Assembly (NCBI GenBank): GCA_047495785.1
Contig: JBLDXI010000013.1
Coordinates: 3,162,001 to 3,226,000, forward strand
Length of the DNA stretch: 64,000 nt
From: Lepidodermella squamata
Taxonomy: Eukaryota > Animalia > Gastrotricha
Direction: 5' to 3'
In this document: piece after piece, positions 1 through 64,000 of the stretch
Numbering within the stretch: the first letter of the stretch is position 1
Layout: every line of letters starts with the position of its first letter
Translations under genes and position numbers: made by a program
The notes under the pieces: generated by a model
Told to the model about the DNA's origin: nothing
The model's input: the letters and a program-made list of their open reading frames with translations, nothing else
Database searches by the model: none

Positions 1-1
1 C

Positions 2-2196
2 GCTTACTCAGGCTATCAATCGCCTATTGTCGTAGGCCCACTTTATTCAACTGGCTGCAAAGCCATCGGGCCACTTCTCCCATTCATGAACTCAGTGGCT
101 TTGTCCACGTACTGCTCAGCACCTTATCTGACCGAGCGCCGACACCCTAACTTGTATCTGTCTGTCGCCACATTCAAAAGCACGGCAATCGCCATACTAA
201 AATTTATGCGTGAAGTTGGTGGCTGGAACAAATTCGCTATTTTATCTCAGATTTCTGGAGCTCTCGACTTTTCAATGGCTAACTACATCAACGACAAAGC
301 TATAGCCAATAATTTTACCATACCCTGGTTTAATGCTTACCTCGAGGTAGACTTGCAGACTGTCCTGGAGTTGAAGGCATCTGGACTCAGGGTTATTCTC
401 TTAACTCTAAATTCCCCTGCTGTTATTGCTAATTTTTTGTGCATCGCGTTCAAGGTTGGCATGACGAAACCTCGTTATGCTTTCTTTATGATCAATACAC
501 AATACACCTTCCTAATTCCGACAGGATGCACGAGGGAAATTATGGATGTTCAATGGCAACAGGTTTTCTTTTACGGGACAATGCTTCGACCGCTGAATTA
601 TTCGACTGTATGCGATCTCGGATATTCTGCTGCTGAATTTCGTGACAATATGATGCGAATGCTGAACACCACCTCGGAGGATGACTTTGTATCAGCCTAC
701 ACACTTCACGACATTTCCCTACGAACTGCTATGATTCTTCACGAGTCTGAAAAGAGACTCAGAAAACTGTTCAACTTAACCTTGAAGGACTACCATCAAT
801 ATCCAGATTTAGTATCTAAAGTTGTTAATCAGTCCATGCTAGAGACGAAAGTTCGAGGCTTGAAAATCGGAGAGATGTCATTCAGCTCGAAAGGACTGGG
901 TCAAGGAGATGTAGATGCCATTGTTCAATTGATACCCGGAAAAGGGATGCGAAATGTGGCCTTAGTTCGATCTTTGCCAATCAGCGAGTTGGACGACTTC
1001 GACTACGGCAAATTCAAGCTATATCTTGCAGAGAAAGTTGTCTGGCCGGGGGAGGTACGTCCTCGTGATAGTGCATTGTTGATAAAAGAAACGTATAGCC
1101 TCGGAGCGAGCACTATCGCTGTTAGCTCTTTCCTCATCATCATAGTCTCTTTGTTTCAAGCTATTTCGCTAATTTTCATCAAAACCGGCATTCTTCATCG
1201 AGTTGAATTTAGATTTTCCAAGATATCCGCTACTCTGGGCTGTCTTTTCCTCAATTGCGGTGCGATTTGCTCTTTGATCCGAAGAGATCTAACCTCTAGT
1301 GACACGGTTTTAGCAACTGTGGCTTTCATCAGCTTAGGTGGGTGTATCATTTTTAGCCACATTGCTTTCCGCTGGCTCGTCATCAAGAGTTTTATCAACA
1401 AAGCAGTAATGAATTATGATGCTGCTAAGAAGATGAAATCAAGAAGCCTTGGCAAACGGCTCGCCCTCGTCATTACATTTACGCGTGCCATTTCACCCTT
1501 TGCATCTTCATCGGCACTTATGAACAGAGTTGTTATCACATTTCCAGAAGTATCTTGGACAAACTTCGATCGCCAGGTTGTGAAGTGTGCGTGTATCTTC
1601 TGTTCCGGAGTTGCATCGCTAACGATTGCTTGGCTCGCTTCCCAAGAAGTTGAATGTCGGGAAAAGTTACTTTCGCAACCTGCCTACCTGGAGATGTCTG
1701 ACACCATAGTCGAAACATGGGCCGTAATTTGTTCTTTTAAAGACTCAGGTAGTATTAGGGCGTCATGGGGTATTCTGGGGACAATTATCGTGGCTGCAGC
1801 ACTACTCCTTCTCGCTAGTTTGTCCTCTGCGTACAATTTGAAACAAATAATTATTTATTTATTTATTTTATACGACTTGCAATTGATCGAACGATCTGTA
1901 GCAATTAAAGGCGTCTCACTGTAGATTAAAGGCGCGGAGTTTCTACGCATTGTCGCGAGTTTGTCTCTGGGTGGTTAGGCATTCTTGCTGCAGCTACACT
2001 GCTACCGGCTGCGGTTTTAGTCGTTGCCGCTACTGATAGTGACCCGATATCACAACAAGCTGCAACTGCCTTGGCTTGTGTTGTCATATCTGGAGTAATG
2101 TCTGTAACATGGCTCTATCCATGCTATTTCAAGAAGCGCCAAACAACATCCCTTAACAACATTGCTTCTTCGAGTAACAAACTCCCCCATTTGTAA
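2..2196 (+). CDS. GABA-B-like class C GPCR (Venus flytrap + 7TM), 5' end outside window; frame interrupted at ~1846-1930
   Basis: Frame open from base 2 (QSPIVVGPLYSTGC, as in paralogs), ORF to 1924 covers TM1-5; TM6-7 (LGILAAATLL...VMSVTWLYP) continue in another frame 1930-2196 after an AT-rich insert. Confidence 0.8.
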
Positions 2197-2264
2197 AACA
2201 AGAGAATTCCGCATAATTTACACAATTTTATGACCAAATACATGTTTTTTTCTCACGAATAAAA

Positions 2265-3052
2265 TCAAACGAGCATGGATGAGGCAATGGCGATCACACT
2301 GAAGGCACATGTGATCATTACTGTCATTAGGCCGTAGACAAGTACAATAGCACCGTAGACAACTGAAACTGCAGAAAAATATCCATAAGAACGGTTCAAA
2401 AGAAACTTGCTCTTACCTATAATCGCGACAATATTGGCACAACCATGCTTATTGCAACCACAGTCTGTCGTTGGTTCCTTCAAGGGCCCTGTGGCCAAGC
2501 AAATGACGAAAAACGCAAAGAGGATACATGCTGCTATGAAATGAACCGCGTAATTAAGTTCGCTCTGTGTGCATCCTATCGTTAAAGGATTTTGGTTTTC
2601 AATTATGATAATTTGGTGTGAAACTTACGTAAGATGACTCTCATGACGAGTTGGCTTGTCACAAAAGCGATCGACAGGCCGAATGACAGTTCGAACATGC
2701 GGTCATCTCCTCTCACATCACCCAGCGCAGTCAGAATGATGCCGATGACACTTGTAATAAGTAAAACAATGCATACAACCATTACTACTATATCACGAAG
2801 ATACGACACCCCGCCGTCTCCCTTGTGGCCGTGTTGACTGCCAAAAAGCCAACTTTTTTTTAATTCTGCAGGGGCGATAGACCTGGCGGAAATCGGCCAT
2901 CGAGTGTGCTCAACGTGGCTACGTTGAAGCTGATCGTTCTGGACCAATGACGAATGGGAGTGGGTATCAATAAAGCCGTATTGCTGCCTCTGATGAAAAA
3001 GCGAAGAGATTCTGGCATTAACCGGTTGAATAAAAGAAGTTGAAGTTTCCAT
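2265..3052 (-). CDS. Four-TM membrane protein (MARVEL/MS4A-like topology), 3 exons
   Basis: Exons 3052-2629, 2575-2417, 2368-2265; GTAAGT/GTAAGA donors and AG acceptors keep frame; four hydrophobic segments with a Cys-rich loop (CGCNKHGC). Confidence 0.65.
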
Positions 3053-3446
3053 GGTATCGTTTGTTTATAACAAGCACTGAGAAAACCTCTGCGATTTTCT
3101 TGTGTATACCAAATCGATGAATGGCTTTCCCAGCGGTGCATAGGATGTTTGCCTCGAACAAACAGTGAAGACTTCAAATCCCCATTATTCAAACGAGATG
3201 TCTAATTTTAACAGTCATCACAGCATTTGACATTATACCGAGAGACGCGTTTGGTCTATTTTTCTGACCATTAAGAATGGGACCTTCACCGACATCCTCC
3301 TTTTTTTAAATTCTCTCCATGACTTGATCTGGTCAACGCTTACTTCATATTGTCTTGTCTGAACTCGAAGAGATTTTCTGTTGCAAAGAGGATGTCGAGC
3401 GTCGAGCGTGACAAACGTGAACGAACATCCATTAGACATCAGACCA

Positions 3447-3475
3447 AACCGGAAGTCCTGATCAAGGCTTGATCA
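3447..3475. promoter_or_regulatory. ETS-type CCGGAAGT site plus TGATCAAGGCTTGATCA palindrome between divergent genes
   Basis: Motifs lie in the 536-bp spacer between the 4-TM gene (-) and GPCR 2 (+). Confidence 0.3.
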
Positions 3476-3588
3476 CGACTGAAAATTAACACGAAAATAG
3501 CGAGGAGAAAAGCAGACGGCGGAAACCATGGACGCTCAGTTTTTGAGATATTTCGTTCTTTTAATAATTCAGTCAGCTAGTTGAATAT

Positions 3589-6048
3589 ATGAAAATGATT
3601 GCTCAAAACTTTTTGATTTTGCAGCTCGCGGTGACTATAAGCTACGCCCATACTGCCAAACCCTACAAAATGGAGATGCTATTCCTTCTAACAATCACCG
3701 GAGACGAGCCAAAAAATGGAACCGCCTGCCGAGTTGGTGCCCAAATCGCGTTCGATGAAGTCAATGCTCGACAGGACATTCTACCCGACTATCAAATGGA
3801 ACCTCTTTTCATCGACGAAAAGGTCCTTTCATCAGCCGCAGCTCCGTTGGCTGTTCAATTCCGGCGACGACTCGACGAAAACAGAGACAAAGAAGCAGTG
3901 ACCAAGGTCTATCAATCTCCAGTAATGTATGGTCCCTATTTCACGATTGGATGCGCTGCCCTTGCTAGATCTGCCCATTACATCGATATGATCCACATTT
4001 CACTCGGGTGTATCTCGCCGATTTTCACCGCCAATCGACGCTTGTATCCCAATCTATATCGTATAAAGATTACTGGCGAGATGGTAGCTTATCCCGAACT
4101 TCATTTCTTCCGCCGAGTGGCGAAATGGAACCGCTTTGGAATTCTGACGTTCAGCACAAATTTCCTAGACTACCAACTCGCAATTTTCCTCTCTCGAGCC
4201 GCACCATTAGAAAAGTTCGAAGTCTCATTCTTTGACATTGTACCCGATATCGATGATAATGTGATTCAACGTCTGAAGGCCTCTGACTCAAGAGTTGTTG
4301 TTCTCTCAACCGCTACTACGATTCTAGCACTGAAATTTCTGTGTTTCATGCATAAATTCGGCATGACGGGTTCGAGGTATGGATTCGTTCTCCACACTGC
4401 GACATGGGCTGAGCCAACAAGTATCCCTCCTACTTTACCTGGTCTGCCATACTGTACGAAAGCAGTAGTCCTTGAGCAATACAAGTACACATTTTGGATT
4501 GGATTCGCTATGACAGCAACTGGAAATCCTCGAAACGTAACTTCAAGCCTTGGCCCATCTATGGCTGAATTCGAATCCAAGTTCACCAACATGACCCAGG
4601 GTGTTGCTGTGGCCGATAACGATAAACGAATGAACTGCTACGACTCGGCTGTTCACACTTTCATGGCGCTGGATGATGCTGAAAAGAAGTTGGCCAAAGT
4701 AAACAAAACGCTGCGTGACTACAGTAGCCATCCTCAATTGATAATGAATACTGTGAATGACTCCATGGCGAATATCGATTACTATGGTTTCCGAGTCGGT
4801 AGATTCCGCTACTCAAGCAGAGGAGAGTTCGACTCAGATACACAAATCGTGTTTCAATGGACACCAGTCAACCAGCTTCAGGTGCTATATGAATTCGTGG
4901 CGATCAATGAGTCAAACCTGGCGAATTATTCCAACTATCGAATGAAGACTGTTGGCGCACCTGTTTGGTTCTCTGAAGATGGAACCCCACCGAGAGACAG
5001 GGCAATATACAACCTGTTCCTTACTACTGTCCCCGAAGAATTCTTCTGGGTAATTTTTTCATTCGGCTTGATGTTGTCTTTTGTTCAACTCACGGTTCTG
5101 CTGAAAATGCTTGGCCGCCATTTGAGTTTGAACGAAAGGGAAACAAAGCTACCCTACGGTTTCTTGGCATCATCAACCGGATGCATTTTTTTGAACATCA
5201 GCTCAATTTTGTTCGCAGTCAAAGTGACATCGGAAGTTGCTACCTCTTCCGGCCTCTGCGTAAGCCAACGTGTCATGTGTTGCCTAGGCTTAGGTCTTGT
5301 GCATGGGTACTTGGTTTCACGGGTGTTTGCTTTCGTCCGCTACTTGGCGGGGCGGGATCATTCGAGTGTTTACGGTGTTGGGACTAGAAGGAAATCGTCC
5401 AATCTAGGTCCGGGGCCTTCTGTAACGTCTGCAAATAGGCAATCTGTTCAAGTAACACATAAATCATTCAGTTCCGTTACTCACCACTCAGCAAATCAAA
5501 AAGCTGGTAACAACTCTGTTGCTAGCAAAGAGAGCATTCAGTTAAAACCGAATAATGCCAAAGCCCAGGAGAGACCTGTCATATACGGAGTAACTGGAGT
5601 TTTACTCCTGACTATCCTCTACTTGATCATCTGGATGTCGGCAGATACGCCGAAATTCAAATTGCAACAAAGCCCTCCGGTTTATTTCTTTGAAACTGAC
5701 ACAATCTTTGTCGATCAAGTCTTTGCTTGCGAATCGGATAGCGGAAATGACGTTGGGTGGCTCGCTACTATTGTGGCTCTACATGGCGTTCTGCTAGCGA
5801 TCGGAGGGTTGATGTCCTTCAAATTACGACGAATCCACGGAATGATTGCTCTTTTCCCCGATTTCACTATTGTTCGGATGTTGATTGGCCTATTGGCGAC
5901 GTTATTTTTCGCTGGTATTCTCGTCATTATTGTACTACGATCACCTGCTTCTCAAATGGTGGCTATGTCTTGCATTTGCTTGCTGGTTTCACTGTCAGCG
6001 ACTATTGCGGTCTATCTGCCGGTTTTCAGGGTCCTATTGCGCCGCTAA
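3589..6048 (+). CDS. GABA-B-like class C GPCR, intronless, 819 aa
   Basis: Signal peptide; AFDEVNARQDILPDY and YPNLYR flytrap motifs; PPRDR linker; seven hydrophobic helices; no cysteine-rich domain. Confidence 0.9.
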   Translation: MKMIAQNFLILQLAVTISYAHTAKPYKMEMLFLLTITGDEPKNGTACRVGAQIAFDEVNARQDILPDYQMEPLFIDEKVLSSAAAPLAVQFRRRLDENRDKEAVTKVYQSPVMYGPYFTIGCAALARSAHYIDMIHISLGCISPIFTANRRLYPNLYRIKITGEMVAYPELHFFRRVAKWNRFGILTFSTNFLDYQLAIFLSRAAPLEKFEVSFFDIVPDIDDNVIQRLKASDSRVVVLSTATTILALKFLCFMHKFGMTGSRYGFVLHTATWAEPTSIPPTLPGLPYCTKAVVLEQYKYTFWIGFAMTATGNPRNVTSSLGPSMAEFESKFTNMTQGVAVADNDKRMNCYDSAVHTFMALDDAEKKLAKVNKTLRDYSSHPQLIMNTVNDSMANIDYYGFRVGRFRYSSRGEFDSDTQIVFQWTPVNQLQVLYEFVAINESNLANYSNYRMKTVGAPVWFSEDGTPPRDRAIYNLFLTTVPEEFFWVIFSFGLMLSFVQLTVLLKMLGRHLSLNERETKLPYGFLASSTGCIFLNISSILFAVKVTSEVATSSGLCVSQRVMCCLGLGLVHGYLVSRVFAFVRYLAGRDHSSVYGVGTRRKSSNLGPGPSVTSANRQSVQVTHKSFSSVTHHSANQKAGNNSVASKESIQLKPNNAKAQERPVIYGVTGVLLLTILYLIIWMSADTPKFKLQQSPPVYFFETDTIFVDQVFACESDSGNDVGWLATIVALHGVLLAIGGLMSFKLRRIHGMIALFPDFTIVRMLIGLLATLFFAGILVIIVLRSPASQMVAMSCICLLVSLSATIAVYLPVFRVLLRR

Positions 6049-6486
6049 TCTCAGGTCAGAATCAGACGTGACAAACGAGCGTGATGAGTGGGTTTTTGCT
6101 TTGTCTGAGGCCTACGCAAGTTAAATTATTACGGAAATAAACATGTGTTTAAATTTAGATGGCTTAAAAGCAGGAAATTCATCAAACTATTTCTCGACAG
6201 AAAAACATACTGTCAACATGGGCGTGCTCCTATAATTTTCCAGAATGAAAATAGCTGTCGAATCAAGAAGGAACAAGTGTGACTAAAGGTTAATATTGTC
6301 CGGTTTGATAAGCTATCTACGATACCAGATCGTTTGGGTCGATGAAAAAGTATGTGAGCTAAAAATAGAGCCGGTATCATTGCCAACCCCGCTATCAAGC
6401 ACAAAACCACAGCTCTAAACTATACATACGTGCACATCTCATTATTAGAGAAATTCTAAAGCTGAATTAACGTATATTTAAAAAAA

Positions 6487-8079
6487 ATGTTGCTGTATGT
6501 TGGAGCAGCTTTAGGAGCTGTTTTATTTCTCGCATCCTATCGCTTTATCCTCGATAAATTGCGTTACAGATTACCGCCCGGTCCAACGCCACTTCCTCTA
6601 TTGGGAAACGTGCATTTGTTTCCGGATGCTCAAAACAAGAAGGGCCCGAAAATTTGGCGATGGATGTGGCAGCAAGCCGAGAAATACGGCCCTATCTACA
6701 CAATGTATCTGGGGCAGTATAGGGCAGTAGTTTTGACAGATCTAAAACTGATCCAAGAAACTCTTGTCGGGCAAGGCGAAACGTTTCAAGGAAGAAATTT
6801 TGAATTCACGGCCGGAATGACTGGATCAAGAGAGGGCATTCTATTCGCGAGCAGTAAGAAGTGGCGTAAGCATCGCAGATTTGGTCTAAAGGCAATGAGA
6901 GATTTTGGCATGGGCAAGGACGTCATGGGGCCGAAGATACTCGAAGAAGCCGAGAATCTGCTTGCTGAACTCGAGTCCAGAGTTGGGGAGCCATTTGATC
7001 CTCGCATATTAATTGCAAATTCGGTTTCAAATGTGATTTGCTCATTGGTATTTGGTAAACGGTAAGGGTGTTGGGCCTTCTGAAACCCCGTTGAATGAAC
7101 GTCTAATTTTCAGATTCGATTACGGTGATAAGAAGTTCATCCATTTGTTGAACTTGGTGAGGCCTTTGGTTTCCGAGTTTCTTGGGGATCGAGACAAATT
7201 CATGCTACTTCCTTTTCTTGATTATATTTACTTACCCAAAGAGGTTTTTTTACTTGTTCATGAGTTCAATAATATACTTATTATAGTAACTTTGATTTCC
7301 AGACCCGATTGCATTTGGAACTAAGAGGAGAAATCGAAAGAATGATGCGAGTGGCTATTACTGAGAATCAAAAGAACTTCGATCCTTCCAGCATCAGAGA
7401 TTTCCCCGATCTTTTCATTGACATGGAGAAACGCCTCCCTGCAGAAGAGCTAATCGCGATGACAGACTTCAGCTTCATCATGGCTGACTTCTTCCTGGCT
7501 GGGACTGAGACTACATCAACAGCTCTCAACTGGACGCTTCTATACTTGGCAACGCATCAAGACGTGCAGCGGGCGTGTCACAATGAAATCGACGCAGTTA
7601 TCGACACAGACCGGCTCCCTACCTTGAAAGACCGCAGCCAGCTTGTTTACGTTAACGCTGTCATGTGCGAGTTGTTGCGTCACATGCCTGTCACGCCTCT
7701 TGGGGTTTTCCACGCAAATTTAGATTGTCATGCGAAAATTGCTGGTTACGATATTCCGCCTTACACAACGGTAGCTTACGTTATCGGCGCAATGCATAAC
7801 GATCCGACGTATTGGGGAGATCCGGATAATTTCAGGCCAGAACGATGGATTGATCAAGATGGGAAGTTGCTGAATCACTCGCCTTACTTCATGCCCTTTG
7901 GCATCGGACCTCGCATTTGCCTTGGCGAGTTATTAGCGAAAGCAGAGTTTTTTGTCTTCCTAACCTGTATATTACGGAAGTTCAAACTTGACTTAAAATC
8001 ACCGGTGAATCTAAATGAGTATACATCAGGTGCAGTCAGCATGGCACCTGCATTTCAATTGATTTTGTCCAAACGCTGA
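6487..8079 (+). CDS. Cytochrome P450, CYP2 clan, 3 exons
   Basis: PPGPTPLPLLGN, WRKHRRF, AGTETTS, ELLR, FRPERW, FGIGPRICLG; introns ~7062-7113 and ~7243-7302. Confidence 0.95.
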
Positions 8080-8285
8080 CAATAAAATTAGCGACCTCAT
8101 AAAGTCTGCTGCCAACGTGCTTACTGCAGACAACGTGCGCCATCGGATATCCGCTAGAAGTGTCTATTAAAACAACATGACTTCATCCCGATTGAAACGT
8201 GCTTTCCTCTGTCGCGAAAATCCTCTCCATTAGAAAATTGTGTCAGTATAAAAAAACCGCCAGCTTGACCCTCATTTTGCGCAAA

Positions 8286-10655
8286 ATGCTTTCAGCACGA
8301 TTTGTAATCGTCCTCTCACTGATAGTTTGCAGCTCAGGTGGAAGCAAGCCCAGCTTCTTGTCATTTTTGTACCTAATACCAAAAACTGGCGATGAGCCTC
8401 GTACGGGCGAAGCTTGCCGCCTAGCTGCCACAATCGCATTCAACGAGATCAACAACCGTCGAGACATTTTGCCTGACTATCACATTGAGCCTGAGTTTGG
8501 CGACGAAGGCTCTGGATCTTTCCTCGCCACCAAAGTTGGTGTTCAGTTCAGAAGAAATATTTCCGCCACAAATCTTCAGTCTCCAGTTTTTGTGGGCCCA
8601 TACTTCACGTCAGGTTGTGCCGGAATGGCGAGAGCGGTAAAATACATTGATATGGTCCAGATTGTCATGGGCTGTTCCGCGCCTGCTTTGACTGCCTACC
8701 GAAAAATCTATCCGAACAGCTTTCGACTCCGAGGCTCGGGAGAATTAGTCGCGTACGGTTGGCTGCTTTTGATCTCCAAAGTTGGGAAATGGCAACGATT
8801 CGGCATACTCTCAAACAGCGGCAATGCTTTTGACTATACCATTGCAATTTTCCTTAACAAAATCGCACCTCAGGAGGGATTTGAAGTAACGTATTTCGAC
8901 ATCATGCCTGATGTTACTGAGGACGCTGTTTCTAATATAAAAGCTTCAGATTCAAGGGTAATCGTTGTCTCTTCAGCGAACGCAGCGTTTGCGATGAAGT
9001 TTCTCTGCATCGCGTATTTCTTAGGTCTAACTTCTGGCCGTTACGTGTTTGTGATTCACAATACAGCTTACATTGAGGCAAGCATCATGCCGAACTGGGT
9101 GGCAATGCCCTCTTGCACCAAGGCTATTCTTCTGGAACAGTTCAAGTACACCATTTGGATGGCTCAAAAGAACTTCGCGACAACTGACGATGCGTATTAC
9201 AACTTAAAGAACACCTTAGGCTATACATCAGCTGAATTTGATACAAGATTTTTGAACCTAACCAAGGGAGTCAAGCCGGCAGACTACGACAAAAGAATGT
9301 TTTGTCATGACGGAGCCTTGCAAGCCGCGCTGGCTTTGGACAAAGCTGAGCGAATTCTGTTGGCAAAGAACATGTCCTTGAAGGATTACGTTGAAAGGCC
9401 CACTGACGTAATGCAAGTTGTGAACAGGACGATGTATGAAATATCCTACGTTGGCTTGAGAAACGGGAATTTCAAATATTCTCAACGTGCTGAGCTGGAT
9501 ATTGAGTCCAACGTCGCCTTCCAGTGGGTGCCTGGAAAAGGAGATCGTTTGCTCTATGAAGTGGTAATGATCGACGGTGGTCCTTTGTATAACATGTCCA
9601 CCTACCAACCAATTGTTCTCCAAAAGCCAATATGGTTTACCCGTGACGGCGAAGCACCAAAAGACCGTTCGACCATCGTTCACACTTACAAAAGTGTCCC
9701 ATATCAATACTTTTGGTTTGTAGTAGTCGCATCAGTTTTACTATCGACAATCCAATGTGTTGGACTGAGCCTGGCTGTTCACCATCATTTTCGGAAATAC
9801 GAAGTTTCGCAACACCAATGCGTGGACAAATGTATTTTCTTTTGTGGTTGTCTGTTGCTTAATTCTTCAGCGATTTTGTTCGCACGAAATTTGGATGATT
9901 CGATGCTGCCATCCATCTGCGTTGCCCAGAGAGCTGTTTACGCATTGGGTATTGGTATTATTATCGCTTATGTATGCTCAAAAATGGTGTGTATCAAAAA
10001 ATATCGGGCTAGTGTGAATAGGAGCAGTGGGCGGGTGTCGCATTCATCAAGGAAAACACGGAGAAGTAGATCAAGCGCTGCTGCGCATTATCAACCCGAA
10101 GTTCAGTTTAGTTCCCATGGCATTGGCGAGCAAGGCTCAGTGTCATCAAACTATTCTGCTAACACATTCGTTTTAATTTATTCGGCCGTGATGGCTGCTG
10201 TAGCTATATTTCTCGCCATCTGGTTTGGAATCAAAGACTTCTTCATTTCAGTAGACGATGTAATACCCGAGCCACGCTACGTTGAATCTGAGGATGTCTA
10301 CTACTATCCTCATGTCATTGCTTGCCATTCTAGCAACGAGGAGGCGTGGCTTATGGCACTGTCTGCATTTTACGTCGCCCTCTTAGGCGTAGGCTCATTC
10401 GCCGCTTACGAAGTGCGTTCTCGAATGGACACTATCAAAAGGGTATACCCGGATGTTACCGCAATGCGATTCGTCAATGCGGTCCTCTTGACTCTATTCC
10501 TGGGAGCTATCCTTTTGCTAGCCGTTCTGCAGTCTAATGTCGACAGAATGTTTGCAATGTCTGTAATATCGATTATTCAATCTGCGATCGCCGGAACAGC
10601 TGTGTTCATCCGAAATTTAAGAAGAATTTTACACAGCGAGCCAAACATGAATTAA
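8286..10655 (+). CDS. GABA-B-like class C GPCR, intronless
   Basis: Signal peptide MLSARFVIVLSL; AFNEINNRRDILPDY; APKDR; 7TM; paralog of 3589 and 10897 genes. Confidence 0.9.
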   Translation: MLSARFVIVLSLIVCSSGGSKPSFLSFLYLIPKTGDEPRTGEACRLAATIAFNEINNRRDILPDYHIEPEFGDEGSGSFLATKVGVQFRRNISATNLQSPVFVGPYFTSGCAGMARAVKYIDMVQIVMGCSAPALTAYRKIYPNSFRLRGSGELVAYGWLLLISKVGKWQRFGILSNSGNAFDYTIAIFLNKIAPQEGFEVTYFDIMPDVTEDAVSNIKASDSRVIVVSSANAAFAMKFLCIAYFLGLTSGRYVFVIHNTAYIEASIMPNWVAMPSCTKAILLEQFKYTIWMAQKNFATTDDAYYNLKNTLGYTSAEFDTRFLNLTKGVKPADYDKRMFCHDGALQAALALDKAERILLAKNMSLKDYVERPTDVMQVVNRTMYEISYVGLRNGNFKYSQRAELDIESNVAFQWVPGKGDRLLYEVVMIDGGPLYNMSTYQPIVLQKPIWFTRDGEAPKDRSTIVHTYKSVPYQYFWFVVVASVLLSTIQCVGLSLAVHHHFRKYEVSQHQCVDKCIFFCGCLLLNSSAILFARNLDDSMLPSICVAQRAVYALGIGIIIAYVCSKMVCIKKYRASVNRSSGRVSHSSRKTRRSRSSAAAHYQPEVQFSSHGIGEQGSVSSNYSANTFVLIYSAVMAAVAIFLAIWFGIKDFFISVDDVIPEPRYVESEDVYYYPHVIACHSSNEEAWLMALSAFYVALLGVGSFAAYEVRSRMDTIKRVYPDVTAMRFVNAVLLTLFLGAILLLAVLQSNVDRMFAMSVISIIQSAIAGTAVFIRNLRRILHSEPNMN

Positions 10656-10896
10656 TTTGATGAAGACCCTTTTATTGTAACTTCATATGACTGTTTTCTC
10701 AGACATTCGCGCTATATTTATCGCCTGTATGCCTGTCATAATCAATATTTTTGTCTACTTTTTGGAATAAACCGTCGTTCCTCATCCCTCGAGCTTCCGG
10801 CTTTTACACCCTAGAAATTACGGATTTTCCCTCTTGCCCATCCCTACACCCCTGTTTCGCCCATCAGCAGCGAACTGTCAGTTCTTTTAGAAAGGA

Positions 10897-13386
10897 ATGG
10901 CGAGTTTCTCAACGTTTAATCGGTTCACTTACCGTGTATTCTCGCTTTTAGCCTACGTTGCCTGTTCATCAGCAATTAAGCCCAATAAACTCGACATGCT
11001 CTACTTGATACCAATAACAGGCGACGATCCTAGGTCTGGAGTTGCTTGCAAGGCTGCTGCCCAAGTCGCGATAAATGAGGCGAATTCTCGTTACGACATC
11101 TTACCCGATTACCACATCGAAGCCTACTTCGAAGATGAAGGACCCGTTTCGCTATATTCAACAAAGGTTGCTGTCGAATTTCGTCGCAAGATCGACAAAA
11201 CCAAGTTGCAGTCACCGATTTTAGTTGGGCCTTACTTCACAGCAGGATGTGCAGGTTTGGCCAGAGCTGTCAGCCACATCGATATGGTCCAATTAGCCCT
11301 GGGTTGCTCAGCACCAAGTTTCACTCAAAACAGGCGGAAATTTCCGAATCTCTACCGGGTCAGAGCAACTGGGGAACTGTTAGGTTACGCCCAATTACAT
11401 TTCATGTCGCAAGTCGGTGGTTGGCGAAGATTCGGCATTGTGACTTACAGTGGGAATCCTTTCGACTATCAACTCGCAATTTTTCTGTACAACATTGCTC
11501 AGCAAGAAGGTTTTGAAGTCCCATTTTTCGACAGTGCTCCTGATGTGACAGAAGATCTAGTTGAAAGAGTGAAAAAATCTGATTCAAGAGTGATAGTACT
11601 CTCAACTGCAACTGCGACCTTCGCAATGAAATTTCTTTGCATCTCATATTCTATGGGAATGACTAAAGGTCGATACGTGTTCATAATTCATGGAACCTCT
11701 TACATCGAGCCTGGCAGCATGCCGCCTTACATTGGAACACCATCTTGTCGCAGAGAGATCATTCTTGAGCAATTCAAGTACGTCTTCTGGACAGCCTGGA
11801 CATCCTGGGCAACATCAGAAAATGCCCTGGAGAAATTGAAGTGTTCCCTGGGGTATTCAATGTCCGAATTTGAAATTCGCCTTTTAAATCTTACAAATGG
11901 CACAAGACCAGCTGACTACGACAAGAGAATGTATTGCCATGACGGAGCTCTTCAAGCTATTCTTGCCTTGAATGAGAGCGAGCGAAAACTCAATTCGCTG
12001 AATCTGTCTTTGAAAAATTATGTCGACAGCCCGACCAAGGTTATGCTTGTTGTAAATGAGACAATGGCCCAGATATCTTACACCGGATTTCGAATTGGCG
12101 AGTTTAAATACTCTGCTAGGGCTGAGTTCGATGCTGAAACTCAAGTTGCTTTCCAAGTCATTTCACCCTTGGCCGATATCAAACTACTGTATGAAGTTAC
12201 GATTTCGGACAAAGTTTCCTTGTTTAACTTGAGTAATTACAAGCCTAGAGTTATCTCACCGCCGGTTTGGTTAAATGAGAAAGGAGGCCCTCCTAAAGAT
12301 AGATCAACAACTATTCGGAGCCTAGCCTTTATCCCAAAGGGCTATTTCTGGACCATACTTTTCTTTGCAGTGATGATTTCTTTCACTCAAACAGCTGCAG
12401 TCGTTCTGTCGATTTTACAGATGGAAAGCGCTAGTATCAGAATAATTTTTGAGCGAATTACATTCACGATAGGATGCATCCTACTGAACACCACGTCCGT
12501 CGTAATTGCTCATGGTTTCGAGCGATCAAGTCCACCCTCGATTTGCGTGACAGGAAGGGTGTTGCTAGCTTTTGGATGTACCTTTGTCAACTCATACGCC
12601 TTAGCAAAGGCACTTTACTGCTTGAAATATCAGAGGCTCAACAAAGCATTATTTGCAAGAAAATCATCTGCTGTAGCGTATGCTCAACATGGAACCATGC
12701 TAAATGTAGAGCATATGAATCATACTAGATTACAACCAACAAAGTCAGGCCCAATCAGTCGCAGCTATTCTTCAAAATCACTCGACAGGCGGTCTTCAAT
12801 CGACGTGTTAGCTGTTAACCCTGTAACTTCGAAAAACTTGGAAAACATTGTTCCGCTCGTCACGACTATAATATTTCTACTCACAATCGTTTACATGGCT
12901 GTATGGACAGGTTTCGATGCACCTAAAATACTCATACTCACGCCGAGTCCTGAGTTGACATATAATGAAGAAACAGATGAGTTTTATTCTGTTCAAGTTG
13001 TTACATGTAGAACGAAAAACGATGCATCATGGATTACGGCTTGGGTGGCTCTTCATGCTGTCCTATTAGGAATTGGCTCATTGGCGTCTTATGAGCTTCG
13101 AACATATCAAAACATAACCGGATTATACGTCAAAGATCTCTCGCAAACGCGGGCACTGAGTGTGATCCTGTTAACCCTTTGGCTTGGCGGAATACTGATT
13201 GTTGCGGTGCTGACCTATCCTACAGATCAGCATATCGCGGTGTCTGTTATCGCTTTATTGATCTCAGTATCAAGCTCATCCACTGTATTCTTCAAATGCT
13301 GGGAATATTTGCAGAGTTACGGAAAGCCCAAGATAATCCATTCAGGATTCCAATCGACGAACAATTTGAATTTGCATGTCTTGTGA
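10897..13386 (+). CDS. GABA-B-like class C GPCR, intronless, 829 aa
   Basis: AINEANSRYDILPDY, FPNLYR, PPKDR, 7TM. Confidence 0.9.
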   Translation: MASFSTFNRFTYRVFSLLAYVACSSAIKPNKLDMLYLIPITGDDPRSGVACKAAAQVAINEANSRYDILPDYHIEAYFEDEGPVSLYSTKVAVEFRRKIDKTKLQSPILVGPYFTAGCAGLARAVSHIDMVQLALGCSAPSFTQNRRKFPNLYRVRATGELLGYAQLHFMSQVGGWRRFGIVTYSGNPFDYQLAIFLYNIAQQEGFEVPFFDSAPDVTEDLVERVKKSDSRVIVLSTATATFAMKFLCISYSMGMTKGRYVFIIHGTSYIEPGSMPPYIGTPSCRREIILEQFKYVFWTAWTSWATSENALEKLKCSLGYSMSEFEIRLLNLTNGTRPADYDKRMYCHDGALQAILALNESERKLNSLNLSLKNYVDSPTKVMLVVNETMAQISYTGFRIGEFKYSARAEFDAETQVAFQVISPLADIKLLYEVTISDKVSLFNLSNYKPRVISPPVWLNEKGGPPKDRSTTIRSLAFIPKGYFWTILFFAVMISFTQTAAVVLSILQMESASIRIIFERITFTIGCILLNTTSVVIAHGFERSSPPSICVTGRVLLAFGCTFVNSYALAKALYCLKYQRLNKALFARKSSAVAYAQHGTMLNVEHMNHTRLQPTKSGPISRSYSSKSLDRRSSIDVLAVNPVTSKNLENIVPLVTTIIFLLTIVYMAVWTGFDAPKILILTPSPELTYNEETDEFYSVQVVTCRTKNDASWITAWVALHAVLLGIGSLASYELRTYQNITGLYVKDLSQTRALSVILLTLWLGGILIVAVLTYPTDQHIAVSVIALLISVSSSSTVFFKCWEYLQSYGKPKIIHSGFQSTNNLNLHVL

Positions 13387-13396
13387 ATTGTTTTTA

Positions 13397-14921
13397 TTAG
13401 CGAATAAGCATCAGTAATATGAATGCTAAAGTGGGAAGTGATTGATTATTTTCTATCTGACAAGCGGATGATGCAGGGGGTAGGTAACCTCTGGGTAGCA
13501 TTTCGTCAAGATCGGCTAAAACATAAGTAACCGTTGCCCATACAACGGAACTCCGATCCAACTGAACGCTGTCCAGAGCATTAATAGTATCGGCCTTGGT
13601 ATGGTGATACCAAAAATATTTGTCCATCTGCGAAAACAACTCAGCACCCGGGACATTGTTGAAAACGACAAATTGATAAGGATCTCCCGGGACGGTCCCA
13701 TCATTTGCCAATACATCTGCATCAATTGGTGATAGCAAATCCATTACCTGCTGCATAATTAGTTGAGAGGCGTTAGTGCCAGTGTAATGAAGCCCTAAGG
13801 GATTTAGAGTCCCTGAATCGCTTTCCATGACGATGCTCATTTTGTCCGACTCATTTTTATGTAACGCATAGTAAGCCAGACCTCCGAGCCCTCCGAATTC
13901 TTCTGCAGCCCAGAAAACAGCTCTCATTGTACGTTTTGGTCGTAGGCCGAGTTCTGTTATGGTAGTCAACGTTTGCCACGTGATCGCAACCCCACCTCCG
14001 TCATCCATTGCCCCTTCACCGAGACCGACTGAATCGAGGTGGCAGCCGAATACAACAAGTTGGTCTGGGTACTCGGACCCTTCAACTTCGGCTACAATTG
14101 TTGTGCTAGACCCAGTTCCATTGTAAGTTGTGTCGAGCTTCAAATTAATGATCAACTCTTTGCCAGCCAATTGTAGTCTGTAAAGGAATTCAGCATCTTC
14201 AACGGTGATGCTTGCCACGGGAATGTCCGGGACATCTGGCGAAGCAGCCGCCTTGAGACCTGCAAAGAAGAAAAGCATTATTCATATAATTGAAATATCA
14301 GCTTGAAATACCGATATGCAGAGTGTACAGGGATTGAGAAGTTACGCTTCGGACTAGGGCAGCGACGGCACCCCGTTGGGCTGCTCTAACTGAGCCATAA
14401 CCACGATACTTGCTTGCCTGGCTGTAGCTAATCCACGGCTGGTTGTACACAACAATTTTTCCCCTTATCGATTCATCCGGTAGAGCGTCCAGTTCATCAA
14501 AGGATAAAACAACAATTGCATGGGCAGTGATTCCACCCTCTGGTGTTGCTGTGCTATTGTCCAGCGCAGCAACAGCAATGTCTCGTATTCGTGGCGATAT
14601 CAATTGAGCGTGACCTTCGCCTCGCGTCCAAATCGGAATGTTGTGAACCTCTTCCGTCCATACTCTTGAAATGCCTCTCTGTTGTTTCAGCCTTGAAATG
14701 AGATAATCAGCAGCCTTTTCATAGGATTCACTAGAGGCAACTCTTGTGCCAAATTCATCTGTGAAGTTTGCCAATTTTCGATAGGTCTCGCCTTTACCAG
14801 GGCCATTCATCAAATAGTCCCTTATCTGATCAGAAACATCCTTGTATTCTTTCTGTATGTCGTGAGCTGCTTCAGCTGATGTTAAGAGGAATAATGCTAT
14901 AATTAAGATCCAACTCCACAT
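13397..14921 (-). CDS. CPQ: Carboxypeptidase Q (M28) paralog 1 with GPI-like C-terminal tail, 2 exons
   Basis: Signal peptide; PA domain (GKIVVYNQ..GAVAALVRS); HLDS, GAMDDGGG, AEEFG, ESDSG, YHHT; intron 14260-14311 gives 490 aa. Confidence 0.92.
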
Positions 14922-16188
14922 GATGAACACTAAAGAGGTTAAGAACAAAGTAAATTATGCGTAGTCAAGAGCAGGATATAAAACATAATGATAAGAGGCA
15001 AGTACCGAACGAAGGCAAGATAAAAACATCCACGTAAAGCTGCCTTCAATATATATTCAATATATTCGTTTTTGTTCCTGGAAAATAAAAAGTCTAAATC
15101 TGCAGCGAAGTGCGTAACTGTTTTTTCCAAAAAAAAGGAATTTGGGAAAAATACCTATTATTTATGTTTGCGTTTATATATTTTCACCACTTGAAACGGT
15201 GTGACCCACAACCATAGACAATGATGTAACAGATTAGACACTCACACTTTTTTGTTTTCGTTAATCCATAAATATGCAAACTAATTTGAATGAATTGATT
15301 TTAAAGGTGGAAAAAGATACACATCTCCAAAATTTTTGAAATGTTGATAAAAAGAATCTCCGTCTGTCAAGGATTCTAAAATCAAAGGCTCATCGCGCGA
15401 TTCGATGCCGTTGATTTTTAAATTGAAAATCAAAAATGTGCATTACAATTTAGTTGTTAAGTCCTTATTTTATTTTTTTCGCGTGGCCACATATTGTTTT
15501 TTTTATTTATTTCTCAAGACATTAAACATGCAAGACATGATTTAGTAAAAATATTCATTGAACTATCAAGCTAGATAGTAACATGTCTATCGTTCAGTCG
15601 ACAGCTTACTGTCGAATTCAAAGAACAATCTTTGAAACTTCGCCGTGAACCTTAACTCTCTCTTCAGAAGTGAACAACCTCGAAGGCTGCAAGAAAAGTA
15701 TTACCGCCGATTTTTCATTGCAATATTACAAGGGAATGGTAGCACCATTTTAGTATCTTCCTTTGTCGATAAATTGATCTTTAGCTAGCTTATTTGCGTT
15801 AAGAGGCTTCCATCTGGAGTTAAGTTATGCCAAGGTGCTCAATAAATAGATACCTATGAATGTTTGTTAAAAGGTTTTATTGTAGTGGGCTCATTCCAAC
15901 TTCGAGTCTACGCGAGGACGAATTCCTATATTCCTATATTCGTACTTTTCTTTTACTTTATCGTCCAACGGTAATACAATGCCGCGCATTACTTAGTAGC
16001 ACCAAGGCACTAAGCACTCTGCGCTATGGATGCAAAAGGTCAAGTTGAGTGCTTATTCGTCATTATTCGTCATTAAAACGCCAGCCAAACGACTTGCATT
16101 CACTTAGCCACTAATGAGCCCGACGAAGATCTTCGATCTCTGCTCAGCCAATCTCTACTCGAGTTCTGCTCTACCAAGAAACAGCTAA

Positions 16189-16427
16189 TTCAATATTAAA
16201 ATGTGCCCTCCAATATGGGAATATATGGAATAAGGAAATAACGGCCTGTCATTATTGTTTAAGACAAGACGGGACAAACCGACATCAGGGAGGACAGTGT
16301 CAACAACATCTACTTCAATATTAAAATGTGCCCTCTAATATGGAAATATTTGGAATAAGGAAATGACGACCTGTCATGTTTACTAAGGACGAGCCGGGAT
16401 AATCAGATGACAGGGAGGGCAATGTCA
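16189..16427 (+). repeat. Diverged 125-bp tandem duplication upstream of the lectin gene
   Basis: TTCAATATTAAAATGTGCCCTC...GGAATAAGGAAAT...CAGGGAGG.CA.TGTCA at 16189 and 16314. Confidence 0.85.
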
Positions 16428-16451
16428 TTTTTAAATCATCTTGAAGTGAGT

Positions 16452-19400
16452 ATGTTGCTCGAACAATTTTTGTTTGTGTTGCTGTTGATCTCCGCTACTG
16501 ATGGCGGATCGTTATTCAAAAGATTTTCAGATAAGGCCATATCTGTTAACCCAACTAGTGGGCTATCTGATTTGGTGAAATTCACCTTGCCGCTGACATT
16601 GAGTATTGATCAAGAAGGAAAATGCGTCTCGTTCTGCTCAGCCGAGCCTAGCTGTCAATCGGCTCATTTTAAAAAAAGTACAAAGACCTGCAATCTGTTC
16701 AAAGTGCCAGCTTTCAACTCGACGGTAGCTACACTGATTTCCGATACGGATTACACAGCTTTCTCCGTAGCTGGCCCTAAAGGTCCATGTGGTGGGAAGT
16801 GCCGGTTTGAAACTTTGAAAAGGATTGTCAACAAAGCGCCATGTTGGAAAAAATTCGAAACTGACAAGTCTCCGAATTGCCCTGTCGAGATTTTGGACTA
16901 CGACACTTCATACATCAGCGATTTGGCCTACTCTTCGAGCTCAGTTACAACTGATAACGTACTTGGTGTTCCTTCCGAACCGGCTGCATTTGCCCGAATC
17001 ACAGCAGGTCATCTACATCCTGGCTGCGTAGCTCGAAATTCCGCGGTCGGTTCTTGGTTCAGAATCGATTTGCAACGTTTCGCTTGGCTGACACGATTTC
17101 ATTACAAGTGTTTTGACGCCGCCTGTTTTCAGCAAATTAAGATGGATTATAGCCTTGACGACTTGTCTTATCGAGCCGTTTCATCTGGTAGAGGATTGCT
17201 AAGGGTAAAAACGGAATGTTTACACTGCACACTGCATGAAATATAATATCACATTTAGCTGCTGAACGGTACAACGGGGGGAACAAGTGTTTTCACCTTC
17301 TTTCAGCCAATACTTCTACGGTACTTCCGAATCACGTCTACTATTGAGACCGGATATCCGAATTACCTGAGGTGCGGCGCTTTTCGCTTCGATGGGTGTC
17401 CGGCTAGCTGTATGGACCCATTGGGACTTGAAAATGCCGAAATTGATGACATTCAACTTAGATCGTCAAGCGTTACAGCGGCTCCATTACATTCCCGCCT
17501 GAATTGGGAGATGGCCACGGCATTGAATTCGGCCTTTTTAACAATCGATCTAAGAAAACAAACCATAGTAACTGCAATACAAATCCAGGGCTGCAAGCGG
17601 TTAAATACCTGGGTTACTGCTTTTACGCTGCAATTCAAGAAGAGGCCTGCTGATAACTGGGAATACGCTGTTGACAGCCAAGGCCTTCGAATGTTCTCTG
17701 GAAACACGGATTCATCGTCTGTTAGGGTGATAATGCTTCCTATGTTCATTATTGGCCGCTTTTTCAACGTTTTTCCAATGGCCCCGCTAACCAACGCCTG
17801 TTTCCGCGTTGAACTCCTTGGCTGCAGAAGTAGGATTTTATAAATGATTTAACCTGAATTACATTTTCCGTGACAAAGGAGCTCCACAAGTACAACAGGA
17901 TGTCTTGTCGACATCTCCTATTGTAGCAGCTTCTGGTATGCCCCGAAACCTGTTGAATGCTAAGCTGGAGGCTGTGACCACTCCCCGAGAAATTCGCAAA
18001 CAAAGCATTCAAAACTGCACCCGCGTCGAAGCTGGGTTAAGTATTCGACCCTATGTTACATTCGATCTTGGCTCGATAAAGCAAATCACCCGTGTCGAAG
18101 TTGTTGCGCCCAGTTTACCACCGATAGTCACTCTTAATCCGGATGGACTGTGGCTTTTCGATATTGTTCATGGAACAGATGATCTATCCCACAACGGAAA
18201 CCACGCCATTATGAGTCCAGCAATTACTTACAAATCCGGCGTCGATGGGAGGCCACTTGGCGCAGTGCAGTGGCCCGGCGTCGACCGAGCAATTCTAGTT
18301 CCAACCAACGGGATAAAAATGCTTGATTTGAGTAATGGTTTTACATACGGAATGTGGGTCTACTACCCCAGTGCAACGACGGGAGATGTTTGGCTGATGC
18401 GAAGTCACTCGAAGACTGGGGAAACCAGACTTAACGTAAGAATTTTAAACAGCAGCCGAGCACTTGAAACCGACTACACCGTTGGCTTGACGTCCTGGAA
18501 ATGGCCTGATCAATTCGCCAACGAAAAAGTCATTGTCCCAGTAGATGCGTGGTTTTTCTTCGCGTTAACCGTAGACTGCAGGAGTGGTATAGGTCGGATT
18601 TTCATCAACGGTTCTGATAGAGGTATTGCATACATTGGCTGTTCGTCAGCCGATGCGATGAGACTTTCGCGGTATTTCGAAGTTCGAGGTGCTTGGAGTG
18701 GCAAAATTTCTTGCATGCAATTTTATCAACGCGCCCTAGATCATTCGGAAATCGAGCAAGCGATGTCTTGCCCTTGGCTAAGTTCGCTTTCCGCAACTTT
18801 CATTTCTATTTTCATAATTTACCTATCCTTTAGCGAAACCTGCGCTATTTATCTATCCCCTGGCGTGCTCTGTTGACGACGTACTGCGCATGGGTGCCAA
18901 TTTCTCTTTCGCTGGATCCCCAACATGTTCGACTTACAATTCTTATGTTTCAACGTAAGTAAACTTCATCAGAGATTTTCGCGCAGGATGTTACTCATTT
19001 TAGAGCATGGAACCTGGCCACTTCGACATCATTTTTATCCATTGCCATCGGATCTTCACCTGCACTTGATCTTCAATATTCTTTCTCTTTGCTTGTCCAC
19101 ATTCAACCAGCATTAGAAACAAATGGCACTCTATTCGGATGGGAGAGAAACAACTCGGCATACAACTTCATTTCATACAAGAACGGAAAATTCGGCGTCA
19201 GCTTGACTTGCCGTGGGGCAGCTACGGCCAATGTAGCAACTTTCGAAATAAGACCAGCGGGAAATTGGTTCCATCTTGCGCTAGTCTACGACCATGCAAC
19301 AGCGACGGCAAAGGTCTACCAGGAAGGCGTCGTAGCCGCGACTTTGGACATGCCATGCTCCGATGGCCTTGAAACGAATCAAAGTTCATTCCGAATCGGG

Positions 19401-22004
19401 TCGTGGACAACATTTAGCGTTGCTTGCCTCCAAATTTACAAGGCTGCTTTAACGAGAACAGAAATAAACTACTTGAGGAGATGCCCAATCACATCTATTT
19501 CTGATATGAGAGCAGTTTTCAGCGCACCACTTGATGGGAATTACAATCTTAGGTCGGTAATTGACGAGAGCACTCTCTTCGCGACTGCGAATGTTGCTGG
19601 TAGCGGCTTTCCTTGGCAAATGGGCACAGATGACATAGCAGCGAAATCAGTCGACCTAACAAACAATAACTTCTTGTATGTTAACGCATCTGCTTACTTG
19701 TTTGGTAAGGGCAGCAAAGCTACAACGGCGTATGCTGTTGGAGTATTTCACTACAATCGAGTCAATACATCTGGCGCTGTGACTCCCGTCATTCAGATGT
19801 ACGACTCATCCAATAGAATAGCATGCCAATTGCGATTGAATTTGTCGAGAACAGCATTGTATACCGCTCAGCTTGAATCTAGCAGTGGAGCCATCTCTTC
19901 CTATGATGACTCATACACCAACGCATGGAACTTTCAAAATAGGTGGGCTCATCACATGATCGCCTATGAAATGGACAGTACTCCCAGACAATTCAGGGCC
20001 TCCATCAATGGGTATAGATTTGTTAGGATACCCATCGGAAGTTCAAACCCGCTGCTGATCGATCGTTTGACCCTAGGCCAGGAAATGTTGGCAGGCTCAC
20101 AGGGCAACGCTGAGTTTGCATGTCTAACAATTTTCCAAGGCTATCTCGCGCAGTATCAGGCTGCTGAGCTTGCTAGAGCGTGTCCATCATCAACCATACG
20201 TAATTTAAATATAAACAGCAACTTCGATTCATATCGTTAACATTTCTCATGCAGTTGAGGGTCATGTTTGCGAGAATGACCTTTCTTACAACGTTCAACA
20301 GATCACGGTATCTTCTGCGTACACATCGGCCGCTAATGTAACCTTTGATCAAGGTGCAGGAGTAAACAAGCTTTGGCAGGGCGATGCGAATACCCCAGGC
20401 TCGATTGCTTGTTGCTGGCAGCCGGCCACAGTTGACAGTAATCAGTATTTTCAAATAGCATTTGATCGAGAAATGATCATAACATCAATGGCCACGCAAG
20501 GGGATTATTCAACTGGTAATTATATAACTACATTCCGCCTGAGCACTGGTAATGGGCTGAACAAGCTAGTCGAAATTAAGGACCCAGCAACTGGTGTTGC
20601 TATGGTCAGTTCCCACTATGCACTGATACATCAAAACTGAACTCCAATTATTTGCAGATCTTTAATGGAAATTCAGATTCCAGGGGTGTGGTATGGCATT
20701 ACTTGCGGCAATACGTCACCGCTCGAATCCTACGGCTGCGACCGGCAACTTATATAGGTGGAATTGGTCTTCGCTGGAGTGTAAGAGGCTGCTCATGTAT
20801 GTCCTTGAGATGCATAGCTTTCAGTTCACATCTAAGATGGTTCATCGTTTGTTCATCTGCAGATCTAGGCTGTAACGCAGAATTAATGGATGGAAGCACT
20901 GAGTTCAATTATTCGTCAACTATATTCTATCCCGCCGGTGATTATCAATACGCCTATCTTTTCGACTCCCTGGTAGATTGGCAGCCAGCTGCAAGTGATC
21001 CGCAACCTTGGTTGCAAGTCATATTCGAAGGGTTGAGAATAATCACATCTTCGCTCGTGCAATGCAGCAGAAACTCAACAGCCTGGATAACTAAATACCA
21101 CTTGACGAGCAGTCTCGACGGCAAGTTGAATTGGGTCGCTCACACCTGGCGAAATAACGGCTCTCGGATCCGCATTTTGGACGGACCAACTGCCTCGCGG
21201 AATCCTCAGCCAATGATCAACTACCTAAATCCTTCGATCACTGCGAAATCAGTTCGAATTTATATTGACGACTTTTTCACAGCGCCAACTGGCCGTTTCG
21301 GATTCAAAGGCTGCATCTACTCAGATTTCGCGACTGACAATCTTGCCTCCCTAGGGCTTGTGATCAATGTTGGTGACAGAGTACCGAACTCCGCAGTTGA
21401 GGCCCAATTTCAGCAATCCTGCAATCCAGCGATTCAGAAGCTGTATTACAACAGCCGAATTCCAGTCGCATGCGTAAACCAAGTCTCTGGGCGTTACTTC
21501 ACCGTTTCCAGCTTTGCGCCTGGTTCTTCCATTGATTTGTGCCAGATCAGTGCGTTCAACGACAATGCAACTGATTTCGCGGCTTACAAAACTGTCCGCA
21601 CAAACAACACCGGAATTTCTGCATCAACTTTAATCGCGTTGACTATGCCTGGATCGACTAGTGGAAGTGCGACAATAGCTCAAAATCATTGGCTGCAGAT
21701 TGATCTCGGATTTTCTGTTGCGATTTCTAGAATCACCTTATCGACACAGGCTGATGGAAACTGGGTGGATGAAAACGCACCAGGCGTCGTGAAACTTGTT
21801 TTTCGCGTTGGAGAATCAGTTGGCGATTTGGCAATGACGAACGACGATATTTGCGACATTTTGAGCGATAGTTCTCAGATGCCGAATGTCGTCCCGGGGC
21901 AAGCGTTCAACGCCGATTGCACGCCTCCTTTGAACGGGCGTTACGTCACCGTCGTAAACGAAGGCTACCAGGCGATTCGAGTTTCTCGAATAACAACCAT
22001 ATGA
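16452..22004 (+). CDS. Large secreted mosaic protein: PAN/apple, F5/8-C x2, split F-lectin-like domain enclosing LamG x3 + F5/8-C x2, terminal F-lectin-like domain
   Basis: Signal peptide; CVSFC..EPSC...TCNL (PAN); WFRIDL, LTIDL..IQIQG, FNGNSD, LRVELLGC (discoidin); WFHLALVYD (LamG); WLQIDLG...GRYVTV (F-lectin); about 7 short GT-AG introns link the listed ORFs. Confidence 0.8.
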
Positions 22005-22552
22005 CTCATGCCTGCATACCTGCTTACCTGATAAACAATTTGCCGCTTGGCATTGGGAATCAAACATTCGTTAGGACCGTAGTTGTCTTAGTTGATATTG
22101 AGTTGTTTGCTATGAAGCATATCTGGTGAATCACACTTTATCGGTCTCAGAGCATAAACACATTGTGATATCTCAAAAGATCGTTAGGTTCTACCGGCCT
22201 TCTTCTTATCGGAACTATGCATTACTCTTCTTTGGACCTTCGAAGAATAAAATGCAATTAGATCAGTTTTGACTGCACATTATTGTTTGGGGGCGAAACA
22301 TTGCCTCTTTAAGCATTATCTGGAGTCACAATGGTGTAACTATATTAGGCCAATATGCTCACCAAGGTTGGAAAACGTAATTCAGAAGCAGAATAAAATC
22401 GTGGCTCACAAACATGTTCATTTAGAGGCATACTTTGCCAAAACAACAATAGGCAAAACGTTAACTCAAGTTCGCTGCACTATTCGAGAAACACTCCATT
22501 GTGAACAAAACAATAAGCTACACACTCAGCAAGCAATTCAGTGGCTCAACCG

Positions 22553-25414
22553 ATGAAGCCGACTTCGATTGGATATGTTATCCTATTCATCTCGCTTTTT
22601 TCAACAACTCTGGCCAGAAAGCCTAACTTGGTCAGCATCTCCAAACTGCTAAATGTCAAAGTTCTACATAAAAACAATACCTTTGAAAGGCCAACGATCG
22701 AGCAGTTGTTGGGCTTATCGTCGAATCATAACCTGACGCTATTCCGGGACGAAAAGCTGCCAGATGGCCGCCGCATACTTACCTTTACTATCGTCATTGG
22801 CGGTTATAGATTGGCCAGTGATCCTTTGATTTTCACGGAAGATGAGACTGAAGCCATAACATATGCATTGAGTGGTCAAATATTCGACGACATTCCACGA
22901 TATGACGAGCTTGCCAAACAGATAATCAAACACTCCGAAAGGATAAGCAATGTAACTAGTTACAACGCTTGCATAGCAGCCATTGGTGAGCAATACAACT
23001 TCACTGAGGTATAAACTCGACAGTCTTTTAGCAGATAGCCATACATGGTAAAATAACACAGTTATATGATGCTGAGCTCTGGAGTTATGGCACCGACCGG
23101 TATTTGTGGTATGATTCTGAAGAAGAATTCATGACGATGTACGAGGCCATCTTTGTCAACAGCAATCTGGATGAAGCGCTGAGATACTGTTTGATTGTTA
23201 CAATTGCTTGTTTTTCTGAATTTTCTTTGAATTTCCACAGCTTGCATGTTTGACATACTCAACGAAACTATGATAGCTGTAGCTCCAACATCGAGCTTCG
23301 CCGTTGAAGCTTCAGGAGGCAACAGAAAAATTGGCAAGCGGAAAGTGAATCTCGAACTCACCGAGAGACTCACGGAATTAGATGAGTGCATAGTTGAACA
23401 CTCTAAAGGATTATTCAGCATTTACGACATGGAGGGAAGCACTTCAAGCATTAACGCCAAGCAGCTGACCTATCCATGTGGCACTCTCATAGAAAACGAA
23501 GTATTCTTAAGACCGATCATACTTTTAGCACTTGGAAGTTCCACTTATAGGTGAATGGAGGTTACGGTGTTGCAGCAGACTGCATAGACTACGCTATTCA
23601 AACTCAGAAATGTCTCGCGAAGCATGGTAAGAAACTCACTAAATGTTTATACTTAGCTTGAATACTGATTCTGCAGTGATGTTCCACGAATTTGGTTTCG
23701 TCACAAACGGTAAACCGCTACGGATTCACATCAATTACGGGGATATGAGGGCTGCGGCATTCTGGAACGAGAACGGCTTATTTTTTGGTGAGAAACTGAG
23801 CCTAATCAACACTTGGTGATAATTTCTATCAACCCCAATAATCCCACTGCTAAATTCCCCCGGCGCGTAGGAAAGGTAGCTTTTAAACAAGTTTACGAAG
23901 TACAAAGAACAAAGGACACTCACCATATATTGGGCAGCGGGCTGCTCTCAGTGAGAACCCTGAGTATAGACGCTAGGGAATTTTATTTTAAGAGTTGTTT
24001 TGGTGGTGAACCCGCCACAAAGTAACCGTTTCCCATCAGCGCGCGGCTGAAAAGACTGCATACAATTGCGGAGGCATATTATAGCACGCTTCTAGGCTAA
24101 ACTGCGCAACACGGTGACATTTCCAAGTGAGATTTTGAGTTGTGATTTTATAAAAGGCAATGGCGATGCATCGCACGAATACCCGTCATGCTCAAGTATC
24201 GATTCCGTGTCACACGAAATCGGCCACGCGTTGACAGCCCGATTTTCCGGACTCATCTACTCGGGTGAAATGGGTTGCATGAATGAAGGTAACATTCAAG
24301 CCTTTGTCCCACGGTTAGCAGAGACGAAATCTTCATGTAACTAGCTTTCAGCGACATGACCGCAATGATGGTTCGCGCATGCGTTCGGGATACAACCGAC
24401 TGGCTATTTGACATTGATGCGCAAAAGGTTCGTGATGCTGCGAGCCGCTATCTGATTCGCAATCTTAAAAAGCCTACTTCGGACACCCAGCAAATTAAAA
24501 AATACAGCGAGTACAGACCCAACATGGACGTTCACGTCTGCAGCGGGATTTACAACCACGCGTTCTATTTGCTGTCTCAAACGCCACGCTGGGATATTTA
24601 CAAGGCCTACAAATTGTTCTATGGTGCAAATAGATTTTACTGGACTGTATTCGACAAAATGGCAGACGGTCTCTGCGGAATTCTCCAGTACGCAACCGGC
24701 AGCTTGAAAATGCCACTTAGAGAAGTCAAGGATATCACGGAAGCTTTCCGAAGAGTCGGAATTGTTACCGACGACAAGTGCGAATTGCCGGACGAGAACG
24801 TGACGAATTCGTTCATGGCCGTACCACTAACGAATTGCGTATCTCAGAGGAATCTTGCCGGACAAAGCGATGACGAGTTTTTTATTTTTACATATGAAGT
24901 GAAACAAAGACCTGGGAAACCGGTGCCTTCGAAACTAATAATTTCGCTATCAATACCTTCAACCAAAATAGATAACGGCGATGATGACGATGATGATGAC
25001 GTTGACGATGAGGAAGATGACGCTGAAGGCGATGAGAATGAAGATGACGATGATGACGATGGTGATGATGACGACGAGGATGATGATGACGATGAAGATG
25101 ACGATGATTCAGATGATTATGATTTGGATGTCGAAGATGAAGAGGACGATGACGAGGATGAGAATGATGCATCACATCTGATGGAAGTTGATCTACTCAT
25201 ATTTTATGGCTTGGAAGACGCTTTTACGAATGGCACTAGTACCAAAGCCGCAACTCTGATAGGTCAGACTGAATCTATACAGCTCGTCATTGAATGCCCT
25301 CCTATTGGTACTTACCAGTTCTTACTCATATCTCCGTCAGGTTCTTTTGGCGACGTTTCATTGAATGCGTGTTCCTTTACTTCAGATTCGGATGTTTGCC
25401 CGTTGAAGACTTGA
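22553..25414 (+). CDS. M4 thermolysin-family (vibriolysin/elastase-like) zinc metalloprotease with propeptide, PPC-like C-terminus and poly-Asp insert; about 7 exons
   Basis: Signal peptide; GGNRKIG, VNGGYG, AAAFW, HEIGH, spliced NEAFSD, DVHVCSGIYNHAFYLL, ANRFYWT. Confidence 0.9.
23799..24098. mobile_element. 300-bp non-autonomous DNA element in an intron of the M4 gene
   Basis: Termini AGCCTA...TAGGCT flanked by 6-bp direct repeat AAACTG; removal shrinks the 369-bp intron to 63 bp, the typical size. Confidence 0.75.
24979..25170 (+). repeat. Coding (GAT/GAC/GAA)n poly-Asp/Glu tract
   Basis: About 60 codons almost all D/E in the M4 frame. Confidence 0.95.
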
Positions 25415-26022
25415 AAAACTTCATTAACCTCATATATATCCCATAGGTAATCTTATGCATTTTCGTATATTAATTATCAAATGGAAAGAAATAAATTTAG
25501 AAATAAAACCCCTCACACATGAGACTTAATCATTTGGGGCAATTTCATCGAAATATCACGCTGATTTTCTTTCCCTATTGACACGCGCTATTTCAATAGA
25601 GAAAAATAGGGAAATGGGGAAAGAAGCCGCTCTCAAATAAAAGGTTCATTAGCATGATGAGATCTATGTGCCTCGAAATTTATTCTGTTAGGTCACGGGT
25701 CTTCATGTAAAATGGATTTTGATGACAATTTAGTGCAGCTTGGCGACATTCCCAAAAAATAGGTCCTAGCTCATCACCACGCTGACGAGACACTGATTCA
25801 TACGATTCGCCAGCGCGGATGCCATTTAGACACCCTGGGGTTGTAGTCACCCTACAGAATTGTTTAAATATAGGCGGATCGAAGAAGCTTTCGAGTTTCA
25901 GGTCGTATCAATGTTCTGCCCCAAGTTACGTGGAGGCAAAACACTATTATGAACTTGCGAGGAAACATTTTGAACTCAGGAATCTGCTAAAAATGCAAAT
26001 GCAAATGCATTCTTTTTAATTA

Positions 26023-26184
26023 CAGTGAAATCTCCAAAATTTAGACACCTTCCGTAGAGGCCTAAAACCGTATAATATTGGAGCTGTCTAAGATACAGAA
26101 AGTCCGAACAACAGTTGTCTTAGCGGTTCGTCGCCGATACAAAGTGTCTAATTTATAGACATCCAATTTATGGAGATTTCAGTG
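26023..26184. mobile_element. Tc1/mariner-pogo-type MITE
   Basis: TIRs CAGTGAAATCTCCA / TGGAGATTTCAGTG flanked by TA on both sides. Confidence 0.75.
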
Positions 26185-26382
26185 TATATCAAAACTTGTG
26201 CGTAAAATAAAAAATTATGATTCATACCAAGTGTCATATTTTATTCGTTTTGTTGTCGGTATTATCATGTCTTCATTTCAGTTATCAGATAAAAAATGAG
26301 ATTCATCAGTAGGATCATTGGATAAAATCATCAAGTAGCAAGTCAACAAGTCAACTTTTGTTCTTTAGTGTTAAACCGTTTT

Positions 26383-28743
26383 TCAGAAGATGACACCAGC
26401 ATTCGGGGCCTCGCCGATGTAGCCAGGGCCGCCAATGTAACCCGGAGCGCCGACGCCTCCGACGAAGGGAGCACCAACGCCGTAACCGGCAGGGGCGCCG
26501 ATGAAGGCTCCGCCCTGGGTGCTGTCGATGACCTGGCGCCGTTGGTGGTGGGCGAAAGCGTCTTCCTCAGCTTCGATCTCGCGACGGTGGCGCTCGTCGA
26601 TAGCGCGGCGTTTGCGTTGAGCCTCCTCGTGAGCATGGGCCTGGGCGGCGTACTCCTCGTCGATTTCGCGGCGTTCACGCTCAGCAGCAACATGGGCATG
26701 AGCGGCTTCGTCGATTTCGCGGCGTTCACGCTCAGCAGCAGCGTGGGCATGAGCGGCTTCGTCGATTTCGCGGCGTTCACGTTGGGCGCTGTGGTCCTTG
26801 TTGTTGATCGAGCGACGCTTGCGGCCGTAGACACCACCCGGGTAGAAACCGCCGGGGTAGCCACCGTAGCCGTAGCCGCCGTAGCCACCGTAGCCGGGGT
26901 AACCGAAACCAGGATAACCTTGACCCCAGGCACCTAAGGAGAATAATTTCACAAATTTAGAAAATAATCACGCCGACAGAGAATTCAACATCTTTTATAA
27001 ATTAAAATTTCAAATTTCAAGATTTAATATTGTGAAGATTTTAAATTTCAAAAATTCCAATATTCAAATTTCAAATTTTTTAGATTTTAAATTTGCAATT
27101 AAAATTGATAATTACCAGGGAACAGCGATCGCTCTTCGTGATCAACGTGGTCAGCTTCATCGACTTCACGGCGCTTGATGGTGGCCTGGTTGTTGCGTTC
27201 ATGTTCCGGGGTCAGAACCGATCGCTTCTTCAGAGCAGACTTCTTGTGGGCCGGAATGGCACGACGTTGGCGGAGAGAAGCCGGGTGTTGGGCAGCAGCA
27301 GAGGCTTTGCTGATGGCACGACGTTCGCGCTGAGCCAAAGGCGACGAAACTTCCTCATCGATTTCGCGGCGTTGGCGGAAAGCAGCCGAGTGTTGGGCGG
27401 CCTTCAGAGAACGGCGTTGGCGCTGAGCGAACGGAGCAGAAGCGTCCTCAACATCGACCTCACGGCGTTGAAGCTTAGCATATTGCTCAAGGACAGTTTC
27501 GTCGTCGTCATCGATCTCGCGGCGTTCACGCTGAGCAGCGGCTTCGTGGTCGATCTCGCGGCGTTGGCGCAGGGTTTCCGGATGGTGAACTTCGCGAGGG
27601 TTAGCAGCACGGCGAGCGAACTCATGGTGAGCAGCCTCTTCGATCTCACGGCGTTCGCGTTGATGGTCAAACTCAACTTCATAATCGACCTCGCGGCGGT
27701 GGTTGTCAGCAGGGTGTTCGTAGTCCTCAACCTCGCGACGTTGGTGCTCCTTGTTAGCGAGTTCGCGGCGTTTGCGCAGAATGACACCAGGGTAACCAGC
27801 GCCATAGAAACCACCGATCGGGTAGCCGCCGAAGCCACCGAAAGCGCCAGGGAAGCCATAGCCGTAGCCGCCGTAGCCGAATCCGCCATAGCCAAAAGCG
27901 CCGGGCAGGAGGATGGAACGCTTCTTCTGTTCGTGATGCTTGTGCTCGTCGTCATCTTCATGAACCAGCTGGTCGAGATCACGGGCATGGCGAGCGACAG
28001 AGACCGAGCGGCGCTTCTTCTGGGCCTTCTTGTGGTCCTCATCCAGAGCACGGCGTTTGCGTTGGGCGGCGAGTTCGCGACGTTTGCGCAGAATGACGCC
28101 TGGGTAGGCGGCGCCGTAGATTCCACCGACTGGGTAGCCGAAGCCGTAAGGGGCGTACGGGAAGCCGTAACCGACACCTGGCAGCAGAATCGAACGCTTC
28201 TTCTTGTGAGATTCGTCGTGATGGTGGGCGGCGTCTTCGTCGATTTCGCGACGGTGGCGTTGTTCCTGTTCATGGGCGGCGTCCTCTTCCTCGTCGGCGA
28301 GTTCGCGACGCTTGCGTAGAGCTTGAACGGCAGCTTCGGCCTCAGCCTCGCGGCGTTCTCGACTCGAGTGGGCCGACAACTCGTGATCAGCGTCCTCGTC
28401 GAGGTTCAATTCGCGGCGTTTTCGGCTCATGCCGTGCTGATCGTCATCCTCGGATTCTTCGGGGACCAATTCGCGACGTTTCCGGAGAATTGCGCTTGGG
28501 AAGCCAGCACCGTAGAAACCAGGGTAGCCGAATCCACCGAAGTGGCCAATGCCAGGATAGCCATAACCAATACCGCCGTAGCCGTAACCAAGAGCGCCTA
28601 GAAAATGATGAAATATTTCGAAAATTAAGGCGGATTGTTTCAATTATACCAGGGACAAGAATTTGACGCTTTTGCTTGTCGGATTTTTCAGCCTCGCAGA
28701 ACGAAGCAACAACGAGCAGTGTTGCTAGGATAGCAAACTTCAT
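26383..28743 (-). CDS. Secreted 708-aa polyprotein precursor with >30 di/multibasic cleavage sites, Gly/Tyr/Pro-rich and acidic His-rich peptides; 3 exons
   Basis: Exons 28743-28650, 28597-27116, 26933-26383 total 2127 nt in frame; signal peptide MKFAILATLLVVASFCEA; repeated RKRR/RERR/RQRR/KKR. Confidence 0.88.
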
Positions 28744-29072
28744 TTTCCTCGGAAAAAACGGTAAAACAGTAAAACAAAGTGTAAAAACTACTAATGTGTT
28801 TAGTTGAAAAGTGATTGATGTTTTAGCAGCTGCTCAGGCAGGGTTTTTAAAGGCGCTATCGTGCGTTGTTACGCAAATTCATGGCACGTGTGTTGGCGCC
28901 AAAAAGTTCACACGCGACCTGAAAAGGTCAAACAAAACCTGTGCACCTATTATTAGAAATCGATAAAAAAAATATTCACATTCAACTACTTTATTCGATT
29001 TTCAGCATTTAGAATTTAATTTCAAGTCAATTTTCGAAATGTTTAGCTTATTATTCGAGGTATTTTAACCAA

Positions 29073-30675
29073 TTAATGGCCATGAGGCAGGAGTGAGTCC
29101 ATATCAGCAACAACATAAGCCAGGGTGGTCCAAACCGTGGCGCATAGATCCAAGTTGGTGCTGTTTTGCATGGTCATTGTATCAGCTTCAGTGTGATGGT
29201 ACCAAAAGTACTTGTCAGTTGTTCCAAGGGTGTAGAGTTCAATGCCTGGAACGCCATTATTTGTCACGAATTGACCCGGATCGCCGGGGACCTGGCCATC
29301 AACCGACAGTAGGCTGGCATTTATCGGCTTTAGAAGGTCCATGACTTGTTGCATGATCACTTGAGATGCCGAGTTACCTTAGCGAAACAAATAATTAAAA
29401 TTTATGAAAAGAAATGAAAAGAAATGAAAAGAAATGAATTTGTACCTGCATAATGAACACCCAGTGGAGCGAATGTCCCAGAATCAGATTCCATCACGAG
29501 GCTGAGAGCCGGTGACTCGTTCTAATTAATAAATAATTAATTAATAATTGTTTTTTAAATTTCAAAAAAGTAAGTATTCCATTCCTAATAAATTTGCTTA
29601 ATTAATATTTTTACCTGATGAGCGGCGTAATAAGCCTGAGCTCCAATATAGCCAAACTCCTCAGCCGCCCAGAAAACCGCTCGAACAGTTCGTTTCGGCT
29701 TCAAGTTGAGCTCAGAAAGGGTGACTAAAGATTGCCACGTGATCGCAACACCACCACCGTCATCCATGGCACCCTGGCCAACATCCCAAGAATCGAAATG
29801 GCCGCCGAACAAAACCGTCTCATTCGGTAGAGTTGAACCCGGCCATTCCGCAACAATGTTGAAACTTGTCACATCACCATCGTAACGCGTATTGACGACT
29901 AAATTCATTTGTAATTCAGCGTTATTGATATGCTGTAGCCGCCATAGCAGCTCGGCATCTTCGACAGTAATACTCGCACTTGGAATATCAGGCACTCCAT
30001 CAACTGGCGGGTTCTTACCACCAGTGTGAAGGGTGTAGAGTGACTGAGGGGTGACACTTCGAACTAGGCAAGCAACGGCGCCTTTTTTCGCAGCGGCAAT
30101 ACCGCCATTCCCGCGATAATCGACAGAAGTCCCGTACCCCTGCCACGGTTGATTGAACACGACGATTTTGCCCTTGACCTGGTCATCGGGCAGGGCGTTT
30201 AACTCGTCGAATGACTGGACTACGATGACATTAGCTGTGATTCCACCGGGAGGGGTGGCTGTGCTGTTCCCGAGAGCGAGAATGGCAATGTTCTTATAAC
30301 GCGGCTGAAGTAGGGTGCCCTGACCCGGCGGGTCGAGGCGGTGCCAGTTCGGAATCCCAGGTACAGGTTCGAAATGAACTTTCATTCCCGCCGCGGTCAG
30401 CTTACCCGCGATCCAGGTTGCCGCCCTTTCGTAGCTAACGTCAATTGCGAATCGGTTGCCGTACGTATCGGTCAGTTGTTGTAGCCGATTGAAGGTCGCA
30501 TTTTTACCCGGACCGTTCAGGTAATAATTTCGAATCTGATCCGAAACATCTGAAAATATTGTCAAAATTGATAAAAAAAATCGATTTCTCTTGGCAAACC
30601 TTTGTATTTTGCAGTTATGTTAACCGCGGCAGCGTGACAGCTGAATGCTGCCAAAATTAGGAGTACCAACTTCAT
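29073..30675 (-). CDS. CPQ: Carboxypeptidase Q (M28) paralog 2, 4 exons
   Basis: Exons 30675-30600, 30549-29615, 29521-29446, 29377-29073 (463 aa); HFDSWDVGQGAMDDGGG, AEEFG, YHHT. Confidence 0.93.
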
Positions 30676-30996
30676 GGCTATAAAAATGATGTGTACTCTG
30701 CCAATGTGAGGAGCCTTATGAAATAGCCAGTACAAAGTTCCTTGCACCCAGCGTTACCGGCAGATAACATTCTGCCCCATATCCTGTTTTTATCACGTGA
30801 GACATCAAGCTTGCCTAGACTGGATCTTTGGTTGTTTAAATATTTTTTTTCAACGCTTTTGACCCCCTTAGCTAATATTCGGCTGAAATCCAAAAATACC
30901 GGCTAGATAACAAACGGAATTTAACCTTTTTACTCCGGTAAGAAATTCATTTTCAGGAAACATCAAAGCCAAAAAGCACTTAAAAATTGAGTAAAA

Positions 30997-32695
30997 TCAG
31001 TGTCCATGAGGCAGTAACGCGTCCAAATCGGCAACAACATAAGCCACGGTAGTCCATAGGGTTGAGCAAAGGTCCAAATTAGTGCTGTTGTGCAGCGTCA
31101 TCATGTCAGCATTTGTATGATGGTACCAAAAGTATTTATCGGCAAACCCTTGCGAATACAATTCCACCCCAGGAACGCCGTCATTTCTGACAAATTGACC
31201 CGGATCGCCGGGCGGTGAATTATCGGCGAAAAGGCGGCTAGCGTTGATAGGCTTCAGAAGATCCATAACTTGCTGCATTATTGCTTGGGCTTGAGAGTTT
31301 CCTAAAATTGTTGAGCGTACAGAAAAAATAAGGAATTATTATTGAAAATTTAAAGAAAAATGAAATTTTCCAACAACTTTCAAAAAATTGAAATTATTGA
31401 AATTTTCCAACAACTTTCAAAAAGTTGAAATTATTGAAATTTTCCAACAACTTTCAAAAAATTGTGGTCCTCCTCAATTAAAATTCTGAAATTTTAAACC
31501 AATATGAAAAAGACTATCACAATTTCAATAAGCATGCGCACCTGGAATTCTCCTTATTTTTGAAACAAAATTACAAACCTGTGAAATGAACCCCAACGGG
31601 AGTAAAAGTACCCGAGTCTGACTCCATGACCAGACTGATCGAAGATGCCTCATCTTTATGCCTTTCATAGTAAGCCCCGGCCCCGATATAGCCATATTCC
31701 TCGCCTGTCCAGAAAACCGCTCGAACAGTGCGTTTTGGCCTGATGCCAAGTTGAGCCATCGTCACTAATGACTGCCACGTAATCGCAACGCCACCTCCGT
31801 CATCCATCGCACCCTCACCCACGTCCCACGAGTCGAAATGGCCGCCGAAAATGACTTTTTCATGCGGCAAGGTCGAGCCAGTATATTCAGCAACGATGTT
31901 GTAACTCGTCGCCTCGCCGCTATACATCGTATTCACCGTTAAATGAATGAGTATGGTCTCTTTTTCGTAGGTCTGAAGCCGCCACAACATCTCGGCATCT
32001 TCAACGGTGATACTCGCCACGGGAATGTCTCGAACACCTGCAGGCGGGTACTCCTTCGCCCCGGTGTGGAGTGTATACAGAGACTGGGGGGTCACACTTC
32101 GAACTAGACAGGCGACTGCTCCTTTCTTCGAGGCAGCTATTCCGCCCGATGAGCGATATTGAACAGAAGGGCCGTAGCCCATCCAGGGCTGGTTGAAAAT
32201 GACAATTTTCCCATTTACCATGTCATCGGGTATTGCATTCAATTCATCGAAAGATTGAACCACAATTGCAGCTGCTAAAATTCCCTCCGGTGGCGTTGAA
32301 GAGCTGTTACCAAGCGCGAGAATTGGGATTGTTTTCGTCAGGTAATTAGTCATGACAACCGCTTGACCAGGTGGGTCGCCTCGGGTCCAAGCTGGCACGC
32401 CTGGCACTTCTTCAGTCCAAACTTTGTCGATGCCAGCGTCGAGAAGAGTAGCTTGAATGTAACTAGCTGCCTTGTTGAAACCGATGCTGTTAACCATTCG
32501 ATTGCCGAATGTGTCTGTTAAGGTGGCTAAATTGTTGTAGGTCGCGCCTTTACCCGGTCCAGAAAGGTAAAAATTCCGAATTTCATCAGCAACATCCCGG
32601 TATTTAGCAGTAATACTTCGTTGCAATGAAGCAAGAGTCGTTGGTAGGAAAATCAGAGAAAATATAGTGCTGAGAATGGTGAAATTATGCATCAT
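30997..32695 (-). CDS. CPQ: Carboxypeptidase Q (M28) paralog 3, 2 exons
   Basis: Exons 32695-31579 and 31301-30997 (473 aa); HFDSWDVGEGAMDDGGG, GEEYG, ESDSG, YHHT. Confidence 0.93.
31361..31464 (+). repeat. Intronic ~37-bp tandem repeat x3
   Basis: TGAAATTTTCCAACAACTTTCAAAAAATTG(AAATTAT) repeated three times. Confidence 0.85.
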
Positions 32696-33517
32696 CGATA
32701 AACATTGAGCAGAAAAATATTGAGTAATAGGTCAAAAATGAGTGCGTAATTTCGGGGCCACGTGTAACTCATGCGCCAGGCCTGATTGTCGTTATTATTA
32801 GCCGAGGTCAAGCTGTCTGCGCGGTTAGTGATAAATATAGCAATTGACCTAGTTATCTTAGATAAGGCAGGACGTTAAACGCAAGGTTAAACGTTTCCGT
32901 ACAATGTATTTAGGCGTACCCTGAAAGAAAATTTTTCAAGCTGCCAAATAGGGTACGCACCAGCGGCTTCTTTTTCTGAAAAAAATCTGAATTTTGAAAA
33001 ATAAACATAATTTTGGTTTTTTTTATTTGCGCAATCTCGATCACTTTGGTCTTTCAATTTAGTCTCGAAGTGACCAAGGTTAACTTCTAACAACTAAAAA
33101 CAATTGTTAATTAAACTACCTTTGAATGAACACCGACTTTGCATCCTTTAGATCGTTTTATTTTCAATTTCGATATTTGAATATTTAGAAGACACTAAAA
33201 CACAAAATTAGCTCTCATCAGTTTCAGCAATGCATGAGACAATAAGGCAGCAGTTGATTTTGAGAGATGAGACAAAATCTCGGCAACAGCATGCGAAACA
33301 TCAAACATCAAAGAGCAAATCAAACCGAAAATCAGCATCGTCAAAAAAGAAACAAAAGATAGAATTCTTCCAGCATTAGGAAAGAGAGGTCATCGCTCAG
33401 GTACTCATCATTTTTTCTTTAAATAATTTTTGGTGGCACAGCTCTACAAAATCGATCTCTCCCACGATAAAACCTAATAATTTTGATTGATTAGACGCTA
33501 TAATACAGTTTTACACT

Positions 33518-35288
33518 CTATTTTCCTGTGAAGCGGCGAAGATCAAAGCGGTAATTTGAAACTGCCGACCGTAACCGGTTAGGATTGGCAAGAATCGCTC
33601 GGGCCGCCGTGTTGATGCCCGTCCACAGATCAACACCAGCCGGTTCAATTTCATTCGATTCGACGACGAAGCCGAATTGAGGATCGTCGGAGCTAGGTCG
33701 CAATTCCAGGGTATAGGCGTACTTTATTCCCTCACTCTTCGCCCAGTCGTCCGAACCCCCAGCAGCCGGGTACAGCAATTCAACGGTATTACCCACCCGC
33801 CAACTTTGATTCGCACGATTCGTGATGGCGGTCATGCCAAGTCGAGCGACACGCATCATTTCATCGAAATCGTTCGGCTTCGTTGCGCCCGAGTAGCCCC
33901 AGGGTACCAGCCAGTAGTTGCCGTAGGAGTGGACGGCGAAATAGGCGACAATGTCACGGCGACGAGATCGGACGAAATCGGCGATGGCTTTGGTCTCCGG
34001 CTCGCTGAACGGTGTAGGGCCTTGGTAGACCTCGGCGCATGGGTTGGTCGATGCGCCGTTCGTTCCCCATTGGAAGGCGAAATTCCGGTTAGGATCGGCA
34101 CCGTAGCAAGCTGGTTTGTGAGTACGGCTACGAGTCTTACGCCAATAACGTTGCTAAAAATATAGAAAATCCGTCTCAAAATAAAATAGAAATAAATTTT
34201 AATTAATTAACAAAAAATAGAATTTTTTCAGACTATTCTTTTAAAACTCGAAATTTACAGCAGGTGTGCGGCTATATTCGTAACCATCCGGGTTCGCAAT
34301 CGGTAGAATGTAAAGGTCAAGGCGGCTCAGTAGGTCAAAAACAGTGCCATCACTTCGGTAATTTCTCAGCAGCTGATTTTTCAAGATTAAAAATTAAAAA
34401 TTGGTAAAATTTTATTGGGAACTAAATTACTTTGTTCATGAGCCAAACTGCAGCGGCACCGGATACCCATTCTCGGGCGTGAATATTTGCGTCCATGAAA
34501 ATGGCCTTCTTATTTTGACCGCGGAACCCGATCTGATATAAAAATTTAGTAAGGCCTGTTTCGGGCAATTAAGTAACTTACCTTCATCAATTTCATTTTC
34601 CTGCCTTCGAATGAGTAGCCAATATCAATGCAAGATGCGACACTAGTATGACGCCGGCACATGTCCTCCATCCAGGTACAAATCTGGGTCACATAAAAAA
34701 GCAATAAAAAAACTATTAAAGCGTGAAAAATTCGAAAATTACCGCGCCGTAAGATGCGAAAGCTCCGACTACTTGAGCGCCCTCTGATGGTCGAGTTGCA
34801 TTCGACGTTAAACTAGCTCGTTTTGCAATTGGATGTTCAGCATTATGAAACGGGTTTGACGCATGTTCTCGCCTCACTCGTCTGTAAGACAAAAAATTAA
34901 TTGAAATTTTGTTGTTTAAATCGTATGCTTACTCGGCAATGTTAAGCGGCGTCAAGGTCACGTTCAGATTAGTTCGAGTAATGTTTCGTTCGAATAAATG
35001 AGTAACATCACCCGGGACGCGAATAACCACCGGCGAGAGGCGACCGGGCATAGGTTCGTTCCAAAAGTCGAGCTGGAAAAATACGAAAAATTAAGGTGAA
35101 AAATCAGAAAAATATTCAAAATTCACATTCAAATGTTCGCGAAGTTGTTGAATAAGTTCGATATCAGTTGCTCGAGTCGGCGTGAGTTTGAACACTTTAT
35201 CGTTGACATACGGCGCACCTACGTCGTCGAGGCTGACAGTAGAAATCACGGAAATGCCGGAAAATAATACTGCGAAAAAGAAATGCAT
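33518..35288 (-). CDS. M14A procarboxypeptidase, B-type specificity residue, multi-exon
   Basis: Signal peptide, propeptide (LDFW), IHAREW, NPDGYEYS, WRKTRS, DPNRNF, HSY, GGSDDW, YTLELRP. Confidence 0.9.
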
Positions 35289-36501
35289 CTCCTCCTCCAA
35301 AAATAAATAAATCCCTATATCAGAGAAAATAAAACAACTTTTTATACCAGCTAATTATTCGCTTTGCTACACGGCAAAACCTGGCACACCTCGATTTTCA
35401 AAGGAAATAAGTAATATACCTGTGAATTGCTTCCGGAGCAGAAAAAAAGTCGAGGCACTTTATGCGCGCAAATTACCTGCCAGCTGTCTGTCTTAATGGC
35501 GTTGAAGCGGGGGTAGAGAGAAAAAATTACACCATTGATAATGATCATCGCAAATATGGCAGGTGGTTTGTAGCACAGATGCCTAGAAAACGAATCGACC
35601 TCAGGCCATACACGCCTTGTTTATAGCCCCAAAAGTTACATATATTATAAGTGCGCTCGAATTATATTAACGCGGAAATGGCGCTCTAAAATGACAATAA
35701 ATAACAAGTCGATTTGATTAGCGCTGAATATGCGTGTTACGAGTCGATACCGGTGTGGGTCATAATATAATTTATAAGGTGGGTCTGTAATGTCGGCTCG
35801 CTAAGTTTTAATGGCTTTGTTTTGCTCGCAAGTTGGCGCCTGGTATTTTTGCGTGTTGATGATGGGTTTAGACCGGCCGACTGGGGCCGAACTGGCGGGC
35901 GCCGCAAACACACATACACACTCACTCACACCACGAAATGTGTAGTAAAAGATGAAATAACGACCTGTGCGCGAAATAACAAATTGCGCGCGCAATAAAT
36001 ATTGCACAGCGGCTGGACAGTGGCGCCGCACTTGGTGCCACCTCGCGGTTCGCGGTAGTGTGTTGTGACCCAGATTGCGAGCTAAAATAGGATACAAAAA
36101 ACCCCATCTTGGAACAGGATTGATATTTTACAAAAAAAAGCCGAAAAGCCGATTACACTATTTCTTCTTACGGATTTTGATTGTGAACTATCAGATTATT
36201 AATATATTTTTTAACGATGACATCCGTCTTGTGACCTCTACGGATGAGCGAAACGTCCACATCGAGATTATTGAGTTCTGACACAAGTGTAAAGGTACAT
36301 TTCCTAGTTTTCAGCATGGTAAAAATCAGGCATAAAAATTATGATTTCATTAACGCTGCCTTGAATCGCGCATCTAAGCTTGTTTATTTCGATGGTAGCT
36401 CGAAGAGAAACATTTCAGTATTTGCACTCGTTAACGACGCGCAAACACTTGGAAAAATCGAAAAATCGCAAAGTAGAGTAAAAGTTGTGCAAACCGGAGT
36501 C

Positions 36502-36635
36502 GTCTAAACCGGACGGATTCCAGTGGCTCTTGCAGAAAGTGCGCACTTTACGTTATAAATTTGTCTTCTAAACCGGACTTTTCCTAATTCGAAGCGATTT
36601 TTAGACGTGAGAAGGTAAAAAAGTCCGGTTTAGAC
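36502..36635. mobile_element. Small inverted-repeat element remnant
   Basis: GTCTAAACCGGAC at 36502, a direct copy at 36568 and an inverted copy AAAAGTCCGGTTTAGAC ending 36635. Confidence 0.5.
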
Positions 36636-37406
36636 TATTTTCCTTGCTTTTCGTCATTTTCAAAGCGGTTGGCACCCAGCTTTTCCGAGGCGCTGACTTT
36701 GGCGTTGCTTATGAATCACAGCCTTTGAATCACACTTATGTATATGGAAACTCTAGCTCGGATGATTATCGAACAATCAAAATTCTATACATATTTTTTA
36801 TGGTACCTCTAGGAGGCTCTTCAGACGTTCGATTTGGACAAAACTTGGCCTTAATAATAGTTTTGTAATATTTAATTTGATATCTATTTAATTTTGTCAT
36901 TTTGATTTGATTTGGTCATTTTTTAATTAAAACCTGTTGAAAAAAAATCAAGGTGGTTTTCTGACCCAGTTTCGGGCTGCGCGCGCGCTTGGGTAATTAG
37001 CGTTGGGTCACGCTAATTTTTATTACTACTGTGATTGTTTTCAAACCTTTAATTTCTCGATGGGTTTTCATACAACCACGAAAACCGATTAAACCCAGGT
37101 GAAATATTCAGAACGCCGCGCCATTAGATGCCAGTAGTAGTTCTGTGCTGATTTTCAGGATTTTAAATAACAAAATAGGTGGAGTTATTTCATTTTTCAA
37201 ATTTCAAAGTTTCCTAAGTACTTGATAGATGCAGAATTTCAGAAAATTATTTTTATTCAGGTACATGTTGGATATATCGATTATATCTAATTAATTACAA
37301 GCGAAACACTCCCTAATATCGCGAGTAATGTGAAGAGTGCAGATTACAAAACAGTTTCAAATTGATCAAATTGGCAGTTGCTTTTTCGGTAAAAAATGCA
37401 GGTTCT

Positions 37407-38333
37407 CTACTGACCACCCGTTCGCTGGCCAATCAGAGTTCCAATGATAAAGGTCTCCAGTTGATCCTCATCGAAAACTTGACGCTTATCAGGTTCATCA
37501 GCAATAACACCCCGAATCGTGTTTTGTCTCCACGCCGCATCACAGACGTAGAAAAACGGAGCTTTACTCAGCAACTCGCTGTTTTTCACGTCCGATTTGT
37601 GTGACTCGGTAACTCGTTTATTCAGCTCTTCGGCCAATTGTTTTTGTTCAGCCGCAGCCAATTCACGAAAATTTTTCTTGTGAAGCTTATTGGCCTCGGC
37701 GTCCAGATCTGCATCGGATCGCGATCGGATAATTCCGATGGGAATGCCGTAGCTTTTAGCTAAATCAGCCACCTTAATCAAGTCGTCAAGCGGCAGTTTT
37801 TCTCCAACAACAAACAACAGAAAATCGTAGAGATAGATAAAGTGCTTGGAAAAATAATCTTCAAAGGAGATTCCAGCCGCTTCTTTGCCTGGTAAATTCC
37901 AAAAAATCATGCGAGATACGTCGGCACTGACATGACTTGTCGGAGCTTGGGAGGTGTCAACGAGACCGCTTTTTGCTAAATTTGGTTTGTTTGGTGACAA
38001 ACTGGCCAGAGCATTGATGAGGGACGATTTACCGACCCCGCTAGTACCAAAAACACCGATATTCAGGTTCTTAGCCGTGTCAACACCTGCCTTGACAGCT
38101 GCCTCCGAAATTGCAGCCTTAATTTCAGCCGGGCTTTTCCCTTTTAGGCCATGAGCAGCTTCGAATGCCAGCTTTTAAGAATCAAGAAATTTTAATTAAA
38201 ATTATCTTTCGAGTAAACTTACAACTGCTTTTTGATGTGGATCTTTTGCGGAAAGGAACGCGTCGAATATAAAATCACTGAGAGTGTCTTTCAACTCTCG
38301 CCAGTTGATTTCGCCCGAAAGAGCATTCCCCAT
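37407..38333 (-). CDS. IRG/p47-like GTPase 1 (291 aa, 2 exons)
   Basis: MGNALS; intron 38172-38222; G1 GTSGVGKSS-LINAL, FWNLPG, YDFLL, IIRSRSDADL. Confidence 0.8.
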
Positions 38334-38876
38334 TGTTTTCGAAAAATTAAATAGAAAATCTATAAAATTAGGCAACAAACGGCTGTAAAAAATTCGTTCC
38401 ACGTAGTTTTCACTACTTGTTTAGAGTTTTCTCGAATTTACCAGGTGAGTGAAATATTATGCATCAACTGTTCAAAATACTGTTTTTCCTTATACAAGTC
38501 CGCTGTCACATACATTGCAAAAAATCGAAGTAAAAAAATATCTCTTTGGCGTAGCTTGCCTTGGTCATAAATTTACAATGCCGATACACCTATATAGCGG
38601 TGCGATGGTTGGCACTTGCTTTCAAAACTCCTAGTTTTTTTTCCAAGATTACCTGTATTCAGCATTCAGCCAATTCTATTCGCATATTTTGAGGTTACGT
38701 GATCAAAAAAGAATGAATGGCAGCTTTTACCTAGTAATTTATGAATAACTCAAGAAAGTAATCACAACATTATATGAGATGAATTTATTTCATTATCCAA
38801 AAATAGGAATAAGCCAAAAATAGCTGAATGGAATGTGAAGTGGTTTCAGCAATTTTTGGTATAGGTGATAAGCTTC

Positions 38877-39811
38877 TCAGCTCAGTCCTTTTGCTCTCTG
38901 TTCAACCAAGCTTTGAAGGAAAAATGTCTCCAACTCAAACTCGTCAAAAGTTTGATGTTTGGTTGTAGTCGTATCAGCCAGAGTTTCCGGGTAATTAAGC
39001 TCACGCCAGGCCAGGCTGGAAACGAGGAAAAACGGAACATTATCAAACAGCGAGCTTTTCTTAACTTCGGCTTTGAATTGCCCAACAATACGAGCTTTCA
39101 ACGCATCGGCTAATATCGCCTGATCTTCCAATGGCAGTTCGTCAAACGATTTCTCAAACTGCTTCGTGGCCTCTACCTCCAGATCAGCGTCAGATCGGGA
39201 TCTGATGATAGCGATAGGGATTGCGTAACCCTTGGCTAGCTCGACAATTTTGATCAGGTCATCGATCGATTGCTGCTCGTTGATGACGACGAGAAGCAAA
39301 TCGAACAGGTACATGAAGTTTTTGAAAAAGTAATCGTAGAACGAAACGCCAGCCGCTTGCTTGCCAGGCAAATTCCAGAATTGCAGTCGAGGCCTATCCG
39401 AGCTGAAGTGCTTAGTCGCGGCTTGACTAGTGTCGTCAATACCTGTTTTTGCTAAATTTGGGTCATTGTCCTTAAGGCCAGCCAGAGCGTTGAGAAATGA
39501 AGATTTGCCAGAGCCGCTTGCCCCGATAATGCCAACATTGGCACATTTCTCGGCATCGAGGTCAATTTTTGATTTTGCCTCGGCGTACATTTCTAGAATT
39601 ACTTCTGCGGCTTCTTTACCCGCCAGATTATGGGCAGCTGCGAATCTTTGCTAATAACAGAAGAAACTATTATAAAATCATCTAACCTGGCTGAACTTAC
39701 AATAGCCTTGGGGGAAGGCTGTTTTTCGCTGATCAGGGTGTCTAAGAGCGCCCCACTCACGTTTTGCTTCAAGGTTTGCCAGCTGATATTTACAGAGACA
39801 ATGTTTCCCAT
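38877..39811 (-). CDS. IRG/p47-like GTPase 2 (294 aa, 2 exons)
   Basis: MGNIVS; intron 39651-39700; GASGSGKSSFLNAL, AKTG, FWNLPG, FFLVSS. Confidence 0.82.
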
Positions 39812-40321
39812 TTCAATTATCGGAGACTAATTTAAATAATTTAAAAATAATTCATAAAATGTTGATTTAGAACAAAAATTATCAATCATAGTTTTAAGGG
39901 GTAATTGCTCCGAAAAGAAATGTGCGACTAAATACAAATTATACATCTATACCATAGTTGTGCGATGAATGGTCCTTGCTTTAAATTATCTCGTCAGTAT
40001 ATTTTCGAATTGCTACGGTTCCTATTCATAACGTGTGCCTTTCACTTTTTTAGGTTACTTGCGCTTTAAAAAAGTGTAATAAACCGGCTTAATCACTTTT
40101 GTTTACCTTGGATTTTTCCACCACCTGAATGCTGAATATAACTAAAAAAATATTAGTTAAATTTATTTCACATAAGTATATTAGGAAAATATAACTTTTT
40201 ATTTTCTGCTTGAATAGGCTTGAATAAGGGGATGAAACATGCATAAATCGCGGCATGATGGATGAAAATATTTCCAGTTCAAAAATTGGCAGGTCCTTTC
40301 ATTGCAACAAGATTTCTCCGC

Positions 40322-41256
40322 TCATTTTCTGAGTCCTCTTGCTCGCTGTTCAATCAAGCTTTGAAGGAAGAACGTCTCCAACTCGCCCTCGTCAAAGGTT
40401 CGGTGTTTGATCGTCGCATCAGCCAGAGTTTCAGGGAAAATATTCTCACGCCAAGCCGCGCTGGAAACCAGGAAGAACGGAACACTACCCAACAGCTCAC
40501 TGTTCTTGACCTCGGCTTTGAATTGCTCGACAATACGAGTTTTCAAGGCTTCAGCTAATTTTGCCTGATCTTCAGGAGTCAGTTCGGCGAACGATTTCTG
40601 AAACTGCTTCTTGGCCTCCTCCTCCAGATCGGCGTCAGATCGAGATCTAATGATTGTAATAGGGATGGCGTAACCCTTGGCTAACTCAGCAATTTTAATC
40701 AGATCGTCGATCGAATGCTGTTCGTTGATGACGACAATCAGCAAATCGAGCAGGTAAATGAAGTTGTTGAAAAAGTAATCATCAAAAGGAACATTAGCTG
40801 CTGGCTTGCCGGGTAAATTCCAGAAGCAAAGTCGGGGTCTGTCAGGGCTAAAATGCTTAGTGGCGGCTTGACTGGTCTCGTCAATGCCTGTTTTTGCTAA
40901 ATTAGGATCGTTGTCCTTCAGACCAGCAAGGGCATTGAGAAATGACGACTTGCCAGAGCCGCTTGCTCCGATAATTCCAACATTCACGCATTTCTCAGCA
41001 TCAAGGTCGATCTTCGATTTAGCCTCGGCGAAAATAGCTCTAGCTACTTCAGCGGCTTCCTTACCTGCCAGATTATGGGCGGCTCCGAATCTTTCCTAAA
41101 AACAAAAAAAATTGTATAAATGTCTACGAAATTGGTAGAACTCACAATAGCCTTGGGAGAAGGCTGTTTTTGGCTGATCAGGGTGTCCAAAACAAACCCG
41201 CTGACGTTTTGCTTCAAGGATTTCCAGTCTACATTGACGGAGACAATATTTCCCAT
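40322..41256 (-). CDS. IRG/p47-like GTPase 3 (294 aa, 2 exons)
   Basis: MGNIVS; intron 41096-41145; same motifs, close paralog of GTPase 2. Confidence 0.82.
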
Positions 41257-42038
41257 TTTATCTGGAAGCTTTTCTACACTGCTAATTTCTAAAGAATTTT
41301 AAGGTTTCAACAAATCGAAATATCAAAAATTCACAAGGTTATACGGGGTAGCGCTAGAGAAATGTGATCCCAACGCGCGGTATTAACGGCTATAGATTTA
41401 CGCTGGCTTCGCAATAGGCCCCTATTGGAAGGTAAATATAGGCATCGAATTCCTGATCGCAGCAAAAATAATTGTGAGCAATAGCATTGGCCGAAAAGCG
41501 ATGCTTGTTTTATCTATTTATATGGCCCAGAAAAATAATAATGATTATTCACGTGAGCGTCGAGATGCTTGGACGTGCTTTATTTACCTTGTAAAAAAGA
41601 CAGATCCATTTTTTGCACATCGGAATTATTGCATGCCCAAAGTGCTGATGACTATGATGGCGTTGAGCAAACACTCAAACAGGTTGCAGATATAATTACT
41701 CAACAGGGCTGTTTTGCGCAGAATAATCAGGCGCAAACAAAAGGTGCCAGAACACGCGTTATAAAAAAACTGCCGCACAAAAAATCGACACTCAAAATAA
41801 TAAGGTGGATTTGATGAGAATAAAAGTTACACTGCTCGGCATTTTCTCAGATTTACTCTATTCAAAAATGAAAGAAATGAATCATGCCAGGTAAATGAAT
41901 GAATAATCCCGAGCCATTGGTTCAATTACTCATTTAAAATGAAAAAATTATTTCAAAACTGTGCTTTATTTCATTTTATGCATTTCTCACTTTACGGATA
42001 ATCACAACCAAGAATGCTAGAAATTTGTTAAAAAATTA

Positions 42039-43158
42039 TCATTGTCTACCGTGCAACAAATTTGAGCAAATTGTAAGATGAGCTGGGCAGTCTGATGCCT
42101 TCGCTCCACGTGCCAATAGAATTTCAACAGTTTCCAAGTGGCCATTAGCCGCAGCTACTTCGATCGCTGTCTGATTGCTACCTGTCCCCGCATTCACATT
42201 CGCACCTCGATCCAGCAAGAGTTTCACAGTTTCAATATGATCATTCCGACTCGCGAGGTATAGCGGCGTGATATTTCCGTTTAGCGTCTCCGCATTTACG
42301 TTAGCCTTGTGAAATACCAACAGCCGAACAGTTTCAAGATGACCCCTAGCTGCTGCGTAATGAAGCGGTGTCATTGAATTCAAACTTTCAGTCACATTCG
42401 TATTTGCCCCTTTTTCGAGTAGCCTCTTTATTGCCGCGAAACTTCGATGGCAATTAACAGCTCGGTGTAAAGCAGTCGCATTAACGTAGGTTTGACCGCA
42501 TTCTGTTATCGAAAGTGGGTCATGCCAATTTACGTCGATGTAGGGCAGTTCGATTAATTGCAGAAATAATTGCTTTCCATGGGCGGCCGCTTGACCTAGT
42601 AAACGATGCTGCTTCCGTACTAGCTATAAACAACACAAAAATTCGGAAAAATGTGGTTGAAATTCAAAGTTTTACCTGGACGGTTGGCACGCACTTTCCG
42701 AGGGTAGGAACCCATTTGCCACTAGGCATGCAGACAGCCACGTCATTGGCACCTTTTTGAACTTCGAAGCCATCATTGCATCTCAATGTGACAAATGACT
42801 CGGCTGAAACCTTGTCGCCAATTGTCAGATTTCGTTCTGAAGAATCAGTCAAAACGCCGAAGATTTGTTGAGATTTCTCGACTGTGCACATTTTCTGCCG
42901 ATTTGGTTGGCATTTCCCAAATTCGGTCCACTTGCCATTTAAACAAAGGGCAATCTCCGACCCAGTTATTTCGTAACCATCGCTGCAGATTATTCGCCTT
43001 ATTTTCAAAGGCTCATTGCCGCAATTTGGAAGATAAAAATCAGTAAAATCAACCAGAGATCCATTTTCGATATTCAAAAGGGATGAGCAATTTTGGCTGG
43101 CAGTAGAAACCAGTCCCGAGACAACTAAGAATGCCAACGTTGACGAAAATATCCGCAT
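42039..43158 (-). CDS. Signal peptide + 2 Sushi/CCP + about 5 ankyrin repeats (355 aa, 2 exons)
   Basis: Exons 43158-42676 and 42623-42039 join in phase 0; CSDGY..C..GKW..C twice; TALHRA, TPLHYAA..GHLETVRLL, TPLYLAS, TAIEVAA. Confidence 0.82.
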
Positions 43159-43312
43159 AATTTTTACATTGAGCTCATTTTAAAAAGTCGTAACTAAAAT
43201 CAAATTATCTAAATTAAAAATTAAGGAGGCTGATGATTTTTAATTGATTCAATTTTCAATTATCCGAGTAAGGAGCAACAAGCTGCTGTAATGCCTTTTT
43301 AATTATTAGATT

Positions 43313-46300
43313 TTAGGCCAAAGGGCCAAGTTCGGCGATAGTAACATAACCGGGACGGGCGGCAATGACACCTGGAATTCGATTGACCGGTGCAGCACAG
43401 GTAATGGCGACTGCATCTGGCTTCTTGCTGTAGATATCAAGCGATGGAACTCCGAAAGTTTGCCACCTGCAGTGATCTTCCAGGTCATCGTAGTAGATCT
43501 GGCCAGTCTCATTGATAACAATTTCAACGCGCCGGCCATCTGAGTGCTCGCCAATAACAGTTACCACGGCAGTTCGGCCACAAACTCTACCTTAATAAAA
43601 AGATTATTTATAAAATTGTAAATTATAAATTTATAAAAATATTTATTAATTAATTATTAAATATTATTTATTATTATTCATTAAATTTAATTGGTCGGGT
43701 GTCAAATAAGCCCCGACTAGTACGCTGGTTAAGTTTGCGTCCCGTCAAATGCGCCCACGACATTTTAGCTGGCGACGAGTACGCCAGCGACGAAGTAGTA
43801 AAAATAATTTAATTGATTAAAAATATCAAAAAGCGTCATTATAGCTGGAAGCGGGGCGGAAATGTCGCGAGCCTACAAATTTGATTAATGTAATTAAGAG
43901 CTGTAACATAAACGACAGGAGCGCTAGCGACCTGTTCACAAGCGACAAAATCGCCCAACAATGGTTTGGGCGCTATATAAGTTGCCCTCGCTTAGTGATT
44001 TGTCATTATGCCAAATTATGCAAATTGAAGCCTCGAAAACTAGCAAAAAGTAGGCATCCATTCAAGACTAGGCTTCTATTCGAGATAGGGCTATGCAGGG
44101 TGCGATCTTGTATCCTGGAGCTGGAGCATGCAGTCTTCTAACTTAAATAAAATTTAGTGCTGCTTAGTTTTCCGGCATTCCTGCGTTATTGTCGCTTTAT
44201 GAAATGTCGCCAGCTAATTTGTCGCGAAGAAAAATGTTTTTTCTCAAGGTCAGCGTTATTGTCGCAGGCGTAATGGTCGCCAGCTGTATTGTTACCCAAA
44301 GAAATTCAAATAAGGCTATTTTGTCGCAGGCTAATTTGTCGCTAGAGTTGTAGGGATAACTTGACGCCGGACTGAATTGTCGGGGCGCAATCTTTCCGGA
44401 CTTTCTAGTCGCGCACCAATTTGTCGCCACACCATTTAATTAAACTCGAAATTAATTAATAATTGATAATTTAAACGCTTAATTCAAACACGTCGCACAA
44501 ATTTTAAATCTGCAGCACAAAATGGATGTTTGTGTAGCGCATTTAGTGCGCAGCGCTTTTTAAACACACGCAGCACAAATTAAACAACCTGTCGCAGGAT
44601 TTAAACAAATTGTAGCCCAAACACAGGAAAACAAGTTTATTTCGCAATATTTTCGAAAAATCAATGAAAATTCTATTGAAGTCATTTATTGGAGCAATTT
44701 TTGGACTTGCAAGCCGATGAGCAGCTCTGTTTGCTCGATCGGCATGAGCATTGACGGCCTCGGCCAACTGATTTGCAGCCCGACGAGCAGTTGCATTTCA
44801 CCAGTTTTTTCTTCTCAACCGGCTCTTCGTCATCCGATCCCGCCGGAGACGAGGCAACGGCCGGTATCACCGGTTGAAGAACCGATGGCTGAATAATCGT
44901 GCTTCAAATTTTTAAATTAGGGCTACTAAAACATACGCGTTCGGCTGCACACGTGTTATTGCGGTTACAAAGCAAACATTTGAGCTGCGCACCTGTGAAA
45001 CGCGCGCGGGTTTAATAATTGTGCTGCGCACGTGTGCTGCAGATTTACAAATTAGGCGACGTGTTTCAGGGCGCCTAATTTAAATTAAATTAATTTTTTC
45101 GTACTCCGACAACTGAGACCACGACAACTCAGATCCGACAACTGAGACCGGACAACCGAGACCAAAATATAAATAAATAATTTTATTTTCGCTAACCGAG
45201 ACACCGACAACCGAGACCAAATAATTCGATTTAATAATTAATTAAATCTCGGACAACCAAGACTCCGACAACCGAGACACCGACAACTGAGACCAAATAA
45301 TTAAAATTAATTTAATTTACAAAAACGCTCTTACTTTTAAGGGTTAGGGTTAGGGTTAGGGTTAGGGTTAGGGTTAAGGTCTCACTATGCTTAATATTCG
45401 GCTTCAGTTTGGGCTTTAATTAAAAATTAAATTTATTTTATTTATTTGGTCTCAGTTGTCGGTGTCTCGGTTGTCGGAGCCTCGGCTGTCCGAGATTTAA
45501 TTAATTAATAAATCGAATTATTTGGTCTCGGTTGTCGGTGTCTCGGTTAGCGAAAATAAAATTATTTATTTATATTTTGGTCTCGGTTGTCCGGTCTCAG
45601 TTGTCGTTTTCTCAGTTGTCGGGTCTCAGTTGTCGTAGAACCAATTTTTTTATTATTAATTATTAATTGAAGAAATTAGAATTTTTGTATTACCTGCTGG
45701 AATTATTCCCACGTTCTTCGAAACAATTTCTTTCGGTGCAATTGCAGGCTCAAAATCTTGGCTAGTTTTGACAATTTTACAGCCAAGTCTGACCGCAATG
45801 GCTTCTGCCGGGAACCAGCTCAACGTCGGCGGTGATGTCTGCCCGACAAATTTCTTCGAAAATTCTTCAGGGGTCATGCCAACACCTAATGCTTCACACA
45901 GCTGAGCTCCGAATTGGTCTAGATTCCACAGCGTGTGGTTAACAAAACGATCAACTCGATGTGACACTCCGTTTAATAACGACGCCATGAAAATCCAGTA
46001 GCCGTCTTGGTAACCAGTCCCGGTTAGGGTGACGCCGTTTTCTTTGAACAATTCATCCAGTTCTTTCGTTAATTCCGGCTCTGTGTTCCATGAGTAAATT
46101 GTCTCTTCAGATATCGTGATTGTGTTGACTTTATTTCTTGCCAGAATTCGATACGTTGGCGCAAGGTCTTTTAGCAAAGATCGAGTTGAGACAATGGCGG
46201 CGATTGGCTTTGATTCAGAAATGGCTTGTTCAGCATTTTGCGAATGAACGACTGGAGTGCCAATTTTTCCAATGCCTGCGACTTCACCGGCATCTTTGCC

Positions 46301-46414
46301 AACGTCGTGATGGCCGATTACTGTCGCGATTTTGTAGCCCCTTTCGACGAGGTAGCCGAGAATGACTTTGTTCATGGCTCCGAAGCCCCATAGAGCAACC
46401 TTTTCACCAGGCAT
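43313..46414 (-). CDS. 2,4-diaminopentanoate dehydrogenase / dihydrodipicolinate-reductase-like NAD(P) oxidoreductase (332 aa, 2 exons)
   Basis: Exons 46414-45694 and 43590-43313 total 999 nt; VALWGFGAM, GKDAGEVAG, NTITISEE, LTGTGYQD, C-terminal TCAAPVNRIPGVIAARPGYVT. Confidence 0.85.
43693..44433. mobile_element. Foldback-type non-autonomous DNA transposon A
   Basis: GG...CC termini, perfect 8-bp TSD ATTTAATT, GCGAC subrepeats in left arm and GTCGC in right arm. Confidence 0.75.
44475..45075. mobile_element. Non-autonomous DNA transposon B carrying a CXC-domain coding fragment
   Basis: TIR core AAACACGTCGC..AATT..AAATCTGCAGCACA at both ends; TAATTTAA on both flanks; internal CNCSSGC...CSC...CSSAC...CSNK* on minus strand. 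Confidence 0.7.
45100..45642. mobile_element. Near-perfect foldback element C with central telomeric repeats
   Basis: About 215-bp inverted arms made of CCGACAAC(T/C)GAGAC subrepeats; AATTTTTT on both flanks. Confidence 0.9.
45337..45379 (+). repeat. Interstitial (TTAGGG)5 telomeric tract with degenerate flanks
   Basis: TTAAGGG(TTAGGG)5TTAAGG. Confidence 0.95.
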
Positions 46415-46780
46415 TTTTATTCGAATAATTCTAAGAAAAATTAGGCAGATATTATTACTAAAAAGAGTTTTACATCTAATAATGTCATCTTGGCACACGC
46501 TTTTAAGCATGCATCGTAATCAGAGTTACTTGAGACAGCCGACCTGACTGGGGTCAGAAATGAGTTGAGGAAGGAAGATAAACTGTATGACGTGCTGATA
46601 TCATTTCGATAAGCAAGTTTACCGCCAATTTATTCGAGTTAACCGATGTATCAACAAGCAAACCGAGGTCACTTTTACTTGACGCGCCTTTTCACGAGAT
46701 CGATGAAACATCACGAGTATGAAGTATTACAATGTATAGGAAAAAGCAAAACCTGAGGTAATTCTGAAGACGCTCATTTG

Positions 46781-47946
46781 GCATATCGAGATTTTATTTG
46801 TATAACCATCCGCCTCTCGGCGCTCTAGGCGCGATAACTTATGCCACGTAGATTAGGTTAAAGTAGTCGATAAAATATTCATGTGGAAGTTTTTAGAAAA
46901 ATCTGAAGAATTTACAAAACGGAGTTTATAAAACATATTAAAAACGAGCGTGTGTAGTTAATTGGTGTCAAATGTTATCCAGTTCCTGGGGTCGATTTGG
47001 AGGTTGTAAGCGGGCTTCGGTTGATTTCGAATATGCCACGCTGGGCAGCGTTTTTCAATTTCATGTGCTGTATCGGTAGACGGTGTCAGGGTCGATATGT
47101 GGTCTAGATACTTGGCAGTTACGAGTGAGCTAGCGAGACAGCGTTCGCCGTATCTCTTTAGGGCTTCATCAAACTTGAGGTCGATGCCGGGGACTCCGGC
47201 AAATGCTATGACGTCGATAGGGTGAGTTTCGTGAGGAAGGCTCAAAAGGGCTCTCAGGCAGTAGGCTTGCAGGTCCACCAGGCGGCTCAAGGATGAAGGG
47301 CTCAGGCAGGACCAGGCAGGCGCACCGTAAAGTAGGATCGGCTCCAAAAGAGTCTGGTAAAACAAAACACAAACCCTTTTGGGTAACAACTTAGTTTTTA
47401 AAGTCCCATACAGAGACCCGACGCGTTGTCGGATCTTTGACGCGATTACGTCGATGTGATGCGACCAGGACAATTGTGGGGTCAGATGCAGGCCCAGGTA
47501 CCGCACCTGGTTGACTTGAGGGATGGCTTGGCCATACAGCTCGAGATGGATTGAGGGAGGTGTATTTCCGTAGTGGCCGAAGATGATAGCCTCGCATTTT
47601 TGCGGGTTCAGCATTAGCCGCCATCGTTTACACCACCTTTCGGTGGCACTGAGCCTTTTTTGCAGGCGCTTGACACAGACATTGTAGTTGTCGCCATATG
47701 CCCAGTTGATGGCGTCGTCGGCGTAAGTGCCTTTGGCGACACGACGTGCTCCGTCATCGGGGTTACAGCTTTTGGGCTGCATGTCGTTGGCATAAAAAAT
47801 GAAAAGAAGCGGTGACAAGGGCGAGCCTTGCGGCACGCCGCAATAGATGTTCCTCGTTGCAGATAGCTCGCTTCCCACTCGGACTTGAAATGATCGGCCC
47901 CGCAGGAAGTCAGAGACCCACCTTACTATTGGCACCGGTACCCCGA
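46781..47946 (-). mobile_element. 5'-truncated LINE (RT C-terminal half + 3' UTR)
   Basis: ORF 46958-47935 with GVPQGSPLSPLLF, YADD, RYLG; 17-bp TSD CTGAAGACGCTCATTTG at 46764-46780 and 47947-47963. Confidence 0.93.
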
Positions 47947-49863
47947 CTGAAGACGCTCATTTGTGAGGAGAGGGTAAAAATGAGGAATCAATCAAACGTT
48001 TGACAGAAAATGCCTATATATTGGAGCCGTGACTACGATTGCCCCATTCATAGATACCCTAATAGTACTCTTTGTTAGCATTATAAAACAATGCCCTCGT
48101 TATTATAATAACAATTATAGTCAAGTTCGTCATCGTTTCATGTATTATTATTGTTCCATTTTAATGCAACGCCTGCATAAACTCATCGTCCGGTTCCAGG
48201 TATAATGGTAAGCTTTTCATCGTATTCGTGCTATTCCGGCAAACAAAATTACAAAAGTTACAATAATCTGGTCAAAACCGAAAAATTCCGAAATTTTGAA
48301 TTCAGCCGTAATACCCGGCCACGTGGTCAAAAAACCTCATTCATAATGCCATTTACGCTGGAGAAATTACTAATAATCGTATATTGCACGCAGAATGAAT
48401 GAAAATCAGGCCATTGCGGCCAATATTAATTGTAAACTTAAATTAATTATTTTTGCCTGAAATAATAATGATTCTAGCGTAAGTATATCAGCTAGATAAT
48501 CGGCATATTGCTGAATCTGGTCAAAAGGACACCTTTTACGAGAGAGTTGTGATTAGATTCTCATAATTGCGGTAGTCTTGCGGTAGTCGAGAGGTACTTT
48601 CTCGTAGAAATCCCGAAAAACTACCGGAATATTCGTATTATTCCCGCCTGCGATAGACCGTTCGACATAAAACCACGCGCAAAGTTTCCGCCAAAATGTC
48701 GTTTCGGCCATTTTTCGCGCCATTTATTTTTTATTCTTTATTTACATAAAATTTCATGCGATGATCATCGGCTTCCCTTCTTCCCTACTTCAGCTCATTT
48801 CGAGATAATTTTTTTGCCTTCCTACTCATGACTAAACAAATAACCCAGTAGAAAAGGATAGCCAATTTTTCGTGTCCAAAATTCTCCAAAGGCGCTGTCA
48901 TGAACACGAAAGCGCGAAAAATGTTCGAGGAATGCCCATTCAATGTCGCCATTGTTTAAATTATCTTCATTGGTTAAGCACGACAGGTGGGGCAATGACG
49001 TCGAAAGTTGGAACCAGCGTGGACTGAACTATGAACTCGGCGTGATGATCTCAAAGTCCAGTCTCAAGTGACCTGTGATAAGGACAAGCCGCCTTTTTTC
49101 GTGACCTGACATATGTTATACCGATGGCTCCACTTTCGAGGGCGATGGTTATACTCACGTGGTTTGTCATCGATTCAAACGATAAAGGGAAATGGTAATG
49201 CCATTAGTAATGTCTCGATAAACAACAGTATTAGTCACCAGACATCACGAGTCATTTTTTCAGACTTATCCAGAAAAATTCCCCTTCACTTTCCCTCATT
49301 CAAAAATTCGGAGCTGATAAGACTTGGCGGTAGGTGATATCGTAAAAAAAATGTCCTGCGGTGAGGGTTTGTCCCCTTATCGTTTTTTGGCGCAGCGCCA
49401 AAATCACCCGTAAAAAACGCACTACACAATGGAAAAAGACATATTTTATCACATGAGTTCGTTTTTTCGTGCATGCAAATGAATGAAATATACTTATTGC
49501 GGGAATAATCTCGCCTGCTTCCGCTTCGTTCATTGAGCAATCGCTTTGTTCTGCTATAACGCGTTTCCGCCACAAGAGTATAATTTTTGACGCGTTTATA
49601 GTATCCAGTTACAACTCCAGAGAGATAAGAACGATAGTCCTAAAATAGCGTAAAATCGTAGCTTGAGAAAATATATCTCGACAAGAAACGAGATTAACGT
49701 TTTTTTGCAACGTCACCCCACAGAGTCAGGCGAGGACATTTCTCAAGCCATACACCTGCGCTAATAAATGGAATACTAGTTACAACTTGTGATAACAGAA
49801 CCGCCCTATAAAACGCCAAAATAGTGAAACAGCCCAGCCACACCTTCCATTCATTACTGAAAA

Positions 49864-52482
49864 ATGGCTATCACATTCAGAGAGCTCGGGCTACAAACAA
49901 TGGCTTTCGTCCTCATGCTAATCACCCTACCTTTGATTCTGGGCGAGGCGATACCTGGCCATGATCAATCGACTGGAAAACGGCTTTACAACGGCGACAA
50001 AATTTTACGAATTTTTCCAGCGACGAAAGCTCATATCAGTTATTTGAAAGACGTGCTGAGTGAGCAGGACGTTATCGATAGTTCTGGCTCGGTATTTTTC
50101 GAAATACTAACCGAAATCAGAGGGCCTGGTCACCCTGTCGATATGTACGTTCGATTCGATAAGCTACAAGGCATCGGCGGCTTCCTCGAGACGACGAAAA
50201 TGACGTACAAAGTCATAGTTGACGACGTTCAAAGACTGATCGATCAAGTGGAAACTGGCGACAAATCGAGAAAATTCGCGAAACGAGACCTACCTGTTGG
50301 GGAAGAGCCGAAAGTTGTCGGGAAATTTGTGTCTTATGACAATTTGAAACGTTGGCTGGATGCGCAATGCTCGGCTTATCCGGGCTTGACGTCATGCGGA
50401 TCGCTTGGTTCGACTTATGAAGGCCGGGATTTGCGGTACATTCGCATTGGTCACGCGAAATCACCGACTAATAACGCGGACGAGAAGAGGTCGGTGTTCA
50501 TCGAAGGTGGAGTGCATGCTAGAGAATGGCTTGGCCCGGCAACAATTGTTTGGGTTATTAATAAGGTCAGTATTTATCTTGAAAAATTCCACAGTGTTTA
50601 ATTCCTGTTTATTTCAGATGCTCATAAGCTATCAAACTGATTCTCGAGTAAAGAAACTCCTCGACTCTTTCGAATTTTACTTTGTCCCCTCATTGAATCC
50701 TGATGGTTATGAATACTCAAGATCTAAAGAAAGTGAGTGGAATAATTTATTTAATCAATTTTTACTAATTAATTGATTAATTGATTAAGGACTTTGGCGT
50801 AAAACCCGATCGAATACTACTTCACCTATTTGTTTTGGCGCGGATGGAAATCGGAATTTTGATGTTCGATGGGGTTCGACTGGGAGCGAGTCTAATCCAT
50901 GCTCGAACGTGTACCATGGCGCGACTGCCTTCTCAGAACCGGAGACAAAAGCAATGTCGGATTTTATTATGAGAGATCAACAAAAATGGCTGGCTTTCTT
51001 CTCGATGCACTCCTATTCTCAGTTCTGGCTCGTACCTTACGGCTTCGAACCAGGTGCTAGGCCGAAGGATTTCGAAGAACTGGTAAGTGGCATAATATTT
51101 AAAAAATAGAAAAAAATACTAAAATTCCAATAAATTCAAAATTTAAATTTGAAAATTTGAAAAATTTGAATATTTCAAAATTTTTTAAATATAATGATTA
51201 ATTTATAATCTCATTTATCGTAAAAAATGTAGAAATACCTTTTGAAATTTAAAATTCCAAAAACAATTTTAAAAATTAAATTTTTTTTTAAATCTCAATT
51301 TGTATTCTTAAATATTCTGAATTTTAGATGCGAGTGGCCAACATCGGTGGTAGTGCGTTAATGGCCGAGCATGCTGGTACCCGCCAGTGGGAAATCGGCA
51401 ACACCGTCAACCTAACCTACGCCTGTTCCGGCTCATCAGACGACTGGGCGAAAGCTGTCGTTGGCATGAAATATTCTTACACCTTGGAACTCGCGCCCGG
51501 CTCGAATTCCCTAACTGGTTTCGTCGTAGGCGAGTCCGAAATCGAACCCAGTGGCCGCGAGGTTTTCGCCGGAATTACAGCAGCTGTTGAGGCTATGATA
51601 ATCCCTACCCAAGACAACGAGGCCGATGCTACTGCCTTGATAATGCCAGGCGATATCAACGACTTGTTCGGCGGAAATAGCGCGATTGAGGACGAAGAGT
51701 TCACATTTTCTATCCACGAACTTCAAATTATTCTAAACAAAGTCGCCATGGACGTTCGGGCGTTGAACGACCGCGTCGACGGCGTTGAATCAACGTGCAA
51801 AAGCGACTCGCAACGCCTGAAATCGCGCGCTGATAAACTCGAAAAAGATTTGCCAAGAATTGAGGCGAAATTGCAGTCACTTGACCTAAATAGCGACACT
51901 TTGTGGAAAGCGCTTGCCCAGACAAATTCGAGGCAAATGGCTATTCAAAAGCAGCTGCATGAAGCCCATCTAATCGTTGCTGTCACGCCTCGTTTTAAGC
52001 CCCACGCTGTCTCGAAGGAAAGCCTCCTCGGGGAGACTGTCAAGCTAGGTGAGGTCGATGATACAATAATTGAGGCGATACGAAAATTGGATGCCGAAGA
52101 GGTCACTGAGATCAAACATAGCAAGGCCAAGCCTCGAACTGGAAGCTTGGGTAACTCATCAGAGGAACAAATTCGCGAATATTTGGTCGAAGCAAGGCGA
52201 TTGCGGGCCCAACATCGCCAGGTCCTACTTAGCGCGAGAACTAGGTCAATTACCGAAAAAGCCGGGTTTTGGTTCGAAGCGCAGTTCACAACAGACGAAA
52301 AAGCTGCGAAACGGCTGTTGGAAGCTCACGCCGCCAGGTTGAAAACGCAATACGGCGATTCGTTGAAATATTCGATCAAAAACATGAAATTAACGACTAA
52401 TCATGGCGATTTTTACTACGACACTGTCGTGAGAAAAGTGTTACCTGTAAAAACTACGCAGGCCGCTTTGAACGGTGATTAA
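49864..52482 (+). CDS. M14A procarboxypeptidase (B-type) with a ~290-aa C-terminal extension resembling LINE ORF1p (754 aa, 4 exons)
   Basis: Exons 49864-50565, 50618-50732, 50790-51082, 51328-52482 in frame; HAREW, DGNRNF, HSY, GSSDDW, YTLEL; no stop after the peptidase; coiled coil then an ORF1-like tail. Confidence 0.85.
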
Positions 52483-52706
52483 ATAATTTTTTGTTATACG
52501 CACCACTGATTTTTCGCATCTCTTGTTCGTTATAGTCTGATTTTTGTTAAAACAAAATTGTGTTGATATTGTATGCATTGTCTTTTTTCGTCTAGTTATT
52601 CTGCTTGCAAAGCGAGTTTTTTTTGTAAAATTTGAAACACCTCAAGTAAAAGAGCACAACAGGTAAAAATTTTCTCTCCGTTTTATTCTACCAGCTTTCA
52701 GGACTT

Positions 52707-53206
52707 TCACGCAGACATTTTCGGCGCTGCGATGGCTAGGGTTGCGACGAAAATAGGCGCTGTGGTTGACGTAGTCACCCTAGATGCAAAACTCACGATC
52801 TGTTTTTGCGGATCCTCAGTAGCAGGCGGTGATGCGATTTCAACTATCGAATCGGCTGCGGTTTCCGGCGCCGCTGCTGATTCATCGCTGCCTTGAGCTA
52901 TCCCATTTCCGCCGACAGTTAGATCAGTTTCCGGCGCCGCTGCTGCTGCTACGAGTCGGGTTTCGATGTCAAAATCGCTGCCGACATCACCTGCCGGCGT
53001 TGACGTCACGCCAAGTCCGGACGATGGCAGCATTTCAGCCGTTGTAGTCAGAAATTCTCTCTCATCGGAAGCTTTATCACCTGAAATTGTACGAAAAAGA
53101 ATAGTTTGGCTGATTACCAATCGAAAATATTTACTGCTATCCTACCTGACACCAACGTCCACAGTAGAACTACGACAGCGATGACGTGTTGAATAAAGTA
53201 GGTCAT
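52707..53206 (-). CDS. Small acidic Thr/Ala/Pro-rich secreted protein with GPI-like tail (144 aa, 2 exons)
   Basis: Exons 53206-53146 and 53080-52707; signal peptide; AAAPET repeat; hydrophobic C-terminus. Confidence 0.7.
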
Positions 53207-53763
53207 TATTTTGCGGAAATTTAAACTGAAAAATTGCCACGAGGCCATGCCGCGGATGATGTGGTGTCCGCGGGAAAGATTAAGGTGGATTAAGTTGGAC
53301 GACGGCAGGACACGCGGCTTAGCGTTCATTCATTGTTCCAATCACCTTGCTCCAGTTATTTTTCAAGTCCACGCTGGCTGCGCTGTTAGAGTCAAGTGGG
53401 CGTTAGTGGCGCTAACAAAGTGCTCTGTTTTGACTTACACAGCAAGGTGACACTTCTATTGAAACATTTCAACGTGGGCAGCGAAAAACAACATTATTTT
53501 CGCCTTAACCTCTTAAATTCCTATGCGTGCTGAAAATCGAAACTGCGTGGCTGCGAGAATCAGTACACTTTCGATATTTTTAGTCAATTTATCAACAATT
53601 TGATACAATAAAAGCGAGTGCACACCTGTAGGTGTGGCTTGGTCCAAAAATAAATTCGAGCTCTTTTGCGAAAGATGTGATTTAATATTTCAGTTTTGAC
53701 CGAATTTCGCCGCTGGATTTTCGAGCTCAGTCGCAAACACCGCAAAGAAATTCCTTATTAAAT

Positions 53764-54210
53764 GGTTCTATGCTAATTGTGCAAACGAAAATAGAGCAAC
53801 GAAAATAGAGCAAGGGCTTTCGAGCAAAACGGCAAAAGAGCTAATTTAATAATTATTTCTATCGCGAAAATTGCGCAAAGAAAAAGGAGGAAAACGAAAA
53901 AGGAGCAACGACAATAGGGCAAATTAATTGTTATAAATTCATATAACTTAATATATTTTATTTGATGTTTAACGTCAGCATCTTTACAAACGAGTATTGC
54001 GCAACGAACATAGAGCAAACAAAGTTAGAGCAAAATGACAGAAGAGCAAATTTAATTTTAGCTCTTATTTATTGTAAACAAAACTTGCTCTTCTGCCATT
54101 TTGCTCTTTTGTCGTTGTACTCTAATTTTGTTTAGCTCTTTAATCTTTGCTCTTTAGCCCTTGCTCTATTGTCGTTGCTCAATTTTCGCTTGCGCTATTA
54201 CCATAGAACC
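53764..54210. mobile_element. Foldback element with ~15-bp AGAGCAA subrepeats
   Basis: Termini GGTTCTATG.TAAT / ATTACCATAGAACC; GAGCAA repeats left, TTGCTC repeats right; TSD not clear. Confidence 0.8.
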
Positions 54211-54506
54211 TTAATCTGTAAAAATCTGTAAAAATTATGCTATCGACGAAAATTTTTAGGACCTTTCCAAAGCCAATCAGCTGGGCTAAAATTTCGATTT
54301 TCGTACTTTCGTTTCAAAGCACAAGGTATATAGTGAAATTCACGTTCTAAAATTTTCAAATCGTTCTGGAAGCGAAGCATAAAAAAATAAATCCCTCCAC
54401 ATTTTAACCAAAAAGTGAACAGAAATGAGGTTAAACTGACTAAAACCTTTATTAAGTTCTGTATAACAAATTGAAAATTACAGCAGTACACAGGTATTAT
54501 GCGATT

Positions 54507-55623
54507 TTAGAAAAGAAGACGAGCTGCGATGAGAGCAAAAGCGGCCAAAATCGGTGAAATGTTAGGCCTGGTCGTAGCAAAGCTGACAATAACTGCATCA
54601 TCGTGCACCGAAGGTGGCGTTGCTGTCGTTGTATAGTAATCATCCCAAAGTGCCAAGACGTCGTCAGGTGAGTGAACTTTCACCTCGGACAAATCGAAAT
54701 CAGTCGCTTTCGGAAATTCAGTAAAAATGACCTCACGTTCACCTTTCTCAACTTGAGGAATTGGTGCGGGGTTTTGCGTTATCTCAATCTTTGGCTCAGT
54801 CTTGATTGATGTCGTTTGAATATCCCCACTTGAAATAGTTGATGGGTCCAGAGCGGCGGGTCTCATGATCAGTCCTAATTCTTCGTTGTATTTAGAATTG
54901 TTGATTTCATCAGAGTTTAGATTTTCTTTCAATATAAAAAATTATACAAAAAATGATGGGAAATAACGGAATTTTTTCTACCAACCTGTTGAAGTGTTGA
55001 TAGTTGTTGGATTTTCGGTGGTAATGTTGAACAGAGGCACAGCCGGGAAAGAATCGCTGAGTTCTAAGTCCATTCTAGGTTGCGATTCGATAATTTCCAC
55101 CGACATTGTCGCGATTTGGTCCTTATTATTAGCCGTAGTAGAAGCAGTGGACGATTCTTGAGCTTGGGTAGGCAAGGCATCGAAAAGCTCATGATTTGAT
55201 ACCACGGCCATGGTAACTTCGGAAGCTATTGAATTTGTGCTAAATTTGGTTGTTGTTTCCTCCGCAGGTTTCAACTCATCTTTTGAAACTGGGCTTCCTT
55301 TAATAACAAAATTTAGACATTTCAAGTGGAATTAAGTCTTCTCTACCTTGAGTTGTTTGAGCTGGGACGACCACGGTGACATCGGAGCGCGGGGAGTTGA
55401 AGCCGACGATGGGCCCTTGCGATTTAGGTTGGCCATAAATTGATACGGTAGGTAGCAAAGTCGTGGTTTCAGTCAATTGTTCAATTTCGACTGTTGATGA
55501 TATCGGATCAGCTTTGGCGAATGCTATACAATTTAATAATTCAAATATTTTTTTATAATTTCATTATTATTCAAAAATACCTGACAAAACAACGCAGAGC
55601 AAAATTACAGTTAGGCCGGACAT
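54507..55623 (-). CDS. Mucin-like Ser/Thr/Pro/Glu-rich protein with GPI-like tail (316 aa, 4 exons)
   Basis: Exons 55623-55581, 55523-55347, 55297-54986, 54925-54507 total 951 nt; signal peptide; ends IVSFATTRPNISPILAAFALIAARLLF. Confidence 0.75.
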
Positions 55624-56265
55624 TTACTGGTTTAATTTTGCGAAAATTAAGAATGCGACTGAATGTCTTTCGATGTGATGCGGGCGAAACTTTTAACGAG
55701 AGTGCGCAATTAAAATCGGATAACGTCGAGCGCTCAGACAGCCGCTTTGTTTCGCCCTGTGTGTTACCGCGCGCACGAGTCGTTAAATCCCGGGATTATC
55801 GGTGGGAGATGCGAGAGGCGGTCGAGTTGGCTCATTTCGCTGTAAAATGTCATCGGTTGTCATTTGTCATACACAATAATAATTATTGCGCACAGGTAAT
55901 AATTCAAAATCATCGCTCCATACCGAAAGGAATTGCATTGTTTCCTTCGACGCGAGTGAAAAGGATGAAAAATGGACTTAAATAAGCGGACCTGAATTTC
56001 TAAAATTATTAATCATATAATTTCCCTTTTTAATAATTATTTAAAATATTACTGAATTTTTTCCCCGTTGGCTGATAAATCTGGATGAAGACACTGCCAG
56101 AAGATATCCGTAATACAAACAATACTTAAGCGCTACGGCAACTAGATAAAAATCCAAGAATACTGGCTATTAGTATATTTTTTCGCGGAAAAATGAGATA
56201 AGAAAGGTCAATTGATGCGCGAGTACTTCGTTCATTTGTTCATTTCTGCTCCACTTTTTCACATC

Positions 56266-57826
56266 ATGATTAAGGTATCATTGCTAATTTTAGCCCTGCA
56301 TTTGGCCATCGCAGGTGCTGAGAAAATTTCATACCGTGGTGACGCTGTTTACCGGTTATTCCCTAACGCTGAATACCAGCGGCAATTTCTGAGCGAACTT
56401 GCTCATGTCACTGATTTCGATTTTTGGAGCCATGTAACACGAGATGGCCCTGTCGATATTCGTGTTCCAAGAGAGTCAATGCCTAAAATTCACTCGATTC
56501 TAAATGCGACGCAAATTCCTCATGTTATCGCAGTTCCTGATGTTCAACAGTAATCTTTCGATATTCAGTGCAAAATTTTCCAAAAAATGAACTAAAATTT
56601 CCAGGCTAATTGACCACGAGGAGAAACAATCGGCTGCGGTTCGAAACGCTAGAAGTGCGGATAAATCGAATCGAGCGAAAAATATTGTTGGTCAGTATGC
56701 CAGTTATTCAGACATCACCAACTGGGTCCATCAAATGTGTGTCGAACATTCGGCCCTTGCAACCTGCGGGACTTACGGCAAATCTTACGAGGGCCGTGAT
56801 TTGATTTATATGCGCTTGGGCTTGGCGCCGGTCGGTACGGCAAAAAATGCGATTTTCCTCGAAACTGGAATGCATGCTCGGGAGTGGATTCACGCTGCGA
56901 CTGTAGTGTACATCGTCGACCAGGTTAGGATACATTTATTATTTTTATAGGCATTTCAATTAAAATTTGAATATTAAATGATTAAAAATATAATTAAATT
57001 CAGTAAAAAAATTATGAAGTTATTTATTTTGCCAACAGTTGCTAACAAAGTACGCAACTGACCCAACTGCTAAGCGGATGTTGGATAACTGGAACTTCTA
57101 CGTGACATTCGTCGCCAACCCTGACGGCTACGAATATTCGCGAAACACTGATCGCTTATGGCGGAAAACTCGTAGCAAACAGGCGAAAAATTGCTACGGC
57201 GTTGATCCAAACCGCAATTTTGACGCATATTGGGCTAGTAAGTCCTGCTGATAATTGATAGAGCCAAAAATCTTGATAATTCTTTTTTTCAGCCGTCGGC
57301 AGCAGCAATGACCCGTGCTCTGACACTTTCCATGGCCTATCAGTGTTTTCAGAGCCTGAAACCAAGGCGATTTCAGATTTTGCCCTCTCAATCAAAAGCC
57401 AACTTGCCGCTTATTTTGCTGTTCATTCTTTCTCGCAATACTGGCTAATTCCTTATGGCTACAAGAACAACGCTAAGCCATCAGATTACACTGAATTGGT
57501 AAGTTATCATTTCATTCCGAATGGAATTATTTACTCACATTTTTAATATTCAGAAAAGGGTCGCTGATATTGGTGGCAAAGCTCTTATGGCTGTTAATAA
57601 TAAAAAGTGGGTCATTGGCAATAGCGCCGACGTTTTGTACGCATGTGCCGGTGCCAGCGACGACTGGGCTAAATTGAAAGCTGGTGCCAAATATGTTTAC
57701 ACCCTTGAACTACGCCCGGCTTCCGGAACAGTGAGCGGTTTCATTATACCCGATTCCGACATCATACCGAGCGGGCGAGAAATCTACGCTGGTTTAACTG
57801 CTGCTATTGACGCTATGGCGCCATGA
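56266..57826 (+). CDS. M14A procarboxypeptidase, B-type, multi-exon
   Basis: GMHAREW, NPDGYEYS, DPNRNF, HSF, GASDDW, YTLELRP. Confidence 0.92.
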
Positions 57827-57911
57827 TAAACTGCATTAAAAAATTGTCAATTTTAATTCGAGGAATTATGAAATAAAAATAAATTATATGGAAGTATGAA
57901 TCCGAGGAATT

Positions 57912-58218
57912 CTTGGGTCGTCAACTCATCCGCGGTCAACTCTTCCAGCGACAACTTATCCGAAATCCGAAATAAAAAAATATTTAATTAATTATTTTCA
58001 GTGACATCTCATCCGTTCCGGCTGAGTTGTTGCGCATGAGTCGCCACTAAAATTTAAAAATTAATTATGTTTTAATCATTCTAATTCTCGGATAACTCGG
58101 GCCGGACGGGGTGTCACCGGATGAATTGTCACCGAAAATAATCAATTAAATATTTATTCCATTTCGCATTTTTTAACTGTCGCTGGTCGAGTTGTCGCGG
58201 GCGAGTTGATATTTCACC
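57912..58218. mobile_element. Degenerate foldback element
   Basis: TCAACTC/GACAAC subrepeats mirrored by GAGTTG; flanks GAGGAATT / GAGGAACT (8-bp TSD, 1 mismatch). Confidence 0.65.
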
Positions 58219-58481
58219 GAGGAACTTTATGAAATAAACGCGATAAGCTTTCCGTGCTCTTTACGCGATGATTAATGAAGGGTCATTATTTTTCTGGTTA
58301 TTATCAACTTCTTCCCTTGAGCGACTAAAGTTCCGTTTGCTTATTGATAAAAACGAATTTTGAACCGGCTATCTCTATCCGGTGCTAGATAATTCGCGCC
58401 GCGGTTGTTTTTGCCCTTCTTACACGTTATATAAGGCGCGGAAACCACCGGACTTGGGACTAGTTATTTTCTTCTTTAAAA

Positions 58482-60008
58482 ATGAAACTCGCCATCCTCT
58501 CAGCGTGTGTTGTAGTCTTATTAGCACTCAGTGCTGATGCCCGTAAAGCCTACAATGGCCACAAGGTTTTCCAGGTGATCCCGACAAATGAGTTCCACCT
58601 GTTCCTGTTGGCCCAGAAGATGCCGTATGAATCCCACAAGGGCGCACTGGACTTTTTCACGCGCCCAACCCGCCCGCGTCAACCAGTTGACATCCGAGTC
58701 GCCCCAGAAATGGCCACCGAATTCGAGAAATTCCTCCAAACGAACAACATGCAATACTGGGTTCGAGTGAGGGACCTTCAAGAGTGAGTGAAAAATTGGA
58801 AAATTACATAATTTTAAAATTTTTGAATTTTTTAGGCGGATCGAGGCAGTTGAGGCTATCAACAAGCACCTTCGAGCCCAGCGAACGGACGACAGCATTG
58901 TTGGAACTTTCGCCTCGCATGCTGATACCAATGCCTGGCTCCAGGCTCAATGCCAAGCCTACCCCAACATCACCACCTGTGGTACCATGGGAATGTCGTA
59001 CCAAAACCGTGACATGCAATACATCAAGCTGGGCAAAAAATCGTCGCTGCCCGTTGCTCCCCGCAAAGCATTCTACATCTGGTCCGGCATGCACGCTCGG
59101 TTTGTGAAAAAAATCGGTTTTCTTAAAAAATTTCAAAAATTTCAAAATTCGAAAAATTAATAAATCTCAAAAAAATAATACAGATAAATAAAACTTCATA
59201 ATTCGAAAAATATAAATTTTGAAATTCTTTTCAATTTTTTTAATAATTAGTGAATGGTTGGGTCCGTCGACTATCATTTGGATCATCAACCAAATGTTGA
59301 CCCAATACGGCACCGATCAGTCCATCACCAATTTGATCAATACCTACGACATTTTCTTCGAACCCATCGTCAACCCGGACGGCTATGAATACTCGCGAAG
59401 CGACGACCGCATGTGGCGCAAGACCCGCGCCCTTACCCCCGACACGAACTGCGTCGGCGTCGACGGCAACCGCAACTTCGACTACAAGTGGACCGGCGGC
59501 GGCAACCCGTGCGATGAAGACTACGGCAGCACGGCGCCGATGACGCAGAAAGAGCTGCAGAACATCGACCGCTTCATGCGTCTTCAGAACAAGACGCAAC
59601 ACGGTGTTATGTTCATCTCAGTCCACACTTATTCTTCGATTTGGCTGCTTCCCTACGGCTATGCCAAGCACGCCTACCCTGCTGACTACAACGAAGAGGT
59701 ATTTTTCGGAAATTTTCGAATATTTAAATTATCATTATAATTTTCATCAGCTCCGTGTTGCCAATATTGGAACTCAGGCCTTGGAGGCAGTTCATAACAC
59801 CCAGTGGCAGGTCGGAAATATCGTCGACCTTCTCTACGTCGCAACTGGCAGCAGCGCTGATTACATGAAGGGCCATGGCTTCGTCAAGTACTCCTATGGT
59901 ATGGAGCTCCGTGGTACTGATTTCGTTGTGCCAGAGTCGGAAATCGTGCCATCTGGTCAAGAGGTTCTCGCAGGCTTCGTCGCTGCTTTCCAAGCAGTCC
60001 AGCCTTGA
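58482..60008 (+). CDS. M14A procarboxypeptidase with Ala at specificity position 255
   Basis: TATATAA at ~58428; GMHAR|EW, DGNRNF, HTY, GSSADY, YGMELRG. Confidence 0.92.
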
Positions 60009-60905
60009 AAAGATGAAAAGATAACAGACATCATTGAACTGAAATCAACCTAATAAATAGATTAGGATGAAAAAATAAAAGAATAATTTAGCCAAAGTTA
60101 TTTCTTTATTATTTTCAAAATCTATTCGGATGAGGCTCCCAAACTCAGGGCTCCATTATTTCCTTATTCATCCTCATTTAAAGTTACCTTGAGCCTTTGG
60201 AGGGGCATCTTGCTCAAGACAGGGACTTGTCAAGCTTGGAAATGATCACCTTGGGAACCTACCAACCAGCTTTGAGGTCGATTCCCGCACATGGACCGCT
60301 CCTCACGGGAGTTGGCGCATGCACCCTTCATGGGGCGCCCAGGACTGAAACGGCTCTTGTTAGCCTTACGTTTTTAGAACTTGCAACAATTATGCAGACT
60401 GTTCGGGTTCGCTCGTGCAAACCAAGCTTTTCGGCTATTAAACGGCATTAAATTCCACCCTTGTGCATGTCGACAATTCAAGCTCTAATATGATGAGTGA
60501 ATTAAAGTTAGGGTTTATTAAGGCCGGGAAGGTGAAGCTATTATTTACCTTTTCATGTCAGAACAAACTTCTACGTTATTATCATAATATACTTTTCCAC
60601 GCATTGTTATTCTACTCATTTTATATTTTTTTCTCGGCTTCACATTTCAAGGTACTCAGCAGAGACTGATTCATTCTAAAATGACCTTAATTTCCTCTTC
60701 TTCAAACTTTTCCTCTGCCTGAGCCCTATGCCTGATTAGGACCGGGAACCGGCATGATAGCGGCGAAAAATGACCTGAAACTCTCGTTAATTAGTTTTTA
60801 TTATTCTCAGGAGATGTTATCAATCCTCAGATAAAGAATAGAGGCCTTTACAGCCCTGTTAGAGCTATTCCTTAACAGTTTCCTTGTTTTTGTAGACAAA
60901 ATAAC

Positions 60906-62595
60906 ATGAAGCTATTAATTGTAGTTGCCCTGCTGGCAGTTGCCGTCAGTGCTAAGAAGACCTACTACGGCCACAGTATCTACCGAGTGACCCCTGAAAC
61001 CCCTGAGCAGTTGCATGCCCTGCGCCAACTGGTGCCATACCGCGCCAATAAAGGCCATCTCGACTTCCACCACCAACCCGAGGCAATCGCCCGCCCGGTT
61101 GACATTCGAGTCACCCCGGCTGGTCAGGAAGAATTCGTCGCGTTCCTACGCCGACTCCGCTTCAGCTACACACTGCACATTGCCGATGTTCAGGAACACA
61201 TCGATCGCGTCGAGGCGTTGAATGCCCTGCAGAAGCCGAAGCAACTCGGCGATATTGTTGGAACATTCGCGTCTCATGCTGATATCAACGCCTGGTTGCA
61301 GCAGCAATGCCAGCAATACCCGAATATTACGAAGTGCGGCTCGTGGGGCAGCAGCTACGAAAACCGAGACATGCAGTACATCAAGATCGGCAAGGTCCCA
61401 CCAGGTCCAGTTCATCCTCGCAAGGCGATTTACATTGTCTCCGGAATGCATGCTCGGTAAATAAATTTCAAAAATTGTATAAGTTTCAAATTAGTATTCA
61501 AAAATTTCAAAAATATTAAAAAATTATTAAAAAAACCAAAAATTTTAAAAATTTATTCAAAATTCAAATTTAATTGAATTAAAAATGTTGAATTTGCTCA
61601 CTTTTTTTAAATTTGCTAAAAAATTTGAAAATTTTCAAAAATCCTAAATTTCAAGTTTATTTTTTTTAATTTTTCTTTCAGTGAATTCAGTCCAAAAATT
61701 AAAACAAATTCAGAACAATTATTCAAAAATTAAAAAAAAATTAAAAAATTTCATTCAAAATTTTTTTAAATTTGCTAAAAATTTTCAAAATTTTCAAAAA
61801 TCCTAAATTTTAAGATTGATTTTGTAATGTTTCTTTCAGTGAATGGCTTGGTCCGGCCACCATGGTTTGGATCATGAACAACTGGCTGACCAATTACGGA
61901 ACTGACAAGAATATTACCAACCTTCTGAACACCTATGACATCTACGTCGAGCCTGTTGTCAACCCAGACGGCTACGAATACTCGCGAAGCGACGACCGTT
62001 ACTGGCGCAAAACCCGCTCGCCGACCAGCGACGACAGCTGCCCGGGTGTCGATGGCAACCGCAATTTCGACTTCAAATGGACCGGCGGCGGTGATCCGTG
62101 TGATGAAGATTACTCCGGCACGGGCCCTCTGACGGAACACAACACCCAAAACATCGATGCTTTCATGAAGAAGCAGAACCAGACGCAGCATGGTCTGGCG
62201 TTCTTCTCAATTCACACCTATTCCTCAGTGTGGCTCCTGCCCTATGGTTACGCTCGCCGTGCTTACCCTCCAGACTACAACGAACTCGTAATTTTTTAGA
62301 AAAATTTTCGAATTTTCTTCCATTGAAATTGTTTCAGCTGCGTGTTGGAAACATCGGCGCTAATGCTTTGATGGCTACTCACAATACGCAGTGGCAAGTT
62401 GGAAATATTGTCGACCTGTTGTACGTCGCCGCTGGTAACAGCGCTGATTACTACAAGGGCCACAACTACGTCAAGTACTCGTACGCTATGGAGCTTCGTG
62501 GTACCGATTTCGTCGTCCCTCAATCCGATATTGTGCCGTCTGGTCAGGAAGTTGGCAATGGTCTCATGGCAGCTATCCAGGCCATGAAGGCATAA
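60906..62595 (+). CDS. M14A procarboxypeptidase with Ala255, close paralog of the 58482 gene
   Basis: GMHAR|EW, DGNRNF, HTY, GNSADY, YAMELRG. Confidence 0.92.
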
Positions 62596-62926
62596 CAATT
62601 TGTGATTGCAAAAAAATCAATCAATCGTCCGAAACTTTGACCTAATTATAATTTCATTGTGATTCAAAATAATGACCTATAAATAATATGGAAATAAATG
62701 AGTTGAAGTTTTTGACCTACTTAAGGACAAGCACGCTGATAAGGTGACCTGAGTCTTATTTCTGAAATCTCACGTGAGTCTAGACACCCAATGGGTGCCA
62801 GATGTATACTCTGTAGAGATAAGCTGGTCTAATGCCCCAGACTAATAACCCTAACGAAGTCGAGTGAACGCGACCATAATTGGAATTTGGAAATTTTTTT
62901 CCGAGTTTTCTCGTAATGCAAGAATA

Positions 62927-64000
62927 ATGAAGCGAAATACTTTCTTTACGCTAATTTTGTTCGGTTTTTTCCAATTTTCATCCACTAATGAGGCTCACGT
63001 CATAACTGTCAGCGATTCTCACTCATCCGAGCCATTATTAAAGGGTGCCGTTCGATATGATGGAGATCAAGTGTTCAGAATTTACCCGAAAAGTCAGATA
63101 GACATTGAGTTCTTGAACACCGTTGTCCGAGATCATGAACAAGACCAGTCGCTATCATTCTGGAAACAGTCATCGACTATCGGGCAGCCAATCGATATTC
63201 ACGTGAAAGTAGGCAACGTCCCTCGAAATTTTTTGGATTTTTCTTAATACAATTTTTATTCAGGCAACAGCGGTTCAGTGGTTCAAAGTTCAAGTATTGC
63301 ACGCGTACCAAATTCCTTACACAATTCGAATAACGGATCTGCAACGGCACATCGAGCAGACCAATGCGTTCAACGAACAACGGCGGCGAAAATTGGCGGC
63401 TCTTCAGGGCGGAAACAGCAGCGTTGTCGGGCATTTTGTCAGCTACGACGATATTAGCGCTTGGCTCAGCTCGATTTGCACGACCTATCCGAATCTAGCG
63501 CAATGCGGGATCAGCGGAGTTTCGTATGAAAATCGAAAAATTCGCTATATTCGAGTAATTAATGCATTAATTTTCTATTTTAAAATCTCAATTTTTCAAA
63601 AATTAGTTTATTTCTAGTTTTATCAAGATGATTTTGTATAGGATTTTTTAAATTTCAAAATTAATTGAAATTAATTTTTGAAATTTGTAGCTTGGAACCA
63701 CGCCGGCAGCTAACGTTACAAAGCAAAATATTTTGATTTTCGGCGGTATCCACGCTCGCGAATGGCTGTCTCCAGCCACCCTAGTCCACGTTATCAATCA
63801 ATTTGTTCAAAAGTACAGCTCAGATGACGTAGCTAAAAAAATGCTCGACGATTACTACTGGTACATATTGCCCGTCGTGAACCCGGACGGCTACGAATAC
63901 ACGCGGTCTACGGATAGAATGTGGCGAAAAACTCGATCAATTAACACTGGATCGATGTGCGTTGGTGTCGATGGCAATCGAAATTTCGACTTTCATTGGG
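62927..64000 (+). CDS. M14A procarboxypeptidase, 3' end outside window
   Basis: Signal peptide MKRNTFF, YDGDQVFRI propeptide, GIHAREW, NPDGYEY, DGNRNF. Confidence 0.9.

Follow-up and report, generated by a model that had tools for sequence, protein, structure and literature searches.

The secreted pre-pro-protein Rep1 of Ustilago maydis is cut into peptides that form amphipathic, amyloid-like surface fibrils (PMC3133707), and fungal KEX2-processed repeat proteins (KEPs) yield many peptides from one precursor at dibasic or Kex2-type sites (PMC6339444, PMC9769878). Drosophila Baramicin A is a 'protein operon' from which several kinds of peptide are freed at RXRR furin sites (PMC8423362). The nematode NLP (nlp-24 to -33) and caenacin (CNC) peptides are secreted and Gly/Tyr-rich, with basic processing sites and clustered paralogues (PMC2453101). 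The flatworm eggshell precursors p14 and p48 of Schistosoma are Gly/Tyr-rich as well; they are stored in granules and give a hard shell through tyrosinase-mediated Tyr cross-linking (PMC3499410). In some phylogenomic analyses, gastrotrichs fall close to flatworms (PMC6468455).

We describe here a gene of the gastrotrich Lepidodermella squamata, the predicted precursor layout of which matches no described family. Its product would release two classes of peptides, referred to as the GY peptides and the acidic spacers. For a structural reading of this precursor, Rep1 is the closest functional analogue. However, Rep1 and KEPs are fungal, are cut at KR sites, contain near-identical repeated cores and have no long acidic spacer runs, whereas the gene described here belongs to an animal, encodes two unlike peptide classes and has no sequence similarity to them. 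Baramicin A and apidaecin-type multi-peptide antimicrobial precursors give several peptides from one precursor, as proposed here, but Baramicin has ca. five cationic products against ca. 33 predicted here, does not alternate them with acidic helical spacers, and has no homology to our precursor. NLP/CNC precursors resemble it in being secreted and in having low-complexity Gly/Tyr-rich peptides and basic processing sites. They are short (<100 aa) and lack acidic spacer runs, and compared with their peptides the GY peptides are longer, uncharged and Pro/Phe-containing, with xILxPG and PGVIL ends. The likeness to NLP/caenacin peptides drawn in the original prediction stands for composition only; no sequence relationship was detected. 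Membership of the NLP family by way of a nematode origin was considered and dropped, the DNA being that of a gastrotrich. Lamprin and insect chorion proteins (PF06403, PF01723) have Gly/Tyr/aliphatic low-complexity blocks like those found here, and the corresponding Pfam models match many proteins of marine eukaryotes that combine GLGY blocks with RKKR and acidic spacers; to our knowledge, neither Lamprin nor the chorion proteins are polyproteins processed by convertases. Schistosoma p14 and p48 are, like the GY peptides, secreted and Gly/Tyr-rich, and no similarity to them was detected. As far as we know, p14 is one continuous Gly/Tyr protein with neither convertase sites nor acidic spacers.

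The gene lies on the minus strand of the window, i.e., the whole 64-kb stretch of DNA analysed, and has the following features (a slash marks the intron position within a motif).

28844..28851, minus strand: TATA-like box TTTAAAAA, 25-32 nt upstream of the mapped 5' end
28744..28819, minus strand: 5' UTR, transcript 5' end at ca. 28819; the contig of run X1 ends there and continues into CCCCATGTACTCTGCGTTGATA
28743, minus strand: start codon ATG
28650..28743, minus strand: coding exon 1, 31 codons and the first base of a Gly codon
28598..28649, minus strand: intron 1, 52 nt, GT..AG, phase 1, within QILVPG/ALGYG
27116..28597, minus strand: exon 2, remainder of GY peptide 1, GY peptides 2 and 3, 21 spacers, and the five N-terminal residues of GY peptide 4
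26934..27115, minus strand: intron 2, 182 nt, GT..AG, phase 1, within SLFPG/AWGQG
26383..26933, minus strand: exon 3, remainder of GY peptide 4, six spacers, GY peptide 5
26385-26383, minus strand: stop codon TGA
26225..26382, minus strand: 3' UTR, AATAAA at 26245-26240, transcript end at ca. 26225

Translation of the window through the three exons gives 31+1+493+1+182 = 708 aa without an internal stop. The three open reading frames had been predicted to splice into one precursor of this length, and both junctions are indeed present in cDNA-type contigs. The exon 2-3 junction (27116/26933), whose absence from transcripts had been named beforehand as grounds for refutation, is present in runs X1, X8, and X2, where the joint 26931->27114 skips 182 nt with CT..AC on the plus strand. 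Within intron 2, positions 26988-27073 have zero depth in these three runs and are covered without gap by the DNA run X7. The intron 1 joint (28596->28649, skipping 52 nt) is seen in run X2; run X1 has loose ends at 28598 and 28649 with the sequence of the exon 1 and exon 2 ends, and the cDNA contig L001 of a relative lacks intron 1. The sequence CCCCATGTACTCTGCGTTGATA fused at 28819 is the reverse complement of a SMART template-switch oligo. Because this template-switch adaptor is fused there, the X1 contig is cDNA. The 3' end of the transcript is supported by record 22 of run X8, which extends 75 letters past 26300. The depth of cDNA contigs for the gene ranges from hundreds to thousands, a measure that cannot rank expression. 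These data confirm that the gene is real, spliced, and transcribed. Both introns split a Gly codon at a matching position of the peptide motif (..VPG/ALGYG and ..FPG/AWGQG); intron 2 is AT-rich and contains tandem repeats of 7, 23, and 46 nt.

Database searches and folding were done per exon, and the joined 708-aa model was used for counts and for alignment with the related protein P0001. Pfam hmmscan of all three exons returned no family at E <= 1, including no Lamprin or Chorion (PF06403, PF01723), and a search of PDB sequences yielded nothing beyond a chance match (E 0.32). Exon 2 was also compared exhaustively by HMMER (phmmer) with 1.84 billion representative proteins; only P0001-P0004 were returned, none of them nematode-like, and hence no relative among the NLP/CNC precursors. 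Word-index protein searches, in which low-complexity words may have displaced relatives among the 8000 candidates sharing most words, retrieved only P0001 with exon 2 and no match with exon 3. A full-length match to a characterised family, likewise named beforehand as grounds for refutation, was found by none of the Pfam, PDB, phmmer, and word searches. The ESM Atlas feature search gave nothing usable, scans of metagenome contigs with P0003 and exon 2 as queries confirmed no relative, Rfam had no match in the whole window, and no relevant papers on such precursors, on GGLGY or on gastrotrich cuticle came up in our literature search. Two of the phmmer matches were set aside as compositional: P0002, which has TPR-like repeats, and P0004, a bacterial lipoprotein whose tail is GY-rich. 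P0003 is a metatranscriptome protein of the same layout, with Gly-RKRR at the end of each of its three internal GY peptides. The window protein shares with P0003 and P0005 a signal peptide, a KR followed by Q/S/H and an aliphatic start, a GY block, a YP-x-aliphatic end, RKRR, and an acidic spacer. At sequence level, P0003 matches the window protein weakly, with an E value of 2.9e-5 in the library search and of 0.014 in composition-adjusted pairwise BLASTP, both over low-complexity sequence, and the likeness could reflect convergence. It has a recorded Pfam hit to Lamprin, the self-aggregating GGLGY matrix proteins.

The precursor is laid out as follows, from its N-terminus.

28690..28743, minus strand: signal peptide MKFAILATLLVVASFCEA, residues 1-18, judged by eye
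28689-28666, minus strand: propeptide EKSD-KQKR
28485..28665, minus strand: GY peptide 1, residues 27-69, Q...FPSAIL, 43 aa, net charge 0, spanning intron 1
28423..28482, minus strand: polymorphic 60-nt segment, one spacer and its site (ELVPEESEDDDQHGMS-RKRR), missing in some alleles or strains
28089..28193, minus strand: GY peptide 2, residues 167-201, SILLPG...YPGVIL, 35 aa, charge 0, flanked by KKKR and RKRR
27777..27917, minus strand: GY peptide 3, residues 259-305, SILLPG...YPGVIL, 47 aa, charge 0, flanked by KKR and RKRR
27129..27764, minus strand: run of 14 spacers, acidic or His-containing, covering residues 310-521, all terminated by RR, RxRR or KR
26824..27128, minus strand: GY peptide 4, residues 522-562, SLFPG...GGVYG followed by RKRR, net charge 0, spanning intron 2
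26657..26781, minus strand: 51-nt tandem repeat, 2.5 copies, encoding EIDEAAHAH(A/V)AAERERR, 97% matches
26386..26535, minus strand: GY peptide 5, residues 659-708, QVIDSTQGG...NAGVIF, protein C-terminus, net charge -2

The expected secretory signal is borne out by inspection: MKFAILATLLVVASFCEA has a charged start, a hydrophobic core of 13 residues, and a small residue at -1, and its cleavage point was placed by the latter two features. It is identical in P0001, with four synonymous changes, and similar in P0003. Two opposite peptide classes had been proposed, and the five GY peptides were found where they had been placed, with net charges of 0, 0, 0, 0, and -2. They are 35-50 aa long and rich in Gly/Tyr/Pro/Phe, and their ends are mirrored and hydrophobic (xILxPG ... 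PGVIL). The spacers are acidic and His/Ala-rich as claimed (a predicted peptide of this class is EIDEAAHAHAAAE), but they number 27 rather than about 28, the latter count being reached only if GY peptide 4 is freed. The run of 14 spacers (residues 310-521) is predicted to consist mostly of helical segments broken by prolines, and the border between its last member and GY peptide 4 is one lone Arg (EER/S). As a whole, the precursor is charge-balanced (D+E 120, K+R 117, pI 7.08).

We then inspected the basic clusters. There are 32, all of which end in Arg (P1 = Arg in 32/32), and 24 of them conform to the strict motif [RK]-x-[RK]-R, compared with a mean of 2.3 +/- 1.4 and at most 9 in 5000 shuffled sequences. 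The excess of convertase-type sites, put at more than 30 in the original prediction, is thus confirmed. The clusters contain 81 of the 86 Arg residues. P1' is E, S, A or Q, and P2' is aliphatic (I/L/V) at 30 of the 32 sites. The GY peptides had been described as bounded by convertase sites, and K(K)R and RKRR abut them exactly, except on the N-terminal side of GY peptide 4, where the border ..HEER/SLFPG is a single Arg outside the convertase consensus. Among the four internal GY peptides, only GY peptide 4 has an amidation-type Gly (VYG-RKRR). From this arrangement we infer that the precursor is cut at the convertase sites. The amidation signal Gly-RKRR of P0003 would likewise be sensible only if that protein is cut.

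Comparison with P0001, encoded by the cDNA of a related species at a dS of ca. 0.8-1.0, shows that all ten alignable sites are kept. Over the first 298 residues, the part compared, the two proteins agree at 37 of 38 site residues, the sole change being at an x position. The last ca. 90 residues of P0001, which do not keep the register of the family and seem to stem from a wrongly joined contig, were left out. The dN/dS values are 0.07 for the GY peptides, 0.12 for the spacers, and 0.06 for the sites, showing purifying selection on all three. The number of spacers changes by whole units among samples and species, with the reading frame preserved. Specifically, the joint 28422->28483, at which the 60-nt segment is absent, occurs in X7 (DNA), X8, and X2, and P0001 lacks the same 20 residues; the copy number of the 51-nt repeat also differs among samples, a variant of +102 nt being marked by the back-joint 26782->26681 in X7 and X8. 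In the 64-kb window, tblastn of the product detected internal repeats only and no second copy. There are also paralogue traces, in which amidation signals of the form Gly-RKRR recur, as does a Gln following KR.

The reading that we prefer, and to which we give an even chance, is that of a secreted, convertase-processed multi-peptide precursor whose GY peptides most likely become structural extracellular material. After removal of the signal peptide, furin/PC-type convertases of the late secretory pathway would cleave C-terminally of all 32 basic clusters, and a carboxypeptidase would trim the basic residues. The products would be five GY peptides, aromatic, rich in Gly, uncharged and 3.6-4.7 kDa in mass, and ca. 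27 short acidic His/Ala-rich peptides, with an N-terminal pyroGlu on two GY peptides and a C-terminal Tyr-amide on one (residues 522-561). Predicted masses are ca. 3567 Da for residues 167-201, 4594 Da for residues 259-305, and ca. 4270 Da for residues 27-69 with pyroGlu. Before cleavage, the acidic spacers and basic sites would form charged helical segments (AlphaFold2 predicts the spacer runs as helices) that keep the precursor balanced and soluble, so that the spacers would serve the aggregation-prone GY peptides as solubility tags to be removed later; the charge balance of the precursor fits such a role in keeping neutral aromatic peptides soluble. Once freed, the GY peptides would form a self-associating or Tyr-cross-linkable extracellular material of cuticle or scales, eggshell, or adhesive. 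Like cleavage itself, the modified termini, solubilisation by the spacers, and a structural fate of the GY peptides are inferred. The acidic peptides may do more than solubilise: the run of 14 spacers without a GY peptide and the spacer dN/dS of 0.12 suggest a sequence-dependent role of their own, which the solubility-tag idea does not explain. In its fullest form, which we hold only tentatively, the proposal is a new animal route to extracellular material, in which a charge-neutral polyprotein with ca. 27 acidic helical spacers and 32 sites carries five insoluble GY peptides; these would self-assemble upon release, possibly with Tyr cross-links, into gastrotrich cuticle scales, eggshell, or adhesive, and the His-rich acidic peptides would be a second product, e.g., a metal- or pH-dependent regulator of assembly.

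The GY peptides are probably structural (cuticle, scales, eggshell, adhesive) and less probably antimicrobial. A host-defence polyprotein, which we consider rather unlikely, would be cut alike, with the GY peptides, perhaps also the His-rich acidic ones, acting as antimicrobial or antifungal effectors on the body surface. The epidermis of C. elegans does secrete Gly/Tyr-rich peptides that are infection-induced putative antimicrobials (PMC2453101), and the RXRR cuts in Baramicin free several peptides, including a Gly-rich one (PMC8423362). Several paralogue traces and the copy-number variation would also fit a diversifying effector family. However, a dN/dS of 0.07 denotes strong conservation rather than diversification, the GY peptides have no net positive charge (0, 0, 0, 0, -2), unlike most membrane-active antimicrobial peptides, and neither Pfam nor phmmer revealed sequence similarity to NLP/CNC or any antimicrobial family.

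A further alternative is that the protein stays uncleaved, as a modular matrix protein in which charged α-helical rods space sticky GY blocks within one 75-kDa block copolymer. The RxRR motifs would then be part of a helix-stabilising charge pattern, following a logic like that of suckerin- or lamprin-type materials. Single-sequence AlphaFold2 models accord with this: the spacer runs are helical with pLDDT up to 97 (H39-141 of exon 3, pLDDT >90; H68-132, H165-222, and H339-417 of exon 2, among several of 20-80 residues), while the GY blocks are disordered (<50). On the strength of such long predicted helices, the intact protein could be the functional form, and the balanced charges and the purifying selection on spacers would suit it too. 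By the criteria for ER/K single α-helices, a long isolated helix is predicted, but the E/K/R-dominated composition with interchangeable K and R is not found: E+K+R make up just 41% of the spacers, with 15% Ala, 9% His, and nine prolines, and ER/K helices typically exceed this share. Basic residues in the spacers are restricted to RxRR-type tetrads with an invariant last Arg. Moreover, the constancy of Arg at P1 and of an aliphatic P2' (30/32) would be needless for a charge-pattern helix; K(K)R and RKRR directly adjoin the GY peptides, Gly-RKRR and Gln after KR recur here, in P0003, and in the paralogue traces, and whole spacer units are gained and lost. We therefore regard the uncleaved form as improbable.

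It is very unlikely that the gene encodes a neuropeptide or hormone precursor, with one or both peptide classes signalling via receptors and the remainder being ordinary acidic spacers: the signal peptide, dibasic/RxRR sites, acidic spacers, single amidation Gly, and two N-terminal Gln are standard neuropeptide-precursor grammar, but the candidate products, at 35-50 aa, are low-complexity, indel-variable in length, and for the most part not amidated, and the short peptides differ from one another instead of being copies of one conserved core. Nor did Pfam and phmmer match any known neuropeptide family, and the cDNA contigs reach depths of hundreds to thousands, although such depths gauge expression poorly.

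If the convertase-processed structural reading is true, an animal would make a structural or surface material from convertase-released peptides and not from intact proteins, for which fungal repellents are the only clear precedent we found; the gene would be their animal counterpart. The spacers would be a natural instance of solubility tags that are built into a precursor of aggregation-prone Gly/Tyr peptides and can be cleaved off, a principle relevant to biomaterials and to the recombinant production of sticky peptides. The gene would also be the first molecular handle on gastrotrich cuticle, eggshell, or adhesive, a brief literature search having found no molecular work on these matrices. 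Because P0003 and marine arthropod-like proteins share the layout, there is a hint that polyproteins of the type 'GY block + RKKR + acidic spacer' may be more widespread than recognised. The arthropod-like proteins combine GLGY blocks, RKKR, and acidic spacers, and one of them has a cuticle chitin-binding domain.

The precursor gene encodes a secreted, transcribed, and conserved protein in which convertase-type sites, themselves conserved, are in extreme excess and bracket two chemically opposite peptide classes. The gene is compact and consists of three exons on the minus strand, spanning 28851 to approximately 26225:

28851-28844, minus strand: TATA-like TTTAAAAA, from sequence
28819, minus strand: cDNA 5' end, where a contig of the public run X1 continues into adaptor
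28743, minus strand: start codon ATG
28743-28650, minus strand: exon 1
28649-28598, minus strand: intron 1, 52 nt, GT..AG, phase 1
28597-27116, minus strand: exon 2
27115-26934, minus strand: intron 2, 182 nt, GT..AG, phase 1
26933-26383, minus strand: exon 3, with TGA at its end
26245-26240, minus strand: AATAAA, from sequence

The adaptor beyond 28819 is a SMART template-switch adaptor. In-frame joining of the exons gives 708 codons, and public runs confirm the splicing of three ORFs into one precursor, as the original prediction had held. The cDNA-type contigs of X1, X8, and X2 skip the 182 nt (CT..AC ends on the plus strand), with zero depth inside intron 2, which is covered in the DNA run X7. 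The exon 2-3 junction (27116/26933), on which the gene model had been staked, is present in these transcripts, and the model is therefore not refuted. The 52-nt skip of intron 1 is seen in X2, the loose ends of X1 at 28598 and 28649 match the sequence of the adjoining exon ends, and the cDNA contig L001 (a Logan contig of another run, encoding the related-species protein P0001) has no intron at the first junction. Both phase-1 introns split a Gly codon at the same position of the N-terminal motif of a Gly/Tyr/Pro/Phe-rich (GY) peptide (QILVPG|ALGYG and SLFPG|AWGQG). Most of intron 2 is taken up by AT-rich tandem repeats (26993-27094; periods 7, 23, and 46 nt); the X7 contigs break or diverge within them, which suggests that the repeats are length-polymorphic.

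The product begins with a typical predicted signal peptide (residues 1-18) followed by EKSD-KQKR. It contains five GY peptides:

Residues 27-69: GY peptide 1
Residues 167-201: GY peptide 2
Residues 259-305: GY peptide 3
Residues 522-562: GY peptide 4
Residues 659-708: GY peptide 5

They are 35-50 residues long (3.6-4.7 kDa), with a net charge of zero in four and -2 in the last, and share mirrored hydrophobic ends, starting with [QS]-I-L-x-P-G and ending with (Y/F)P-x-(V/A)-I-L/F. The 27 short peptides between them (4-28 residues), referred to as spacers, are mostly acidic, Ala- and His-rich, and start with E-[ILV]-[DE]; 14 of them stand in a row without an intervening GY peptide. The two opposite classes predicted for one precursor are thus both present, and so are the predicted more than 30 convertase-type sites. 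Basic clusters with a terminal Arg (32 in total) are located at the product boundaries except the N-terminus of GY peptide 4, and 24 of them fit [RK]-x-[RK]-R, far above the 2.3 ± 1.4 strict sites (maximum 9) in 5000 shuffles of the same composition. The clusters hold 81 of the 86 arginines. P1 is invariably Arg, P1' is E (19), S (6), A (5), or Q (2), and P2' is I, L, or V at 30 of the 32 sites; such P1' and P2' residues, non-basic and aliphatic respectively, fit furin-type convertases. Without the signal peptide, the precursor has 120 D+E and 117 K+R (pI 7.08), so that the acidic spacers are almost exactly neutralized by basic sites due for removal. The expected bounding of GY peptide 4 by convertase sites applies to its C-terminal side, where RKRR follows Gly, but its N-terminal side has only the non-consensus ..HEER|S. 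The amidation-type Gly before RKRR is confined to this peptide; a free Leu would terminate each of the other three internal GY peptides.

Database searches and folding used the individual exons of the spliced model, and the joined sequence was used only for local counts and alignments. None of the exons matched a Pfam family at E <= 1, the PDB sequence search returned no meaningful match, and the ESM Atlas gave no usable one. A word-index protein search matched a single protein, P0001, and an exhaustive HMMER search of 1.84 billion representatives yielded the metatranscriptome protein P0003 as the only further credible look-alike. A full-length match to a characterized family, which would have spoken against novelty, was thus absent from the Pfam, PDB, and HMMER results, and the 64-kb window contains no second copy or further family member.

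P0001 is alignable over residues 1-298 with the same layout, all ten sites, and the same peptide termini. Over this region, codon-level comparison gave dN/dS of 0.07 for GY peptides, 0.12 for spacers, and 0.06 for basic sites, with dS of ~0.8-1.0 for GY peptides and spacers and a lower ~0.2-0.36 for the sites and signal peptide, which comprise few codons. As the signal peptide is also identical, constraint extends to every part of residues 1-298, also to the spacer sequences. Samples and species differ chiefly by indels of whole units. A 60-nt segment (28423-28482), comprising one spacer and its site, is absent from some alleles or strains and from P0001, and the 51-nt EIDEAAHAH..RERR repeat (26657-26781) has two extra copies (a 102-nt gain) in other samples; such gain and loss leaves the reading frame and sites intact. 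Residues ~276-368 of P0001 (L001 ~830-1113) were rejected as family sequence, being Arg/Pro/Gly/His-rich and unrelated; its C-terminal quarter probably reflects mis-joining or a frame shift in a short-read contig where the GY-coding DNA is repetitive.

P0003 (272 aa) and a second protein of the same layout, P0005 (277 aa), come from a JGI contig without introns. Each has a signal peptide, EKR|Q, a GLGYGG-type block, YP-x-VI-G-RKRR, and a short acidic spacer; of the four GY blocks, three precede G-RKRR plus a spacer, and the fourth closes the protein. Gly-RKRR is the classical amidation signal, and its occurrence on all three internal peptides argues that proteins of this type are cut. Given modest E-values against the precursor (2.9e-5 in the library search, 0.014 pairwise), homology of P0003 is likely, not secure. 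Loose contig ends, in DNA as well as cDNA runs of L. squamata, encode ..YPGFIG-RKRR, KRQIFPG.., and VGLGYGGLG, which suggests more family members elsewhere in the genome. With P0003 as query, many marine-eukaryote proteins were found that have GLGY blocks, RKKR, and EADDEAEAEA-type spacers and match the Lamprin and Chorion Pfam models; P0086 also has a cuticle chitin-binding domain (chitin_bind_4). P0007, P0022, P0027, P0062, P0066, P0080, and P0086 are built from repeats of a GLGY block, a pair of Cys, RKKR, and an EADDEAEAEA-type spacer. Their layout, which parallels that of the precursor, seems to be that of an undescribed, arthropod-like type of cuticle polyprotein.

Judging from its sites, the precursor is probably processed. 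Furin or a related convertase would cut at the basic sites, carboxypeptidase trimming would free ~100 Arg/Lys per molecule, the two Gln-initiated peptides would acquire pyroGlu, and GY peptide 4 would be amidated. AlphaFold2 in single-sequence mode predicts long helices for the spacer-plus-site runs (pLDDT up to 97) and disorder for the GY blocks; the spacers would act as charged, soluble, helical carriers keeping the neutral aromatic Gly-rich peptides unaggregated until cleavage. Since the GY peptides are uncharged, aromatic, Pro/Gly-rich, hydrophobic-ended, and strongly conserved, we tentatively favor a matrix-like, extracellular structural destination, possibly in cuticle or scales, eggshell, or adhesive. 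They are closer to matrix components that self-associate or are Tyr-cross-linked than to signaling or cationic antimicrobial peptides, being alike in character to the self-associating lamprin/chorion GGLGY proteins and to the flatworm eggshell precursors p14/p48, which are cross-linked at Tyr by tyrosinase (PMC3499410). As host defence effectors they would have precedents in the Gly/Tyr-rich nematode NLP/caenacin peptides (PMC2453101) and the furin-cut Baramicin polypeptide (PMC8423362); however, they are not cationic, evolve conservatively, and have no similarity to either family. Helix prediction and spacer constraint would also suit an uncleaved copolymer of GY blocks and charged helical rods, yet the invariant Arg at P1, the aliphatic P2', the exact bracketing of GY peptides by sites, the amidation-type Gly of relatives, and spacer regions with prolines and only 41% E+K+R argue against it. 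A neuropeptide precursor would have a compatible grammar, but the predicted products are long, low-complexity, heterogeneous, and indel-variable in length. The GY-free run of spacers and spacer conservation are unaccounted for by every reading; the acidic His/Ala peptides may themselves be functional.

Convertase-processed multi-peptide precursors are well known as a kind; general descriptions exist of the fungal KEPs (PMC6339444, PMC9769878). The present variant, from a barely studied phylum, appears undescribed in the databases and papers searched, and is distinguished by ~33 predicted products per chain in two opposite classes, by its charge balance, and by neutral GY peptides with mirrored ends.

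The window has a GC content of ~43%. An ORF at 24356-25414 on the plus strand, opposite to the precursor gene and ~1 kb downstream of its 3' end, encodes the C-terminal helical domain of thermolysin-type M4 metallopeptidases (Pfam PF02868, E 1.2e-17) and then continues into an acidic low-complexity tail. Because M4 peptidases are seldom present in animals, the product may be a secreted protease that is lineage-specific or was gained by horizontal transfer. A tandem pair of carboxypeptidase Q-like genes with PA domain and M28 peptidase (29073-30565 and 31571-32695, minus strand) ends ~250 nt upstream of the precursor transcription start with the former gene. A further ORF (20652-22004, plus strand) combines an F5/8 type C (discoidin) domain with a NedA-like galactose-binding domain.

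Follow-up and report, generated by a model that had tools for sequence, protein, structure and literature searches.

A LINE ORF1p-related domain in the conserved tail of a secreted-type carboxypeptidase of the gastrotrich Lepidodermella squamata

Host genes descended from LINE ORF1 are few in the literature that we found: besides L1TD1 and the EKA effectors there are four fusion isoforms of vertebrates, described in 2025, and all of these are intracellular. We take the L1TD1 and EKA genes to be stand-alone derivatives of ORF1 and not enzyme fusions. L1TD1 of mammals is an L1 ORF1p-derived gene without a host-gene fusion (PMC12129022), and the EKA avirulence effectors of powdery mildew are a family of host genes descended from a LINE ORF1 (PMC4641428). 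The fusions reported from vertebrates are Lyosin (L1 ORF1p-MYL4), L1-RFX5, NUP42-L1 and USP4-L1 (Kitao et al. 2025, PMC12129022). L1 ORF1p itself is of type II, being composed of a coiled coil, an RRM and a CTD (PMC5940361).

Here we describe a gene of Lepidodermella squamata, located within a stretch of 64,000 nucleotides (the window), in which an M14A carboxypeptidase reads on in frame into a long tail. In common with the vertebrate fusions, a candidate LINE ORF1 stretch lies in frame on a host gene, there in the first or last coding exon, with signs of purifying selection and loss of ORF2. The vertebrate fusions, which retain the coiled coil and the ORF1p domains to varying degrees, are alternative-splice isoforms encoding intracellular proteins, derived from L1 proper and recognisable by sequence. 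In the carboxypeptidase fusion, by contrast, it is the constitutive last exon that is continued, the partner is a putatively secreted zinc peptidase, the genome is of a short-intron invertebrate type, the apparent source LINE ORF1p is missed by Pfam, and only its C-terminal domain can still be detected. We regard the carboxypeptidase-ORF1p fusion as a rare instance in which a host enzyme has taken up a protein of transposon origin; the type of fusion is known, and the partner, a putatively secreted enzyme, is new.

A carboxypeptidase gene with an extended last exon

The frame at 51328-52482 (+) encodes 384 residues, is open throughout and forms the last of the four exons of an M14A procarboxypeptidase gene at 49864-52482 (+), whose joined product has ~754 residues. 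The gene model combines a reading of the DNA with transcript contigs and places the exons at 49864-50565, 50618-50732, 50790-51082 and 51328-52482; protein searches were made exon by exon. Its features, including those of the tail, are as follows (X1 is an RNA-like sequencing run, described below).

49864-50565, + strand: exon 1, with the start codon, a signal-peptide-like N-terminus, the M14 propeptide, the start of the catalytic domain and the zinc-ligand motif HAREW
50618-50732, + strand: exon 2, bordered in an X1 contig by the GT..AG joints 50565/50618 and 50732/50790
50790-51082, + strand: exon 3, with the substrate-binding motifs WRKTR and GNRNF and the zinc-ligand motif MHSY; Pfam Peptidase_M14, E = 3.3e-12
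51328-51612, + strand: first 95 residues of exon 4, which complete the M14 catalytic domain C-terminally and include the catalytic Glu in the LELAP motif
51613-51711, + strand: acidic linker (tail residues 1-33), with 9 Asp/Glu and no Lys/Arg; pLDDT below 50
51712-51963, + strand: coiled coil (tail residues 34-117), a single confident helix; predicted parallel trimer
51772-51789, + strand: RhxxhE motif 1, RVDGVE (RVDMVE in the ortholog)
51826-51843, + strand: RhxxhE motif 2, RADKLE (RIDRVE in the ortholog)
51964-52260, + strand: middle segment (tail residues 118-216), at the position of the RRM-like region of ORF1p; mostly low pLDDT
52261-52449, + strand: ORF1p-type C-terminal domain (tail residues 217-279), predicted as one helix and a four-strand sheet
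52480-52482, + strand: stop codon TAA
52483-52666, + strand: 3' untranslated region, up to the end of the X1 contig

Exon 1 carries a hydrophobic stretch after its first or second Met that resembles a signal peptide by eye, as does the ortholog introduced below. It matches the Pfam families Propep_M14 (PF02244; 4.7e-12, residues 48-128) and Peptidase_M14 (2.8e-17), and it is followed by a GT donor at 50566, with the spliced joint present in the X1 transcript contigs. A donor GT at 51083 follows exon 3, the depth of X1 is zero across 51108-51241, and an AG acceptor at 51326-51327 precedes exon 4. Among the transcript contigs listed, none bridges the exon 3/4 junction; the ortholog sequence is continuous across it, without an intron. 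The Peptidase_M14 match of exon 4 (E = 4e-09) is confined to residues 2-81, corresponding to profile positions 208-285 of 286, and exons 1, 3 and 4 jointly cover positions 2-285 of the 286 positions of this profile (PF00246). The exon translations contain the motifs HAREW, WRKTR, GNRNF, MHSY, LTYACSG and LELAP, found by eye without a structural alignment. They were assigned against the established pattern, namely HxxE, Arg127, Asn144-Arg145, His196, Tyr248 and Glu270 in bovine CPA numbering. Judged by eye, these motifs appear to constitute the zinc-ligand, substrate-binding and catalytic set expected of an active M14A enzyme.

The signal-peptide-like N-terminus, the propeptide, the catalytic domain and the catalytic motifs are all shared with ordinary M14A procarboxypeptidases of the pancreatic type, but these end at the last helix, whereas the gene at 49864-52482 adds 289 residues. 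A tblastn search with the exons located five further M14A copies in the window, of which four lie between 56332 and 64000 on the + strand and the fifth at 33590-34674 on the - strand. In the four copies with a complete last exon, the frame of that exon stops after 85, 85, 89 and 112 residues, compared with 384 for the frame at 51328-52482. The tail continues the same exon without a break beyond the point where the enzyme normally ends, and it is found on only one of the at least six M14A paralogs. A preliminary description of this DNA had proposed just such an in-frame extension, and the elements that it listed (an acidic linker, a heptad stretch and the segments HEAHLIV..KPR and GFWFE..FYYD) are all present in the translation.

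An AlphaFold2 model of the tail (mean pLDDT 58.6) contains a long helix at residues 34-117 and, at 227-279, a second helix with four strands, all of them confidently predicted, with the C-terminal domain, at ~85, being its most confident part. The model is shallow because the tail family has just two known members. A single-sequence AlphaFold2 prediction of exon 4 reached a mean pLDDT of 39 and was unusable.

Transcription and conservation of the tail

Two sequencing runs were compared across the gene. Run X1 behaves as RNA, with two GT..AG joints at the exact exon borders, empty introns and cover from 49862 to 52666, whereas run X2 (DNA) covers introns and flanks evenly and continues at a depth of ~70 past 52666, where X1 drops to about 1-3. 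One X1 contig, at 51375-51965, spans the peptidase part into the coiled coil and is followed by overlapping contigs on to the end of the transcribed region, with no splice joint inside exon 4 over the covered positions 51375-52666. Transcription across 51590-51720, which the preliminary description had singled out as the interval to be checked, is accordingly unbroken, with contigs reaching ~52666. These contigs are also compatible with a minor isoform that may end earlier.

The differences listed for exon 4 from runs X1 and X2 are synonymous in 19 of 19 cases, 18 of which lie in the tail, where the synonymous share of sites is only ~22%; 10 further differences across the compared stretch lie outside these 19. 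The tail is present as a single copy in the 121-Mb genome assembly. As the preliminary description had stated, no ORF2 follows, for no similarity to reverse transcriptase was detected downstream of the 51328-52482 frame.

Among 1.84 billion representative proteins, phmmer identified a single true relative of the tail, P0001 (E = 1.3e-56); the second match, a HEAT-repeat protein, was spurious. The ortholog P0001, located on two metagenome contigs, carries the same fusion and keeps the order propeptide-M14-tail. It is 69% identical in the peptidase part and 40% identical in the tail, where conserved blocks are apparent, and the best-conserved part of the tail is residues 217-279, with 35 of 63 residues identical. 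Word-index searches for tail relatives yielded nothing new, although low-complexity words may have swamped one of the queries, and a scan of JGI metagenomes gave no match.

These results show that the tail is real coding sequence that is transcribed, is under purifying selection and is conserved as a fusion in a second species. The unbroken transcripts, the synonymous polymorphisms, the single copy and the ortholog together make it unlikely that the tail is an annotation artefact, a recently inserted element or the product of neutral read-through. A functionless read-through into a decayed transposon remnant, or a tail that is shed by the mature enzyme, could be argued from the acidic and poorly modelled linker, which could be a cleavage region, and from the lower identity of the tail to its ortholog relative to the enzyme part. 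However, the listed polymorphisms are without exception synonymous, and the 289-residue frame has stayed open in two species whose tails have diverged at 60% of their residues but keep conserved blocks and motifs, so that we consider either version of this explanation quite improbable.

Relationship of the tail to the ORF1 proteins of a resident LINE

When a profile of the two tails was searched against the species' own genome, the best non-self match was a 308-residue ORF on another contig (E = 0.017, tail positions 208-280), followed by a match at E = 0.51 that falls within the coiled coil. Pairwise BLASTP between the tail and the 308-residue ORF gave E = 1e-5 over 71 residues. At least 20 matches to this ORF, at 27-72% identity and in some cases interrupted by stops, are scattered through the genome as a dispersed family. 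In three full-length copies an ORF of the 308-residue type is directly followed by an ORF of 1235-1238 residues with Exo_endo_phos and RVT_1 domains, which identifies the former as ORF1 of an endonuclease-type LINE; an example is copy L020, with ORF1 at 2103-3215 and ORF2 at 3143-6847. Against the PDB, the ORF2 of this LINE matches L1 ORF2p and R2 almost equally well.

Profile-profile comparison with hhalign matched the tail pair to seven ORF1 proteins with 42% probability (E = 2.7e-4), and to nine, following the addition of two divergent subfamilies, with 87% probability (E = 3.7e-6). Rerun locally, the nine-protein comparison gave 93% probability (E = 3.5e-7, score 52.3, 61 columns). As controls, 100 column shuffles of the tail alignment scored 14.0±2.4 with a maximum of 21.3, placing the real score ~16 standard deviations above them, and the reversed tail alignment scored 22.0. 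An HMM of the ORF1p C-terminal domain run against 2248 ORFs ranked both tails immediately below the genuine ORF1 copies (E = 0.0018 and 0.047). The plain LINE ORF1p HMM gave the tails just 11-15 bits, the tail was absent from the matches listed in the reverse genome search with the ORF1p profile, and its identity to any ORF1p is only ~16-27% even within the matched domain. Greedy extension of the alignment found the tail and LINE ORF1p collinear over 197 columns, an observation that is descriptive only. Language-model neighbours common to the tail and LINE ORF1p (Baculo_FP_2nd, Transposase_22 and three other clusters) serve as a lead only, and a literature search for a link between baculovirus FP25K and ORF1 found nothing useful.

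Beyond the matched domain, the tail resembles the resident LINE ORF1p in having a coiled coil before that domain with two RhxxhE motifs (18 residues apart in both tail orthologs and 21 apart in the LINE ORF1 proteins) and in the collinear order of its elements. The LINE protein differs in that its coiled coil is of ~40 residues, it has a Q/N/P-rich low-complexity end, it is encoded in multiple copies and it is followed by ORF2, whereas the tail is single copy, has a coiled coil of 84 residues and lacks both a low-complexity end and an ORF2. A single copy without downstream reverse transcriptase is as expected of a domesticated derivative, and the tail would thus be a descendant of the LINE family rather than a member of an element.

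Membership of L1 proper was a separate matter. The preliminary description had likened the tail to ORF1p of the L1/CR1/L2 type and proposed a comparison with L1 ORF1p and Transposase_22; neither Pfam, nor the PDB, nor Foldseek provided such a match. The tail had no match to Pfam Transposase_22, Tnp_22_dsRBD or Tnp_22_trimer even at E values up to 10, and Pfam assigned no ORF1p family to the tail, to the ortholog tail or to the LINE ORF1 proteins. A search for PF02994 across the genome was empty, as it also was in its control genomes. Profile searches of the PDB returned no L1 ORF1p chain, only noise and generic coiled coils. Foldseek against the PDB and BFVD gave nothing significant, with weak frataxin-like rows for the C-terminal domain (PDB). 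For this domain, a wide fold search (VIA) matched no solved L1 ORF1p, its list being filled by long helices and coiled coils, and an Atlas fold search returned just two unnamed clusters of ~100 residues at TM 0.52-0.53.

The middle segment has the length and position of an RRM and a low-confidence AlphaFold2 model; reading it as an RRM found no statistical support, its hhalign score of 12.5 against the RRM-like part of the LINE ORF1p being at noise level relative to shuffles (10.6±2.3). Comparison with L1 ORF1p leaves likeness in architecture, namely a long coiled coil with two RhxxhE motifs that forms a parallel trimer (predicted in the case of the tail), a small C-terminal alpha/beta domain and an RRM-sized segment between the two. 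Set against this, the tail lacks a Transposase_22, Tnp_22_dsRBD, Tnp_22_trimer or PDB match and its RRM is not demonstrable, and L1 ORF1p begins with its coiled-coil region whereas in the fusion gene an enzyme comes first. Of the ORF1p origin proposed in the preliminary description, the part that stood is that the C-terminal domain matches ORF1p, namely that of a resident LINE; L1 membership and the RRM were unsupported.

Could the likeness to ORF1p have arisen by chance or convergence, the tail being a coiled-coil extension that is specific to the lineage and came from the host or arose de novo? The want of any Pfam, PDB or Foldseek link to an ORF1p is in line with this, as are the dissimilar middle segment, the low HMM bit scores and the generic nature of coiled coils, but it sits poorly with an hhalign score so far above the shuffles that grows with the diversity of the ORF1p profile, with LINE ORF1 being the sole non-self relative of note in 121 Mb, and with a match that falls at the same place in both proteins, C-terminally and after an RhxxhE coiled coil. 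We consider such an origin unlikely. The comparisons instead show, at the level of aligned profiles, that tail residues 217-279 are homologous to the C-terminal domain of the resident LINE ORF1p, and on this basis descent from ORF1p is demonstrable for only 63 of the 289 tail residues.

Homology alone is directionless and 63 residues are too few for a tree, which leaves room for the converse transfer, in which the LINE took the C-terminal domain of its ORF1 from the host gene or its ancestor. We judge this very unlikely, given that every diverged ORF1 subfamily carries the domain, even those at 21-23% identity, whereas the tail is single copy and just one M14A paralog out of six or more has it. 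For the same reason, capture from LINE to host is the most likely direction.

The LINE copies L011 and L012 are full-length and near-identical, being one ORF1 residue apart with both ORF2s open, and the family may therefore still be mobile. That the tail itself is a recent or active insertion is nevertheless exceedingly improbable: it is single copy, has no ORF2 downstream, is distant from every ORF1p and is part of a fusion common to distant species. An old domestication, which the preliminary description had favoured over a fresh insertion, fits both the fusion in the ortholog at 40% tail identity and the synonymous polymorphisms. That description had also named three outcomes as adverse to it (no ORF1p match, an early transcript end and many near-identical copies of the tail), none of which was seen.

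Predicted trimer and possible role of the tail

The RhxxhE motif, a mark of parallel trimers, is conserved in the L1 ORF1p of mammals (PMC5940361). A three-copy model of tail residues 28-125 scored 0.66, compared with 0.02 for the best of three controls. The modelled contacts are parallel and in register, with at least 95% contact agreement between runs and a partner pLDDT of at least 85. In the calibration of this test the mark was reached by 21 of 30 solved homo-pairs and by 0 of 23 single chains; since these were two-copy, microbial cases, the trimer model supports oligomerisation, short of showing it. The model thus favours the trimerisation that had been suggested for the tail, with the 84-residue helix and its two RhxxhE motifs predicted to form a parallel three-stranded coiled coil.

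Taken together, we think it likely that this locus is a conserved and expressed secreted-type M14A gene, at least the C-terminal domain of whose tail was captured long ago from the ORF1 of a LINE of a kind still present in the Lepidodermella squamata genome, the reverse-transcriptase gene having since gone. According to this model, the tail would form a rod with three carboxypeptidase domains held at one of its ends, ~12 nm long as estimated from 84 helical residues. The three ORF1p-derived domains at the other end might act as a binding module, for polyanions or nucleic acid by descent, or might simply cap the rod. Either way, the enzyme would be multivalent or tethered and not freely diffusing.

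A bolder extension, which we regard as doubtful, is that the gene represents the first domestication of a LINE ORF1p into the secretory pathway, producing a trimeric extracellular carboxypeptidase that keeps a working domain for binding single-stranded nucleic acid or polyanions and is tethered through it to extracellular RNA or DNA, to sulfated glycans or to matrix, or recognises retrotransposon particles. If true, this would be a new host reuse of a transposon RNA chaperone outside the cell.

The fusion extends a phenomenon described in vertebrates to a non-vertebrate animal, to a LINE with an ORF1p that Pfam misses, and to a putatively secreted hydrolase that carries the tail in its constitutive last exon. 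To find captures of this kind, orphan tails have to be compared with the transposons of their own genome. The gene also offers a natural experiment in what the coiled coil and C-terminal domain of an ORF1p can do outside a retrotransposon.

Make-up and possible recent mobility of the resident LINE family

The ORF1p of the resident LINE family, whose C-terminal domain is matched by the carboxypeptidase tail, consists of a short coiled coil that carries two RhxxhE trimerisation motifs, a globular part and a low-complexity end rich in Q, N and P; no Pfam family was found for this protein. Two full-length copies of the element were located on separate contigs (C7 and C54) of the organism's genome (G000).

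L020:2103-6847, + strand, full-length LINE copy
L021:5871-10000, - strand, full-length LINE copy

ORF2 is open in both copies (1235 aa). At each of the two sites the ORF1 was read, from the DNA stretches L011 and L012, and a single residue distinguishes one from the other. This suggests that the family has recently been mobile. Another open frame, of 655 aa, was found to join an ORF1p-like N-terminal part directly to an apparent reverse-transcriptase palm region, and is probably a LINE copy carrying a deletion.

L050:232-2196, - strand, 655-aa open frame; G000, contig C64:581039-581620

A reverse-transcriptase fragment upstream of the fused gene

A stretch of reverse-transcriptase sequence occurs on the strand opposite the carboxypeptidase gene, ~2 kb upstream of where that gene starts.

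Window 46961-47935, - strand, reverse-transcriptase fragment (RVT_1, 4.2e-14)

This fragment was considered as the missing ORF2 of the tail and rejected: it is only ~25% identical to ORF2 of the LINE family, indicating that it belongs to a separate element.

M14A paralogs and their C-terminal ends

M14A carboxypeptidase paralogs are clustered in the window: the fused gene is followed by four tandem copies, a fifth copy lies on the other strand, and every complete paralog of the cluster ends at the normal position.

Window 56332-57817, + strand, tandem copy
Window 58834-59999, + strand, tandem copy
Window 60948-62586, + strand, tandem copy
Window 63044-64000, + strand, tandem copy
Window 33590-34674, - strand, opposite-strand copy

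The metagenome contig carrying the ortholog of the fused gene (L002) has an M14A paralog immediately upstream of the ortholog. Downstream of the ortholog come a run of DM9-domain genes and also a galaxin-repeat gene, and these point to an animal origin of the contig.

L002:218-769, + strand, M14A paralog with a C-terminal extension
L002:6622-11511, DM9-domain gene run and galaxin-repeat gene

The extension of this paralog starts with a linker resembling that of the fused gene (IP..N..D) and finishes in a hydrophobic stretch of ~30 residues that resembles a membrane anchor or GPI signal. This branch of the M14A family may have tried out various C-terminal extensions.
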